From the NCBI GenBank assembly GCA_964019335.1, contig OZ025709.1:442389-506388 (forward strand): a stretch of 64,000 nucleotides of DNA, written 5' to 3'. The translations under genes were made by a program, and so were the position numbers. Positions within the stretch are counted from its first letter, which is position 1, and every line of letters starts with the position of its first letter. A model generated the notes under the pieces. It did not search any database, was not told the origin of the DNA, and worked only from the letters and a program-made list of their open reading frames with translations. Source of the DNA: Diplonema japonicum (lineage: Eukaryota; Protista; Euglenozoa: Diplonemea). Shown one piece after another: positions 1-64,000 of this stretch.

Positions 1-3000
1 AGGTAGCAGATTGTGTCACCGCTACAAACACTTGCGTGGCAGCTGCCGTGCAGCAGCCACCTCCACTCCTCGTCAAAGCGCAACAATGGGAGCCAGTCGG
101 TGATGACGCTGTCACTGTGCAAGTAAAGTGATGTGTTATAAGCATGCTTTTCTAAACGCCTGCTCTCGGCGTGATTTACCCCCATCTCCAGAATGACCCG
201 CACATCCGTGGCCTCTGCATCCTCGCAGTACTGCACCCACCGTCTCACGTGTTCAGAAAAGATAGCGTCGTTCTCTATCTCGTTGCTGCGGTTAGCCCGA
301 GTGGTGTGGTAGTTTTTGTTCTCACATTCCTCCAACAGCGGCAGCGTCATCTCGTTGATGCACAATGTACTCAGCTTGACAACCTTTAGCAGATTCGAGT
401 ATGGGATTGCTATGTTGTGCAAGCTATGGCGCCCTTCCGGCCTTTCGTCAGCGGTGATGTCTTTAAAATACAGCTGATCAACTGGCCTCAGCACACCTTC
501 CACATCAGGTGCAACTAATCTCTCGCAGTCCAGTTCAGGGAGATCCGGGAACGACTCAACTGCCTCCAAGCACTTCAACCATATGTTGTTTTGCATTTCT
601 TCAGAACATTTTGAAGGGCGCAGTGCAAGCCCTTCAAGGACAGCTAAGTAGTTCCCTACTGACAGCTTCGCTTCGATGTGCCTAAACACGGGGTAGCCAC
701 TCATGTCAAGTGGCAGCTGTGTCACGAAGGGCTCCAGCGAGTCAGCCATGCCATCGCGTGTCACCTGCCAGCTTTCCATGAACTGCCGCAACTTGTCACT
801 CCATATCCACTTTCCCGACCTCTTCAGCTCCCCGATGGTGTCGTAGTTGCGTTCGCATGTGAGTCTAATGTAGTGCCTCTGTATGACTTCTGCCCTTGCA
901 CTGCCATGGGCGGAGAAGGCGTTGATGCTCTCCACGAGCACTGCGTCCGTGATATTGGCAGACACCCGCACATTGAGGAACCTCTTCAAGAACACATCAT
1001 CATGCAGACACCCGAAATCACCCACCACACGCACACACCCCAGGTCATCGTGGTTCCACACCTCTGTTTCTGCTGGTGCAACGAAAGTACCAAACGTGCT
1101 GCCCAGCCACGGCCCCTCCCAGTCGCACGGTTTCTCCTTTACAGGAATGTACTTGATGCTCTGGAGCTTGCGGAACATGGCATTCAAATTGTCCGCAAGA
1201 TCGTTCGGTGTGCAGGCTCCAACAGAACGTCTCTTGAGGTAGTCTACGAGTACGTGGGCCGCTTTGACTGGGGACTGCGCCTTCTCTATGTTCTCAGCAG
1301 CAGTGAGGATCTCATCAGGCGCCAGTTGTGTGCGCAGGCCGACCTTCTTCAGCAGACCCTCCAAAGCAGCCTCCTTGACAAGCACGCCGCTGAGCTCGTC
1401 TCGAAGGTACGGGAACTTGTTTTCCATGACGCTCGTTTCGAGGCAGGTTGTCGGGGACACGAGACTTCCTGCGACAGAGGTGACGAACTCCAGTTGTGAC
1501 ACGTCCTTCTTAACAAGGTCGAGTGTGTGCTCCAAGTTCAGAACGGTCCGCATGAGATCAGACACCTTCTGCACAGGGATCTCTTTGGCTTCAATCTTTT
1601 TAAAAACCGTTCTCAAAAGCTCTTCCGTCCTTTCGTATTTGGCAATCTTGGACCTGTCCAGCATGACAGCGATGTCGCCCCCCTCGTTCAGCACCCCGGG
1701 GAGGTCCAGCTCCACCAGTTGCTCACGAAGTTCAGCCTCTATCTCAGAAGACATCAGCAGCGCGTTTTCGGGAAGCTTACGCAGAGCCGTGCTTCCACAG
1801 ACACGCAGCATGGCCGTTTGTTGGCACAGGTACAGGGTGTAGTGTCTGTTTTCTGCGCGGCTTGCCTGCACGAGCAAGTCTAGAAGATCCCGTGCATGCT
1901 TTCCTTCGGATGGTGCCCCGTGTGCCTTGACACTCTCGACCACTGCCCTCACCGCGTCACTTGGGCTGTCCCCATCGACGAATTTCTCAATCCCTTGTAT
2001 TCTCGGAACCATCTTCACACCTGTCCACCGCAGTACTTCTGACAGTGTGCCATCCTCCTCGGGAAGTAAGTAAGACCGCACACGCTGGTGCAGGGGCTCG
2101 AAGTTGAGGTCTCCGTTGCCATCGTCCACAGGCAGCACAGATAGGTCGTCCAGGCAATGGCTTTGGTTGGAGGCTCTCTTAATTGGCGTCTTTGTGTCGA
2201 GCCACGTCCACAGGATTCGTGCCCAGTCTTCGGTCACCTCAAAACCACCATCCTCGTCAAGGATGCTCGGGATGTCCTCTACCTCAAGCTGCCTTACGAA
2301 CTTTGAATCTTTAAGTAAGTACTCCACCTCTTTCAAGCACCTCATCACCTTGCCCGAGTTCAAAGGGAGCACCACTTGTTCCTCCACTTGTTGCGGGAAG
2401 ATAACTACGTTGTCCTCGCTGAACGCCTGCACAGTACCGTCGTAAAGGTGGCACAACATGCACCCCGCAAGGTCCTCAACATCGTCAGAACTGCGTGTGA
2501 ATGTCGAAAGCAACCACGCAGCGTCCTCGCGGCAAGGCGCGACCTTTTTGTCTCGCAGCCAGCTTCGTATCACACTTCCACTAAGCCGGGGGGGCGCTTC
2601 GTGACAGCATTCCTCGAGAGCCTCCTGCATAAAGGGGAGGACCGTAACTACTGAGCATCCTATCCTTTGGAAGACTTCCTGTTCTTTCTTCGTGCAGCTC
2701 TCTAGTTTTGTTATCGGCGGCCACGCCTCGAGCTTCTTGCCGCAACAGGTGTAGAAAATGCCTGGGTGATCCAGAACCTTGTTGTAGAAAGCTTTTGAAA
2801 AGTACTGCACATGCTCAGCACTGTCACCAGTGTGAGGGAACAGGTGCGTCGGTGTCGTTCCGGTCTGCGAGGCACGCACGGTAATGAGCTCCAGCAGTGC
2901 GTCCACAGCATTGTCCAGGTAGCTCTTGTTGATCTTCGACCACTTCTCCTTGTCGCCTCCGTACCCGTCTTGAACTGCGAAGATCGTGCGCCTGTCGGAG

Positions 3001-6000
3001 CTTGTCCAGAACAGTGCGTCTATGTGTGCCTGGCTCTGCGTCTCGATGGGAAGGGGCAGCCTTGCGAAAAAGCGCCCTTTCTCGTCCGCGTCTTCGCCCG
3101 CCGCGTCACACAACACGGCGACAGTGGCCCCACCGACGTGGCACATTAAGTATCTGCGTGGAGTCACAACCTCGCCATCCCCTTCGCTGTGCGTGGTGGT
3201 GCGGATGGTCACGCATTGCGTCCCGTCTGCGTTGTCGCTGCTGCTGCGCACGAGCTCTACCAATGTCCTGTTGTCGCCGTCCCTTGTGACCTCACTTACA
3301 ACAAGCTCGTTGAGCGACCTCAGGAAGAGCAAGATGAGGTGCCCTTCGCTCACATGTTTCTCCACCATGCTGCGCCACTGGGTTTCTCCAAACACGTAGT
3401 CTCTGATGTCGCTCTCGTCTGCCTTCTCCTCGCTCCGAACAGGGAGTCTTATCAACGTTCCGTCGAAGTGCCTGTCCTCCCCAAACGAGTAACCCAGTGA
3501 CTTGTATGGACGGAACTGATCAGGCCACATTTCCGGGAAGTCCCTCTTGTCCATCTCCAGCTTGATGCCAGGCTTGTCGGGTGTCGCACCGACGTCCTCA
3601 AGGTGCTTCACGTGCGGGTCCAGGAACAGAATGGCTTGCCCGCTCAGGATGGTAGGCTGGTCCGTCAAGTTATAGCATGCGTTGAACCCCAAGCCGTGGC
3701 GGCCGATCTTCACATCCTCCTCGCCTCGCTTGCCCCCCACGCCCAGTCTGGTGATCGCGCGCCAATCCTTGCTCGAAAATAATGCGTCGTTGTAGAAACA
3801 CAGTGCCGGCCCTTGCCACGAGTGCATGCCCCTGGACAGGAGGGACTTCGTTCCGTGGCTGCGTCTGTCAAAGATCATGTGCATGCTCTTTGCGCCTGCG
3901 TCTTCAGCATTCTGAGCGAATTCCAGCGGCAATGAAGCAATCTGGTAGTCCTTCACAGTGTTCTTCAACCTGACTGTGAGAGGTTCCTGCTGTCCCATTA
4001 CGCACATGCCGTCGTCGCTTCCCCACACTTGTTGCTTGCCCTCTGCCACCATCATGCTCCCAAGGTTCTGCGCACCGAGGAACAAGGCGGTAGCAAAAGG
4101 GATGTCTTCGTGCAGCAGACTCTGGTCTGCATCATCTAGTTTCGGGTCCGTCTTCAGCCACGCCATGTTGTTGACAACCACTTTCGATGCAGGGCGCAGG
4201 TACCCGTTGGTGTCCAACAGCAGTGCCCCATCAAGGCCTCCTCCTCCTTTTGAAACACTGCAACGCAGTTGTCCAATCACCTTCACACATACATCCTTCT
4301 TGTCCGCGTCAAGAGAGTCTCCAGCCGCCTTCTCGTTGATGGCATGCAGCACGCGCAGTAGGTCCTCCACACTTGGTTGTTCCGCAAGACCCTCGAATAC
4401 CTTCATGTTGCTCCACGAACGGGGTATGGACCACAGGTAGGGCTCAGCATCTGTGTGCTGCGATTTGAAAACCTCATTCCTTGTAACTAATTTGAAGCCA
4501 GATGGAAGCTCCAAGCACACCCACTTGAAGTCCTCTGGAAACTCAGGTTCTGCTTCGAGATGCTTGTAGATGAGCTCGCAGGTTTCCACAGCTTCCTTCC
4601 ACTGGTCGGGACACGCTTCCAACCCAGAGGGGAGTGTCTGCAGATTCCTCACCATGTCGTCCTCCGCAGGTTGCAGTGGGACCTCCAGCATGTCAAGCAC
4701 GCTCTCAGGTAGGTCCCTGTGCAAGATAGGTGCGACTTGCCCCACAAGCCTCGCACTTTCTTCCGAGTAGCGTGTCACGTTTCCTTCACCTGCCATGCTG
4801 CAGAGGTCTGGGGACCCGTCCCTTGGCAGCCACCGACATCCTCGCACTTCTTCCAAACCCTCAAAGCCAACGGGATGCCTTTCCAGATACCGTCCCAGCA
4901 TCAACGCGGTCTCTCTATCCTCTACCCTGCTGAATAGTAGACGCAGCTCATCTTCGTTCACCACATCCCTCAACCCAAGGGTTTTCAGGGGCGCCACAAG
5001 CCTCTCTTCAGCAGCCCACTCTTCACACATGGTGCACTCAAGCAGGTTGCTCAACCCCGTGAACTTTCGTTCGTCAAGCAACAGCAGGGCCTCCGAAGGG
5101 GTTCGGTATCCTCCACGGGTTGGAACGAAGGCTTCTGCTGCTAGAGCGCGGAGAGCCCTGTCGTCGCATCCATCATCCAGTGTCGGGATGATCTCTTTCA
5201 AGACGCGTGAGTAGCATGCAGGGTCAATGGCACATTTGTTTGGGATCAAACAGTTCAGCAAAACCTCTTCTACACTAGCGCTGGGCACCTCAAAGCAGCG
5301 CGTGAGGCATGTCTCCTCGCGAACAAGCATCTTGAAGTCCAACCCCGTCTCTGCGATGGTGTTCACGAGCTGCTCGTGTATGTCAGGAGGAAGTAGCTTG
5401 GTGTCGTGACCTACGGAGGAGGACGTCATCTCTGAGCCTGGAAACTTCATGAAGAGAGGAAGTGATTTGAGGCTCTCGGCATGCTCCCTGAGAATGGGTT
5501 CCCCCGCATCTTCAAGCATCCTGCGCACTCTCAGCCACTCCTTCGCGGGTGCGGTGACCAGGTCCGGTTCCACAATCCTTCTTCTTCCAAGAGCCTCAGC
5601 AAAGCTGTCAGGACTGTACTGTAAGAACAAGCGTTCGCAGATGTGCCTGGGGACATCGGAGGAAGCAAGTACGAAAACACCACAAGCTGCCAAGATCTCT
5701 ACCAGCTCGCTGCCTAGCTTCCCGATCTCATAAAAGGTGCTTCTGCGGTTGCTGAATTCTATGACCTCCCCACCACCACCACCAGCGCCTTCAACCGGGA
5801 GCACCACCAAAGGCCCCAAGACATCTATCCCTTCCGTCCCCAAACTTCCTTCCTGTGTTGCTTCCGCCAACCACCCCCAAAGAGCTTGTTTCTGAACGGT
5901 CGTGATGTCCCCCTGCAGCAAAAACAACCGAGCCACAGTGTCGTAGTCGAGAGTGCTCAGCGTCTTCGCCTCGTGCAGCTTGCTGGCCGTCTCGACAGGC

Positions 6001-7850
6001 ACGTCGGCAACACGAGCCGACCCTACATCAACAAAGCTCTCCAGAAGTACCCTTTCAGCTTTCGTCTTCAGGGCAATGATGGGCTGCGGCGCGCCCCCGG
6101 CTGTCGGGAGCGCCACAACGCTGTCACACCCAAAGAGGGGGCACAGGTTGCAGCCACCGACATCACCTCCATCGCTGAGGCAGTACTCCAGGACCGTCCA
6201 CGTGTCCTCGCGAGACAGGGGCCAAGACCTTTCTCTGTTTCCTTGAAGCCGTCCACGAATGGTTTCTGGTGACTCCTGCTGGCACCCTAACCCTCGGTAC
6301 TCATCCCACACACCGAGACCGAGTGGCACGACCGGGATGCCCAAAGATGTCCACAGGGGGTCAAGCGGGTTGGGGCCACCCGACGTCCTGACCTCTTCCA
6401 GCGGGCGCACCAGGAAGTCGAAGGTCTCAAGAGGCTCGCCGGCAAGGTCGCAGTGCATCCGAGGATGCGAAGGTGCGTTGCTGTAAAAGTACGTGGCGAG
6501 CTTCTTCAGGTACGGGACACTGGTGTGCGAGGTGACGGGGAACAACCTCAACGGAGTCTCCCTGTCGAACGCGGCGCGGTGTTCCAGGTACAGCGTCCAC
6601 ACACGCGCAACCTCCTGCAGAGAGGCCTCGTTGCTGGCTGCAGCGCTGTGGTCGTCAAGCACAAGTGAGCGTCGGTCCGAGCTGGACACAAAGTTGGCGC
6701 TCACGCTGACCGGGGTGCCCGTCTGCAAATCACCCACAGGCAGCCTGCAGCAGATGCTGCCCTGGGTGTCTCGGGTGGCCTGCACCGGCACGGCGACACT
6801 TACCTCACCCTCTTCCAAGATGTGGAACTCGCACTCACTCTTTTTCGGATCATCATAATACTGGGTCAGGAGAGAGATGCTCGGGCTCAAGCTGGAGTGC
6901 CTTTCGACAGCGATCCTCCTGCGTGCCCTCAGCACGGGCGGTCCTCCCTCTCCTTCGTTGTGTTCCCAAAGCTCAACGGTTTCTATGTTTCGAAGAAACA
7001 AGCGGTTCTTGTGACCACCCTCTTGCTCCGCACACACAAACTGCTCCCAGTCCAAACAAGACTTGCAGATTTCAGAAAGGGCGGCCGTCTCTTTTGTGCG
7101 GAGCGGCATGTGGATCACCGACCCTGGGAAGTCCCTTCCCTCCTTGAAGGCGGTCGGGTCTTCGGTGCACAGCTCGGCGATCGAGGAAAGGGGGGCGAAC
7201 TGATCGGGGTAGAACCTCATTACATCTACTTTGTCCAACGAGATCCTTGCACCTGGCCGGGCAGCGTCGGCGAGACCCTTCAGGTACCTCACATGCGGGT
7301 CGAGAAAGAGTGCCCCTGACCCGCTCACCACCACAGGTATGTCAGTGATGTTGTAAGCCGCGTTGAAGCCCAACCCGTGTCGACCAATCTTCCCCTCCCT
7401 CATACGCTTCGCACCCGTTCCAAGGGACTGCACGCCTTCCCAGTCCTCGCTCTTGAAGCTCGCGTCGTTCCAGAAGTTCAAACTGGGCCCCTGAAGATCT
7501 TGCATCTCCCGAGTCAAGAATTTATTGCCCCCCACCTTCGGTGTTAGCAGGACCACCTTGAGCTTCGTAGCACCAGCGTCATCTGCATTTTGGATCATCT
7601 CCCTGAACAGCGCCACCTCGGTGTAGTCCTTCAAGATGTTCCGCAGCCTCGTTGTCAAGGGCTCGCTCTGCCCACAGGCGCTCACTCCGAGTGGGATCTG
7701 TTGCGCGGGTTCGGATCCGAGAACAGCGGGAACAGTGGGAACAGCGGCGTTGAGACTCATTGCCCCGTAGAACTCTGCGATTGCCCTGGCTACTTTCAAC
7801 CCTTCCTCCTTTACAGAGGTTGTGGCATCCTCCTCTTGCTCTCGTGGCAT
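1..7850 (-). CDS. Sacsin-like protein (>2600 aa, runs off the left edge) with two GHKL/HSP90-like sacsin repeats
   Basis: Absent from the ORF track, consistent with no in-frame stop inside the window. Manual translation from ATG 7850 (alternative 7760) gives GQSEPLTTRLRNILKDY..EMIQNADDAGAT..KIGRHGLGFNAAY. A second repeat at ~4000-3600 reads GQQEPLTVRLKNTVKDY..EFAQNAEDAGA..KIGRHGLGFNACYNLTDQP. The same frame is open at positions 3-160. The middle was not translated codon by codon. Confidence 0.9.
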   Translation of the reverse strand, partial: MPREQEEDATTSVKEEGLKVARAIAEFYGAMSLNAAVPTVPAVLGSEPAQQIPLGVSACGQSEPLTTRLRNILKDYTEVALFREMIQNADDAGATKLKVVLLTPKVGGNKFLTREMQDLQGPSLNFWNDASFKSEDWEGVQSLGTGAKRMREGKIGRHGLGFNAAYNITDIPVVVSGSGALFLDPHVRYLKGLADAARPGARISLDKVDVMRFYPDQFAPLSSIAELCTEDPTAFKEGRDFPGSVIHMPLRTKETAALSEICKSCLDWEQFVCAEQEGGHKNRLFLRNIETVELWEHNEGEGGPPVLRARRRIAVERHSSLSPSISLLTQYYDDPKKSECEFHILEEGEVSVAVPVQATRDTQGSICCRLPVGDLQTGTPVSVSANFVSSSDRRSLVLDDHSAAASNEASLQEVARVWTLYLEHRAAFDRETPLRLFPVTSHTSVPYLKKLATYFYSNAPSHPRMHCDLAGEPLETFDFLVRPLEEVRTSGGPNPLDPLWTSLGIPVVPLGLGVWDEYRGLGCQQESPETIRGRLQGNRERSWPLSREDTWTVLEYCLSDGGDVGGCNLCPLFGCDSVVALPTAGGAPQPIIALKTKAERVLLESFVDVGSARVADVPVETASKLHEAKTLSTLDYDTVARLFLLQGDITTVQKQALWGWLAEATQEGSLGTEGIDVLGPLVVLPVEGAGGGGGEVIEFSNRRSTFYEIGKLGSELVEILAACGVFVLASSDVPRHICERLFLQYSPDSFAEALGRRRIVEPDLVTAPAKEWLRVRRMLEDAGEPILREHAESLKSLPLFMKFPGSEMTSSSVGHDTKLLPPDIHEQLVNTIAETGLDFKMLVREETCLTRCFEVPSASVEEVLLNCLIPNKCAIDPACYSRVLKEIIPTLDDGCDDRALRALAAEAFVPTRGGYRTPSEALLLLDERKFTGLSNLLECTMCEEWAAEERLVAPLKTLGLRDVVNEDELRLLFSRVEDRETALMLGRYLERHPVGFEGLEEVRGCRWLPRDGSPDLCSMAGEGNVTRYSEESARLVGQVAPILHRDLPESVLDMLEVPLQPAEDDMVRNLQTLPSGLEACPDQWKEAVETCELIYKHLEAEPEFPEDFKWVCLELPSGFKLVTRNEVFKSQHTDAEPYLWSIPRSWSNMKVFEGLAEQPSVEDLLRVLHAINEKAAGDSLDADKKDVCVKVIGQLRCSVSKGGGGLDGALLLDTNGYLRPASKVVVNNMAWLKTDPKLDDADQSLLHEDIPFATALFLGAQNLGSMMVAEGKQQVWGSDDGMCVMGQQEPLTVRLKNTVKDYQIASLPLEFAQNAEDAGAKSMHMIFDRRSHGTKSLLSRGMHSWQGPALCFYNDALFSSKDWRAITRLGVGGKRGEEDVKIGRHGLGFNACYNLTDQPTILSGQAILFLDPHVKHLEDVGATPDKPGIKLEMDKRDFPEMWPDQFRPYKSLGYSFGEDRHFDGTLIRLPVRSEEKADESDIRDYVFGETQWRSMVEKHVSEGHLILLFLRSLNELVVSEVTRDGDNRTLVELVRSSSDNADGTQCVTIRTTTHSEGDGEVVTPRRYLMCHVGGATVAVLCDAAGEDADEKGRFFARLPLPIETQSQAHIDALFWTSSDRRTIFAVQDGYGGDKEKWSKINKSYLDNAVDALLELITVRASQTGTTPTHLFPHTGDSAEHVQYFSKAFYNKVLDHPGIFYTCCGKKLEAWPPITKLESCTKKEQEVFQRIGCSVVTVLPFMQEALEECCHEAPPRLSGSVIRSWLRDKKVAPCREDAAWLLSTFTRSSDDVEDLAGCMLCHLYDGTVQAFSEDNVVIFPQQVEEQVVLPLNSGKVMRCLKEVEYLLKDSKFVRQLEVEDIPSILDEDGGFEVTEDWARILWTWLDTKTPIKRASNQSHCLDDLSVLPVDDGNGDLNFEPLHQRVRSYLLPEEDGTLSEVLRWTGVKMVPRIQGIEKFVDGDSPSDAVRAVVESVKAHGAPSEGKHARDLLDLLVQASRAENRHYTLYLCQQTAMLRVCGSTALRKLPENALLMSSEIEAELREQLVELDLPGVLNEGGDIAVMLDRSKIAKYERTEELLRTVFKKIEAKEIPVQKVSDLMRTVLNLEHTLDLVKKDVSQLEFVTSVAGSLVSPTTCLETSVMENKFPYLRDELSGVLVKEAALEGLLKKVGLRTQLAPDEILTAAENIEKAQSPVKAAHVLVDYLKRRSVGACTPNDLADNLNAMFRKLQSIKYIPVKEKPCDWEGPWLGSTFGTFVAPAETEVWNHDDLGCVRVVGDFGCLHDDVFLKRFLNVRVSANITDAVLVESINAFSAHGSARAEVIQRHYIRLTCERNYDTIGELKRSGKWIWSDKLRQFMESWQVTRDGMADSLEPFVTQLPLDMSGYPVFRHIEAKLSVGNYLAVLEGLALRPSKCSEEMQNNIWLKCLEAVESFPDLPELDCERLVAPDVEGVLRPVDQLYFKDITADERPEGRHSLHNIAIPYSNLLKVVKLSTLCINEMTLPLLEECENKNYHTTRANRSNEIENDAIFSEHVRRWVQYCEDAEATDVRVILEMGVNHAESRRLEKHAYNTSLYLHSDSVITDWLPLLRFDEEWRWLLHGSCHASVCSGDTICY

Positions 7851-8166
7851 GTCACACACAAGGGTCACGCAGCACCCCGCAAGAGTCCAGCAGGTAGTCC
7901 CCAGGGATGCAGCCTTCTCCGGAACTCTTGGCCTACTTGTTGTGCTCGACTCTTTTTTTTTTTTCGATGCTGAAATATTGTTGTGTGTATGGCCAACAGA
8001 CAATGGGTGTTTATTAATATGAACAAACTGAAAAGAAAAGAAAAAAGAAAGAAAAAGAAGAAAGAAAGAAAAAAGTGGGAGACCGTGCTCCATACAAGTC
8101 CTGATAAAGGTGTCGCACAAGGTGGCAGAGTATATAAAGTAAGGAAGGATCGTCACTTAAAGCGTG

Positions 8167-9099
8167 CTATTGCCGTCCGGTGCCCCAAGCCGGGTCATCA
8201 GGCGAGAGCGGGAGGGGTGCGGCAGGTCTTCGAAATGCTTGTCTTGCAAGCTGCTGGAGTTCGTGAACAGGTCGGGGGGGGGTGGCAGTAATTTTACATA
8301 GAAATTCATAGAAAAGGGTCAGCCATTGCTGACTGACGAACTCAAGATCGAGGGACGGCACAGCTCTGAAACCCACACTGATGCACATGCCGGGGTCTGC
8401 AATGTCAGCAGAGGCCATGCTGAAAGCCCTTGACTGCGAAGTCCCGACAGACACCCATTCGGAGTCGCTGCAGTTGTAAGCCTCCCAATGAGCGGTACCC
8501 TGTTCTTGTATATAGATCGCATGTGTGCCGCTGTTGCTCCTCATCACGATTGTGTTATTACAGACCTTGACCTCCGGCTCGTTAGGCCGTGTGCAGAGTG
8601 AGAACCTGACGCACACGGCCGACTCTGTCAGTGCCCTGTCCATCCCACGTGGTGTGATTTGCTGCTGAGAGGCAAGGACTGGGGATGCTGCAAGTGTCGT
8701 AAGGGGGGTGGTTGGTAGAATGGGGGGGGCTGGATTCACAGAAGGAGAAGGTAAAACAGGGGCAGAGACAGGTGGGGAGGTGGTGTAAGAAAGCGACGGC
8801 GATGGTGGTGCGCCTCGGAGGGCATCAAGACGCAGCTTCAAGCGGTGTGCTTCGACAAAATCTTCCATCAAAACAGCTTGCTTCTTGCGCTTCTCCAAAT
8901 CAACGATCTCCGTATCACCCACGTTCTTAACACTGCGCTTGTTGGCACTGGCAGGCATGCCTCCAAACGCGTATTCAACATTTCGCTCACGATCGTAAGT
9001 GGCACCACTTTTCCCTGGTGTGCTCCGCGCCACCCGCATGGGCGATGGCGGGTCCTTGTAATACAAAGGGGACAGTGGTGGTCCGGGGTACGCCGACAT
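8167..9099 (-). CDS. Hypothetical protein (~310 aa) with Pro/Ser-rich linker and a probable globular C-terminal domain
   Basis: GC-rich ORF from ATG 9099, bounded by AT-rich intergenic tracts and co-oriented with its neighbours. No motif recognised. Confidence 0.65.
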   Translation of the reverse strand: MSAYPGPPLSPLYYKDPPSPMRVARSTPGKSGATYDRERNVEYAFGGMPASANKRSVKNVGDTEIVDLEKRKKQAVLMEDFVEAHRLKLRLDALRGAPPSPSLSYTTSPPVSAPVLPSPSVNPAPPILPTTPLTTLAASPVLASQQQITPRGMDRALTESAVCVRFSLCTRPNEPEVKVCNNTIVMRSNSGTHAIYIQEQGTAHWEAYNCSDSEWVSVGTSQSRAFSMASADIADPGMCISVGFRAVPSLDLEFVSQQWLTLFYEFLCKITATPPRPVHELQQLARQAFRRPAAPLPLSPDDPAWGTGRQ

Positions 9100-9642
9100 C
9101 ACAGCTTAGGTCGGCTCCTGAGTATTATATTCGTGTTGCGACTGAGTGTTCTAGTGCTCAAATAAAAGGGGCGATATAAAAAAAAAAGAAATTAGAGGAA
9201 GAGGAGGCAGACCAGTACCTTTTTTTTTTTTTCTCTGTTTTCTTTTTTGAAAAGGTTGGGTGGCAATTTACTTTTTTTTTTTTTTGTGTTTTTTTATTTT
9301 TTTTATTATTATTTTTCTTTCCTGTTCGGTGCGAATGCTACTTGAATGCTGGAGATGGCAGTATGCACAGACCTTCCTTCAGAGATTGGAAACAGGGAAA
9401 AAAAAGGAGAAAGAAATAGAAACAAAAATAAAAATAAAAACAAAAATAAAAAGAGTGCATACACCGCGGTAAAGAGTCAAGACCCTAAGAGAGGGAATAA
9501 AAAAAAAAAGTGGGAGGAAAGAGAAGCAAGTAGAACATATGGCTACTTCTCTATTTGCTTGTGCGTTGTTTGTGGAGTCCTTTCACTGAACCCGACCGCT
9601 TTAATGAATTTCATCTATAAGCATTTATATAGTTAGGTGTTT

Positions 9643-9673
<31 letters not shown>

Positions 9674-10427
9674 TTTTGTTGATTACCGCAAAGCAAAACA
9701 AAAAGATTCTGGAAGGGAAAGCCCCTCATACCCCTCCAGATGAATCGCAAACGCTGAACCAGAAGAAAAAACCAAAACAGACCGGCAAGTGACACACCGA
9801 TTCAAAGAATAAGAAAGAAAATCTTTTAGTGGGAGTGGTGTTGTAGACCTGCAAACCCCGCACTATGCCGACTGGGCTCTGTGGCCCATGATGGATATGG
9901 TTGCAGTTTGTCTTTTCTTTTTTTTTTTTTTTTTTTTCTTCTTTTTTAACTCCCTCAGCACGAAGGTACTAGGAAAACAAACAGGATCCAAGAATAACCC
10001 ATCTCTTGGCTCTTGCAAGCACAAGGTGAAGAGAAATAGTCCTGTGGTTTTACATAAACTAGTATTGCACTCCTGAAAATGTAATAATATGGAAAATATT
10101 GCAAATCAACTTTTAAAAAATCAGGGGGGAAACAGTTCTATAATTTATCTGTTTCAAATAATCTGCACCCCAAATATTTTCTTTTCGCTCCATATTAAGT
10201 ACAAATACAGCACTGCCTTTAAAAAATATTTTATATAAAAGAAGAAACACGTTGGCATTAGTATTATTATTATTTTTTTTTCTTTCTTTTTAGTTGTAAA
10301 GTGAGGAAATGCCGAAAATGACATAAGACACCCATGTGAGGTTTCACTCCAAGTCCCTGGTAAAAGTATAAGAAATTATGGGAAAGGGAATTTATGAATA
10401 AATATACAGGGTGTCTTACCGTTACAG

Positions 10428-11201
10428 TTATTCACTGATGGTGCGCGAAGCATAGGTGACAAGGGCTTTAGCACATTCATCCTTGCTGAGCCAGTTGTTC
10501 TTGATGGATCGGTTGGCTATGTTCACAAACTTCTTCTGCTGGACCGGAGTCATGTGCCCACTAGCACCTAGCATCCCAAGCGACTTTGCGCACTCATACT
10601 TACTTGCAGCTCCTTTTTCAATCAACTTCACGGCAAGGTCCACAAATGTGTCTTGCATTGTGTTGTTCATATAGCCACTGACAGCCAACTGGCCTAAAGC
10701 CCTTGTGCACATCTCAGCACTGTGTCCCTTCTCAATAGCCTCCACAGCCACAGCAACAAAGTTCTGCCTCTGCTCCACAGTCATGTGATCACTTGCAGCA
10801 AACTGCCCCATGGCCATGGCACACTGCTCACTGCTTGACCAGTTTTTCTTGATGGAGTGTACAGCTACATCTGAGAAGGCTTGCTTCTGCCTTTCTGTCA
10901 TGTGCCCACTTGCTGCAAATCTCCCCAGGGCCTTTGTGCATTCATACTTACTCTCCCATCCCTCTTGGATACATTGAACAGCCTTGTCCACTACTCTATT
11001 TTTCTGATCTTCTGTCATGTGGTTAGCTGCTGCAAACCAACCCAATGCCTTTGCCGCTTCATACTTCACTGGCCAGCCATCTTCTATTGCGTGTATGGCT
11101 AACCCCACCAGCTCTTCAATTTCATCAGGTGTTGCAGTATTCCGCTTTGCAATGATCGTTCTGACCTTGGCCTCCTCACCCATGCTAGCATTGTTCCCCA
11201 T
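10428..11201 (-). CDS. HEAT/ARM-like alpha-solenoid protein (~257 aa) with possible N-myristoylation
   Basis: Likely start MGNNAS (MGxxxS) at 11201. About 5.5 repeats of ~39 aa: W.SKYECAKALG.FAASGHMT..Q...FVD.AV..I.KG. The upstream part of the listed ORF is poly-K/F noise. Confidence 0.75.
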   Translation of the reverse strand: MGNNASMGEEAKVRTIIAKRNTATPDEIEELVGLAIHAIEDGWPVKYEAAKALGWFAAANHMTEDQKNRVVDKAVQCIQEGWESKYECTKALGRFAASGHMTERQKQAFSDVAVHSIKKNWSSSEQCAMAMGQFAASDHMTVEQRQNFVAVAVEAIEKGHSAEMCTRALGQLAVSGYMNNTMQDTFVDLAVKLIEKGAASKYECAKSLGMLGASGHMTPVQQKKFVNIANRSIKNNWLSKDECAKALVTYASRTISE

Positions 11202-11317
11202 TAGGCTGTGTGAAGGCAGTGAAAAGGAAGAAATGGCTGGCAGCAATTGCAGTGAGAAAATAGCAAAACAAAAAGAAGACAAGTAGAGGGAAGAGAAAAT
11301 TTGAGCCACCTGGAAAA

Positions 11318-11350
<33 letters not shown>

Positions 11351-12819
11351 CTTTTTTCTTTTTCCAATTCTCTTTTTCACTTTTGAGCCTAAAAGTTAAA
11401 AGAAATGGGGGAAGAAATTCAGGTCCCTGGGGACCTTGCCAACACTGAGCAGTGTGAAAAAAACTCAAAGTACAGGACAAGCCCCCCGCTAGAGGGCCCT
11501 ATGGGAGGGGGGGGGGGGGGGGGGGGGGGGTCTATCTGTTAATACTCCCCTTCTGGAGCATTGCTTTAATTTCGATCGTGGCTGTGAGCGTCTTGCGAAG
11601 TCGAGTGATGCGATCCCGCTTGTAGGCGGCCTTCAAATCCATCAGCTTGTCGTGCATGGACTGGGTAGCAAAAATGGGCCTCCTGGAGAAGCCTATAGCT
11701 GCCTTTCCTCCTATGGCGATGAGGGACTTCACCCTTTTCTGCTCATCCGCTGGGAAGGGGCGTCGCTTCTTCCGTGCCCTGCACGCTGCGTTTATCTTTA
11801 CGAAAAAAAAAACCCTCCCAAACAAACTTTCCCCAATAATAAGATAAGATAGAAACATGCAAGTGCAGACACAGGAACAAGCCCACACCGATCACATGGA
11901 ATAAACCCGGGTTACACTGCAGATCCAAGCTTGAGTACCACCCAACATCAACACTTAGGCACTGCCAAGGCAGACCAGGTATATTAAATGAGATGAGCAG
12001 GACAAATGGAAAAAAAAAAAAAAAAAGAAAGAAAGAAAGAAAAGAAGGGGAAAAAGAAACAAGAGTGTGAATGAAAGGGAACAGTAGATTGGGGGGATAA
12101 GAAGAATGTCATGAAAAAGAAGGAAGAGAAAAAAAATGGGGCTTTGATTGCAACACTAGGTGGCGTTAAGCGTGCAATGACGGAAAAAATAACTATTGAT
12201 TTTTAACCACTAAAGGACCATGAGGACATTTGTGTCCTTAAGAAAAACTATATTTTCTATATGACACTTTTTGTGCCCACGGCCCCTGGACTTTACTAAG
12301 ACCCGTTGTTCCGCGATTTTTGTTAACCCATAAAGGACCGCTGTTTTTCGTCCAAAAAGTCGATTTTGAACTTTTCGTTCAGATACCAAAATAAAATGGC
12401 AAGGGTGGGAGTTAGAGGGTGTGTACCTATATTATTTCCACTACCCCATTTCTGGAGCGTGAAGCGGCCTGCATTTCAGCCTCAGACGCGCCCAAACTTT
12501 TGGTGGTAGAGCAGCATTCGAGAGAAACAACTCTGCAAAGGGCACATGCTATGTCGCGGAGGTTCCATGGTTTCGGCAAGCAGCGCTTATTCAGCGTGCA
12601 GGGTGGGCTGGTTATTTTTTTTTCACCACTTAAGGCCGTTGAACACAAGGTCCGGGTGCCGCAGATATGCGACTTGTCCAATTTAAACGTATTTTTATTT
12701 TCAAGTGGTTTTCAAGAGGTTTTCAGGTGGTTTTTTAAGGTGTCGTTTAGTGTGAAAAATTTCGAAACGGGCACAGGGCACATTGCTACGTTGCAATCTC
12801 TGCACAAGAACATGGTCTA

Positions 12820-13690
12820 AGTGCGTTTTTTCTCTAGTTTGTTGCACACAGTGCAATTCCGTGCCTGCATCGAAAAAGCTGTGAAAGAACTTCCGATCAC
12901 ACAATACGAACGGCAGGCAATACAGACAAATGAAGTAGGAAACACGATCCACCATACTCAGGGCTCGCATCTCTTGGACAACACATCTCTTTGCTGCGAG
13001 ATTTGAGCCTTGAGAATGAGGCAAACCCTGCGACAGCGACAACTCTGGCGTCGGCTCAGAGATCGGACTGCACTTTTCTTTCACCGCTTGGGGATCTTTG
13101 CAGCTGTCTTCTTCAGCTTTTCTGCCAGCTTCGCTTTCGCACCAGGGCTGTGTCTGCACTCCCAGTGCTCCTTCAGCTTCCCCGATCTTGACCGGATGGT
13201 CACCGCACGTTCAACACACTCAGGAGCAAGACACGGCCGCTTCTCCATGACCGTGCCATCCTTTTCCTTCGTCACTATCTTGCCAAAGTAGTACTCCTGA
13301 GAAGGGTCGATACCATGTGCATCACCAACAGACCATGTCTTGTTGTCCCAGATGGATGTCTTGGGTGCTGTTGTAGAACATTCCTTGGCAGGTGCTTCCA
13401 ACATGACTAGTGCATTTCCGGTGTTACCTTAGGTTGTAAGGCTTCAGCCATCAGAACCTTGATGGTGTCTTGCAGCTCCGTGATTCATGCTTTTGCAAGA
13501 CCAAGTTTTGCCATGGTATCGCGAAGCTGGTATGGGTTGTGGGTTATCGTCTTCATGGCCTCAAGACGATAAACCCGTTCGTCTTCCACATTTGGGGGGA
13601 AGTGGTGCAGGTACCCGGGATCCTGTGTATACTCACACGAAACAGCAACACTGGATTGCTTTCCGTTGGTTTTCCACAAAGATGTTTCTC
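12820..13690 (-). pseudogene. hAT-like transposase 5' fragment with BED-type Zn finger
   Basis: CLAPEC...LKEHWECRH followed by VSYFICLYCLPFVLCDRKFFHSFF, with stops and frameshifts. Homologous (inverted) to 19040-19720. Confidence 0.6.
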
Positions 13691-15196
13691 AGCGCCAGGG
13701 TGTTTTTAAATATATTGGAGTGGGTATGGGGGCTTTTTTCTTTCACTCTTTCAATTCGCTTTCCCACCAATGGAATCAAGTTAATTTTTTATTCCCTGTA
13801 CTATTATTTTACATTTAAAGAAGCGCATTCAGTTTGAAAAAAAAAGGGGGGGGGGTTGCAAGTTCCTTTGGAAAATATTAGCGAAACATAACAAAGGGGT
13901 AAAACCAAAACGGATTGTATTTTTTTTTTAAAAAATAAACTTCTTTTTTTTTTTTTTTTTGGCTGGCCAAGCCCTCTCCTTTCTTTTTCTCCCTCCCTGG
14001 CCTCGGGTAGGGGTTGGGGTGGGTGGGGCCCAGGTGGGTGAAAATGAAGAGTGAAAAAAGGGTACACAAGTCTATCCTGGCTTGCTTTTCTTTTACGGAC
14101 GCTTTGCTCACTTTTGGGTAGGGAGGTGAGCAACTCATATCTACAAGTTTTGCCCTGGGTTACGTTTTTTCTTTTTTTTCTTTTTTCTTCTTTTTTCTTT
14201 CTGGGGGTGCGGTTGTTGGCATAACGTGGGTATAATCACTTGTTCCTTTCTTTTTCTTTTTTTTCTCTTCGTGGCGCTCTTCTTACTTCACACTTGTTCT
14301 CTTTTCTTCCTTTTTTTTCTTTTTCTGAGGGTAAACGTGTTGGGTTGTTTGGGTTCACGGGATTAGATAAGGCTGCTGCTCACAAACTTTCTTTTTCTTC
14401 CTCTTTCTTCTTTTCATGGCGCTCTTCTTATCTTTATTAATCTTACACTTGTTCTCTTTTTTTTCTTTTCCTTTTTCTTTTTTCTTTTCTTATTTTTTTT
14501 TTTTTTTTTCATTTGTCCTGCTCATCCCATTAAATATCTCAATTCTCACACTATTTCCTTTCTTTTTATTTTTCGCTCCCGTTTTTTTTTTTCCTTTTTT
14601 TTTTTACTATTCTATTTACTTCTACTGCTGGTCCTGTGCGATCATCACTTCGATTGAACTGAAGAGGTCTGCGGTCTGCTGTGGTTTTTCGAGGAGTGCC
14701 TCTGCAAGGCCTTTGGCTCCACGTATCAGGAACTCATTTTTGAAAATATGGAAAGAAACGTAAAGAAGAAAAAACTATGTTCTTACGTTTTTCGTGGTGT
14801 GTGGGTTAGATAGAGCACAGACCCGGTTTCGTCCCTTACAACGACCCCTGGGTACGTGGGACTTATCAGCTGTGTCGCACCCTTTGCGGTCCGCCTGTGG
14901 CCAACAGGTGGAGGGCCAGTGTGCTCTATCGCGTCGGGTTGGGTTGGGGGGGCTGGCGGAAGGATGGAGGTGCTGCTGCGTTCGTTGTCATGGAAGGTGT
15001 GTGGGTGCCTGACAAGAAGCAATCACCAATGGAATAAATATTTGTTAGTGATCATCCCTCGTCGTCGGTGGGTCCTCTTACCCACTACCTGTAAACGCAA
15101 GGTCTGGGCCAAAGCTTGGTTGGTAGGCTATTATGCGCTGCAATGCGGTTTCGTCCCTCTCCACCGGATGGAAGCATGAAAGATTGGTCATTGCAT

Positions 15197-16246
15197 TCAA
15201 GGATCACCAATGGAAGAAAGATTGGTCATCGCATTCAAGTCGACGGTTTCTAGTTTTTCGCACCTTGCCAAGAAGCAATGACCAATGGAAGAAAGATTGG
15301 TCATCGCATTCAAGTTGATGGTTTCTAGGTTTTCGCACCCATGCAAGAAGTAATGACCAATGGAAGAAAGATTGGTCATCGCATTCAAGTTGATGGTTTC
15401 TAGTTTTCTGCACCCATGCAAGAAGCTATGACCAATGGAAGAAAGATTGGTCATCGCATTCAAGTTGATGGTTTCTAGGTTTTTGCACCCATCCAAGAAG
15501 TAATTACCAATGGAAGAAAGATTGGTCATCGCATTCAAGTCGACGGTTTCTAGTTTTTCGCACCTTGCCAAGAAGCGATCACCAATGGAAGAAAGATTGG
15601 TCATCGCATTCAAGTTGATGGTTTTTAGTTTTTCGCACCTATCCAAGAAGCAATCACCAATGGAAGAAAGATTGGTCATCGCATTCAAGTTGATGGTTTC
15701 TAGGTTTTTGCACTCATCTAAAAAAAAATCATCAATGGTGGAAACATTGGGGAGGATGAGATCAACAGACGTCAGGTGGTCGCACCCTTGAAGAAACCCA
15801 GCGTCTATTCTTGCAACACAGCCTGTGGAGTCGGTGACAACGAGTAACCGAAGTCCAGAAGGAAGGCGTGTCCTGCTCGTGGACAAGACTTCGACAGCTG
15901 GAGAGTCCCCCACCTCCACCACCAGAACCAGCTCAGGGTCAGCTGACACAAGCCCCTCAAGCTCCGAAACCACATCTGAGCTCTTAAGCTCCTCCAGCTG
16001 AACGGTTCTCATCTTCGCCTCCACATGGACCACGCTGCCCTCCACGAGCCCAAGTTCCTGAACTTCCTCACCCCCGTTCTTGTCCAGGACCTCTCCCTCC
16101 CAAACCAGTTTGAACTTGCCCTCGAGTAAACCAGCAGCACACCCCGCCTTCTTGTACAGGATCCCAATTGTCTCCTTCCCTGACACTTCCACATCGTGGA
16201 CCCCACCTCTCGTCTTCACGAACACTGTCATTCTCTTTCCATTCAT
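15197..16246 (-). CDS. Ubiquitin-like domain + leucine-rich repeat protein (BspA-like, 25-aa repeats)
   Basis: N-terminus MTVFVKTRGGVHDVEVSGKETIGILYKK..KLVWEGEVL..LGLVEGSVVHV is ubiquitin-fold-like. About 7 near-identical 75-bp repeats encode LETINLNAMTNLSSIGxxFLxxCxx. Confidence 0.85.
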   Translation of the reverse strand: MNGKRMTVFVKTRGGVHDVEVSGKETIGILYKKAGCAAGLLEGKFKLVWEGEVLDKNGGEEVQELGLVEGSVVHVEAKMRTVQLEELKSSDVVSELEGLVSADPELVLVVEVGDSPAVEVLSTSRTRLPSGLRLLVVTDSTGCVARIDAGFLQGCDHLTSVDLILPNVSTIDDFFLDECKNLETINLNAMTNLSSIGDCFLDRCEKLKTINLNAMTNLSSIGDRFLARCEKLETVDLNAMTNLSSIGNYFLDGCKNLETINLNAMTNLSSIGHSFLHGCRKLETINLNAMTNLSSIGHYFLHGCENLETINLNAMTNLSSIGHCFLARCEKLETVDLNAMTNLSSIGDP

Positions 16247-16351
16247 GTTCTTTTAGTATTGTTCTTTTTTCTGTTCTTCTTTTTTTTCGTTTTTTCTAAT
16301 GTATTTTCCCTGTGTGTTTGTCTCAGAGGCTGCAGAAGTCAAATGAAGAAG

Positions 16352-16630
16352 AATATATGAGTTAAACTTCAAGGAGGCCGGTGTTGGCGGCGCCCTGCAC
16401 AAGAACTGTCTACTTGATTACAGGGGGTGCGCCGCGGCCGAGTTGTAGCTTCTTCTGCGTCCCGCGTCGTGTCCTTAATGTGTGCGGTGTACAGCTCAAC
16501 CCCAGCCGGTGCATCCTGGGTAACCAAGATTCTGCGCTTGTGCAGTTTGCTGCCTGTTTGTCACCCTGAGCATCTGCATTATGTTCTTCCACTCGGGCGC
16601 TACTGGTGATGACCGACGCGGAGGTCAACA
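16352..16630. repeat. Dispersed repeat family with end TATATGAGTTAAA(..)GGAGGCCGGTGTTGGCGGCGCC
   Basis: Related copies at ~20225-20830 (inverted), 23145-23300, 23600-24200, 24580-24790, 31541-31580 (inverted) and 34722-34797. Confidence 0.7.
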
Positions 16631-16751
16631 GCGAACAACAGCCCTCAAACTACAAGCAGAGGATCAAGAGGAGAAAAAGTGGGGGGAGTGGATGGACAGG
16701 CTGGAAAACTTCTCTGGAGTCCTAGAACAGAGGCAGTGTTGTTACGAGAAT

Positions 16752-17834
16752 GGGTTGCCCCCCCCCGAGATTTTCGGGGGGGGCATGGGGGGGGGGGGCA
16801 AATCCAGGGGGGCGGGGGGGTGGGGGGGGGCAAAAAAATTTTTTTTCAACCCCAATATTGCCAGCCATGCCCCATTCCACCCAAGGTAGGCTATCAGGTA
16901 GTCTTTTCTGACAGATTTTCTGGTTCTATTGGGGTGTCTTGTTGGGTTAGGTTATTTTTTAAAACAACCTGCCAATAAAGTACAGTAAAAACAGGGGGGG
17001 GGGGGGGGTAAATACAAAGAATGAGAAAGGTAAGTTATAAAGGAAAGAAAAATGACAGATGGACCATTACTAGGCCAAGTACAGGTGCCCTTAGTGAAAA
17101 AAATCTTATTTTCTGAGGTAAAATATCACTTTTCAGGTGTTTTTGACAATTTTTTTTGTGAGGAAAAAAATTCTTTGGGCACTTTTTTTTTGACCCATGA
17201 CCATCTCACTTTCACTATTAGCCTCATTAAGGTCTAGAATAGGTATTTTTGAGGGGAAAAAAAATTTTTTTTGAGAAAAAATCAATTTAAGGGTGTTTTT
17301 GGCCACTTTTTTTGGGAGGAAAAACAATTTTTTTGGACACTATTTTTTTTTTTTTTCCAGCACCCCATGCACCCAATAAAGTACAGTAAAAAAAAGGGGG
17401 GGTAAATACAAAGAATGAGAAGGGTAAGTCATAAAGGAGAGAAAACCAACAGATGGACCATTACTAGGCCTGATATAGGTACCCTTTTAGAAAAAAATCA
17501 ATTTTTCTGAGGTAAAAAACCACTTTTCAGGTGTTTTTGACCACTTGTTCATGTGAAAAATAATTTTTTTTGGGCACCTTTTTTTTTGACCCCCAAACTT
17601 CTCTTTCACCCCACTTCACTAAAAGCCTCTATTAAGGCCTAGGATAGGTACTTTTGAAAAAAAAAAAAAATTTTTTTTGGAAAAAAAATCAATTTTTGGG
17701 TGTCTTTGACAACTTTTTTTGGGTGGAAAAAAATTTTTTTGGACACTATAAAAAAAATTTTTTTGCCCCCCCACCCCCCCCACCCCCCTGGATTTGCCCC
17801 CCCATGCCCCCCTGAAAATCTCGGGGGGGCAACC
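16752..17834. mobile_element. Non-autonomous TIR element containing an internal ~400-bp direct duplication
   Basis: GGGTTGCCCCCCCCCGAGATTTTC..GGCAAATCCAGGGGGG at the left is inverted at 17750-17834. 16972-17350 is repeated at 17374-17750. Confidence 0.65.
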
Positions 17835-18092
17835 AGTGTTGGTCCAGACCCTTGAGGGACTCAGGGGACTCCAAGGGACAGGACAGGAGTCCCCTGAAAT
17901 TTTCAGGGGTCTGGAGGGGACTCAGGGGACTCTTGGGACCAAAAAATTTCTTTGTGTTTTTTGTGTCACAAAGACCCAAATTTAGGCTGGGGCTTGCATT
18001 TTTTTGGTACTTTTGGTTTCAAAAGTTCAAAAAAAGAGGTCCTAGGTTTGGGTGGGATCTTAGGCAAGGCTCATACTACCTTGTTGTGACTA

Positions 18093-18129
<37 letters not shown>

Positions 18130-18799
18130 CCTGGCATGTATTCCTTATCATGACAAAAGTACAACACAAATTATGTAAAAAAAAAAAAAAGAAGAAGAAA
18201 AAATCTAACTTTCAGTTATGAAAGGGCAGCCCTTCTGGGAGTTTTTTTTAGAAATTTCGACACAGAAAATATTTTATACACTGTATGGTACAATATAAAA
18301 CAACACTTTGGTGTGTTGTGTTGTGTTGTGTTGTGTTACTTCAACACATTTTTTGTGTCAAGTGTATGAAATGTGAACAGAAAACACATCATGTTGCTTC
18401 ACATTGTGTTGCATTGCTGTCAGAGTCAATGTGTATTTATACAGTATTTAGCCTTTGTTTATCATTTTCTTTGTATTATTTTTTACAATTAACAGATAAA
18501 ATGATTGTGGTACTTGTTCTGCTTCTGTTCTTCGTTCCCGACACCGAAGCTGTGCCAAGTAGCAAAGAAGGTGAAAGGGGTGCAGAGGGTGCAGAGGATA
18601 AGCACCAGAAACATGACTGCCAACTCAACATGGCATGGCATGGGCTATGTTCAGGTAAATCTGAACTAGAGGAGGAGGAAGAAGAGGAGGAAATCAATAC
18701 AAAAATGAAGAGAAAAGTTTAAACATTTGAAAAAAAAAAAAAAAAAAAAAAAAAAAATAAAGAAGTGCAAAAGAGAAAGTTCAAGTACAAGTAGCAGCA

Positions 18800-20060
18800 G
18801 TGGCAGCATTGATGGACGCATCTTAACGCAAAAGGCATCAACTGTGTTCTCACAGAAATATGTGAAAACACAAGACCTTACCCAGACTGGCAACAAGAAT
18901 GGCCTCAGCCATGATGAAATGTTGCATTTCATGATGGGGAAAGGAGAAGGCACAACCTTCAGAGCCCACTTCTGGGGCACTGGAGGGGAGTGACACAAGA
19001 AACCAACACAGGACGACATGGTTTCCGTCTGGGATGGGAAGATTGTTGGCATCTTGCCAGGTGTTGCTGTTTTGTGTGAGTATGCACAGGATCCTGGGTA
19101 CCTGCACTACTTCCCCCCAAATGTGGAAGATGAACAGGTTTATTGTCTTGAGGCCATGAAGATGATAAACCACAACCCATACCAGCTTTGTGATACCATG
19201 GCAAAACTTGGTCTTGCAAAAGCACGAATCACAGAGCTACAAACACCATCAAAGTTCTGAAGGCTGAAGCCTTACAACCTAAGGCAACACACACCTTGTC
19301 CAGAAATGCACTAGTCATGTTGGAAGCACCTGCCAAGGAATGTTCTACAACACCCAAGACATCCATCTGGGACAACAAGACATGGTCTGTTGGTGATGCA
19401 CATGGTATCAACCCTTCTCAGGAGTACTACTTTGGCAAGATAGTGACAAAGGAAAAGGATGGCACAGTCATGGAGAAGCAGCAGTGTCTTGCTCCTGAGT
19501 GTGTTGAACGTGCGGTGACCATCTGGTTCACTGTCACAGGGTTTGCCTCATTCTCAAGGCTCAAATCTCACAGCAAAGAGATGTGTTGTCCAAGAGATGC
19601 AAGCCCTGAGTATGGTGGATCGTGTGTCCATTTTTCCTTTGCCTGTATTGCCTGCTGTTTGTTTTGTGTGATCAAAGTTCTTTCACAGCTTTTTCAATGC
19701 AGGCAAATTGAAAGGAATCAACAGGAAACACGTGCAAAGCCGTGTTGTTGAACTTGGACAGGAGACATACGCTGCTGTCCTAAACAGGCTCAAAGGGCAG
19801 AATGTGTACCTCCTTGTTGATGGGGCCACAATAAACCGTTGAAGCATCCTTGGCATTAGTATGTCAGATGGGAAGAACAGCTACTTTTGCAAGATAATAG
19901 ACCTTACAAAAGTGAGTGCCACTGCTGTCATTTCATCCCACATCCATGAAATGATACTGGAACTTCAGAGCCATGTTGTACATGTATTTTCAGTATGTGC
20001 TGATAATGCTAGTGCAAGCAGCACTTGCAAAGATACATCAAGACTTTGAAGTGGAACTCA
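18800..20060 (+). pseudogene. hAT-like transposase pseudogene
   Basis: CLAPEC Zn-finger remnant, then NVYLLVDGAT and VFSVCADNAS, which resemble the first two acidic motifs of hAT DDE transposases. Several stops and frameshifts. Confidence 0.65.
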
Positions 20061-21776
20061 ACCTTTCACTTGATGACACTGAGGATGTTAGCATGATGAT
20101 GATGCTTCAGGTGTCACTGACCTTGACTCCAACTCTGAAACCGACAGCAACTCCAACAACACTGAGCTCTCTGCCAGAATGGACCAGCTTTTGAACGATA
20201 CAACTACAATACAAAAAATTCCACATGCAGAATGCAGAAGAAGCTACAACCCAGCTGTGGTGCACCCCCTGTAATCAAGTAGACAATTCTTGTGCAGGGC
20301 ACTGCCAACACCAGCCTCCTTTAACTCTTGTATATTATTCCAAAGGTGGTGGGGATAACATGAAAAAACATCAGATGTGTTTCACTGTTGACCTCCTCAT
20401 TGGTCATCACTGAGCAAACCACATGAGTGCAGCTCTTGGTTATCTGGGGTTGAGCTGACCACATGCATTAAGGACACAACATGGAATGCAGAAGAAGCTA
20501 CAACCCGCAGTGCCACATGTATTAAGGACATGACATGGAATGCAGAAGTGGCCAAGGGTGCACCCCCTGTCACTGGTGTCTCCTTTACTTCTTTCATGTT
20601 ATTTGGTGGTGGGGATTACACAGAAATATGGAAATATAAGAAGTACATCAGATGTGTTGTTCACTGTTGACCTCCATGCTGGTCATCGCCAGTAGTGCCT
20701 GAGTGGAGGAATGTATTGCAGATGCTCAGGGTGATGAACTGGCAGCAAATTATGCACACCCAGAATCTTGGTTACCAGGGGTGCCATGGCTGGTGTTGAG
20801 CTGCACACTGCACACATTAAGGACACGACACGGAATATTGTGCTGTCAGTGTTGTGGTGATATAGTCACCACTTTCAACCTTGATGATGCAAAGAGGAAA
20901 AAAGGGGGGAAAGAAAAAAAAAATTAGGTAAGGAATTCCCTGTTCTGCCAAGTTCCACCAGTTCCACCATGTTCCACCAGTTCCACTAGTTCCACTAGTT
21001 CCACCATGTTCCACTGGTTCCACCACGTTCCACCATGTTCTGCCAGTTCTGCCATGTTCCACCAGTTCTACCAGTTCCACTTTCAACCTTGATGATGCAA
21101 AGAGGGAAAAAAAAAAAAAAAAAATGAAAAAAAAAGGGCAAAAAAAAAAAAATAGGTAAGGAATTCCCTGTTCCACCAAGTTCCAGTTCTGCCATTCTGC
21201 CAAGTTCCAACTTTTCAGTTTGGTGGAAGGGAACAGAATGACTTATCCCTGTCTGGACCAACACTGCTCTCAGGAGTAGGAAGTATTCAGTCATCATCAC
21301 TGCTTGTTTCATAGTCTCCATTCTGTTCAGGCAGTCAACAAACCAGGGCATGTGGGCCAAGGATCTTCCAATGCAAACGTGATCAGTGATCAGTGTAATT
21401 CCCACAAGTACCTTCCAAGCAGAAATAACTTCTGCCCCAAAGGCAACATTGCTTTCAAATGACTATGCCATTCCATTCAGACTGTATGTTGCCCTGTGGT
21501 GGATGGCATAGATGCACATCTATCTCTTCAACTATAAACTCCCCTATAGAACCCTCTTTGACCTTCTCATCATCTCCACCTGTTTGTATTTGGTGATTAT
21601 GGCCAAAGTGCAGAGGACAGGACTGTATGCTTACTGACTAACAATCTTACATGTTAAGAGCTGTCCTTCCCTCAAAACTGCACTTTTCTCAACTAGACTC
21701 CCACAAGCTTATGAAAAGCTTTCATGGAAATACTGGTTTAGGCTGCTGTTTCTCCCCTGGGTGAGCCTAAAAAAAA

Positions 21777-21848
21777 TCCACTGGAGTGGGGTTTGAACCC
21801 ACTTTGCCTAGGTACAGGGCAAAGCCCCCCCAACTAGACTACTATGCC
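21777..21848 (-). ncRNA. tRNA-like Pol III unit (pseudo-tRNA or SINE head)
   Basis: Minus strand GGCATAGTAGTCTAGTTGG (A box)..TTTGCC-ctgtaccta-GGCAAA..GTGGGTTCAAACCCCAC (B box/T arm), followed by a T8 run. No convincing acceptor stem. Confidence 0.5.
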
Positions 21849-22744
21849 TTCGAAAATATTTTCGGCTGAACTACTGGTCAGGAAAGATGCTGGCTTCTGA
21901 TTGAACCCTGTAAACCATGTTTTTCAAAGGGAAAAGTGCCCAGTTGCAAAAGTTTGGCAAAAATGGCCAAAACCCAAAATGGTGACTTCCAAGGTCATTT
22001 TGGTTGGCCCCCAATATTTTTTTTTTGGAAAATCTTTTTTGGAATTTCCTTGGAACTCACTGTTCTTTCATGTTTGCCATATGGATTTTTTGAAAAAAAA
22101 AAATTCAATGAACCTTTGGGCATTTTTGGCATTTTTTCCCCTATAACCCCTTTGGGACATAGGGTGGGTCACTTATCCTTTTTTTTTTTTTTTTTTTTGT
22201 ATATTGTGCACCAGGAGGTGCACATTGTGACACCTGCTTTTCCCTGTGCAGCATAGTGGTACATGTTATAAAACACGTGCTGTGTTGTGCACCCTGTGTT
22301 GCATACATCATGTGGAACATCAGGTATGTGAAATATGGTGTAAAATATGTCACAGCACACCACATGGTGTGGTCGAAAATTTGTGGTGTTGGGGTGGTTT
22401 GTGGGCCAGACCCTCAGACCCCAGTCTGGCCAACACTGCCCATCCCCCTTTTTTTTTTTTTTTTTTTTTTTGCATTGTACTTTTCTTGCAAAGGCCTCTT
22501 TTTAATATTTTTTTCAAAGCAGGTCTCCAAACCCCCTGACATTTTTTTAAATTTTTTTTTTTTTTTAACATAGTCACAACAAGGTAGTATGAGCCTTGCC
22601 TCACATCCCACCCAAACCTAGGACCTCTTTTTTTGAACTTTTGAAACCAAAAGTACCAAAAAAATGCAAGCCCCAGCCTAAATTTGGGCCTTTGTGACAC
22701 AAAAAACACAAAGAAATTTTTTGGTCCCAAGAGTCCCCTCCAGA

Positions 22745-24477
22745 CAGTGATGGGTGAATCCGGTCCGGTCCGGTGTACCCATTTTACCAGACTGACCAGA
22801 CTGACCGGATCGGCTGGACTGAGTCTGGACTGAGGCACTGACCAGACTGACCAGACTCAAAAATTTTCTGCAATTTTTGACACACCTGCAAACACTTTTT
22901 TTTCAAATATTTTTGGACAATGATTTTTTTTTTTTTTTTTTGCCTTTTTTTTTTTTTCTTTTTCTTCTTCTTCATACCACAGACATGCACAGCTCCATCA
23001 AGCCATTTGCACCTATCTACTCTGGTGCACTGCAGCTGCAGGTATGTACAAATGTCCGGAAATGTTGTATTTGGATGTAATACAACCCGGCTGTGGTGAT
23101 CGATGCGGAACACAGAAGAAGCTACAACCCGGCCGTGGTGAGAGATATATGAGTTAAAGGACCTGCACAAGACTACTTGATTACAGGGGGTACACCACAG
23201 CCGAGTTGTAGCTTCTTCTGCGTTCCGTGTCGTGTCCTTAATGTGTGTGGTGTTCAGCTCAACCCCAGCCGGGGCGTCCTGGGTAACCAAGATTCTGCTT
23301 GTGCAGGATTGGGTCGTTCCATTCCCTTCCGCCAAACTGAAAGTCGGAACTTGGCAGAATGGCAGAACCGGAACTTGGTGGAACAGGGAATTCCTTACTT
23401 TTTTTTTTTGTTTTAACAATATTATTGTCGAGACTAAAAACTAGTTGATGGCAGCATAATGAGCTATTTTATTAGGTAAAATTCCGCTCGTGCACACAAA
23501 CAAATGGAGTGTCAAACTAGTTTCCCCCCCCCTTTTTTTTTCCTCTTTGCATCATCAAGGTTGAAAGTGGTGACTATATCACCACAACACTGACAGCACA
23601 ATATTCCGTGTCGTGTCCTTAATGTGTGCAGTGTGCAGCTCAACACCAGCCATAGCCCTGGTAACTAAGATTCTGGGCCTGTGTAGTTTGCTGCCAGTTC
23701 ATCACCCTGAGCATCTGCAATACGTTCCTCCACTCAGGCACAACCGGTGATGACCAACATGGAGGTCAACAGCGAACAACACATCTGATGTACTTCTTTA
23801 TATTTCCATATTTCTTTGATCCCCACCACCAAATAACATGAAAGAGGTAAAGGAGACCAGTGACAGGGGGTGCACCTTGGCCGCTTCTGCGTTCCGTGTC
23901 GTGTCCTTAATGCATGCGGTGTGCAGCTCAACCCCAGCTGGTGCCCTAAGTAGTTTACTCACCCTGAGCATCTGCAATTTGTTCTTCCACTCAGGGTGCT
24001 ACAGGTGATGACCGGCCAAGTGGATGGAGGAAATGCCTGTTCGTCGTGTTGGCGGTGCCTGCACAAGAACTGTTAACTTGATACAGGGGGGCACTGCAGC
24101 TTAGTTGTAGCTTCTTCTGTGTTCTGTGTTGTGTTCTTAATGTGTGCAGTGTGCAGCTTAACCCCAGCCGTAGCAACCCGGGGTAACCAAGATTCTGCGG
24201 CAAAAAAAAAGGGGGGGATGTGGTGTTGTGGTTGTATCTTGTCCGGTCCGGTTCAGTCCAGTCCGGTCCAGTCCGGTCCGGTCCAGTCCAGTCCGGTCCG
24301 GTCCAGTCCGGTCCAGTCTGGTCCGGTCCGGTCCAGTCCGGTCCAGTCTGGTCCGGTCCGGTCCGGTCCAGTCCGGTCAGTCCGGTCAGTCCGGCATAAT
24401 TGGGTCGAAATTCACGCCGGATCCGGTCCGGTCCGGTCCAGTCCGGTCTAGTCCTAATTAGGATTCACCCATCACTG
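22745..24477. mobile_element. Nested non-autonomous hAT-like element with CAGTGATGGGTGAATCC TIRs
   Basis: 17-bp perfect TIR at 22745 and ending at 24477. Flanking direct repeat CTCCAGA at 22738-22744 and 24478-24484. Subterminal CCGGT/CCAGT arrays. Confidence 0.85.
24240..24455. repeat. (GTCCG/GTCCA)n pentamer array, subterminal repeat of the nested element
   Basis: Directly visible. A shorter counterpart lies at 22760-22857. Confidence 0.9.
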
Positions 24478-24579
24478 CTCCAGACCCCTGAGTCCCCTGA
24501 GTCCCCTCCAGATCCCTGAATATTTCAGGGGACTCCTGTCCTGTCCCCTGAGTCCCTCAAGGGTCTGGACCAACACTGC

Positions 24580-24790
24580 ATTAAGGACACAACACGGAAC
24601 ACAGAAGAAGCTACAACCCAGCTGCGGTGTGCCCCCTGTATTACGATGTGGAACGCAGAAGAAGCTACAATTCGGCCGCAGTGATTAAGGAAGTGACACG
24701 GAATACAAGAAGCTACAACTCGGCTGCGGTGATTAAGGACACGACACGGAACGCAGAAGAAGCTATAACCCGGCTGCAGTGATTAAGGAA
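24580..24790. repeat. ~49-bp minisatellite ATTAAGGACACGACACGGAACGCAGAAGAAGCTACAACCCGGCTGCGGTG
   Basis: 4-5 diverged tandem units. The same unit recurs at 20465-20550 and 23080-23140. Confidence 0.75.
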
Positions 24791-25636
24791 ATGAGGCGCA
24801 CTGCCAAGGCTACAAAGGCAGCAAACAAGACAGACAGGTAGGATGCTGCTTGCACGACGCATTTGGGTCAACATTCTCTGATGACCAAGCCGTCTTTTTC
24901 CGTTTCTTCTCCCCTTCTCTTTGTTATGTTATTTTCATTATTCTTTCTGGCGATAGACTGATACGGGCCATGGAAGCAACCTCTGCTTAATTCCTGGTAC
25001 GTGGGAGGCTCCTCTTGAGGATGTCAGTCACCTTTTCCCTTTTTTACTCGACTCTCTGTTTTCGTATGCAGTATTTATTCTTTCCCACCCCCTTTTTATC
25101 TATTTCTTCGCTTCTTCATCCTAACTTAAAACCATTTCAGTTGCCCTTTGCTCACCCCCCTTTCTTAGTTTTATTTTTGCCATTTTTAAGGCTCTTGCAA
25201 CAGAAACATAAGTTTTCCAGCAGACAGAGGGGACAGTGTGTAGGTACCCCAGAAAAGTGCCCCCCAAAAAAAAAGAAATGTCCAGAAGATATAATGTCCA
25301 GAAGAAAAAAATCACCGGATGTTTCAGCGGTCTGGGCATTATATCTTACGGTGATTTTTTGTTTAGTGGAATGAACACAGATCTTCTAAATCTGGGAATT
25401 GAGGAACAATGTCCAGAAGGAAAACCATCAAGGACATTTTTCCTTCTGGTGATTTTCGTATTACAGTATTTGAAGGAAAAAAAAAAAAAAGAAAAAAAAA
25501 AAAAAAAAAAAAAACCTCTTGTAATCAATATCTTTGTCTTGCACTTTTTAGTATTTTATGTGGCTTTTTTTGTAAGTCTTCCAAAACCCAATCCTTGGGA
25601 AAGGGAACAAAAAAAAAAGGAAAAAGAAAAGGAAAA

Positions 25637-26740
25637 ATGCACATGGTTGGGACAGTGGCCCTTGCCCTGTTCCTCTTCGAGGCTGTGCAAGGGTGTGTGA
25701 ACGATGCTGATTGCTGGATGAACGGGATGTGCAAGGGCGAGGTTTGCCAATGCACAGCAGGGTGGACAGGTGAGAACTGCACCCTGTTGAATCTCAAGCC
25801 GGCACCAGTGGTGGGGGCATATGGGTATGCACCGAACGTGACCAGCTGGGGAGGGCTCCCAACAAGGATTGACGGTAAATGGCATATTCACGTGGCAGAA
25901 ATGATCAACGGGTGCGGCCTTGCTGCTTGGAAGAAAAACAGCAGGATAGTCCATGCTGTGAGTGAGAACATGACAGGGCCTTACACACGGGAGGATGTTG
26001 CCATCCGCGACTGGGCGCACAACCCACAGCTGGCTGTCGATAACCACACGGGCACCCCAACGTACCTCCTTTTCCACATCGGCGATGGTACTCCGAACTT
26101 TCCTGAAGAATGTGGTGAGGAAACCCCTGAACCGCCTGTTCCGAGGAAGACTTCGAAGATTCTTCACACTGCAGATTCGCCGTACGGCCCGTGGGAGCCG
26201 TTTGAAGGCCTCCCACACATCAACAACCCGTCGCCGTTTCTTTTCCGAAATGGAACCATTGTGCTGACGGGTACAGAGTGGAAGATATGGAGGGCGGACA
26301 GCTGGAAGGGGCCGTGGAAGGCGAAGGATATCATTTGGGAAGGGAATGGTGGACAGGGCCGCTGGGAGGACCCCTTCATCTTCTACGAGCCGGTCATGCG
26401 CGTTTGGAAAATGATCGCACACGTGTGGCCCAACTATTCTCCAGATGAACCAGCATGCGATTACAACTACTCTCTCCGTGTTGCGGGGTTTGCTTACTCT
26501 CTTGATGGGGTGACTTGGGTGAAGTCTCCCATCCCTCCGTTCACCAACTCCGTCCCCCACACAGACGGGTCCGTCTCTCAGATGTCTACACGTGAGCGCC
26601 CAAAGCTGATTTTCGCCGTGGATGGTCATACTCCCATCGGGCTTGCTAATGGGGTGTCTTCACTCCCTGAGCCGTGGGGGTGCAAAACTAAAGCGGGAGT
26701 GGACTGGACGTACACACTTGTTGCCCCTATTGGGGAGTGA
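25637..26740 (+). CDS. Secreted EGF-like + five-bladed beta-propeller glycoside hydrolase (GH43/32/68-like)
   Basis: Signal peptide MHMVGTVALALFLFEAVQG, EGF motif CVNDADCWMNGMC..CQCTAGWTGENC, then SWGG, AHNP, WEDPF and RERPKL. Start moved to ATG 25637 because the upstream part is poly-K noise. Confidence 0.8.
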   Translation: MHMVGTVALALFLFEAVQGCVNDADCWMNGMCKGEVCQCTAGWTGENCTLLNLKPAPVVGAYGYAPNVTSWGGLPTRIDGKWHIHVAEMINGCGLAAWKKNSRIVHAVSENMTGPYTREDVAIRDWAHNPQLAVDNHTGTPTYLLFHIGDGTPNFPEECGEETPEPPVPRKTSKILHTADSPYGPWEPFEGLPHINNPSPFLFRNGTIVLTGTEWKIWRADSWKGPWKAKDIIWEGNGGQGRWEDPFIFYEPVMRVWKMIAHVWPNYSPDEPACDYNYSLRVAGFAYSLDGVTWVKSPIPPFTNSVPHTDGSVSQMSTRERPKLIFAVDGHTPIGLANGVSSLPEPWGCKTKAGVDWTYTLVAPIGE

Positions 26741-28304
26741 CAGCATGATAAGACACAAGGAGGTATTTTTATCTTTCTCGTAATGTAAATCTTTGTCTAC
26801 TCTTACTTTTCCCTTATTCTTCCAAACATGTCTCCCGCGTTTGTGGCATTCCCCCTCCCCCCTTTTTTTTTCACTACAAATTTTAGTTTTCTTTATTTTG
26901 TTTCGTAGAATAAATGGTTTTATTCGAAAGCCTCGAAAAATGATAAAAAAAAATAAAGTGCTACGAAAGACGGGGGAAAAAGATAATGGGAGATGGAACC
27001 ACTGGCCTTCTCCTCTCGTAATCTCTTTGTACCCTTTCAAACAAAAAAAAAGGGAAAAAAAAAAGGAAGAAATAATAAAAAAAAAAGAATAATAAAGCCA
27101 TTATTTAACACAAAACGCAAGAAACAAAGTGAAATCGTTGGCCTTTTAAATTGTCACGACGGCCAGAGCTTGAGAAGGAGGTTACAGTTGTTTCAAGGAA
27201 AAGGAGAAAAAAAAGAACAGAAAAGGGTGTAGTCTATCACCCCCCTCTTTTTCGCCCTGATGAACTGGACTTTCGTTATTGAACCCCCCCCCCCCCCCCC
27301 CCCACCCACCCCACCAGCTGATAAAAATGCAGACATGCACAACGAAAGAACCATGCTCTATTTGTGTGGCCTCAAAATTGTAGCTTTGAACAGCAGCGGA
27401 AGGGAAACAAGAAAAGAAGAGGAAAAAAGAGAAAAAGGTGAGCTGCTCACTTTCCCCCCCCTTTCTCTTTCTTTTTTTCTGCCTCCCCCGGATGTGTTCC
27501 TTCCTTTTGTAAATAATAAAACCGTGTGAAGGAATTGGAACCAATATTTTAGTGGCAACAACGGAGAACGAGGAAGAACATAGAAGGTAAAAGGAACAGA
27601 GTACAGTATCCTTAAAGCTAAAGTTAAAAAACTGATCTTCTTCTTCTTCTTTCTTCTTCTTTTTTTCACTTCCTTATGAAGCATTTCTTGTGTCTGTGGT
27701 TTGCCTTAGAAACAAGTACACATGAGTAGTACATCCTGTAGTGGCATGGAAGGAGCAGGAACACAGGAAGTGTCGATGGGGGTGCTGGCACTGGACTTTG
27801 AGAACGTGACCGGGAAGGCCGAGCCGTGTAACACGCACTGCGATCTATGGGGGGACGAAGAGCAGTGATGTGATGGGGTTTGAGAACAATATTTGCATCG
27901 ATGAAAAACAAATAGGCTCGGCCTAGAAGAGTTGAAGAAGCAATGGGCAAAGGAAAGAAGGGGAAATGCAGCCAAGCCGGAGGCCGGCAAGACCGAAGAA
28001 AGAGAAACCGCTGTTGAAGGAGGATACAAGTAGTGGAAGAACAAGGGGCATCTCACAATGACCTCCTTTATCTCACATACATTTATAATCACTTACTTCT
28101 AAAAAAGAAAAAAGAAAGAAAAATAAAAGAAAGGAGAACAAGAAAGAAGAAAGTCTAATCCTTTTCTTTGTCCTTTCTTCAGCCGTCTTCCTCCTCTTCG
28201 CTGCAGGCTTCATTTCACTTCTGAAGCCTTCAAGACAAGCACACAGGGAAAATAAAAAACAATGTAAAAAGCGTGTGGGGGAAAAAGAACGAAAAGAAAA
28301 GAAC

Positions 28305-28720
28305 ATGAATGGAAAAGAAAAAGAGACCAGATGAAGGGATGAACTATGACAGTGTGTTCGTGAAGACGAGAGGCGGGGTTCACAATGTGAAAGTGTCGGG
28401 AAAGGAGACGGTGGGGAGCCTGTACAAGAAGGCGGGGTGTGCTGCTGGTTTACTCGAGGGCAAGTTCAAATTGGTTTTGTAGGGACAGAGGAAGTTCAGG
28501 AACTTGGGAAACAAATATTTATTTTCCAAAGCCTCTTGTTAGTTCCGCGGTCCGGTGGGAAGGGACGAAACCGCATTGCAACGCAATCCCAAGCTGGCTT
28601 TGGCCGAACCTTGTGTACAGGTAGTGGGTAAGAGGACCCGCCGACAACAGGGATGATCACTAACAAATATTGATTCCATTGGTAATAGAGGTAATCACAT
28701 AACGAATATCTATTCCATTG
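28305..28720 (+). pseudogene. Internally deleted ubiquitin-like/LRR paralog
   Basis: Matches the 5' end of 15197-16246 and joins to sequence matching 15020-15170 (inverted). Frameshifted. Confidence 0.7.
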
Positions 28721-29134
28721 GCACAGTTTTCTTCTTCTTTCGATTCTTTCCTTTGATACAAAGATTAGCTTCATACAATACGTTTTGGTTTGTTCCCTTT
28801 TACCCCTTTAGGCGATCCTGTCACATACTGCAGGTTCCCTCCAAAGACACCTTGAGTTTTTTTTTCTTCCCCTCCTTCCCCCGGGTAATAAGTGACTTTC
28901 AGTACTCTTTTTTAGTGAACTACCCCAATAAAAAGAAAAAGAAAAAGGGAAGAGAGTTTTTAATCTTTTTTTTTTTTGTGATCAACATTAGTAGTGTAAT
29001 TCTCCCCTTCACCAATTAGTGGTGTAATCACTTTCCTTTTGAACGAATTCAATGTTTTTTTTTTTTCTTCTTCTTTTTATTTAATTCTGAGCAGCTCTCT
29101 CAAAGAATTTAGGCCGGAAGATATAAATCAGGTT

Positions 29135-30060
29135 TCACTTTATTTCACGGGCGTGAAATAAAGTATCTGATTTTTTTCCTAATGTTTTTAAGCCAAACGT
29201 TGCTGGGCGTGAAAATCAGGTACTTTATTTCACGCCCACAGTCATTTCTAGCAAAATGGGAAGAAAACCGAAGGCGACCGGGAAGCAAGCCAAGAGCATC
29301 AGCCTCGAGAAAGAGGCCAAAGCTGTGATGGAAGACACGCTTCCAACGGCAAGCAAAATAGCCTACAAGAAGGAGCCAGCATGAACCGGTATGTAAAACG
29401 CTCGGCTCAAGCAAAGAGGTCTCAGGCCGCCTACTAGGGCTGGAACAAACACAGCAGCCTGCAACGCCCCCTTCAGCCCTGCCCCTTCGACACAGCCCAC
29501 TTCTACAACAGTGCACAGAATCACGTCTGACATAAACGTCAACATCGATTCGCCGAATTGATCACCAAAACCCAGTACCGTAAAGACTCGCATTGCACCG
29601 CTACAAGCAGGCAGCAGTGAAGCCACACCTAAATTATTTTCGAGAGCAGCTCATCATTAAATAAAATGCAGTATTGAATAAAATCAGAGCATGATTTCAC
29701 TTGTGGGGTCCCCTTTTTGACTCGTTTTTTTACTTCACTCGCTTCGCTCGTGAAGTAAAATCACGTCGTCAAAAAAAAAGACCCCATGTTAAATTTACGA
29801 GAACTAGTAACTTGAAATCCCCTTGTAGCTTGTAATACCCAACCTTTTTTGCAGCCTCTCAGTTTTGATTTCTTCTTGTAACCTGTGTAACCTCCTATTA
29901 AATAAAACAACATATCAAATGAAAATAAGTGCATTATTTCACTTGTGGTGGCGGGTTTAACTCGAAATTATTACTACACTCGCTACGCTCGTGAAGTAAG
30001 ATCCTCTCTCGTTAAACCCCCTGCCACCACGCGTGAAATAATGCAATCTTAATTTCATTT
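29135..30060. mobile_element. Unclassified non-coding element with palindromic TATTTCAC..GTGAAATA motifs
   Basis: TTTATTTCACGGGCGTGAAATAAA near 29138, CACGCGTGAAATAA near 30028, and two CACTCGCT(T/A)CGCTCGTGAAGTAA copies near 29736 and 29977. Confidence 0.4.
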
Positions 30061-30068
30061 AATATATA

Positions 30069-31507
30069 CTGTAAAACGAATAATGTCGGACGGAAAAACT
30101 CCCGGACACCAAAAAAACCCGGACATTTTTCCGTCCGGGAGTTTTTCTGGGAAGAAGTTTTTTTACTTAAGGGGGGGTAACAGCTCCCACCACGTTTGCC
30201 TGGAAGGGCTTTATTCCTTGTGCAGAGCCAAAATGTTTACCCTGCGTGGCAGTTTGAATTTTTCTTCCCCTTTCAATGCACCAACAAACAGCACCCACGG
30301 GATCTTTAACTTCTCATAAACCCGCTTCTTTCGTCAAATTGACCAGTTCGACTACCCAAGGCACGTTGAGCAGCTGGCTTGTGAGGGGCCCAACTTTGGT
30401 GCTGACACCCCCGGCCAGCTCACCCCCGAGAGGTGGAGGAGATAAACTCCTTACACCGGGCCGAGAAGGCCAGTACAAACCCCTGAAAGCAGCTTGGCGG
30501 CCTCTGCCTCGGTCAGAAGACGGCAGCAACAGGTTCAACAGAGCCCCCAGTTTCTTCCAGACGGAAATACTGGACGTTGCTATTCACCCAGCAGACTTTG
30601 GTGGAGCACTGTCCTTTTCCACTGACTAGGCTGACAAAACTTTGCAGCAAGAAAGACAAAAGCAGCAAGCCACCTCCGGAAAGCCTGGAAACGAGAAGGA
30701 CAACGAGAGGGCACGCTGTTTCACCATGGAATTCAGGTCCATAATCGACACCCATAAAGTAAGGCCGGAATTGGTCTGGAATACAGGGTTAAAACTAAAA
30801 CGAAAAGGGGTGCTAAGGTCGTAAAAGTCCGTGGCTTGGGGGACAAAACGGGCTATAACCGAACAGTTGGCTGTTCCTTGGCTGGATGGGTTGCAACTTA
30901 AATACAAAGGCAAAGCGGAAACGCAACCGGCAGGGATTATCCGTGCCCCGGTCAAGCACCTGCCCGTCGAATGGAGCCTAACGGCATCGCCCAATCATTG
31001 GGCTAATTATGATACTCGGTATCTGGGTTACGGAGCTGTTTCTTCCTTTTTGCTATAAATCATTGATTCCCATGGTTTTGCCGAACGGGCCGATTCTGCT
31101 GCTTGTCGGCGACCACAACTCTCACACGACCTATGCCTATGGGTTCGTAGAGTTGTTCGCAGGCGCAAACGTGCACATTGCTTTTGTCCCCCTGGGCTCA
31201 CCTACATGGTTCAACCGATGGATATTAGGTTGAACGCAGCTGTAAAGCATCTATTAAGAAAGGTAGTAGGCCACACGAAGGCTCGACAAGCTGATTGCCT
31301 CAGGGGCAGCAAGGGAGGACAAAGATGCAGAAAGGGAACCCTGGGGGTTTCTTCGCGCGGTTGCCGTTTGCAGCCCAGGCCAGTATGTAGGTGGTAGTGG
31401 ACCAGGCCCCCTGACGGCCTTACCTAAAAAAAACTCCTGGACGGAAAAATTCCCGGACGCCAAAAAAACTCGGACATTTTTCCGTCCGGGAGTTTTTCGT
31501 TTTACAG
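30069..31507 (+). mobile_element. pogo/Tigger-like (Tc1-mariner superfamily) element with decayed DDE_1 transposase
   Basis: TA|CTGTAAAACGAA ... TTCGTTTTACAG|TA, i.e. TIRs with a TA TSD. Remnant PILLLVGDHNSH..VHIAFVPLGSPT..QPMDIRLNAAVK. Confidence 0.8.
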
Positions 31508-31570
31508 TAGTTATTTTTTATTTTTATTTTATTTATTTTTTAGGGCGCCGCCAACACCGGCCTCCTTTAA

Positions 31571-31573
<3 letters not shown>

Positions 31574-31623
<50 letters not shown>
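31574..31623. repeat. (TA)n microsatellite between two element ends
   Basis: About 24 TA units. Confidence 0.95.
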
Positions 31624-31625
<2 letters not shown>

Positions 31626-33215
31626 GTCGATTTCAAACCCCCCCCCCCCAAAATGAGGCCAATTGACACTTTCGTTGCATCTTTGGGCATGCCGCCCCCT
31701 TTAAAAAAAATTCTCCATATTTCCCGGCCCATATTAGGAAAGAACCCGGGTCAGAAATCGCTCAAGGGTGCTATTTTGACCTATGAAAAATTCAGTCTTA
31801 GGGTCAAAATCGGGTTTTAGTGGTTTTGGTAAAGTCAGAGATTATGCTTTCAATAGCAAGAAATAGCGAAACTCACTGCTAGAAGGTGGCTGAAATGATG
31901 TTGGAAGTGGAAACCTTCATTTCCTAGTCTTCTGCGGCTGAGATGTGCTGCTGCTGAGTGGGCGACCTCGTTTCTTTTTCATACTATTAGGCCTTCTACC
32001 GCATTTTGGGGGGGTTTTAAGAGGCTCATTCGTAGGTGTACTTGGTGCTTTGGGCTTGTCATGGGGTGGCGAGTATTTTCGTAATTTGGTTACTATTCTT
32101 TCTCGTTTTTCAAGTCCGGGAAGGCTATCAGGAACGTCCTCATACTCATCACAAGATTCATAGACTGGGGGCCTTTTCTCTGCCCTGTCTGCATCGAGTT
32201 CTTTGATGATGTACTTTAGTTCTTTCTAGCTCGTGGACGCACACGTAGCAAATACACCCTCCGGTGTGCTCCTGAGCTCATATGCACCTGTAAAATCCGG
32301 AAACTCAAGAATTTTCTTTTTGTACGGGCCAAAGACATCAGTAACTACATGCACGGCACACTGTATCGTATTGGTGATGTTAGCTATTTGTTCCACAGTT
32401 TTAATTGTTGTGGAACGAGGCACCCAAAACCAAAAAACACGAGAGAGCACACCAAAGTGGCTGTCCCTGTTGTTTTTGCCGTGTTTCTCCCCCAGAAACC
32501 ACAGGGAAAACGTCCGATCGGGATATACAAAACGAAGACCAAAAAGAACAAAGTAGCAAAATTCCTTTGCACGAAAGTGACGCCCACCGTCAGTCCAGAG
32601 TATCCACTCCATTTTTTTCTTTATTTTTTTCTGTGCCCATGCTACTGTGGAACAAGACTTTTCCAACAGTAAGGCCAGCTGCCCTTATTTCATCATGTGT
32701 GATGTGGTCAAGCCTCATGCCTCTGACCAATTGGCGCCGTGTGGTGTCTTGTTGGCTACTAAATCAACCAGAAAATGATAGCAGAAGTGCCGCTAGAAGT
32801 TCCCCTTTACACACTACGCCACAAACTAGTGCAGCACAGTCGTTGCCACTGAGCTTCTCAAAAACCTCTGTGGCGAGTGTCCTGATCGCCGTGGTGTTCC
32901 CATTTACCCTTTCTCGGTCCGAATACCATTTTTTTTTACCCCTAGCTTCTCAACAGCAAGTTTAAAAGCATCCATTTTTGTCACCCCCTCTTTTACTGAA
33001 TTTGTGCAAAGTGAAAAAACCCATTTTTGCCCCTAGGACTGAATTTTCTGGGTACCAGTAACACTCACTTTCCCATTTTCTGGGGTGTTTTCTTTCCTTA
33101 CCTGGGCCGGGAAAGTTGTAGAATTTTTTTTCTTTGGGAAAAAGTACTTAGAGAAATATTGAAAGTGTCAATTGGCCTCATTTTGGGGGGGGGGTTTTTT
33201 TGAAACGATGCCATA
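31622..33215 (-). mobile_element. TIR DNA transposon with truncated DDE transposase (Sola-like, tentative)
   Basis: TIR core CCCCCAAAATGAGGCCAATTGACACTTTC at both ends with TATA flanks. ORF 32226-32666 has WTDGGRHF..FLGEKHGKNNRDSHFG. Confidence 0.7.
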
Positions 33216-33566
33216 TAGACGATTTGAAAAAAAATCTTTTACGCAAAGGGCTTTCAATGCAATACGGCCCGGCCCTTTCTTGCCGGCGGGGTCCTGCGCG
33301 GAAAATATGAAAAATATAAACTAAATGCTGCCCTAACTTAACAAGAAAATGAAAAAATAAAAAAAAACGCCAGCCCAAATTTACCGAGATGAGAAACAAC
33401 TGTACAACTATTGTGTCCTTACCAACTCGGTTGAGGGTTTTATACCTAAGGTACCGAGGAGGGTGAACGAGGGGCCGAAGGCCACACCACAGCAGAAAGG
33501 TTCGATCAAGAGATAGATTGAGACTCTTCAGGCGTCCTGCCACATACCGCAGGTACCCTTAAATGT

Positions 33567-33604
<38 letters not shown>

Positions 33605-33973
33605 ACTTGTTTTTTGTACCCCCTCTCAGGCACTTCAGGAACGATATTTTTGACAATGTTGTGGGGGTGGGCCCTGCTGTGGGCACCCTCTCTCTAGAAT
33701 TGGGACATCTGGAGGCATTTCCGGGGGCATATAGCCCCGGCGTTGCGCTAGAATAGCTTTTTTTGAAGTTTTGAAAATTTACCCCCTGGTGGGCAAAAAT
33801 GGTCCGTTGGTAGATGGTTAAATAGAAAAAAAAAAAGAAAAAAAAAGGGGGAAAAAAGGAAAGAAATAAATATAAAGGTGCACAATTGCTCAAGCCGACG
33901 AAAGCACAAACGTCTCAACACAATAATATTTCAGGGGGAGAATCGAGGATCGAAGAAGAAAAAAAAAGGGAAA

Positions 33974-34660
33974 ATGAGCATCACAGTGTTTGTGAAGACG
34001 AAAGCTGGGGTGGCACAATGTGGAAGTGGCAGGGGCGGAGACAATTAGGATTCTGTACAAGAAGGCGGGGTGTGCTGCTGGTTTACTCGAAGGCAAGTTC
34101 AAATTGGTTTGGGAGGGAGAGGTCCTGGACAAGAACAGGGGTGAGGAAGTTCAGGAACTTGGGCTCATGGAGGGCAGCGTGGTCCATGTGGAGGCGAAGT
34201 TGAGAACCGTTCAGCTGGAGGAGCTTAAGAGCTCAGATGTGGTTTCGGAGCTTGAGGGGCTTGTGTCAGCTGACCCTGAGCTGGTTCTGGTGGTGGAGGT
34301 GGGGGACTCGCCAGCTGTCGAAGTCTTGTCCATGAGCAGCAGTGACCTTCCTTCTGGACTTCGGTTACTCGTTGTCACCGACCCCACAGGCCGAGTTGAT
34401 AATGCTTTTCTTCAACATTGTGAACACCTGACGACTGCTGATCTCATCCTCTCCAATGCTTCTACCATTGGTGATAGTTTCTTGTCCAGGTGCGAAAACC
34501 TAGAAACCATCTATTTGAATGCGATGACCCATATTTATTCCATTGGTGATAGCTTCTTGTGTAGGTAGAAACCATTGTGATGATACTCGTTCCGTTCTTG
34601 TCGAGGTGCGAAAAACTAGAAACTATCGACTTGAGTGCAATGACCAATCCTTATTGGGCC
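33974..34660 (+). pseudogene. Ubiquitin-like/LRR paralog, frameshifted
   Basis: ATG 33974 MSITVFVKTK is out of frame with the 34020-34568 body, and there is a stop after the second LRR. Confidence 0.75.
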
Positions 34661-34828
34661 AAGATTTTTCCGAAGCCGTATAGGGGGATTTTTAACATGC
34701 CAAGTAGTGCCAAGATTTTTTTATTAAGGACACGACTAGGAACGCAGAAGAAGCTACTTCTCGGCCGGGGGGTGCCCCCTGTAATCAAGTAGATAGTTCG
34801 TGCTTCGTTGCATGCTTAACACCATCTA

Positions 34829-35585
34829 AAAGGAAAAGGGCAGTGCCCCACCAAAGTCTACCAGGTCTGTCTTTCGGGCTGGATTGGCGCACAGCAGCCC
34901 TTCTGCATAGGTGCATATTTGTTGTGCTGGGATAGGCTCACCAAGCCCGTTTACCTATCGACTCAAGCAAAAATCTTTCAGCCCCCGAAGGATGCTAAAT
35001 CCCGTGTTGGGCGATACGCTGCTATCACGGCGTCGCGGCGGCCAGGGTGTGGTAGGGTGGAATAGCAACGTCCAGTATTTCCGTCTGGAAGAAACCGGGG
35101 GCTCTGTTGAACCTGTTGCTGCCGTCTTCTGACCGAGGCAGAGGCCGCCAAGCTGCTTTCGGGGGTTTGTACTGGCCCGGTGTAAGGAGTTTATCTCCTC
35201 CACCTCTCGGGGGTGAGCTGGCCGGGGGTGTCAGCACCAAAGTTGGGCCCCTCACAAGCCAGCTGCTCAACGTGCCTTGGGTAGTCGAACTGGTCAATCT
35301 GACGAAAGTAGTACGGGTTTATGAGAAGTTAAAGATCCCGTGGGTGCTGTTTGTTGGTGCATTGAAAGGGGAAGAAAAATTCAAACTGCCACGCAGGGTG
35401 ACATTTTGGCTCTGCACAAGGAATAAAGCCCTTCCAGGCAAACGTGGTGGGAGCTGCTACCCCCCTTAAGTAAAAAAAACTTCTTCCCAGAAAAACTCCC
35501 GGACGGAAAAATGTCCGGGTTTTTTTTGGTGTCCGGGAGTTTTTCCGTCCGAGAATTTTTCCGTCCGACATTATTCGTTTTACAG
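34829..35585 (-). mobile_element. Partial second copy of the pogo-like element
   Basis: Inverted match to 30069-30625 including the TIR (TTCGTTTTACAG|TA at 35585), with extra internal sequence at ~34865-35058. Confidence 0.8.
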
Positions 35586-36536
35586 TATTTTTTTTTTTTT
35601 TGCATGGACATTGATATCATATTATTTCCCCCGTTCCCCTTCTTTCTCCCTTTCCTCCTCCCTCCTGGTTAATAAGTTATAGTTCTTATTGTTAAGTTCG
35701 GGAAAAACCCAACTGTTTTTGACACAAGTCACAGCATGTATTTCCGGTCGCTGGAGAAGTGTTTGATTTACATACACATCTTAATGTGAATAGATAGCAT
35801 ACTGTGAACATCTTCTGTATTGGATGGTAGGGTTTTGCATGCTGTTGATAGTTCCAATTAATTTTGAATTGAAGTTATTCTATTCACTCTTCTGAAATTA
35901 CTTTGCACTTGGGGGCTCTAAAATTCAGACCTATCCCACACGCGAAATGGTTCAATTCTGATGGTGATTCTACAAAACTTGATCAGTTCCAGAGCGAGGA
36001 TTGCATCATAAGACTTGACAAATTAAAACCTGAAGTCAGTCTGTGGCAGGCTATAGGTTACCCATCCCTTTCACGTGCCCATATTCTGAATCACGAGTGG
36101 CGGTGTAAAGAACTCAGTTTTATAATGCATGAAGCTACTTTCTAAGGCTCTGGTACTCAAGGCGAATCCGATACTTGCCACCTGAAATTTGATTACTTTT
36201 TTATGTCCTTCATATGAGGAGTCTGGTACAATGGACGGATTCCAGTCATTAAGGTAGTGAACTACACGGAACACATGTGAAGTTGACATGCCCTCATAGA
36301 AGAGCCCTTATCACATCTTACTTGTGCAAATGTCTGACAATCCTTGAAGCTTGAACGTGATCCAAAGTTGCTTGCCAGAAAAGGTGTATCTACATCTCCA
36401 GAAGCACCTAAGTTTGACAATGATTGACAGATAGTTGCAGTGGGAAGAGACAGTGGCACTGTAAGGGACTACAATAGGCACCATCTACTAGACACGTTGT
36501 GCATAGAAAGTTATACTTTACCTTTTAATTTTATGC

Positions 36537-39500
36537 ATGGATGTTGGTGTCATCTATTATCCCCTTTCCCTTTTATCTTTCTCCTTCCCCTCCTTCCCAA
36601 AGTTTTACCCGCTGCGTCGGCTGGTGGGGAAATCAACACTCTCGTTTGACCTACCCGAACCTACTCGAAGAATCCCACCTCTGCCGACAAGTATGCAGCG
36701 ACGCAGAATGGTAGCAACACAAGATAGAAAGCCCCATTTATTTGTTTCTGTTGTTTCATTCACACGCGCCACTATCACCACCCCATCAGGTCAGATGGTC
36801 TTCAGGCATGCCCCCATTGAACAGACTGCAGAAGAAGATGGGCTCGCATTCCTCAACACATTGCGGCAGAAGGCAAAAGCTTTGAAATTCATGAGCACAG
36901 AAGAGGTGCTAACCTTCGTGGAGTGGTTCAGACTGAACGAGGTGAGATTCCCGGCACTACTTAAGAATTCTAAAACCAAGACGCGGGGCCTGCTGCTCCT
37001 TTCTGCGTGTGATCTGCTGAAGGTGCTGCGTGAGTCGCTAAAGGACTGTGCGGAGGGCGACACAAGGGACATCGTGGTGATGAACAACATACACCTGTAC
37101 CGTGTAGTGGCCTCCTTGGTGGCGCAGCTTGCCATGTGCGACGAAAGAGACGATGATGATAATGCAGAACAATTGCATGACTTCCGGACACTCGTGACAA
37201 GCCTGGAGAGATACAAGATGTTCATGCACACGTCGTCGGAAACGGACCACGAAGTCATCACCAAGGTGGGCAGGGTTATCGGAAGCATTCCCTGGGATGT
37301 TGCTGCAGTGTCCGATGTTCTCAAGACAAAGGCCTTCGATTCTCAGCATCTGAAGTACCTGCTTCTGGTGAGTATGCTTGCAACGAAAGATCGCAACCTC
37401 AAAAACGGACAAGAGTGTCCCAAGGGAACGAGTCTCTCTGAGCTGGACAAGCTTCTGGCGGATAAGATGGGGCGTGAGGTGCTGGACACTGTGAGGAGTG
37501 ATGGAGAAGGGGAGTCGCTTGTTTCGCAGATGAAGGCCTTTAAGCACACGGTGAACTATTTGAGCATACTGCTGAAAAAGTCGAAAGAGACGTTAGGATA
37601 CGAAAAGCTGCAGAACGAGGTTAATGCTGTCGGTGACTCACAGGTGAAAGAGTACAAGCACAATCAAGATGTACTGAAGACGCTTGTTTCGCAGATAAAG
37701 GCTTTTAAGCACACGGAGAAATGTATGAGCATACTGTTAAAAGAAACGTTAGAATACGCAAGGCTGCAGAACGAGACAGAGTTCAAAAAGCTGCAGAACG
37801 AGGTTAATGATCTCGATGACCCACAAGTGAAAGAAATGTCTCGGCAACTCGAGTTGTACAAGCACAATCAAAAGCTGCTGCTGGCCGGCACAATCGGAAC
37901 CGATCGTCCCGATGCCGCCGTTTCAGAGTCGCAAGACTTCATGAAGGACACTCTGTCGTTCCTCAAGAGGTTAGAGAACGATGTAGCGCAGTGCACAGCA
38001 AGTGACAAGATTGCAATGTTGCTGACGTTCGCGGAGGGGTTCAAGCTGACTTCACTATCCGAGGTTCGGGAGTATACGTTGATCGCTGTGTGCGAGCTTC
38101 TGAGGGTGTTGCAGCAGTCGCTGGGGGACAGTGCGGAGGGCGACGCAGGGGACATCGTGGTGATGAACAACATATACTTGTACCGTGTGGTGGCCTCCTT
38201 GGTGGCGCAGCTTGCCATGTACGACGCAGGAGACGGCATCACCCATGCAGAACAACTGGATGACTTCCGGACACTCGTGACAAGCCTGGACACGGAGAGA
38301 TACAAGATGTTCATGCACGCGTCGTCGGAAACGGACCACGAAGTCATCACCAAGGTGGGCAGGGTTATCGGAAGCATTCTCAGCGACTTTGCTGCAGTGT
38401 CTGATGTTGTCGCTCTCAAGACAAAGGCCTTCGATTCTCAGCATCTGAAGTATCAGTTTCTGGTGAGTGTGCTTGAAGCGAAAGATCCTGACCTCGTAAA
38501 CGCGAAAGATCCCGACCCCGTAAACGCGAAAGATCCGAGCAGCCCTCAGGAGCAACCTCGTATTGCGAAAGATTTGAGCAACCTGCAACCTCGTAATGCG
38601 GAAGATTTGAGCAACCTGCAACCTCGTAATGCGGAAGATTTGAGCAACCCTAAGGAGCTACTTGTACGTAATGCGAAAGATCTGAGCAACCTCCAGAAGA
38701 TCCACGAAGAAGAGTGTCCCGAAGGAACGAGTCTCTCTCTTCGTGCGTCGCTGTGGGTAGGGACTCTTGTTGACCTGCTGGTGTTTTCCCGTGTCGTGAA
38801 AGCGAAGCCAAGCAACAAGGAAGGGGAGGAGAGCCTTGTTCACAGCAACGGAGTTCTGTACCAAAGGATTCCTATTCTGGGGGAACAGCAAGGGATCATG
38901 CAGTTCCCTGATGAGGTGAGGAAAACGGTGGTGGACTGTTTGATGGGTCTCCTGAAGCGTGATCGCGTGACACCTGATGAGCTGATGGCATTGTTGACAG
39001 AAAAGAACAAGATGATTGTGGACAAGTTGACGAAGGCGATCGGTAAGAGCAGTGCGAAGGTGCGGCACAAGGCAGTTCTTGCCTGCTACGAGGTGATTGA
39101 TAGCGGGGAGCTGGACAAGCCTCTGGCGGATAAGATGGGACGTGAGGTGCTGGACACTGTGAGGAGCGATGGAGAAGGGGAGTCGCTTGTTTCGCAGATG
39201 AAGGCCTTTAAGCACACGGTGAACTATTTGAGCATACTGCTGAAAAAGTCGAAAGAGACGTTAGGATACGAAAAGCTGCAGAACGAGGTTAATGCTGTCG
39301 GTGACTCACAGCTGAAAGAAATGTCTCGGCGGGCACTCGAGCTGTACAAGCACAATCAAGATGTACTGGCCACTATCGGACTTTGTTCCAATGCCGCCGC
39401 CGTTTCAGGACCCCAGCTTCCCGCGCGAAATGGGTTGCAAGACTTCGCGAATGACATCCTGTCGTTCCTCAGGGGGTTAAAGAACTGGGCAAAGGATGTA

Positions 39501-42500
39501 GCGCAGTGCGAGGCAAGTGAGAGGGTTGCAAAGTTGCAGAACTTCGTGAAGGGGTTCAAGCTGAACGAGGTGAAGCTCTCGTCGCTACCCGAGATTCGGA
39601 GCAGCAAGCTAGCGGCGGAGTACATGTTGGAAGCTGTGTGCGAGCTTCTGAGGGTGTTACAGCAGTCGCTGGAGGACAGTGCGGAGGGCGACGCAGGGGA
39701 CATCGTGGTGATGAACAACATATACCTGTACCGTGTGGTGGCCTCCTTGGTGGCGCAGCTTGCCATGTACGACGTAGGAGAACTGGATGACTTCCGGACA
39801 CTCGTGACAAGCCTGGACACGGAGAGATACAAGATGTTCATGCACGCGTCGTCGGAAACGGACCACGAAGTCATCACCAAGGTGGGCAGGGTTATCGGGA
39901 AGAGCATTCTTAGCGACGTTGCTGCAGTAGCGTCTAGTGTTGTCGCTCTCAAGACATTCGGCTTCGACACGAAGACGTTTGAGGCAGCTGGGCGTGGCGT
40001 CGTGGGCTTGATCAACATCAGCGACACTTGGAACACACAAGAAGAGGTGAAGACAGCAGCAACGTGCAATGCCCTATCTCAGCGTTTGAAGTACCTGCTT
40101 CTAGTGAGTTCGACAACAAATGATGGGACGAAAGCAAGTGAGTACCTGAAGAATCTCGTGAAAAGGTTCCACGAGAAAATGAAACAGGGCATAGGAAAAA
40201 AGGCTCTTCCTGCTTCGCTGTGGGCAGGAACCCTTGCTGACCTGCTGGTGTTCTCCCGTGTCGTGTCGTCGGAGCCAACGAACGGGACAGAGTATGAGAG
40301 CCTCATCCACAGCAACGGGGTTCTGTACCAAAGGATCCCTGTTGCAGGGGAGCAACAAGTTGTTACACAATTCCCACCCGGCGTGAGGAAGGAAATGGTG
40401 AACTGTTTAATGAACCTTCTAAAGCAGGGTCGCACGACACCAAGACAACTGAAAACACAACTTGTGGAAGCGACCAAATTCTTGGGAGAGGTTCATGATG
40501 AGGCCAGCAAGATCGTGGAATCTGAGGAACTTGCAGAAAAGCTGAAGGGGATATTCGACGAAGAAAAGATCAAAACCCTGAAAGCCTTTGACGAAGGAAT
40601 GCAGGCAGTTGTGGTGGGACTGACGGCGTCCTCTGGGGGCAACAAGGGAGCTAGTGTGCGGCACAGGGCAGTTCTTGCTTGCTACGAGGTGGTCGAGAGT
40701 GGGGAGTTGGACTGCGAACTGGCGAAAGAAATGTTCAAAGAAATGCTGGAAACATTAGGGAGCGAGAATGAAGGGAAGCGCCTGGAGCTGGCAGGCCGAG
40801 TGTTTGGGAAGGCGAGGCAGTACCTGAGGATGACGCTGCGGACAGAGGCGGAGACCTACAAGAATGACATGGAGGAGCTGCTACAGGAAGTGGAGAAGCT
40901 TCTGGAGCATCGAAGGGGAGTTTCGAACGAGGAGGCTAGAAACCACGTCGACAGACTTCTGAAAGAGGCGCAGAAGGCGGTGCAGGTGTATGCAACGAAC
41001 CTCGAGGGATTGAACGCGATAGCCGGGACGACCCTGCTCCTCACGGCAAGTATCTTCGACAGGGTGGCAGGGATCGACAGGCAGCTTCAGGACATGAAGA
41101 AGGAGGTGAGTGACATCCACACCTACCTCAAGCTGTACAGGAAGTTGGGCAACGACATCACAGCTTTGTATGACAATAGAGACTTCGGCCAGTGTGACAG
41201 GTACTCCTTCATGAGTGTCACAGGAACCATCAGTTGTAAGGAAGAAATTGGAAGTCCTTCAGAATTTGCAAAACAATTAAGGGACGAGCTTTTTGAAGTG
41301 AAGAGTCATATCTTCGGTATGCACTGGGGCAAGGAGTTCATGTCTCTGGTGGAGAAGGAGCTGTGGAAGCTGTATTTTTCAGAAGAAAAAGAAATCCAGC
41401 AGAGTTCTGGGCAGAAGAAGTCCAGCAGAGTTCTGCTTCCTCTTCATGTATTCATGCCTGCGACGAAGAAGCCGACGACAAACCTTGTTGAGGAGGCCCT
41501 GTTGCAGCAGCACAGGTTCACGATGAGGAACGTTCAGCGTCTTCAAGAGAAGACAAAGGAAACGAAGGTGCACCTGGTGCTGATCCTCGTGGGGTACTCG
41601 TTCCTCGACAAGGAGTTCCATTTGGATTCGATGAGGGAGAAGAACAGGCTTCACGAGTGGGGCAATCCCACCATCTTGGTGGCTGCAGACACTGCCGTTT
41701 TTGAGTACACCCTAGAAATGCTGTTTGGGACCAAGATGGACGATCAGCGCAAAAGCTGTGAGGTGTACAAGATGAAAGATATGACGATCGAAGACACAAG
41801 TCAGGTGCTCGGCACGGAGGATGCGTCCATTGGGTCGGTGCTGAGGGGTGCGCTGCTGTTCCCGATGTTCTGTGAGGAAACCATCAAGAGCCCACATGTG
41901 GGGGACCTTTCGCTTCGCATGCTTCTATCCCTCGTGAAGGCTATTAACGCGGACGACAACAAGCAAGGGTTTTGGTCGCTTGACAACGTTGAGGCTCGTA
42001 AATTTGGGTCCAGTCTGCTGGAGTCTGTGACGAAAGAACAAAAAAGCCTAAAAGAAGACTTTGCAGCTCTAGGTGAGTTAGAAGATCAGAGGGATGTGTC
42101 GTGGGATAAGTTAGTATCAAATGTGATGGAAAAGGTCGCGAAAGAGAAATGGTCCAAGTCGTCGGCCACCCTTACGAAGCTGAAGAAGCTCAACGACTTC
42201 AAGAATGTCGACAAGCTGAAGGAGAAGGAGATGGACGCAGAATTCCTGATAACCTGTTTAGAGGAGTACCTCCGACTGTCGTTGAAGGAGCTGAACACGA
42301 AGCATCCCTCCATCACCGATGGAGACCTCATCGGCCTTATGATGCACTACAACTCCCTCCTTGCCCTTGACATGACACGGCGCCACTCATTGCAGGCACC
42401 CTACAAGAGCAGGTGCAATAGTTTTCTGGAGACAAAACACACAGAGTACGACGTCAATAAGCTGGACCAGCAGCTGGTGCGCGACTTGTTCACAGCCTCT

Positions 42501-45500
42501 CCAGTAAAAGTCAAGGACGGCAAGAAGGGGGACACAGGGAGGATGTACGAGTTTATGTACCCGTGGATGCAAAAGATGTTCACCGCGATCGCCGTTCGCG
42601 ACAAGCTGATGCAGATCCCCCTAAACCGCTGCTGCACGAGGTTCTTCGTGTCTGTGTTCTTGGAGATGAAGCCCGAACCACATCTGAGTCATTCTGAACA
42701 AACGCAGAAAATATGGGCATACTTCCGGAAGCACAAGGAACTGATGTTGATGAAGGTGAAGGGTGCCTTGGCCTCAAGAACAAATAAAATGGATGATAAT
42801 ACGATCTCAAAATTCCTTGTCGGGGCATGTAGGGCGTGCACGAAAAAGGAGCCGTGGAATGTGTTGATGGAGGATCTGAAGAACTACCCTGATACCTTGG
42901 ATGTGTTCTTGGCGGGCATGGTGAGGAAGAAGGATAAGGAAAAAAAAGAGAACGAACTGGTGTGGTTCAGGGACACGCTGTACTCTCTTGTGGAGCTGTC
43001 GAAGCTGCCGTGGTGCAAGGTTCCTGCCGCTGTGGCGATCACGATCCTGTCGGCAGACGACAGCTTTAGTGGGATGAACCTGAGAGGGATCAGAGTGGAC
43101 GGAGCGTACCTTGAGGACGGCATCTTCGACAAAGCTGATATCGTCCCAAACCAGCGAGGTTCGGTTTCCAAAGAATTACAAAGGGTGTTCCTCCCGCATA
43201 GCTACCGGATCCCTAGATGCAAGATGTTGACCGACGAACTGCTTTCGTTAGCGGTCTTCACGGATGACAATGGTGCTGATATCGTGGCTGAGGTGTATGA
43301 AGACAAGGTGGTATTGCTACATGGATATAAGGAAGTGGCCAAGGTGCAGCTACATATACCCGTTGGCAAAACGGCACTCCTGAGCAGGATAGTGCGGAGG
43401 GGCACCTCGCGTGTTCTTTTCGTCGCTTACACAAAGGGCGAAGAGTTGGTGATCAGGGATGTGGTGGTGGCGAAGAACCCAGCAGTACACGAAGTAGATA
43501 ACATCCCGAATGCCGGACAGCTTGTGAGTATCTCGCATGATGGTTCGGTGTGGTGTGTGCGTTTAAAAAAAGGTGTCAAGGAGCTGATACAAGTACAGGG
43601 AAAAATTACGAAAAGGTACAAGAAAAACTACACTGGCAACCTAAAAGACGTGTGTTTGCTACAGCAGCGCCATCTCTGCTGGATAGATACCAATGGGAAG
43701 GTTGACACGTGGAACTTTGAGGAGGAAAATAAGAATAAAAAACAAAACAATGAAAAAGTCGAGGTACAAAACAATGAAAAAGCCAAGGAACAAACCTTGT
43801 ATGGTGAAACTGATAGTGAAACCGAGGGACAAACCTGCAGTGAAACTGGTAGTGACAACAAGAATCAAATCAGCATTGGTGAAACCGATAGTAGGGGTGA
43901 AGCCGAGGCAAAAACCGATGGTGAAGTCGATTTAGAAACCAATGGTGCCGAGGAAATCGGTAGGGAAGTCGAGGAAGAAACAAATAGTGTCGAAGAAATC
44001 GGTAGGGTAGTCGAGGAAGAAACCAGTGGTGAAGCCAAGGCAGAAACCAATGGTGTCGAAGAAATCGGTAGGGTAGTCGAGGAAGAAACCAATGTTGTCG
44101 AAGAAACTGGTAGTGAAGTCGAGGAAGAAACCAGTGGTGAAACCATGGCAGAAACCGATGGTGTCGAAGAAATCGGTAGGGTAGTCGAGGAAGAAACCAG
44201 TGGTGAAGCCAAGGCAGAAACCAATGGTGCCGAAGAAATCGGTAGGGTAGTCGAGGAAGAAACCAATGGTGTCGAAGAAACTGGTAGTGAAGTCGAGGAA
44301 GAAACCAGTGGTGAAACCAAGGCAGAAACCAATGGTGCCGAAGAAATCGGTAGGGTAGTCAAGGAAGAAACCAGTGGTGAAGCCGAACAAGAAATCAAAG
44401 CACTCACACCAATGACGACGAGCAGCCTGCTTACCTGGAGCAAGGGCAGCAACGACAACGACTGGCAATGCACCGAGGTTCATGTGGGCGAAGAAAATAG
44501 AAAAGAGAAGCTCTTCATATACCACGATGCAACGGGGCGGGAAGAGGCCCCGCGACACGTTGTGCCAGGCACCGGCTCGTTACTGCTTGTGAGAGGGGAG
44601 AACGGAGAGAACTACAGCTGGGAACTGAGGGAGAAAAACAGGGAAAAAGAAAAGACTGTGGTTAAGCTGTACACAAGGGTCTTTGGACAAGAGAACAAAA
44701 GGCTGAATGTCCGCAACATGTACGTTTCAGCCCGTCGCGTGTATTACCATCTCGAGGACACCAACAGGTTGGTGATCATGAAACTCCCGAAGAAGGAACC
44801 CGCCCTTTACGGCCATGCACAACAAGCTGTTGTCTCGGATGACGGCAACCAGGTGGGAGCACTGGTGCGTAGCTGCGGGGACGGCAAGGCAGGCGTTGTG
44901 GTGTACCACAGGGTGACAGGTGATGTGAGCAGTCTCGTGAAGACGTTAAACGCCGAGGACCCCGTCATCAAGTGGAACAAGGAGAAAAACCTGTTCGAGG
45001 TGCTTATGGGAACCGGCAAAAGCAACCGAACATTCGATGTTGTAAAGGTGGGGATGCAGACGCTCGAGGCTACGGAACATAAACCAACAGAAGATCATCA
45101 AAGCGAATGTCAGGAGCGTTGTGCAGGAACCGATGACAAAAGCAATCGGGTACCATGGGAGTACAAAACCACCCCCACGAGACTGGACGAAACAGTGTAC
45201 TCTGAGGTGGAGTGTGAAAAATCCTGTGACACGGTATGCATGAAGAAGGTGCTGAAGAAAGACGGAACAGTTGCACTGCAGGTGACAAAGAGGGGTGTTA
45301 CGGAGGAGCTCTTGAGGGCCTCGAAAATAGATTGCTGCAATGCATCGAAAAGAACCCTTGTGGCGGTTGCAAGTGGGAACCTCTACGTCTGGAGGTGGCG
45401 GCATGCTAGTGAGGCACAGTACAATTACACGCCTCTAGGCTCAAAAGGGGAGTGGTGCATGATCAAGCGGCTCTCTCATTCAGAAACTGTGAACGTCCCT

Positions 45501-45539
45501 GCTTGTGTTGAAAAGCCAGAATGTTTCTACATCAGATAA
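36537..45539 (+). CDS. Giant NLR/STAND-like protein: repeated helical N-terminus, degenerate NACHT, pentapeptide segment, WD40-like C-terminus with acidic insert
   Basis: 3000-codon ORF, real start possibly at ~36796. Motifs in NACHT order: FGMHWGKE..EKELWK, LLPLHVFMP, VHLVLILVGYS, YEFMYPWMQKMF, then AAVAITIL..FSGMNLRGIRVDGAYLEDGIFDKAD. Confidence 0.75.
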   Translation: MDVGVIYYPLSLLSFSFPSFPKFYPLRRLVGKSTLSFDLPEPTRRIPPLPTSMQRRRMVATQDRKPHLFVSVVSFTRATITTPSGQMVFRHAPIEQTAEEDGLAFLNTLRQKAKALKFMSTEEVLTFVEWFRLNEVRFPALLKNSKTKTRGLLLLSACDLLKVLRESLKDCAEGDTRDIVVMNNIHLYRVVASLVAQLAMCDERDDDDNAEQLHDFRTLVTSLERYKMFMHTSSETDHEVITKVGRVIGSIPWDVAAVSDVLKTKAFDSQHLKYLLLVSMLATKDRNLKNGQECPKGTSLSELDKLLADKMGREVLDTVRSDGEGESLVSQMKAFKHTVNYLSILLKKSKETLGYEKLQNEVNAVGDSQVKEYKHNQDVLKTLVSQIKAFKHTEKCMSILLKETLEYARLQNETEFKKLQNEVNDLDDPQVKEMSRQLELYKHNQKLLLAGTIGTDRPDAAVSESQDFMKDTLSFLKRLENDVAQCTASDKIAMLLTFAEGFKLTSLSEVREYTLIAVCELLRVLQQSLGDSAEGDAGDIVVMNNIYLYRVVASLVAQLAMYDAGDGITHAEQLDDFRTLVTSLDTERYKMFMHASSETDHEVITKVGRVIGSILSDFAAVSDVVALKTKAFDSQHLKYQFLVSVLEAKDPDLVNAKDPDPVNAKDPSSPQEQPRIAKDLSNLQPRNAEDLSNLQPRNAEDLSNPKELLVRNAKDLSNLQKIHEEECPEGTSLSLRASLWVGTLVDLLVFSRVVKAKPSNKEGEESLVHSNGVLYQRIPILGEQQGIMQFPDEVRKTVVDCLMGLLKRDRVTPDELMALLTEKNKMIVDKLTKAIGKSSAKVRHKAVLACYEVIDSGELDKPLADKMGREVLDTVRSDGEGESLVSQMKAFKHTVNYLSILLKKSKETLGYEKLQNEVNAVGDSQLKEMSRRALELYKHNQDVLATIGLCSNAAAVSGPQLPARNGLQDFANDILSFLRGLKNWAKDVAQCEASERVAKLQNFVKGFKLNEVKLSSLPEIRSSKLAAEYMLEAVCELLRVLQQSLEDSAEGDAGDIVVMNNIYLYRVVASLVAQLAMYDVGELDDFRTLVTSLDTERYKMFMHASSETDHEVITKVGRVIGKSILSDVAAVASSVVALKTFGFDTKTFEAAGRGVVGLINISDTWNTQEEVKTAATCNALSQRLKYLLLVSSTTNDGTKASEYLKNLVKRFHEKMKQGIGKKALPASLWAGTLADLLVFSRVVSSEPTNGTEYESLIHSNGVLYQRIPVAGEQQVVTQFPPGVRKEMVNCLMNLLKQGRTTPRQLKTQLVEATKFLGEVHDEASKIVESEELAEKLKGIFDEEKIKTLKAFDEGMQAVVVGLTASSGGNKGASVRHRAVLACYEVVESGELDCELAKEMFKEMLETLGSENEGKRLELAGRVFGKARQYLRMTLRTEAETYKNDMEELLQEVEKLLEHRRGVSNEEARNHVDRLLKEAQKAVQVYATNLEGLNAIAGTTLLLTASIFDRVAGIDRQLQDMKKEVSDIHTYLKLYRKLGNDITALYDNRDFGQCDRYSFMSVTGTISCKEEIGSPSEFAKQLRDELFEVKSHIFGMHWGKEFMSLVEKELWKLYFSEEKEIQQSSGQKKSSRVLLPLHVFMPATKKPTTNLVEEALLQQHRFTMRNVQRLQEKTKETKVHLVLILVGYSFLDKEFHLDSMREKNRLHEWGNPTILVAADTAVFEYTLEMLFGTKMDDQRKSCEVYKMKDMTIEDTSQVLGTEDASIGSVLRGALLFPMFCEETIKSPHVGDLSLRMLLSLVKAINADDNKQGFWSLDNVEARKFGSSLLESVTKEQKSLKEDFAALGELEDQRDVSWDKLVSNVMEKVAKEKWSKSSATLTKLKKLNDFKNVDKLKEKEMDAEFLITCLEEYLRLSLKELNTKHPSITDGDLIGLMMHYNSLLALDMTRRHSLQAPYKSRCNSFLETKHTEYDVNKLDQQLVRDLFTASPVKVKDGKKGDTGRMYEFMYPWMQKMFTAIAVRDKLMQIPLNRCCTRFFVSVFLEMKPEPHLSHSEQTQKIWAYFRKHKELMLMKVKGALASRTNKMDDNTISKFLVGACRACTKKEPWNVLMEDLKNYPDTLDVFLAGMVRKKDKEKKENELVWFRDTLYSLVELSKLPWCKVPAAVAITILSADDSFSGMNLRGIRVDGAYLEDGIFDKADIVPNQRGSVSKELQRVFLPHSYRIPRCKMLTDELLSLAVFTDDNGADIVAEVYEDKVVLLHGYKEVAKVQLHIPVGKTALLSRIVRRGTSRVLFVAYTKGEELVIRDVVVAKNPAVHEVDNIPNAGQLVSISHDGSVWCVRLKKGVKELIQVQGKITKRYKKNYTGNLKDVCLLQQRHLCWIDTNGKVDTWNFEEENKNKKQNNEKVEVQNNEKAKEQTLYGETDSETEGQTCSETGSDNKNQISIGETDSRGEAEAKTDGEVDLETNGAEEIGREVEEETNSVEEIGRVVEEETSGEAKAETNGVEEIGRVVEEETNVVEETGSEVEEETSGETMAETDGVEEIGRVVEEETSGEAKAETNGAEEIGRVVEEETNGVEETGSEVEEETSGETKAETNGAEEIGRVVKEETSGEAEQEIKALTPMTTSSLLTWSKGSNDNDWQCTEVHVGEENRKEKLFIYHDATGREEAPRHVVPGTGSLLLVRGENGENYSWELREKNREKEKTVVKLYTRVFGQENKRLNVRNMYVSARRVYYHLEDTNRLVIMKLPKKEPALYGHAQQAVVSDDGNQVGALVRSCGDGKAGVVVYHRVTGDVSSLVKTLNAEDPVIKWNKEKNLFEVLMGTGKSNRTFDVVKVGMQTLEATEHKPTEDHQSECQERCAGTDDKSNRVPWEYKTTPTRLDETVYSEVECEKSCDTVCMKKVLKKDGTVALQVTKRGVTEELLRASKIDCCNASKRTLVAVASGNLYVWRWRHASEAQYNYTPLGSKGEWCMIKRLSHSETVNVPACVEKPECFYIR
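43930..44390 (+). repeat. In-frame acidic tandem repeats (ETNGVEEIGRVVEEETSGEAKA)
   Basis: Alternating 42-bp and 24-bp subunits, directly visible. Confidence 0.9.
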
Positions 45540-45559
45540 ACTCCTTTGTTATTGGAGAG

Positions 45560-45610
<51 letters not shown>

Positions 45611-47747
45611 CGACGGTCCTGAGCTCTGTTTTGACTTGTGGCACTTTCCTGACGTTGAAAGAAATCGAAGTTTTTTCCCCCCCAGTCGTTGCAAGGGCGC
45701 CAGTAAGATGTCACAAAAGAAAGAAAAATAAAAAAGCAGAAAATAAACAAAGAAAGAATGAAAGAGAGGGGGGTGTCGCGAACGAAGTCGCCACAAAACT
45801 AGAGGGAAAAAAGAACAGGGAAAAAAGAAAAACTTTCCATCCCCCCCCTCTTTTCTAATTTTTTTTTCTTTCCTTTTTTATGAGTTCCAAAGCGGGGGGG
45901 GGGGGGGAAGAGGCTCCAGGTGGTGTTTAATTTTTTTTTGCTTCTGTGGCTTTTCCCCATTTCAAGCTAAGCTTTCTTGACCTCTCCACTTTTATTCCTG
46001 TGGGGCCACAGGACTTGGTTCAGCGATGGCAGCGAGAGACTTCCGGACTTGTAGACACAATACTCACGTACTGCAAGGCACTACTAAAATTGGGACAACT
46101 TTTTTTTTTGTGAACGAATAATAAATGAATTGAAAAATCCCCACCAACGTCCTGCAGCCTGATCAAGGCACCCTGCAGAAAAAAAAAAAAAAAAAAAAAG
46201 GGGAAAAAAACACGAGATTCTAAATTCCCCTCACCCTTTTTTTTGACACGATCGCTCCCCTTCCTTTTTACAAGCTATTTGCCGCAGCAAGCAATGACTT
46301 TGCGTACCTTTCTCGGTCCCCCCCCTTTTTTTTAAAAATTTAAAAACTTCGCCGATTTGAGTCATTCTCCGCCGTTGTTTTGAAAAGAAAAGGCAACTCT
46401 CTCTGTCTGTAACACAAGGGTCAATAACGGATTTTAGAGAGGGAGCAGTCGCCGCGAAACTTTAGAAAAAAGAAATTCCATTTTATCTACGTCACATTTT
46501 TTTTAAACATGAAACGATCGCTTTCCCCCCCTTTTTTAAAACGAGAAAACTGGACATTAAAATAGCTATTTATTGCCAACAAATTATGAGTCATTATTTA
46601 ACTCGAGTTCCCGAGTTTTTTGCACTCGGGCCCTGCGACCTAATTTCTGAAGAGTGAAATAATAAAAAAAAAAAAAGAAAAAAAAAAAGGAAAAAAAAAG
46701 AGGTGTTGAGTAAAATTAACCTTTTCCCCCCTTCAAAATGTCAGGTTTTTTTTTTCTACCGAGTTTATTTTGCTCGTTTTTATAGGCAGCAGTACAGAAG
46801 GTCTTTGGCTTCGGTCTCAGGGTGTGAAAACACTTCCTCTTAAGTGAGAAAAGAGGTGTGTACTTTCCCTGCCTTCTCACCTGATGCCAGTGACCGGGGG
46901 GTATTAACTCGTATGTAACATGTTGAGATGCCTGATGCTCCAGAAAGAAACCATAGAAATTTAAAAAAAAGGCACTCCGCATAATTAATTTCCTCCCCTC
47001 CTTTTGCTTGGCAAAGAAAAAAATGTAAACGAAACGAAAAATTTTAACATTTTTTATTTTAACGCCCCCTCCCCCCTTTTGTCTTTCTTTCCTCCCCTTC
47101 CCCCCCTTTTCTATTTTTCAGCAAACCACAGAACCTCACCGACAAGGTCGCTACCCATATAAAACACAAGATGGATGCAGACTATGATTCTTCTACACAT
47201 GCGGAGGGGCGACGTTGTGCCAACCCCTGTGCCGACTCCTCCACCGTGCCGCGCCTTGTTCCTGCCACTGCCTCGATGTCTGGCAAAATCGTCGGGTTGG
47301 TGCAGTAAACCCCAAGCCCGCGGTGCAGTAAGAACCCCGTGGTAATCCGCAAGCCAACGATTGTAAGCCGGCAACAAAAGGATCCCAGCATGCGACGGCC
47401 TCTGGTCGGGCTATGTGATTCGCCCCTAGGTACCGGGTCGTTCTCCTTTTCTAGATTAGTAACTCTAATGGAAGAAGGCCGTTCTGCTCTAAGCAGGAGG
47501 AGAGTAGAGAGGGTATTACCGATCCCTTGCAACCTCTGCCCCTGCATGCTTCCCTCTTGGGACTGCCCTATTCTCAAAGAACCTTTCGTCGGAACCCGAC
47601 TCGTGTTTCTTTTCCATACAGCCCGCGACCGCAAGCGGAAGAGGAGATAAGAAAGAAATAAAGAAAACAATAATAACATATCTGTAAGGAGCGGAGGAAG
47701 CTTACTTAAACCCCTTTCACGTATTCCATACAGTTGACCACTGTGCT

Positions 47748-48572
47748 ATGTCGTGCTGTCCACCTGGGGCGGTTGGTTACCTGGAGCCGCAGGGAGAGGA
47801 CGGAAAGAAGGCTACTGCCGGCGGGTTTGAGGTGTACGAGTCCGGTGAATTTGGGAAGCCGATGCTGTTGCTGCTTCCGGACATCTGGGGGTGGAACAGT
47901 GGTAGGATCCGCAGCTTGGCTGACAACTTCGCAAAGAACGGGTACTTCGTTGCCATTGCCAAGGTGATGCCAGCGTTTGAGGGCGGGACAGACGATGATG
48001 CCCTGCCCCCCTTCTTTGAAATGTCGAGGGTGAAGGAGTGTGTCTTCCCCCTCTTCGTGGGTGAATGGGGTGTCGAGGCAGTTGTTCCGAAGATCCAAAA
48101 GGTGTTGGAGCACTACGCTAGCAAAGGGGTGGAGAAGGTTTCGTTGTACGGGTTCTGCTACGGAGGATGGGTCGGCATGCATCTTGCTGCTTCGAAGACA
48201 GCTATTCCTATTGTGTGTGCTGCTTCATCGCACCCTTCCATCCACATTGAGGGGCTGCTCGGCAAAGACCCTTCTGCTCTCGCGAGCAAGCAGTCGTGTC
48301 CATGGCTCTTCCAGCCTACTGGTGTGCTTGGTGCCGAGGGGGCAGACCCTGATATGTACGATGCTGGCGGTGTTCTGATGAAGGCTCTTGAGGAGCTGTA
48401 CCCTGGTAAGAACCAGTCCACGAGGTACACGGCACAGCCTCATGGTTTCGTAAACAGGGGTGCCATCACCAACGGAACGGTCATTGGATCTAACGACAAT
48501 ACCAAGTCCGACATTGAGAAGGCTATCACAGAGGTCTTGACATTCATGGAGAAGAGTGGTGCCAAATGCTGA
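47748..48572 (+). CDS. Dienelactone hydrolase family alpha/beta hydrolase
   Basis: MSCCPP start, PDIWG, nucleophile motif GFCYGG and HGF catalytic His. A pyrimidine-rich tract and AG lie just upstream (~47732), a candidate trans-splice acceptor. Confidence 0.9.
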   Translation: MSCCPPGAVGYLEPQGEDGKKATAGGFEVYESGEFGKPMLLLLPDIWGWNSGRIRSLADNFAKNGYFVAIAKVMPAFEGGTDDDALPPFFEMSRVKECVFPLFVGEWGVEAVVPKIQKVLEHYASKGVEKVSLYGFCYGGWVGMHLAASKTAIPIVCAASSHPSIHIEGLLGKDPSALASKQSCPWLFQPTGVLGAEGADPDMYDAGGVLMKALEELYPGKNQSTRYTAQPHGFVNRGAITNGTVIGSNDNTKSDIEKAITEVLTFMEKSGAKC

Positions 48573-48865
48573 AGTGACTGAACTGGGCTCCTGGAGTAAA
48601 AGGGGCCAACCTTAAGGCGTCTCCTTTAGAACGTTTCTTTTGTTGTTTCAAGTAGTTTACCTCCGCATCATACTACAACAGGAAGGGATCGATAGACGAT
48701 GGATCTTGACAATAAAGACCCGAAGAGGGCAATCATGTACCTCAAGGGCACCGAAGAGACCACCGACTAACCCCCACCACTAGCCGTCTACCTAGTAAGC
48801 CATTCAAGGCAGCGGGAAGAAAACAAAGTAAATGAAGTGTAATTAACCATCTATCAACGAGCGTC

Positions 48866-50815
48866 TATATATGGGTCGATTTCAAACCCCCCCCCCCCCA
48901 AAATGAGGCCAATTGACACTTTCGTTGCATCTTTGGGCATGCCGCCCCCTTTAAAAAAATTCTCCATATTTCCCGGCCCATATTAGGAAAGAACCCGGGT
49001 CAGAAATCGCTCAAGGGTGCTATTTTGACCTATGAAAAATTCAGTCTTAGGGTCAAAATCGGGTTTTAGTGGTTTTGGTAAAGTCAGAGATTATGCTTTC
49101 AATAGCAAGAAATAGCGAAACTCACTGCTAGAAGGTGGCTGAAATGATGTTGGAAGTGGAAACCTTCATTTCCTAGTCTTCTGCGGCTGAGATGTGCTGC
49201 TGCTGAGTGGGCGACCTCGTTTCTTTTTCATACTATTAGGCCTTCTACCGCATTTTGGGGGGGTTTTAAGAGGCTCATTCGTAGGTGTACTTGGTGCTTT
49301 GGGCTTGTCATGGGGTGGCGAGTATTTTCGTAATTTGGTTACTATTCTTTCTCGTTTTTCAAGTCCGGGAAGGCTATCAGGAACGTCCTCATACTCATCA
49401 CAAGATTCATAGACTGGGGGCCTTTTCTCTGCCCTGTCTGCATCGAGTTCTTTGATGATGTACTTTAGTTCTTTCTAGCTCGTGGACGCACACGTAGCAA
49501 ATACACCCTCCGGTGTGCTCCTGAGCTCATATGCACCTGTAAAATCCGGAAACTCAAGAATTTTCTTTTTGTACGGGCCAAAGACATCAGTAACTACATG
49601 CACGGCACACTGTATCGTATTGGTGATGTTAGCTATTTGTTCCACAGTTTTAATTGTTGTGGAACGAGGCACCCAAAACCAAAAAACACGAGAGAGCACA
49701 CCAAAGTGGCTGTCCCTGTTGTTTTTGCCGTGTTTCTCCCCCAGAAACCACAGGGAAAACGTCCGATCGGGATATACAAAACGAAGACCAAAAAGAACAA
49801 AGTAGCAAAATTCCTTTGCACGAAAGTGACGCCCACCGTCAGTCCAGAGTATCCACTCCATTTTTTTCTTTATTTTTTTCTGTGCCCATGCTACTGTGGA
49901 ACAAGACTTTTCCAACAGTAAGGCCAGCTGCCCTTATTTCATCATGTGTGATGTGGTCAAGCCTCATGCCTCTGACCAATTGGCGCCGTGTGGTGTCTTG
50001 TTGGCTACTAAATCAACCAGAAAATGATAGCAGAAGTGCCGCTAGAAGTTCCCCTTTACACACTACGCCACAAACTAGTGCAGCACAGTCGTTGCCACTG
50101 AGCTTCTCAAAAACCTCTGTGGCGAGTGTCCTGATCGCCGTGGTGTTCCCATTTACCCTTTCTCGGTCCGAATACCATTTTTTTTTACCCCTAGCTTCTC
50201 AACAGCAAGTTTAAAAGCATCCATTTTTGTCACCCCCTCTTTTACTGAATTTGTGCAAAGTGAAAAAACCCATTTTTGCCCCTAGGACTGAATTTTCTGG
50301 GTACCAGTAACACTCACTTTCCCATTTTCTGGGGTGTTTTCTTTCCTTACCTGGGCCGGGAAAGTTGTAGAATTTTTTTTCTTTGGGAAAAAGTACTTAG
50401 AGAAATATTGAAAGTGTCAATTGGCCTCATTTTGGGGGGGGGGTTTTTTTGAAACGATGCCATATAGACGATTTGAAAAAAAATCTTTTACGCAAAGGGC
50501 TTTCAATGCAATACGGCCCGGCCCTTTCTTGCCGGCGGGGTCCTGCGCGGAAAATATGAAAAATATAAACTAAATGCTGCCCTAACTTAACAAGAAAATG
50601 AAAAAATAAAAAAAAACGCCAGCCCAAATTTACCGAGATGAGAAACAACTGTACAACTATTGTGTCCTTACCAACTCGGTTGAGGGTTTTATACCTAAGG
50701 TACCGAGGAGGGTGAACGAGGGGCCGAAGGCCACACCACAGCAGAAAGGTTCGATCAAGAGATAGATTGAGACTCTTCAGGCGTCCTGCCACATACCGCA
50801 GGTACCCTTAAATGT

Positions 50816-50853
<38 letters not shown>

Positions 50854-52077
50854 ACTTGTTTTTTGTACCCCCTCTCAGGCACTTCAGGAACGATATTTTT
50901 GACAATGTTGTGGGGGTGGGCCCTGCTGTGGGCACCCTCTCTCTAGAATTGGGACATCTGGAGGCATTTCCGGGGGCATATAGCCCCGGCGTTGCGCTAG
51001 AATAGCTTTTTTTGAAGTTTTGAAAATTTACCCCCTGGTGGGCAAAAATGGTCCGTTGGTAGATGGTTAAATAGAAAAAAAAAAAGAAAAAAAAAGGGGG
51101 AAAAAAGGAAAGAAATAAATATAAAGGTGCACAATTGCTCAAGCCGACGAAAGCACAAACGTCTCAACACAATAATATTTCAGGGGGAGAATCGAGGATC
51201 GAAGAAGAAAAAAAAAGGGAAAATGAGCATCACAGTGTTTGTGAAGACGAAAGCTGGGGTGGCACAATGTGGAAGTGGCAGGGGCGGAGACAATTAGGAT
51301 TCTGTACAAGAAGGCGGGGTGTGCTGCTGGTTTACTCGAAGGCAAGTTCAAATTGGTTTGGGAGGGAGAGGTCCTGGACAAGAACAGGGGTGAGGAAGTT
51401 CAGGAACTTGGGCTCATGGAGGGCAGCGTGGTCCATGTGGAGGCGAAGTTGAGAACCGTTCAGCTGGAGGAGCTTAAGAGCTCAGATGTGGTTTCGGAGC
51501 TTGAGGGGCTTGTGTCAGCTGACCCTGAGCTGGTTCTGGTGGTGGAGGTGGGGGACTCGCCAGCTGTCGAAGTCTTGTCCATGAGCAGCAGTGACCTTCC
51601 TTCTGGACTTCGGTTACTCGTTGTCACCGACCCCACAGGCCGAGTTGATAATGCTTTTCTTCAACATTGTGAACACCTGACGACTGCTGATCTCATCCTC
51701 TCCAATGCTTCTACCATTGGTGATAGTTTCTTGTCCAGGTGCGAAAACCTAGAAACCATCTATTTGAATGCGATGACCCATATTTATTCCATTGGTGATA
51801 GCTTCTTGTGTAGGTAGAAACCATTGTGATGATACTCGTTCCGTTCTTGTCGAGGTGCGAAAAACTAGAAACTATCGACTTGAGTGCAATGACCAATCCT
51901 TATTGGGCCAAGATTTTTCCGAAGCCGTATAGGGGGATTTTTAACATGCCAAGTAGTGCCAAGATTTTTTTATTAAGGACACGACTAGGAACGCAGAAGA
52001 AGCTACTTCTCGGCCGGGGGGTGCCCCCTGTAATCAAGTAGATAGTTCGTGCTTCGTTGCATGCTTAACACCATCTA
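48866..52077 (+). repeat. 3.2-kb near-identical duplicate of 31617-34828 (TIR transposon + spacer + Ubl-LRR pseudogene)
   Basis: All listed ORFs are identical at offset 17249. Only homopolymer-length differences were noticed. Confidence 0.95.
51223..51909 (+). pseudogene. Ubiquitin-like/LRR paralog (duplicate of 33974-34660)
   Basis: Identical translation and the same lesions. Confidence 0.75.
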
Positions 52078-52086
52078 GTGTTGCAA

Positions 52087-52240
52087 TCTCAAAGCTGTTT
52101 GATGTTTGATGTCGGTGACGAGGTCAGTCAACGCATTAGCTAGAGGCACGGCCCCTAGGGAGGTGGCTCCGCTGGCGGGGAACCTGGTTGCCCTCAGGAA
52201 GAACGACAGGGACGTGTGGCCCATAGCAGTCGAGGATGTG
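52087..52240 (+). mobile_element. Short diverged fragment of the CRE-type RT
   Basis: Matches 54524-54676 (SVTR.VNALARGTAPREVAPL..NLVAL.KNDRDV.PI). Confidence 0.85.
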
Positions 52241-52327
52241 AGTGGGCTTTGCCTTCCTCTGGTGTGTTTCTTTTGGAAAAAAAAAAAAAGAAAAAACATT
52301 CTCAAGTCCCCCTTTTGATTCTTTTTT

Positions 52328-52364
52328 CCAACGATTCTAAAGCTACAGTTTCTGTACTTTATTG
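52328..52364 (+). other. Spliced-leader exon copy (37 of 39 nt)
   Basis: CCAACGATTCTAAAGCTACAGTTTCTGTACTTTATTG. The 3' half matches the conserved euglenozoan SL (CAGTTTCTGTACT.TATTG) and the 5' half resembles the diplonemid SL as I recall it. Confidence 0.85.
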
Positions 52365-52535
52365 GTCGTTCGTGTTCTGCTGGTGCCTGCCGCCTCTGCC
52401 TGGGTTTGCCGCTGCGTCCGTCGTCCGTCGTCGCCGTCGTCCGGGGGGGTTGTTTTGCCCGTCGGCCTGCCCGCCGCTTACCGAAAGGATCCCCTCCCCC
52501 AACACACTTTAAAAAAAAAATAAAAAAAATAAAAA

Positions 52536-53221
52536 ATGGATCCAAGACGGAACGCAAGAGGAGGTGACCACACAAACCGCAGGGAGAAGGAACCCCGACA
52601 GGCCGCCAGGCTGCACACGACGCCAGGGCCGACCCAACCAGACTATCTGGTTGGGCAGTATGAATCCCCACCCCCACCCCCTAGATCCCCCCACCCCCCT
52701 TTAGAAAAAAAAAATAAAATAAAAAATCACTAGTAGAGACCGCGGTTTTGACCGCCGCTGCTACAGCCACGGCCGCCCCAGCCGCCCTGAACGCCGCAGC
52801 CGACCCTGCCGCCCTGATCACCGCAACTGAGACCGCCGCAGCCGCCCCTGCCGCAGCCACGACCGCCGCGACCACGACCCCTGCAGCCGACCCTGCTATT
52901 GTTGAAGAGGGAAGAAAAGAGGGAGAAAAAAAGGGGTGGGTACTGGTGTATGGTGAACACCCTCCCGGGTTGAGGACGGGCCCGGCTCCTGCCTTCCCGA
53001 AAGCCCTGCTTTCAGGAAAGTGGGAGGCCCTGTCTGGGAACTCAGGGAGGGAGACCCTCCAATACGGGTACCGGTGGGAGGGGATGAACGCCAAGGTGCG
53101 CCCCACCACGGGGATCCCAGGGGGGGCGGAGGGGTGGGTAGGTGGCCGCCGCCGCAGGGCTCAAGGTGGTCCCCAACCAGGTACTTGTCAACAAGTACAA
53201 GTCTGGTTGTGGGATTGCCGC
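52536..53221 (+). pseudogene. Truncated AlkB-domain ORF (copy 1)
   Basis: Homologous to 61848-62603. Frameshifts in the A-run (~52720) and at ~53140, and it breaks off at GCGIA just before the HxD motif. Confidence 0.85.
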
Positions 53222-53683
53222 CTAGGTTTATCGTGCCTTGTGTGTCTTATGGAAAAAAAAAAAAAAAAAAACATTCTCAAGGCCCCTTTTTTTATTCTCA
53301 AAAAAAAAAAAAAAAAAAAAAAAAGCCCACAAGGACGATGCCTTTCCCCCTCCTAAATTTTACCCCCTGCTCCACTCATTCCTCCCTAGTATGTTTTTGA
53401 ATTTGCCTCTTCTTCTTTTAAGCCTTTTTTGAGATTTTTATTTTTGAATTTTTATCATTTGGAGTTGCTTCTTCTTCTTCCCCTCTCCCTCCCATAAAGA
53501 AAAAGAGAAACCCATGCCTTCCTCCCAGGTTGGAACTTGATTGTCTGTTTTGGAATATTTTTATTTTCTCTTAAGGTTTATCGTGCCTTGTGTGTCTTTT
53601 GAAGAAAAAAAAAAACATTCTCAAGTCCCCCTTTTTATTTATTTTCTCAAGTCCCCCTTTTTAAAAAAAAAAAAAACCCGCAA

Positions 53684-56600
53684 AGCACGACCCCGTTCAA
53701 CTCGACAAGGGTATGGAAGTGTCACCTGGATGCGCACCTGGAGAGTGATGAGATCCCGGAGAGCGTTCTGAGGAGACTGGACCTCGAGAGGTGCCTGGTG
53801 TGCAGGGGCTGTGTGTGGAAGGGTCAGGGGTGCCACGACGAGTGCAAAAAGGCGGTGCGAAGGGAAGGGGAATACACGACCCCCCCGCCGGCCCCGACGA
53901 GGACCGAGTTACCCAGCCTGGAAGCCATAGCCGCCATGAACGTCACGACCATGGGGTCGATCCCGACGAGCCTTCAAAGACTGTGGGGGCTTACCCTTAA
54001 GCACACTCTGGGCCGGGCGGTGAAGGACAACACAGAGGAGGCTTGGCTGCTGGTGGCGATGCTCCCCAAAGCCTGCCTGTGGAAGAAGAGGGGAGGGAAG
54101 AAGCGGGACAAGGAGACGGAGCTGAGTGTCCAGGCCAGATTGGAGGAGTGGGAGAAGGGAAATTACATGGCCCTCTGGAATAAGCTGGAATCAGGTGAGA
54201 AGGGGGAACCTAAGAACGACGAGGTCTCTAAGGTCGCCAAGGCCACGGAACTGTGCAGCAAAGGGAGGTTCTCGGCAGGAAACGCGGCGCTTGTAGCCCA
54301 GGGGCTGGCGGAAGACAATGAGGATTGCTGGAGAGCGCTGCAGAGCAAACATCCAGAGCCACTACACCCCCAATGGGACAACCCGGCGAAGACGAAGGAA
54401 GCGGTAGAAGTCTTGCCGGAAGAAGTGCTGGACGCAATCAGGGACTTCCCGAGGGGGACTGCTGCGGGACCGACTGGGCTGAGAGCCCAGCACATCAAGG
54501 ACGCGGTGGACGGAGCTTTTGAGTCTCAAGGCTGTTTGATGTCGGTGACGAGGGCAGTCAACGCATTAGCTAGAGGCACGGCCCCTAGGGAGGTGGCTCC
54601 GCTGATGGCAGGGGCGAACCTTGTGGCCCTCAAGAAGAACGACAGGGACGTGCGGCCCATAGTCGTTGGGGATGTGCTGCGTCGGCTGGTGGGGAAATCC
54701 CTTGTGAAGAAGATCGCTCCGGAAGTGGCCTCTTCGTACCTGAAGAAAGGCGGCCAGGTGGGGGTATCGGTCCCTGCTGGAATGGAGGCGGCTATACACA
54801 CCATCAGGCAGTATGTGGACAGGGAACGGGGCAACAAGCAGGAAAACAAGGTGATCCTCAAGATCGACTATGCCAACGCCTTCAACAGTGTTTGTCGGAG
54901 ACAGCTGTGCTCACAGGCCTATGAGCAAGCGTCGGGGCTGTATGCGTGGGCCGATTGGTGCTACAGGGTGCCCTCCCAATTATACTACAACGGAAAGGTG
55001 ATTAAGTCCCAGGAAGGGGTGCAACAGGGGGACCCGATGGGACCACTGCTGTTCTCTCTGGCCATCCAACCCCTGGTGAACAAGATAAGTGAAGACTGCA
55101 ACCTGGACATCCTCCAGTTCTACCTGGACGATGGCGTCCTTGTGGGGAATGTGGATGAAGTGAGAAAGGCGTACAACATCTTGTGTGAGCTGAGCGGAAT
55201 GATAGGGCTGAAAGTGAAACCCCAGAAGTGCGAGCTCATATGGGTTAGTGGCGACCTCCCCCAGACAGTGGAGGACACAGGCTTCGATGGCCGGTCTCCA
55301 CGGCTAACCCGGTCGCAGACACGGCCCCTGCCACAGATCCAGTCCCCGCAACCAGCCCAGTCGCTGACCCGGTCCCCGTCACAGACCCGGTCCCCGCAGC
55401 TAACCCGGTCCCTGTCACGGACCCGGCCCCCACAACCAACCCGGTTGGAGACACGGCCCCCATCACAGACCCGGTCCCCGCAGCCAGCCCAGTCGCTGAC
55501 CCGGTCCCCGTCACGGATCCGGTCCCCGCATCTGGCCCGGTCTCGATAGTCCCTGACGACCCAGTGCCCACAACTGGCCCAGTCTACGCCACGGACCTAG
55601 TCAGTTCGCCTGGCCCGATCTCTGTCACGGACGCAGTCCCCACCACAGGCCCGGTCCACGCTTCTAGTCTGATCCCCTCCGCAGACCCGGTTCCAACACC
55701 AGGCGCAGCCTCCACCAGAGACCCGGTCCCCGCGTCTGACCCGGTCCTCGCCTCGAACCCGTTACCCGAAGTTGATGCCCTCCCCGTTACAGACCCAGTC
55801 CCCGTGCAGATGGACCTGTCTGAACCTCTGGGGCAGCATGGATCGACGACATGGGTGCAACCCGAGCCCTCAACGAAGGCGGTCGCCCCACCACCCCTCT
55901 TGACGACAGCGGAGCCCTGGGTGCCGTTAGCTCTGACGACGATGTCGCAACGACAGATGCAAAGCAGTAGCAGGACTGCGTTAGGACGGGGCACTTCTAC
56001 TTCTCCTCCTTCTTTTTCTGCTTCTTCTTCTTTTACGCGAACAACGACGACTGTCCATCAGAGTCTGCTGTGGTCCGATGTCCCGGGGCACCAACGAGGT
56101 CGTGGGGGCATCACGAGAGGTCGCACGTCAAGCCCCGGATCACAACCGAGACGCGCACACAGCGCAACGACCGCGTGTTTCCCTCGCACCCCAGAACGAT
56201 TCTCACCCCTGGCCGGTCTGTCGGCTACAGACGACCTGTACATGCCGGAGCTGACACAGCACAGCAGAGACATGTACATGCTGGAGCCACCCGCGGATTT
56301 GACTGCTGCGACGGAACCTCCTCCTCCCCCACAGGGGGACATGTACATGCTGGAGTCACCACCCACGGAGTCGACGCAAACAGACGACGACCCCCATCCT
56401 CAGTCAGCGAGACCTGCCCCACGGGGGACCGATGAGGCACAGAGAAATCTGAAGGTGGTCATAGACCTGACTGGCGACGACGACGACAAAGTCTCTGCCC
56501 CGACCTCGACCCCGCCATCGGAAACGGCGGAACCTGCGCCACGGACGGAGGAGCTGGAACTGGCATGCCTCACTACCCACGACGGCGACGAAGCCCTGGC

Positions 56601-59600
56601 CCCACACTCAGCCCCAGCCCCGGCCCCGCCCCTCGCAAGCCACCACAAGAAGAAGCGAAAGGGAGGCGCATGCCCGGACGTGTACCTTGGCCACGACACC
56701 AAGCTGGTAAGGACCAGCACAGATCGTGCACCAGAGCCACCTCTGCTCGTCAAATGGCGGTCCAAGAGCGCGAAGCGCGGGCAGTTGTGCGACGGACAAG
56801 CGGAGCCCGCAAAGAAGAAAGACCGCTTGGACCTCCTCAGGGCGAACCGACGGTCGGGCAAGGCCGCCGTTCACGCCCTGGCTGAAGAACATCGAGCGGG
56901 TCTGGAAGATAAGCTCTCCCACACGAAACTGGCGACGGCCGGGATCGTCGAAGCGGAAGGGGAGTGGACGCCAGAAGCCATGATACGGGTCTGCAAACAC
57001 GTGCTCGGCGAAGAGCCTAAAACCGCGAAGGAACTCGGGATTCACATGAAGTTTGTCCGGTTCGCCCTCATCCTGGACTTTGACAAGACGTGGATCATGG
57101 CCAGGTATGACTCGGAAGGCTGGAAGGCGAAGGGGGACGTCGAGAGACGGCAGCAGTTCACGCGGCACGGAGATATGAGAGCCTTGAAGGATCACTACTT
57201 CGTGGCCACTGACTGGCTGTTCTTCACCACGCTGCAGTGGCATAATGTGGGACAGCGCCACCCCCCAAGAACCACGAAGACCTTACGCAAGTAAGAGTGC
57301 TGGCCCGGCGAGCTACGAGGGCAAAAAACCTCTTTTCTCCTTGGAGATGAGAACATATATTATAGTGCGACATGATCAGACTGGAACGGCCGCCCCGGGG
57401 CATCCTCTGCTCAACCCGGCGGACGTGGGAGGCCCTTCTTCGGAAGGTGCCAGTCGCTTGATCAGTGTCGTCGAATGCGCGCTATATTTTACATTTTATA
57501 AGTACATATAACAATCGATTGAAAGAAGAAGAACGTTTACCAAAGGCTTCGATGGCCTGACAGAAGAGAATTTCCACAAAGAGAGGAACTTCATGCTCCT
57601 GGGGGCGCCGATAGGATCGCCAGAGTACACGCAAGCCTTTCTGAACAAACGCTTGGACGCGCTGGAAGAGAACTTCGACATGCTGACCAAGGTGGGGAGG
57701 CAGGGTACACACTTCTCCGGAAGGTGGGGAGACAGGGTACACACTTCTCCGGTATTGCAGCTCATACAGCAAACTGGTGTTTTACATGAGAGTGGTCCCA
57801 GACTCGCATGTGGGAGGGGTCATGCACAGGTTCGACGAGATGGTGCGGAAGACGATGTCGAAGGTGTGCGGCATGCAGTTCGAGAGCGGGTCGAAAGAAT
57901 GGCAGCAGGCGAAACTGTCCGTAAAAGTCGGTGGGCTTGGGATGAGGAGCTGCCAGGAGCACCTGCGCGCGGCCAACATGGCTTCGAGGGCGTCGACGAT
58001 GAAGCTGTGCAAGGAGCTGGATCCCAAATACGAACATGGGCTGGAAGGGGGTGTATGGGGGAGCTGGCTCGAGTGGTTCAACAGGACGAAAGGCGGCATG
58101 CAGATTACACCCGACATGGTGGCCAAGGCCCCCCACATCTGCAGCCAGAGGTGGCTCTCTAGGGTGCTTGATGAGAAGGCGCTGGAGGACCTCTTGGCGA
58201 AAGCAGATGCACGCTCGAGAGCGAGGTTGATGTCGGAGTCAATGCACTATGCGGGGGCGTGGTTGACGGCGACGCCTGACTTCTACAACCAGCTGTCGGA
58301 CAACGAGTTTGGGGCTCTGATCAAGTGGTGGTTGGGGGCTCCGGTCTACAAGCAGGGTGAGAGCTGCCACGACCCGAGGTGCAAGACTGAGGGGATGGAC
58401 GTATGGGGTGACCATGCCCAGGGATGCGGCAACGCCAGGATTGCGAGGCACGACCGGGTGAAGGAGACCATCCACAGACACTGTCAGTGGGCCGGGGTGA
58501 GCGCAACGATGGAGAAGACGGGGCTGATCCCGGGGTCGTCCCAGCGCCCGGCGGACGTGTTCTTCCCAGGTGGGGGGGTTCCCGCCCAATGGCTATGGAC
58601 GTGGTCATCGTGCACCCGAGGAACGAGTCTTGTGTCAACCAGGCGGCGAAGACTGCGGGGTATGCAGCGGCGAAGGCGGAACACTACAAGCGCCAGAAGT
58701 ATGAGGCGGAGCTCGCCAAGACACGCGTGGCCTTTGTACCTTTCGCGATGGAGACCTTCGGGGGGTTCGGGGAGGCAGCGGTCTACCTCACGAAGAAACT
58801 GTCCAGGAGCATAGCTGCGCGGGCCCACGGGGACAGAGTCTCGATACACAGGCGTGTGGTCCAAGAGGTGTCAACGGCCATGATGAGATCGATAGCAGGG
58901 GCGCTGTTAGTCAAAGGGCCTGTACAGTTGGATCCCGGGCCCCCGGTACCGGACGGCGAAGAGGAAAAAAAGGACAACGAGGAAGCGAACAACGAACCCA
59001 ACACTGAATCCAACACTGACCTCACAGAGGACTCCTTCGGCAATGAAAAAACCACCGAAGCTGAGGAGTCGTCCGAGAGGGAAGTGAAGGGACAGGGAGG
59101 CGGACCCCCAATCACGGTGGCCCACCAGCTGGATGCCCTTCTGGAGCAGACGAAGAAGGACCTGGACGCCCGAATGCAGCAGCAGCGAAAGGCGGAACCG
59201 GTGGAGGGTGGAACACAAGGGAAAGCGGGAGCAGGACTCGAAGCAGCCTCGCCGGGAGGAGAAGACACGGAGATGGCCGGAACAGGATCCAGCGAGAGGG
59301 CTGGGCAGGGAGGGGAGCTTGACCCGAAGGCCCAGGAAGATGGGAAGAGACAAGGGGCGACTGACGCTGCGGTGAACCGGACCTTGGACCAGTGTCCTAA
59401 GGGGGATACGGAGGCCCAGAGGGACTCGAACAAGGGGGTCTGCGGAAGATGGGTGTTGAAGAGGTCGACCTGCAGTCAGCGGTGGTGACGGTCCCGGGGT
59501 TGTTCGAGGACGTCTCCTTTGAGAGGTACCTTGGGCTGTTGGCCCGGAAGAAGGAGGAAGACAGGGAGAGGCGGCCTGAGGTGGTTGCCACGGACCTCCC

Positions 59601-59909
59601 CACCCTGGAAGAGCTGAAGTGGAGCAAGAAGGACAAGAAGCGGGCCCGGGCCCGATCGGCCAGTACTGACTCGGATTGTGTGGAGGGTGGCTACATCTAT
59701 CTGAAGGGTACGGGGGCGGATGGCACCGTGGTCGAAGCCAACATATGCAGGGGTGAGCTCAAGGGGATGACCAGGCCCCAGTTCAAGTTCTTGGCGGAGC
59801 ACAGGTTGATGGAGGAGCTGGGGAGCGACGACCTGGTGCGGGACACGGTCAAGGTGCGCAACACGTCCCCCTTTTTATTTTTATTCACAAGTCCCCCTTT
59901 TTAAAAAAA

Positions 59910-59940
<31 letters not shown>
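53684..59940 (+). mobile_element. CRE/SLACS-clade non-LTR retrotransposon (Zn finger-RT-CCHC-RLE), 5'-truncated and disrupted
   Basis: Half C2H2 finger (F..RVWKCHLDAH), AAGPTGLRAQH, VRPIVVGDVLRRL, KIDYANAFNS, GVQQGDPMGP, FYLDDG, LLGAPIG, QAKL..GGLG, CHDPRC..HAQGC, RHD, RPAD, MDV, K.QKY, PFAMETFGG. Lesions: 2.25-kb insertion, 32-bp duplication near 57690-57752, frameshift at G-run ~58575. A-run at 59903-59940. Confidence 0.92.
55293..57543 (+). mobile_element. 2.25-kb insertion in the RT, flanked by a 14-bp TSD and carrying a 5'-truncated ORF
   Basis: AGGCTTCGATGGCC at 55279-55292 and 57544-57557. Removing the insert and one repeat restores DTGFDGLTEENFHKERNFMLLGAPIGS. The insert frame is open from its left edge to 57294 with 18-bp xTDPVP repeats. 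Confidence 0.9.
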
Positions 59941-59941
<1 letters not shown>

Positions 59942-60518
59942 AAGGAGAACTGGGCCCCGTTGAACAGTTTTCTTTTTTCTTGTGTGGTGATGTGTTTTTC
60001 CTGTTTTTGATTTTCTTCTTCCCCCGCTCTATGCTTTTTCGCATGGACATTGGTCACTCTGCCCCTTTCCCCTTTTTTGATTCTCCCTCTTTCCCCCTCC
60101 TAAATTTTACCCCCTGCCCCACTCATTCCTCCCTAGTATGTTTTTGAATTTGCCTCTTCTTCTTTTAAGCCTTTTTTGGGATTTTTATTTTTGAATTTTT
60201 ATCATTATTTTCTCAAGTCCCCCTTTTTAAAAAAACCCCTCAATGTCCACCTTTCCAGGGTGGTCGATCCACCCCCCTGGGCTCGCAAGGGCCCAGGGCT
60301 TGAGCAGCCTACATTAAGGGTTCCTGAGGGAAGCCCACTTTAGAATTCCCCCTTTTTTTTTTTTTTTTTTTTTTTTTTTCCATTACAACAAATCGACAAT
60401 GGGGGAAAAAAAAAAAAAAGAAAGATAGCAAAAGAAAAAAAAAGGGGTCCGGGAGTTTTCCCCCTGAAGTTCCTTTGTTAAAACATGTTTGCTGTTGGGT
60501 TTCCGTTTCTTTTCTTTT

Positions 60519-60790
60519 TGGTTTAACTAGGAGTTTTCCTTCTACAGCTTGTTTGCTGATGGTTTTGGGTGATTCTTTTTTATTTTTTATCTTATGGTTT
60601 AACTAGAAGTTTTCCTTCTACAGCTTGCTTGCTGATGGTTTTAAGTAGATTCTCTTTTATTTTTATTTTTATCTTTGGTTTAACTACAAGTTTTCCTACA
60701 GCTTGTTTGCTGATGGCTTTAAGTTGACTCTTTTTTATTTTTATTTTTGGTTTAACTAGAAGTTTTCCTTCTACAGCTTGTTCGCTGACG
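60519..60790. repeat. Four tandem ~65-75-bp units GGTTTAACTAGAAGTTTTCCTTCTACAGCTTG.TTGCTGATGG
   Basis: Directly visible. Confidence 0.85.
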
Positions 60791-60850
60791 GGTGGGTTTA
60801 TCGGGCGGGCTTCCATAGCTGGTGATCTATGGAAGCCTTCCCAGATTTTT

Positions 60851-60887
<37 letters not shown>

Positions 60888-61643
60888 CAGGCCGGGCTGG
60901 GGAAGGACGACAAGACCACCAACGGAGGAGAAACCGCTGCAGAAAGGGGAAAGGTGCAGGAAGACGAAGAGGACGAGAGGGCGTCTCACAAAGACTCCCT
61001 TTAATTCATATATCTTTTATTTTCCTTTTTATTTTTCTTTTCTTTATTTTCTTTCTCCCAACCCAACCCCCCCCGAAAAAAAAGAAAAGAAAAGAAAAGA
61101 TTCATTCCTCCCTAGTTTATTATATTTTGCATCAGGTTCGCCGAGAAAATAAAAGGAAAAACAAAGAAAGAGAACGGCAACCAAATTTTAAATTTTTATT
61201 TTATCATCAAAGGAGGTTTGAAAAAGAGAAAAATTAAAGAGAAGAAAGAGACCTTTTTCTCCTCTATCGATAAGTGATTCACGAACTCGAATCTTTATCA
61301 CCACTTTTTTGTGCATGCCAGATTTTTTTTTTTCTCCCGCCTTGTTAAAGAAGTTTTAATTTACTAATAAAAAAAAAAAGTGAAAAGAGGAGTAGAAGAC
61401 GATCCGGTGGGGGGCATGGGAACCATAAACCGTGTCTTCCATCGCGATCGGCAAGGCGGGGGCTTTTCCGTCCCATGGGTGAAAAGAGGCGGATAAAACC
61501 ACTATTCCGGACCCCCCCCAACACTGAGCATGCACTTTTTCCCCCATACATACCTCTCTTGTTTATCAAAATATCACCACTTTTACGGCGGACGCCAAGA
61601 AAAAAAAAAGCCAAGGAGAAGGAGTTTAGGGAAATAACAAAAG

Positions 61644-61681
61644 ACCAACGATTCTAAAGCTACAGTTTCTGTACTTTATTG
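61644..61681 (+). other. Spliced-leader exon copy (38 of 39 nt)
   Basis: ACCAACGATTCTAAAGCTACAGTTTCTGTACTTTATTG. Homology with the 52328 unit begins exactly here and upstream flanks differ. Confidence 0.87.
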
Positions 61682-61847
61682 GTCGTTCGTGTTCTGCTGG
61701 TGCCTGCCGCCTCTGCCTGGGTTTGCCGCTGCGTCCGTCGTCCGTCGTCGCCGTCGTCTGGGGGGGTTGTTTTGCCCGTCGGCCTGCCCGCCGCTCAACG
61801 AAAGGATCCCCCCCCCCCCATCACACACTATAAAACAAAAAAAAAAA

Positions 61848-63139
61848 ATGGATCCAAGACGACTCGCAGGAGGAGGTGACCGCAGCCGCAGCCCGCAGGA
61901 GCAAGCCCGCAGCCCGCAGTGCACGGCACCAAGACCCACCCAACCAGGCAATCTGGTTGGGCAGTATGAATCCCCACCCCCTAGATCCCCCCACCCCCCT
62001 TTAGAAAAAAAAAATAATAAAAAAAGAAAATCACAAGTAGAGACCGCGGTTTTGACCGCCACAACCAAGGGAGCAGCAGCCCCTGCTACAGCCACGGCCG
62101 CCCCGGGTCTGCCGCCCCAAACGCCGCAGCCGCCCCTGCCGCAGCCACGACCGACACAACCACGATCGCCGCAGCCGCCCCTGCCGCCTTGAACGCTGCA
62201 GCCGCCCCTGCCGCAACTGAGACAGCCGCAGCCGCCCCTGCCGCAAGCCCGACCTCCGCAGCCGACCCTGCCATAGTTGAAGAGGAAAAAAAAAAGAAGA
62301 AAAAGGGGGAAGGGTGGATACTGAAAGATGGTGAGCACCCCCCCGGGTTGAAGACAGGTGCTGCCCCCGCCTTCCCAGAAGCTCTGCTGTCCGGGAAGTG
62401 GGAGGCCCTGTCAGGGAACACGGGGAGGGAGACGCTCCAGCATGGGCACCGGTGGGAGGGGACGGACGCCGAGGTGCGCCCCACCACCGGCATCCCAGGG
62501 GAGGCAAAGGGGTGGGTGAGGGAGGTGGCCGCCGCCGCAGGGCTCAAGGTGGTCCCCAACCAGGTACTTGTGAATAAGTACAGACCTGGTTGTGGGATTG
62601 CCGCCCACAAGGACGACGCAAGACTGGGACCGGTCGTCCTAGTCTTGTCGTACGGGGCTGAGACCACAATGGTCATGAGGAAGGGGGGCAGGGTAGCGAG
62701 GTACCTGGTGCCCCCCTTCTCATGGGCACTGTTGGAAGGCGAAGCGAGACACCAGTGGACACACCACATCCCGTCAGGGGTGTCCACTGGTGTCAGGGTG
62801 TCGATCACCCTGCGTGCGGTTGGCCCCGAGCTCACCCACATACCCCCCCAGGAAGACCCACCCCCTGGGCTAGCAAACGAACCCCCCCCTTTTTTTTTAG
62901 AACCCTCCACGGAGGTAAAAAACAGACCCTCTTCGAAGGAAAATGGAGAGAGAGGGGAAGAGGCAGCGCTCCCAAAAGAGGGTAGTGTTCCTCCCCCCCA
63001 TTTGTCCCCCCCTTTTTCATTTTTAGAGCCCTCTTTGGAGGAACCCTCCACGGAAAACAGACCCTCTTCGGAGGAAAATAGAGAGAGAGGGGAAGAGGTG
63101 GCACCCCCGAGAGAGGGTAGTGTTCCTCCCCCCCTTTGA
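61848..63139 (+). CDS. AlkB-family Fe(II)/2-oxoglutarate dioxygenase with Ala/Pro/Thr-rich N-terminus (one frameshift near 62100)
   Basis: NQVLVNKY (NxY), GIAAHKD (HxD), ARHQWTH (distal His), RVSITLR (RxSxTxR). The ATG 61848 frame joins the 62189 frame via a 1-nt shift near a C-run. Copy 1 is in frame at that point. Confidence 0.88.
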
Positions 63140-63494
63140 TTTTCTTCTTCCCCCGCTCTATGCTTTTTCGCATGGACATTGGTCACTCTGCCCCTTTCCC
63201 CTTTTTTGATTCTCCCTCTTTCCCCCTCCTAAATTTTACCCCCTGCCCCACTCATTCCTCCCTAGTATGTTTTTGAATTTGCCTCTTCTTCTTTTAAGCC
63301 TTTTTTGAGATTTTTATTTTTGAATTTTTATCATTTGGAGTTGCTTCTTCTTCTTCCCCTCTCCCTCCCATAAAGAAAAAGAGAAACCCATGCCTTCCTC
63401 CCAGGTTGGAACTTGATTGTCTGTTTTGGAATATTTTTATTTTCTCTTAAGATTTATCGTGCCTTGTGTGTCTTTTGAAGAAAAAAAAAAAAAA
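63135..63494 (+). repeat. Shared AT-rich 3' module ending in an A-run
   Basis: Near-identical to 53343-53615 and 60007-60207. Its TTCTCAAGTCCCCCTTTTT extension appears at ~52299, 53618, 53644, 59885 and 60210. Confidence 0.85.
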
Positions 63495-64000
63495 CCCGCA
63501 AACCCGCAAACCCGCAAACCCGCAAACCCGCAAACCCGCAAACCCGCAAACCCGCAAACCCGCAAACCCGCAAACCCGCAAACCCGCAAACCCGCAAACC
63601 CGCAAACCCGCAAACCCGCAAACCCGCAAACCCGCAAACCCGCAAACCCGCAAACCCGCAAACCCGCAAACCCGCAAACCCGCAAACCCGCAAACCCGCA
63701 AACCCGCAAACCCGCAAACCCGCAAACCCGCAAACCCGCAAACCCGCAAACCCGCAAACCCGCAAACCCGCAAACCCGCAAACCCGCAAACCCGCAAACC
63801 CGCAAACCCGCAAACCCGCAAACCCGCAAACCCGCAAACCCGCAAACCCGCAAACCCGCAAACCCGCAAACCCGCAAACCCGCAAACCCGCAAACCCGCA
63901 AACCCGCAAACCCGCAAACCGCAAACCCGCAAACCCGCAAACCCGCAAACCCGCAAACCCGCAAACCCGCAAACCCGCAAACCCGCAAACCCGCAAACCC
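63492..64000 (+). repeat. (AAACCCGC)n tandem array, >=63 units, runs off the right edge
   Basis: Perfect 8-mer apart from one 7-bp unit near 63915. Confidence 0.98.

Follow-up and report, generated by a model that had tools for sequence, protein, structure and literature searches.

Broken copies of one ~9.3-kb LINE-like retrotransposon that targets the 8-base terminal repeat are stacked at a Diplonema japonicum chromosome end

Described systems closest to the Diplonema element

The trypanosomatid RLE-type (restriction-like endonuclease) non-LTR retrotransposons CRE1/CRE2, SLACS and CZAR insert within the spliced leader (SL) exon of SL RNA genes. To our knowledge, they carry no AlkB or OTU domain. 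The element analyzed here was found in a 64,000-nucleotide stretch of Diplonema japonicum DNA (the window). It resembles these elements in its euglenozoan host, in having zinc fingers that precede the reverse transcriptase (RT), in the CCHC motif and putative restriction-like endonuclease (RLE) that follow the RT, and in its strict site specificity. Unlike them, it carries the whole SL solely at its 5' end, apparently as an RNA-derived tag, targets the terminal 8-mer and encodes a protein ~2.5 times longer. The head-to-tail arrays of single orientation at chromosome ends are also seen with SART1/TRAS1 of Bombyx and with HeT-A/TART/TAHRE of Drosophila. The telomere-repeat-specific LINEs SART/TRAS also share with it a fixed insertion register in the telomeric repeat and a poly(A) junction. 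Their endonuclease is of the APE type, the poly(A) of the Drosophila telomeric elements points toward the centromere, and we know of no telomerase repeat in Drosophila. The Diplonema element differs from both groups in its predicted restriction-like endonuclease, in its poly(A) pointing toward the terminus, and in the presence of a TERT candidate in the host genome.

Accessory enzymes of LINE-like elements are few, comprising endonucleases, RNase H, an esterase and, rarely, proteases. An AlkB-OTU segment occurs in the replicase polyproteins of Flexiviridae (carla-, fovea-, tricho- and vitiviruses), which infect plants and use an RdRp; in the Diplonema element, by contrast, ~800 residues lie between AlkB and OTU, and an RT serves as polymerase. 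The combination of AlkB and OTU ahead of RT was not found described for this element class. The only published precedent found is the AlkB of orchid elements, where Ty3/Gypsy LTR retrotransposons of Phalaenopsis have fixed an AlkB (m6A demethylase) ORF with demethylase activity in vitro (PMC9289625). There, AlkB is a separate extra ORF of an LTR element and is close to plant ALKBH9/10, whereas in the non-LTR Diplonema element it is an in-frame N-terminal part of the one ORF and has ALKBH6/ALKBH8 as nearest folds. DNA-encoded, relict and tandem SLs are found at the 5' ends of retro-copies in dinoflagellates (PMC5585692, PMC12014239). Those retrogenes are host genes copied in trans, whereas in the euglenozoan Diplonema the SL tags the retrotransposon's own copies.

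Composition of the chromosome end

The right chromosome end consists of stacked broken copies of one ~9.3-kb LINE-like retrotransposon targeting the 8-base terminal repeat. The region at 52.1–64.0 kb of the window is very probably the distal portion of a chromosome-end array formed by this one site-specific non-LTR family. Its features are:

52103–52240, + strand: orphan RT-body fragment, 3'-truncated, 88% identical to window 54533–54676
52241–52327, + strand: element 3'-tip pieces with an A-run (52277–52289) and the tail motif CATTCTCAAGTCCCCC, read directly
52328–52364, + strand: spliced-leader DNA copy without its first A, the 5' end of "unit 1"
52365–53222, + strand: leader, Ala/Thr/Pro-rich N-terminus and N-terminal ~60% of AlkB (subfamily B), 78% identical to unit 2 at 61645–62605
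53224–53676, + strand: stack of four short 3'-end pieces, each closed by an A-run (53253–71, 53300–24, 53605–15 and 53663–76)
53677–53684, + strand: single leftover terminal-repeat unit (CCCGCAAA) between two insertions, read directly
53685–60235, + strand: 5'-truncated RT-RLE copy of the same element, beginning in a C2H2 finger
55293–57542, + strand: unrelated 2.25-kb insertion flanked by a 14-bp duplication, AGGCTTCGATGGCC; this site is uninterrupted in other copies
58365–58711, + strand: CCHC motif and putative restriction-like endonuclease, broken here (motifs read by eye)
61644–61681, + strand: complete 38-nt spliced leader, the exact 5' end of unit 2
61682–61847, + strand: 5' leader with an alternative AG/GATCC junction
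61848–62192, + strand: native polyprotein ORF start (MDPRR...), running into a stop
62297–62837, + strand: AlkB dioxygenase domain (Pfam, invariant columns, fold model)
62838–63137, + strand: Pro/Ser/Glu-rich repeats (PSSEENRE...) up to an internal-deletion junction (about 63135–63137)
63138–63480, + strand: element 3' UTR module, 99–100% identical at 40 places
63481–63491, + strand: poly(A) tail, fused with the AAA of the first repeat
63492–64000, + strand: terminal (AAACCCGC)n array, x64, into which the element inserts and with which contig C62 ends

The RT-RLE copy, the shared 3' module, the A-runs and the (AAACCCGC)n array, all described in an earlier note on this DNA, are present, and the array closes the contig; also present is the RT fragment that runs into the 3' module (52103–52240, followed by 3'-tip pieces). 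The same note described two SL-headed AlkB units. The SL copies at 52328 and 61644 that head them were recovered, but "unit 1" (52328–53683) is not one unit, since it contains four stacked fragments with separate A-runs. One stretch of this stack, 53342–53615, repeats 274 nt of the 3' UTR module with 99% identity, and the tail motif CATTCTCAAGTCCCCC is found again at 53622, 59862 and 60196. The AlkB sequence of the 52328–53222 piece ends with ...GCGIAA directly ahead of the HxD iron site and is devoid of every iron-triad and 2OG-binding residue; ORF 52748–53356 of "unit 1" gave no Pfam match.

The RT copy is 5'-truncated, interrupted by an insertion and frameshifted. It starts within a zinc finger, as previously noticed, retaining only the C2H2 remnant ...KCHLDAH. 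ORF 53798–55549 matches Pfam RVT_1 with an E value of 9.4e-17 (domain at about 54632–55240), and the motifs FYLDDG (55118–55135) and LGAPIG (57596) are those of a non-LTR type RT domain. The segment 53684–55292 is 99–100% identical to >25 other copies. The 2.25-kb insertion separates the YLDD and LGAPIG motifs, and other RT copies go straight from query position 1609 to 3858, skipping it. By itself the insert recurs at the interior loci C51, C30, C52 and C85, and it gave no Pfam match. In the putative endonuclease region the motifs read by eye are a CCHC of the pattern C-x4-C-x11-H-x3-C (58365–58427), RHD (58443–60), RPAD (58545–65), AMDVVIV (58592–618) and KxxKY (58688–711). The CCHC pattern, RHD, RPAD, DVV and KxxKY are conserved in D. 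papillatum, again as read by eye, and the 58365–58711 region is homologous to residues 1790–2051 of D. papillatum P0153 (E 7e-43). A frameshift falls between RPAD and AMDVVIV. The 3' UTR of this copy runs from 59941 and ends with A7 at 60229–60235.

Unit 2 consists of the 5' 1494 nt of the element fused to the 3' UTR and is frameshifted; its ATG ORF (61848–62192) and AlkB lie in different frames, the Ala-rich repeat being 52 nt shorter than in the copy on contig C39. The copies in the window are all dead and none is able to make AlkB from its own ATG. Homopolymer errors are possible in this long-read assembly and may create or mask some of the frameshifts. Contigs from four of 19 sequencing runs, all of unknown library type, bear out the SL boundary, the start of unit 2 at 61644 and the sequence that usually precedes 63135. 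In these contigs 8-mer repeats join at 61644, many unrelated sequences follow 61681–61683, and the sequence ahead of 63135 is usually ...GTGGTGATGTGTTTTTCCTGTT, which corresponds to the full-length 3' UTR. An Rfam scan of 50–64 kb returned sub-threshold chance matches only, with no ribozyme or SL RNA family.

The intact element and its AlkB domain

The intact element is ~9.3 kb long and comprises a 38-nt SL, a leader of ~165 nt, one ORF of ~2850–3000 aa, a pyrimidine-rich 3' UTR of ~0.4 kb and poly(A), which is sometimes followed by 26-nt tail repeats. From its start the ORF encodes an Ala/Thr/Pro-rich region, AlkB, acidic repeats, a basic region, C2H2 fingers and an OTU protease; beyond the OTU follow a C2H2 finger, the RT, the CCHC motif with the putative restriction-like endonuclease and a long C-terminal tail. 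The element is a non-LTR retrotransposon, having a non-LTR RT, a poly(A) 3' end, frequent 5' truncation and a fixed target. The sole lead to a placement in the CRE clade is the automatic GenBank name of a D. papillatum homologue, 'SLACS 132 kDa protein', which would fit such a placement.

Same-strand AlkB, OTU and RT matches fall in identical open frames on contigs C9 (2884 aa), C16 (2967 aa) and C31 (2826 aa), and further shared frames occur on C24 (two of 3005 aa), C33 (2889 aa) and C18 (1951 aa), so that a single AlkB-OTU-RT frame of 2826–3005 aa is found in at least three element families; this continuity is read from identical open-frame lengths and partial loci rather than from end-to-end copies. 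At one locus (L062), the AlkB C-terminus, a zinc finger, the OTU, a second zinc finger and the RT N-terminus lie within one stop-free stretch of 1086 aa. The AlkB-to-RT spacing is fixed at 3228–3379 nt in at least 20 places. The intact element SL-AlkB-ZnF-RT-RLE proposed in the earlier note is thus seen in natural copies, although the proposed order had missed the OTU protease. The OTU (PF02338) of the window's element family scores 53.2 bits and lies in the open frames that also hold AlkB and RT, and that of L062 scores 61 bits with GDGNC...H visible; it is absent from the copies in the window. By analogy, it may take off ubiquitin-like marks or cleave the polyprotein. The shared 3' module directly follows full-length frames (C9:697–1037, C31:621–961 and C16:776777–777117) and is the element's own 3' UTR, not an independent SINE. 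The same layout of AlkB, OTU, RVT_1 and endonuclease region is found in D. papillatum KAJ9442719.1 (2635 aa), and the element accounts for D. papillatum gene models labelled tRNA methyltransferase or SLACS protein in GenBank.

The AlkB domain first recognized in unit 2 passed profile, motif and fold tests. ORF 62189–63139 matches Pfam 2OG-FeII_Oxy_2 (PF13532) with 53.2 bits against a curated cut-off of 31.2. The residues of the HxD...H triad and of the RxxxxxR 2OG motif are located at 62606–62614 (H104-x-D106), 62762 (H156) and 62795–62815 (R167/R173); across 45 homologues H104, D106, H156 and R167 never vary, and R173 hardly does. The structure model (pLDDT 92.2) shows the predicted jelly-roll fold of AlkB homologues, and its top PDB matches are ALKBH6, ALKBH8 and ALKBH2, with E values of 1e-11 to 1e-10 and TM scores of ~0.7. 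A library-wide search found no relative above 42% identity, the nearest being stand-alone proteins of ~180 aa and D. papillatum element fragments. Between AlkB subfamilies dN/dS is 0.13–0.23 (dS 0.34–1.0), by which measure the domain is kept under purifying selection.

On the analogy of flexivirus replicases and of the orchid Gypsy AlkB, the enzyme might oxidatively demethylate the RNA of the element itself (at m1A/m3C or m6A), which could unblock translation and reverse transcription or keep the RNA from being marked for decay. ALKBH6 and ALKBH8, the nearest solved relatives, are not known as classical m1A/m3C repair enzymes, which counts against this role. That purifying selection maintains an in-frame AlkB across several families and in two genera suggests that methylation of RNA or DNA genuinely hinders retrotransposition in these abundant marine protists, and the element AlkB offers a compact candidate enzyme. 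The parallel with plant RNA viruses and the orchid LTR element raises the question of whether mobile elements repeatedly recruit demethylases against epitranscriptomic control.

Spliced leader, integration and competing explanations

The only two occurrences of the 19-mer CAGTTTCTGTACTTTATTG are at 52346 and 61663, both on the + strand (0 expected by chance) and within the full SLs at 52328–52364 and 61644–61681. Units begin at SL nucleotide 1 (±3 nt) beside 41 different upstream sequences, and an SL precedes every leader copy. The complete SL is located only at the element 5' end and the 3' flanks are 8-mers, and no insertion within an SL RNA gene exon was encountered; unlike CRE/SLACS/CZAR, the element does not reside in SL RNA genes but targets the terminal 8-mer repeat. 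We infer that the SL derives from trans-spliced RNA, with element RNA being trans-spliced and polyadenylated like a host mRNA and then copied. An alternative junction, SL/GATCC, follows AAAG, a relict SL follows ACAG, and tandem SLs also occur. When all variant junctions were considered as AG acceptors, only SL/GATCC (AAAG) and the ACAG relict fitted; the others look like microhomology deletions. The leader is not the SL RNA intron, as abundant contigs read SL+GT and then ACCCAATCTG..., and short units are not spliced forms, their junctions being without GT..AG.

Contigs open with (GGGTTTGC)n and close with (AAACCCGC)n, and three consecutive copies of the canonical telomere repeat TTAGGG occur nowhere in the genome. 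Nearly all element copies are located near contig ends, on the − strand at low coordinates and on the + strand at high coordinates, arranged head-to-tail with the poly(A) end toward the terminus and a junction with the 8-mer of An-CCCGC-AAACCCGC. The 8-mer tracts upstream of copies are mostly of 0–4 repeats, and thus end-healing or target deletion fits better than random insertion into a 500-bp array. In the proposed course of integration, the endonuclease would nick the G-rich strand after GCGGGTTT, and the TTT-3'OH would prime on the poly(A) tail for target-primed reverse transcription. The cDNA would extend to the capped SL end, with occasional stuttering, and the 5' join may often remove upstream repeats together with the 3' portion of the copy before it. 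An RT jump from the 3' UTR start to 0.9–1.5 kb from the 5' end would have produced unit 2 and the opening piece of "unit 1", and the remaining pieces in the window would be ordinary 5' truncations.

It is unlikely that the layout of the window chiefly reflects duplication, gene conversion and break repair among ends rather than recent retrotransposition, with the elements being fossils homogenised by recombination. Such events would agree with a 3' UTR that is 99–100% identical across 40 copies and an RT that is 98–100% identical, with three tandem copies spaced 6021 bp apart on contig C99, and with eroded elements healed by 8-mers, a sign that the ends are unstable. However, RNA-mediated insertion is marked by the poly(A) tails, the precise SL starts, the 5' truncations, the diverse 5' flanks and the SL stutters and relicts. 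The purifying selection on AlkB between subfamilies and several unbroken frames of ~2900 aa also speak against this reading. Quite unlikely is the proposal, also made in the earlier note, that the short SL-AlkB-3'UTR units form a non-autonomous family in their own right, an AlkB-only partner comparable to HeT-A for which the long element would supply the RT in trans. Short units do occur at several chromosome ends (in the window, on C24 with 2.7 kb and an open frame of 709 aa, and on C108) and have in common the 5' and 3' ends on which the RT would depend. Nonetheless, the junction differs in every case examined, which points to internal-deletion products: the join of body nt 1494 to the 3' UTR in the window has no second copy in the genome, and the bodies on C24 and C108 are 99.9% alike yet joined 85 nt apart. 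Moreover, both AlkB copies in the window are untranslatable from the native ATG, and AlkB followed at fixed spacing by OTU and RT is at least as frequent as the short units. It is highly improbable that the AlkB units are processed pseudogenes derived from the mRNA of an ordinary host AlkB gene and picked up by chance by the telomeric retrotransposon machinery. The 5' SL and 3' poly(A) are the marks expected of such copies, and at least eight AlkB-type genes lie at interior host sites. However, the element AlkB is multi-copy, shares its frame with OTU and RT both in several families and in D. papillatum, and ends in the element's own UTR. On the Pfam AlkB profile it scores ~56 bits in the window's element family against 63–129 bits for the interior genes, with no near-identical interior copy among the protein matches.

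The element is also a marker of diplonemid chromosome ends, for which neither the repeat nor its polarity appears to have been described. A broader reading, which we regard as doubtful, is that these ends may be jointly built and repaired by an unusual terminal repeat and the SL-capped AlkB-OTU retrotransposon, that copies favour short or eroded ends, that AlkB acts as an epitranscriptomic counter-defence stripping host methyl marks, and that the AlkB-OTU module is shared or converged with plant flexiviruses. Preferential addition to critically short or eroded ends would account for the 0–4 upstream repeats at most copies. In this reading, the 3'-ending strand of the terminal repeat would be the C-rich one, (AAACCCGC)n.

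The intact element

The window occupies the right end of the 506-kb contig C62 (G000:C62:442389-506388) in the 62.5-Mb, 132-contig assembly that was examined. Its spliced-leader sequence and its relatives in D. papillatum both fit a marine diplonemid. Two AlkB units headed by the spliced leader (SL), unit 1 (52328-53683) and unit 2 (61644-63494), lie on either side of a reverse transcriptase (RT) copy (53685-60235). The Pfam profiles proposed in the earlier note both matched window ORFs; 2OG-FeII_Oxy_2 identified ORF 62189-63139 (53.2 bits, cut-off 31.2), confirming the AlkB domain of unit 2, and RVT_1 identified ORF 53798-55549. Genome-wide, AlkB yields more than 100 matches, nearly all ~10-40 kb or less from contig ends, on the minus strand at low coordinates and the plus strand at high coordinates, which rules out an ordinary single-copy host gene. 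In three element families the AlkB, OTU (PF02338) and RT matches report an identical open frame.

Long open frames and adjoining 3' modules
Window's own family (RT 98-99% identity to window copies): C9, 2884 aa; C16, 2967 aa; C31, 2826 aa
Second family (AlkB 52-53%, RT 49% to window copies): C24, two copies, 3005 aa; C33, 2889 aa
Third family (AlkB 48%, RT 47% to window copies): C18, 1951 aa
3' module immediately 3' of long frames: C9:697-1037; C31:621-961; C16:776777-777117

This shared frame argues for the first alternative of the earlier note, that AlkB and RT belong to one intact element. In the third-family locus L062, a single stop-free stretch of 1086 aa runs from the AlkB C-terminus through a basic region, C2H2, OTU (GDGNC...H) and a further C2H2 to the RT N-terminus. 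The linkage of AlkB to RT extends beyond the window, with a spacing of 3228-3379 nt at 20 or more places. Unit 2's 3' module (341 nt) occurs at 40 places with 99-100% identity. Because it directly follows the long frames at C9, C31 and C16, it is the 3' UTR of an element ~9.3 kb long and not an independent SINE.

In an alignment with 44 library homologues, AlkB residues H104, D106, H156 and R167 are invariant and R173 is nearly so; unit 2 retains all five, at 62606-62614 (H104, D106), 62762 (H156) and 62795-62815 (R167, R173). The AlphaFold model (pLDDT 92.2) has its best PDB fold matches in ALKBH6, ALKBH8, ALKBH2, NMAD-1, Ofd2, ALKBH5, E. coli AlkB and ALKBH3, and a PDB sequence search retrieved ALKBH8 (E 1e-8). 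Over a 165-codon core, dN/dS between element subfamilies is 0.13-0.23 at dS 0.34-1.0; among near-identical copies it is 0.3-0.7, as expected for dead copies.

Defective copies in the window

Unit 2 joins the 5' 1494 nt of a C39-type copy (95% identity including gaps; AlkB protein 98%) to the last 360 nt. Its internal junction is spanned at no other place in the genome, and in the run contigs position 63135 is normally preceded by upstream 3' UTR. Because the Ala-rich repeat has lost 52 nt, AlkB is in a different reading frame from the native ATG at 61848. The earlier note read unit 1 as a single unit. Its SL-leader-AlkB start stands (52328-53222, subfamily B), but the AlkB is cut before HxD. 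Downstream come four 3' pieces with separate A-runs: a 3' tip (45 nt), a second piece of 63 nt, part of the 3' UTR (274 nt) and a tail fragment (55 nt).

Over 2.2 kb the short units on C24 and C108 share 99.9% identity, yet their joins to the 3' UTR start from points 85 nt apart, and the window unit uses a third joining point. These differing points speak against a propagating non-autonomous lineage, and with it against the partner moved by the RT that the earlier note offered as its second alternative. The 3' breakpoints lie close together in the U-rich sequence that opens the 3' UTR; none of the junctions has GT..AG ends. From these sequences, the short units look like products of recurrent RT template jumping.

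The RT copy is 5'-truncated and, as the earlier note observed, begins within a zinc finger. It directly follows a CCCGCAAA remnant, and only ...KCHLDAH is left of a C2H2 finger that reads CPVYGC...HLNDH in third-family copies. Its endonuclease is frameshifted between RPAD and DVV. The RT is interrupted at 55293-57542 by a foreign, unclassified 2.25-kb mobile element flanked by a 14-bp duplication (AGGCTTCGATGGCC). This insertion has a 48-nt tandem repeat on its 5' side and an ORF of 576 aa that gave no match in a Pfam search; near-identical copies lie at interior loci on C51, C30, C52, C85 and C93.

The interval from the RT copy to unit 2 (60240-61643) contains other repeats. The T-runs at 60353-60379 and 60846-60887 could be poly(A) tails left by retroposons on the minus strand; at 60510-60788 lies a tandem repeat with a 76-bp unit (x3.7). 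The stretch at ~61482-61505 adjoins 8-mer repeats in locus L017, so another telomere-associated element may end there.

Spliced leader and chromosome-end repeats

Within the window the SL 19-mer has just two occurrences, at 52346 and 61663 on the plus strand (chance expectation 0), so the SLs reported at the head of both units are real. Across retrieved loci and the window, SL precedes the leader in 32/32 distinct leader contexts. Forty-one distinct upstream contexts, including 8-mers, poly(A), eroded element bodies and unique DNA, stop exactly at SL nucleotide 1 (+/-3 nt). In some copies SL is joined to GATCC, just after AAAG of the leader; one copy has SL + TTTCTGTACTTTATTG, a re-splicing at the SL's own ACAG. 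Tandem SLs occur in two copies, and the first 13-23 nt are reiterated in three. In abundant run contigs, SL+GT continues into sequence other than the element leader. Together these observations identify the SL as a tag derived from RNA, comparable to the SLs of dinoflagellate retrogenes. A flank acquired by insertion into an SL gene was rejected, since SL forms the exact 5' end after 41 contexts.

The commonest continuation past SL+GT, ACCCAATCTGATCCATGATC... (run contigs X1 and X7 at window 61683), is probably the true SL RNA gene intron. Unusual 5' ends (reiterated SL of 13-23 nt, tandem complete SLs, SL + relict TTTCTGTACTTTATTG) are found at L003:1450-1520, L008 (minus), L013:1450-1520, L011:1466-1540, L019 and L002:1500-1560; their sequences suggest RT end-stuttering and re-trans-splicing of DNA-encoded SLs. 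At L059:289-390 a complete SL is joined to unrelated sequence (GTAGAGCGGTTTGAAAAG...), pointing either to retro-copying of some other mRNA or to a further family of SL-headed elements.

Contigs start with (GGGTTTGC)n and end with (AAACCCGC)n; the array noticed downstream of unit 2 is indeed present, as (AAACCCGC)x64 at window 63492-64000, the contig end. A 32-mer of the 8-mer repeat occurs 5492 times and, among the matches listed, always at contig ends with the same polarity. TTAGGGx3 is absent from the genome, and the literature searched contained no mention of the 8-mer repeat. Toward the terminus, the 5'->3' strand is the C-rich one (AAACCCGC), the reverse of the usual arrangement, in which it is G-rich. 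Element poly(A) always continues into CCCGC-AAACCCGC, the terminal 8-mer array being the insertion target. Many 3'-eroded elements are directly capped by 8-mers, with 9-mer variants beside the junction, which looks like de novo repeat addition. The sites behind these observations on the chromosome-end repeat are window 63492-64000 and loci L007, L008, L011, L013, L014, L020, L023, L029 and L046. A candidate TERT RBD lies at C41:533974.

A 26-nt tail repeat (ATTTATTTTCTCAAGTCCCCCTTTTT), in 1 to ~10 tandem copies, is found at L023:288-425, at window 53622-53662 and 60196-60228, and on C99. At L023 and window 53622-53662, where its position was read, the element's poly(A) precedes it and the 8-mers follow; it may arise by slippage at the start of reverse transcription. 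Arrays of it accompany 3-4 tandem copies of the element's OTU-RT part at G000:C99:343379-361762 (period 6021 bp), which look like amplification by unequal exchange rather than insertion.

Relatives

Literature searches combining AlkB and non-LTR retrotransposons found no report of the two together. An active AlkB ORF is known from orchid Ty3/Gypsy elements (PMC9289625), and 'Flexiviridae 2' replicases as a rule carry OTU after AlkB (PMC544882). The D. papillatum protein KAJ9442719.1 (2635 aa) combines AlkB and OTU with RVT_1 and the endonuclease region; sister gene models go under the names 'SLACS 132 kDa protein' or 'tRNA (carboxymethyluridine(34)-5-O)-methyltransferase'. The D. papillatum genome paper (PMC10161547) gives separate tallies for 'a dozen AlkB-type genes' and 'SLACS reverse transcriptases', and part of that dozen may be transposon-borne. 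Two proteins publicly named as the methyltransferase, KAJ9439924.1 (P0010) and KAJ9446222.1 (P0015), are apparently fragments of this retrotransposon family carrying AlkB or AlkB-OTU; in P0010 only the AlkB domain was detected.
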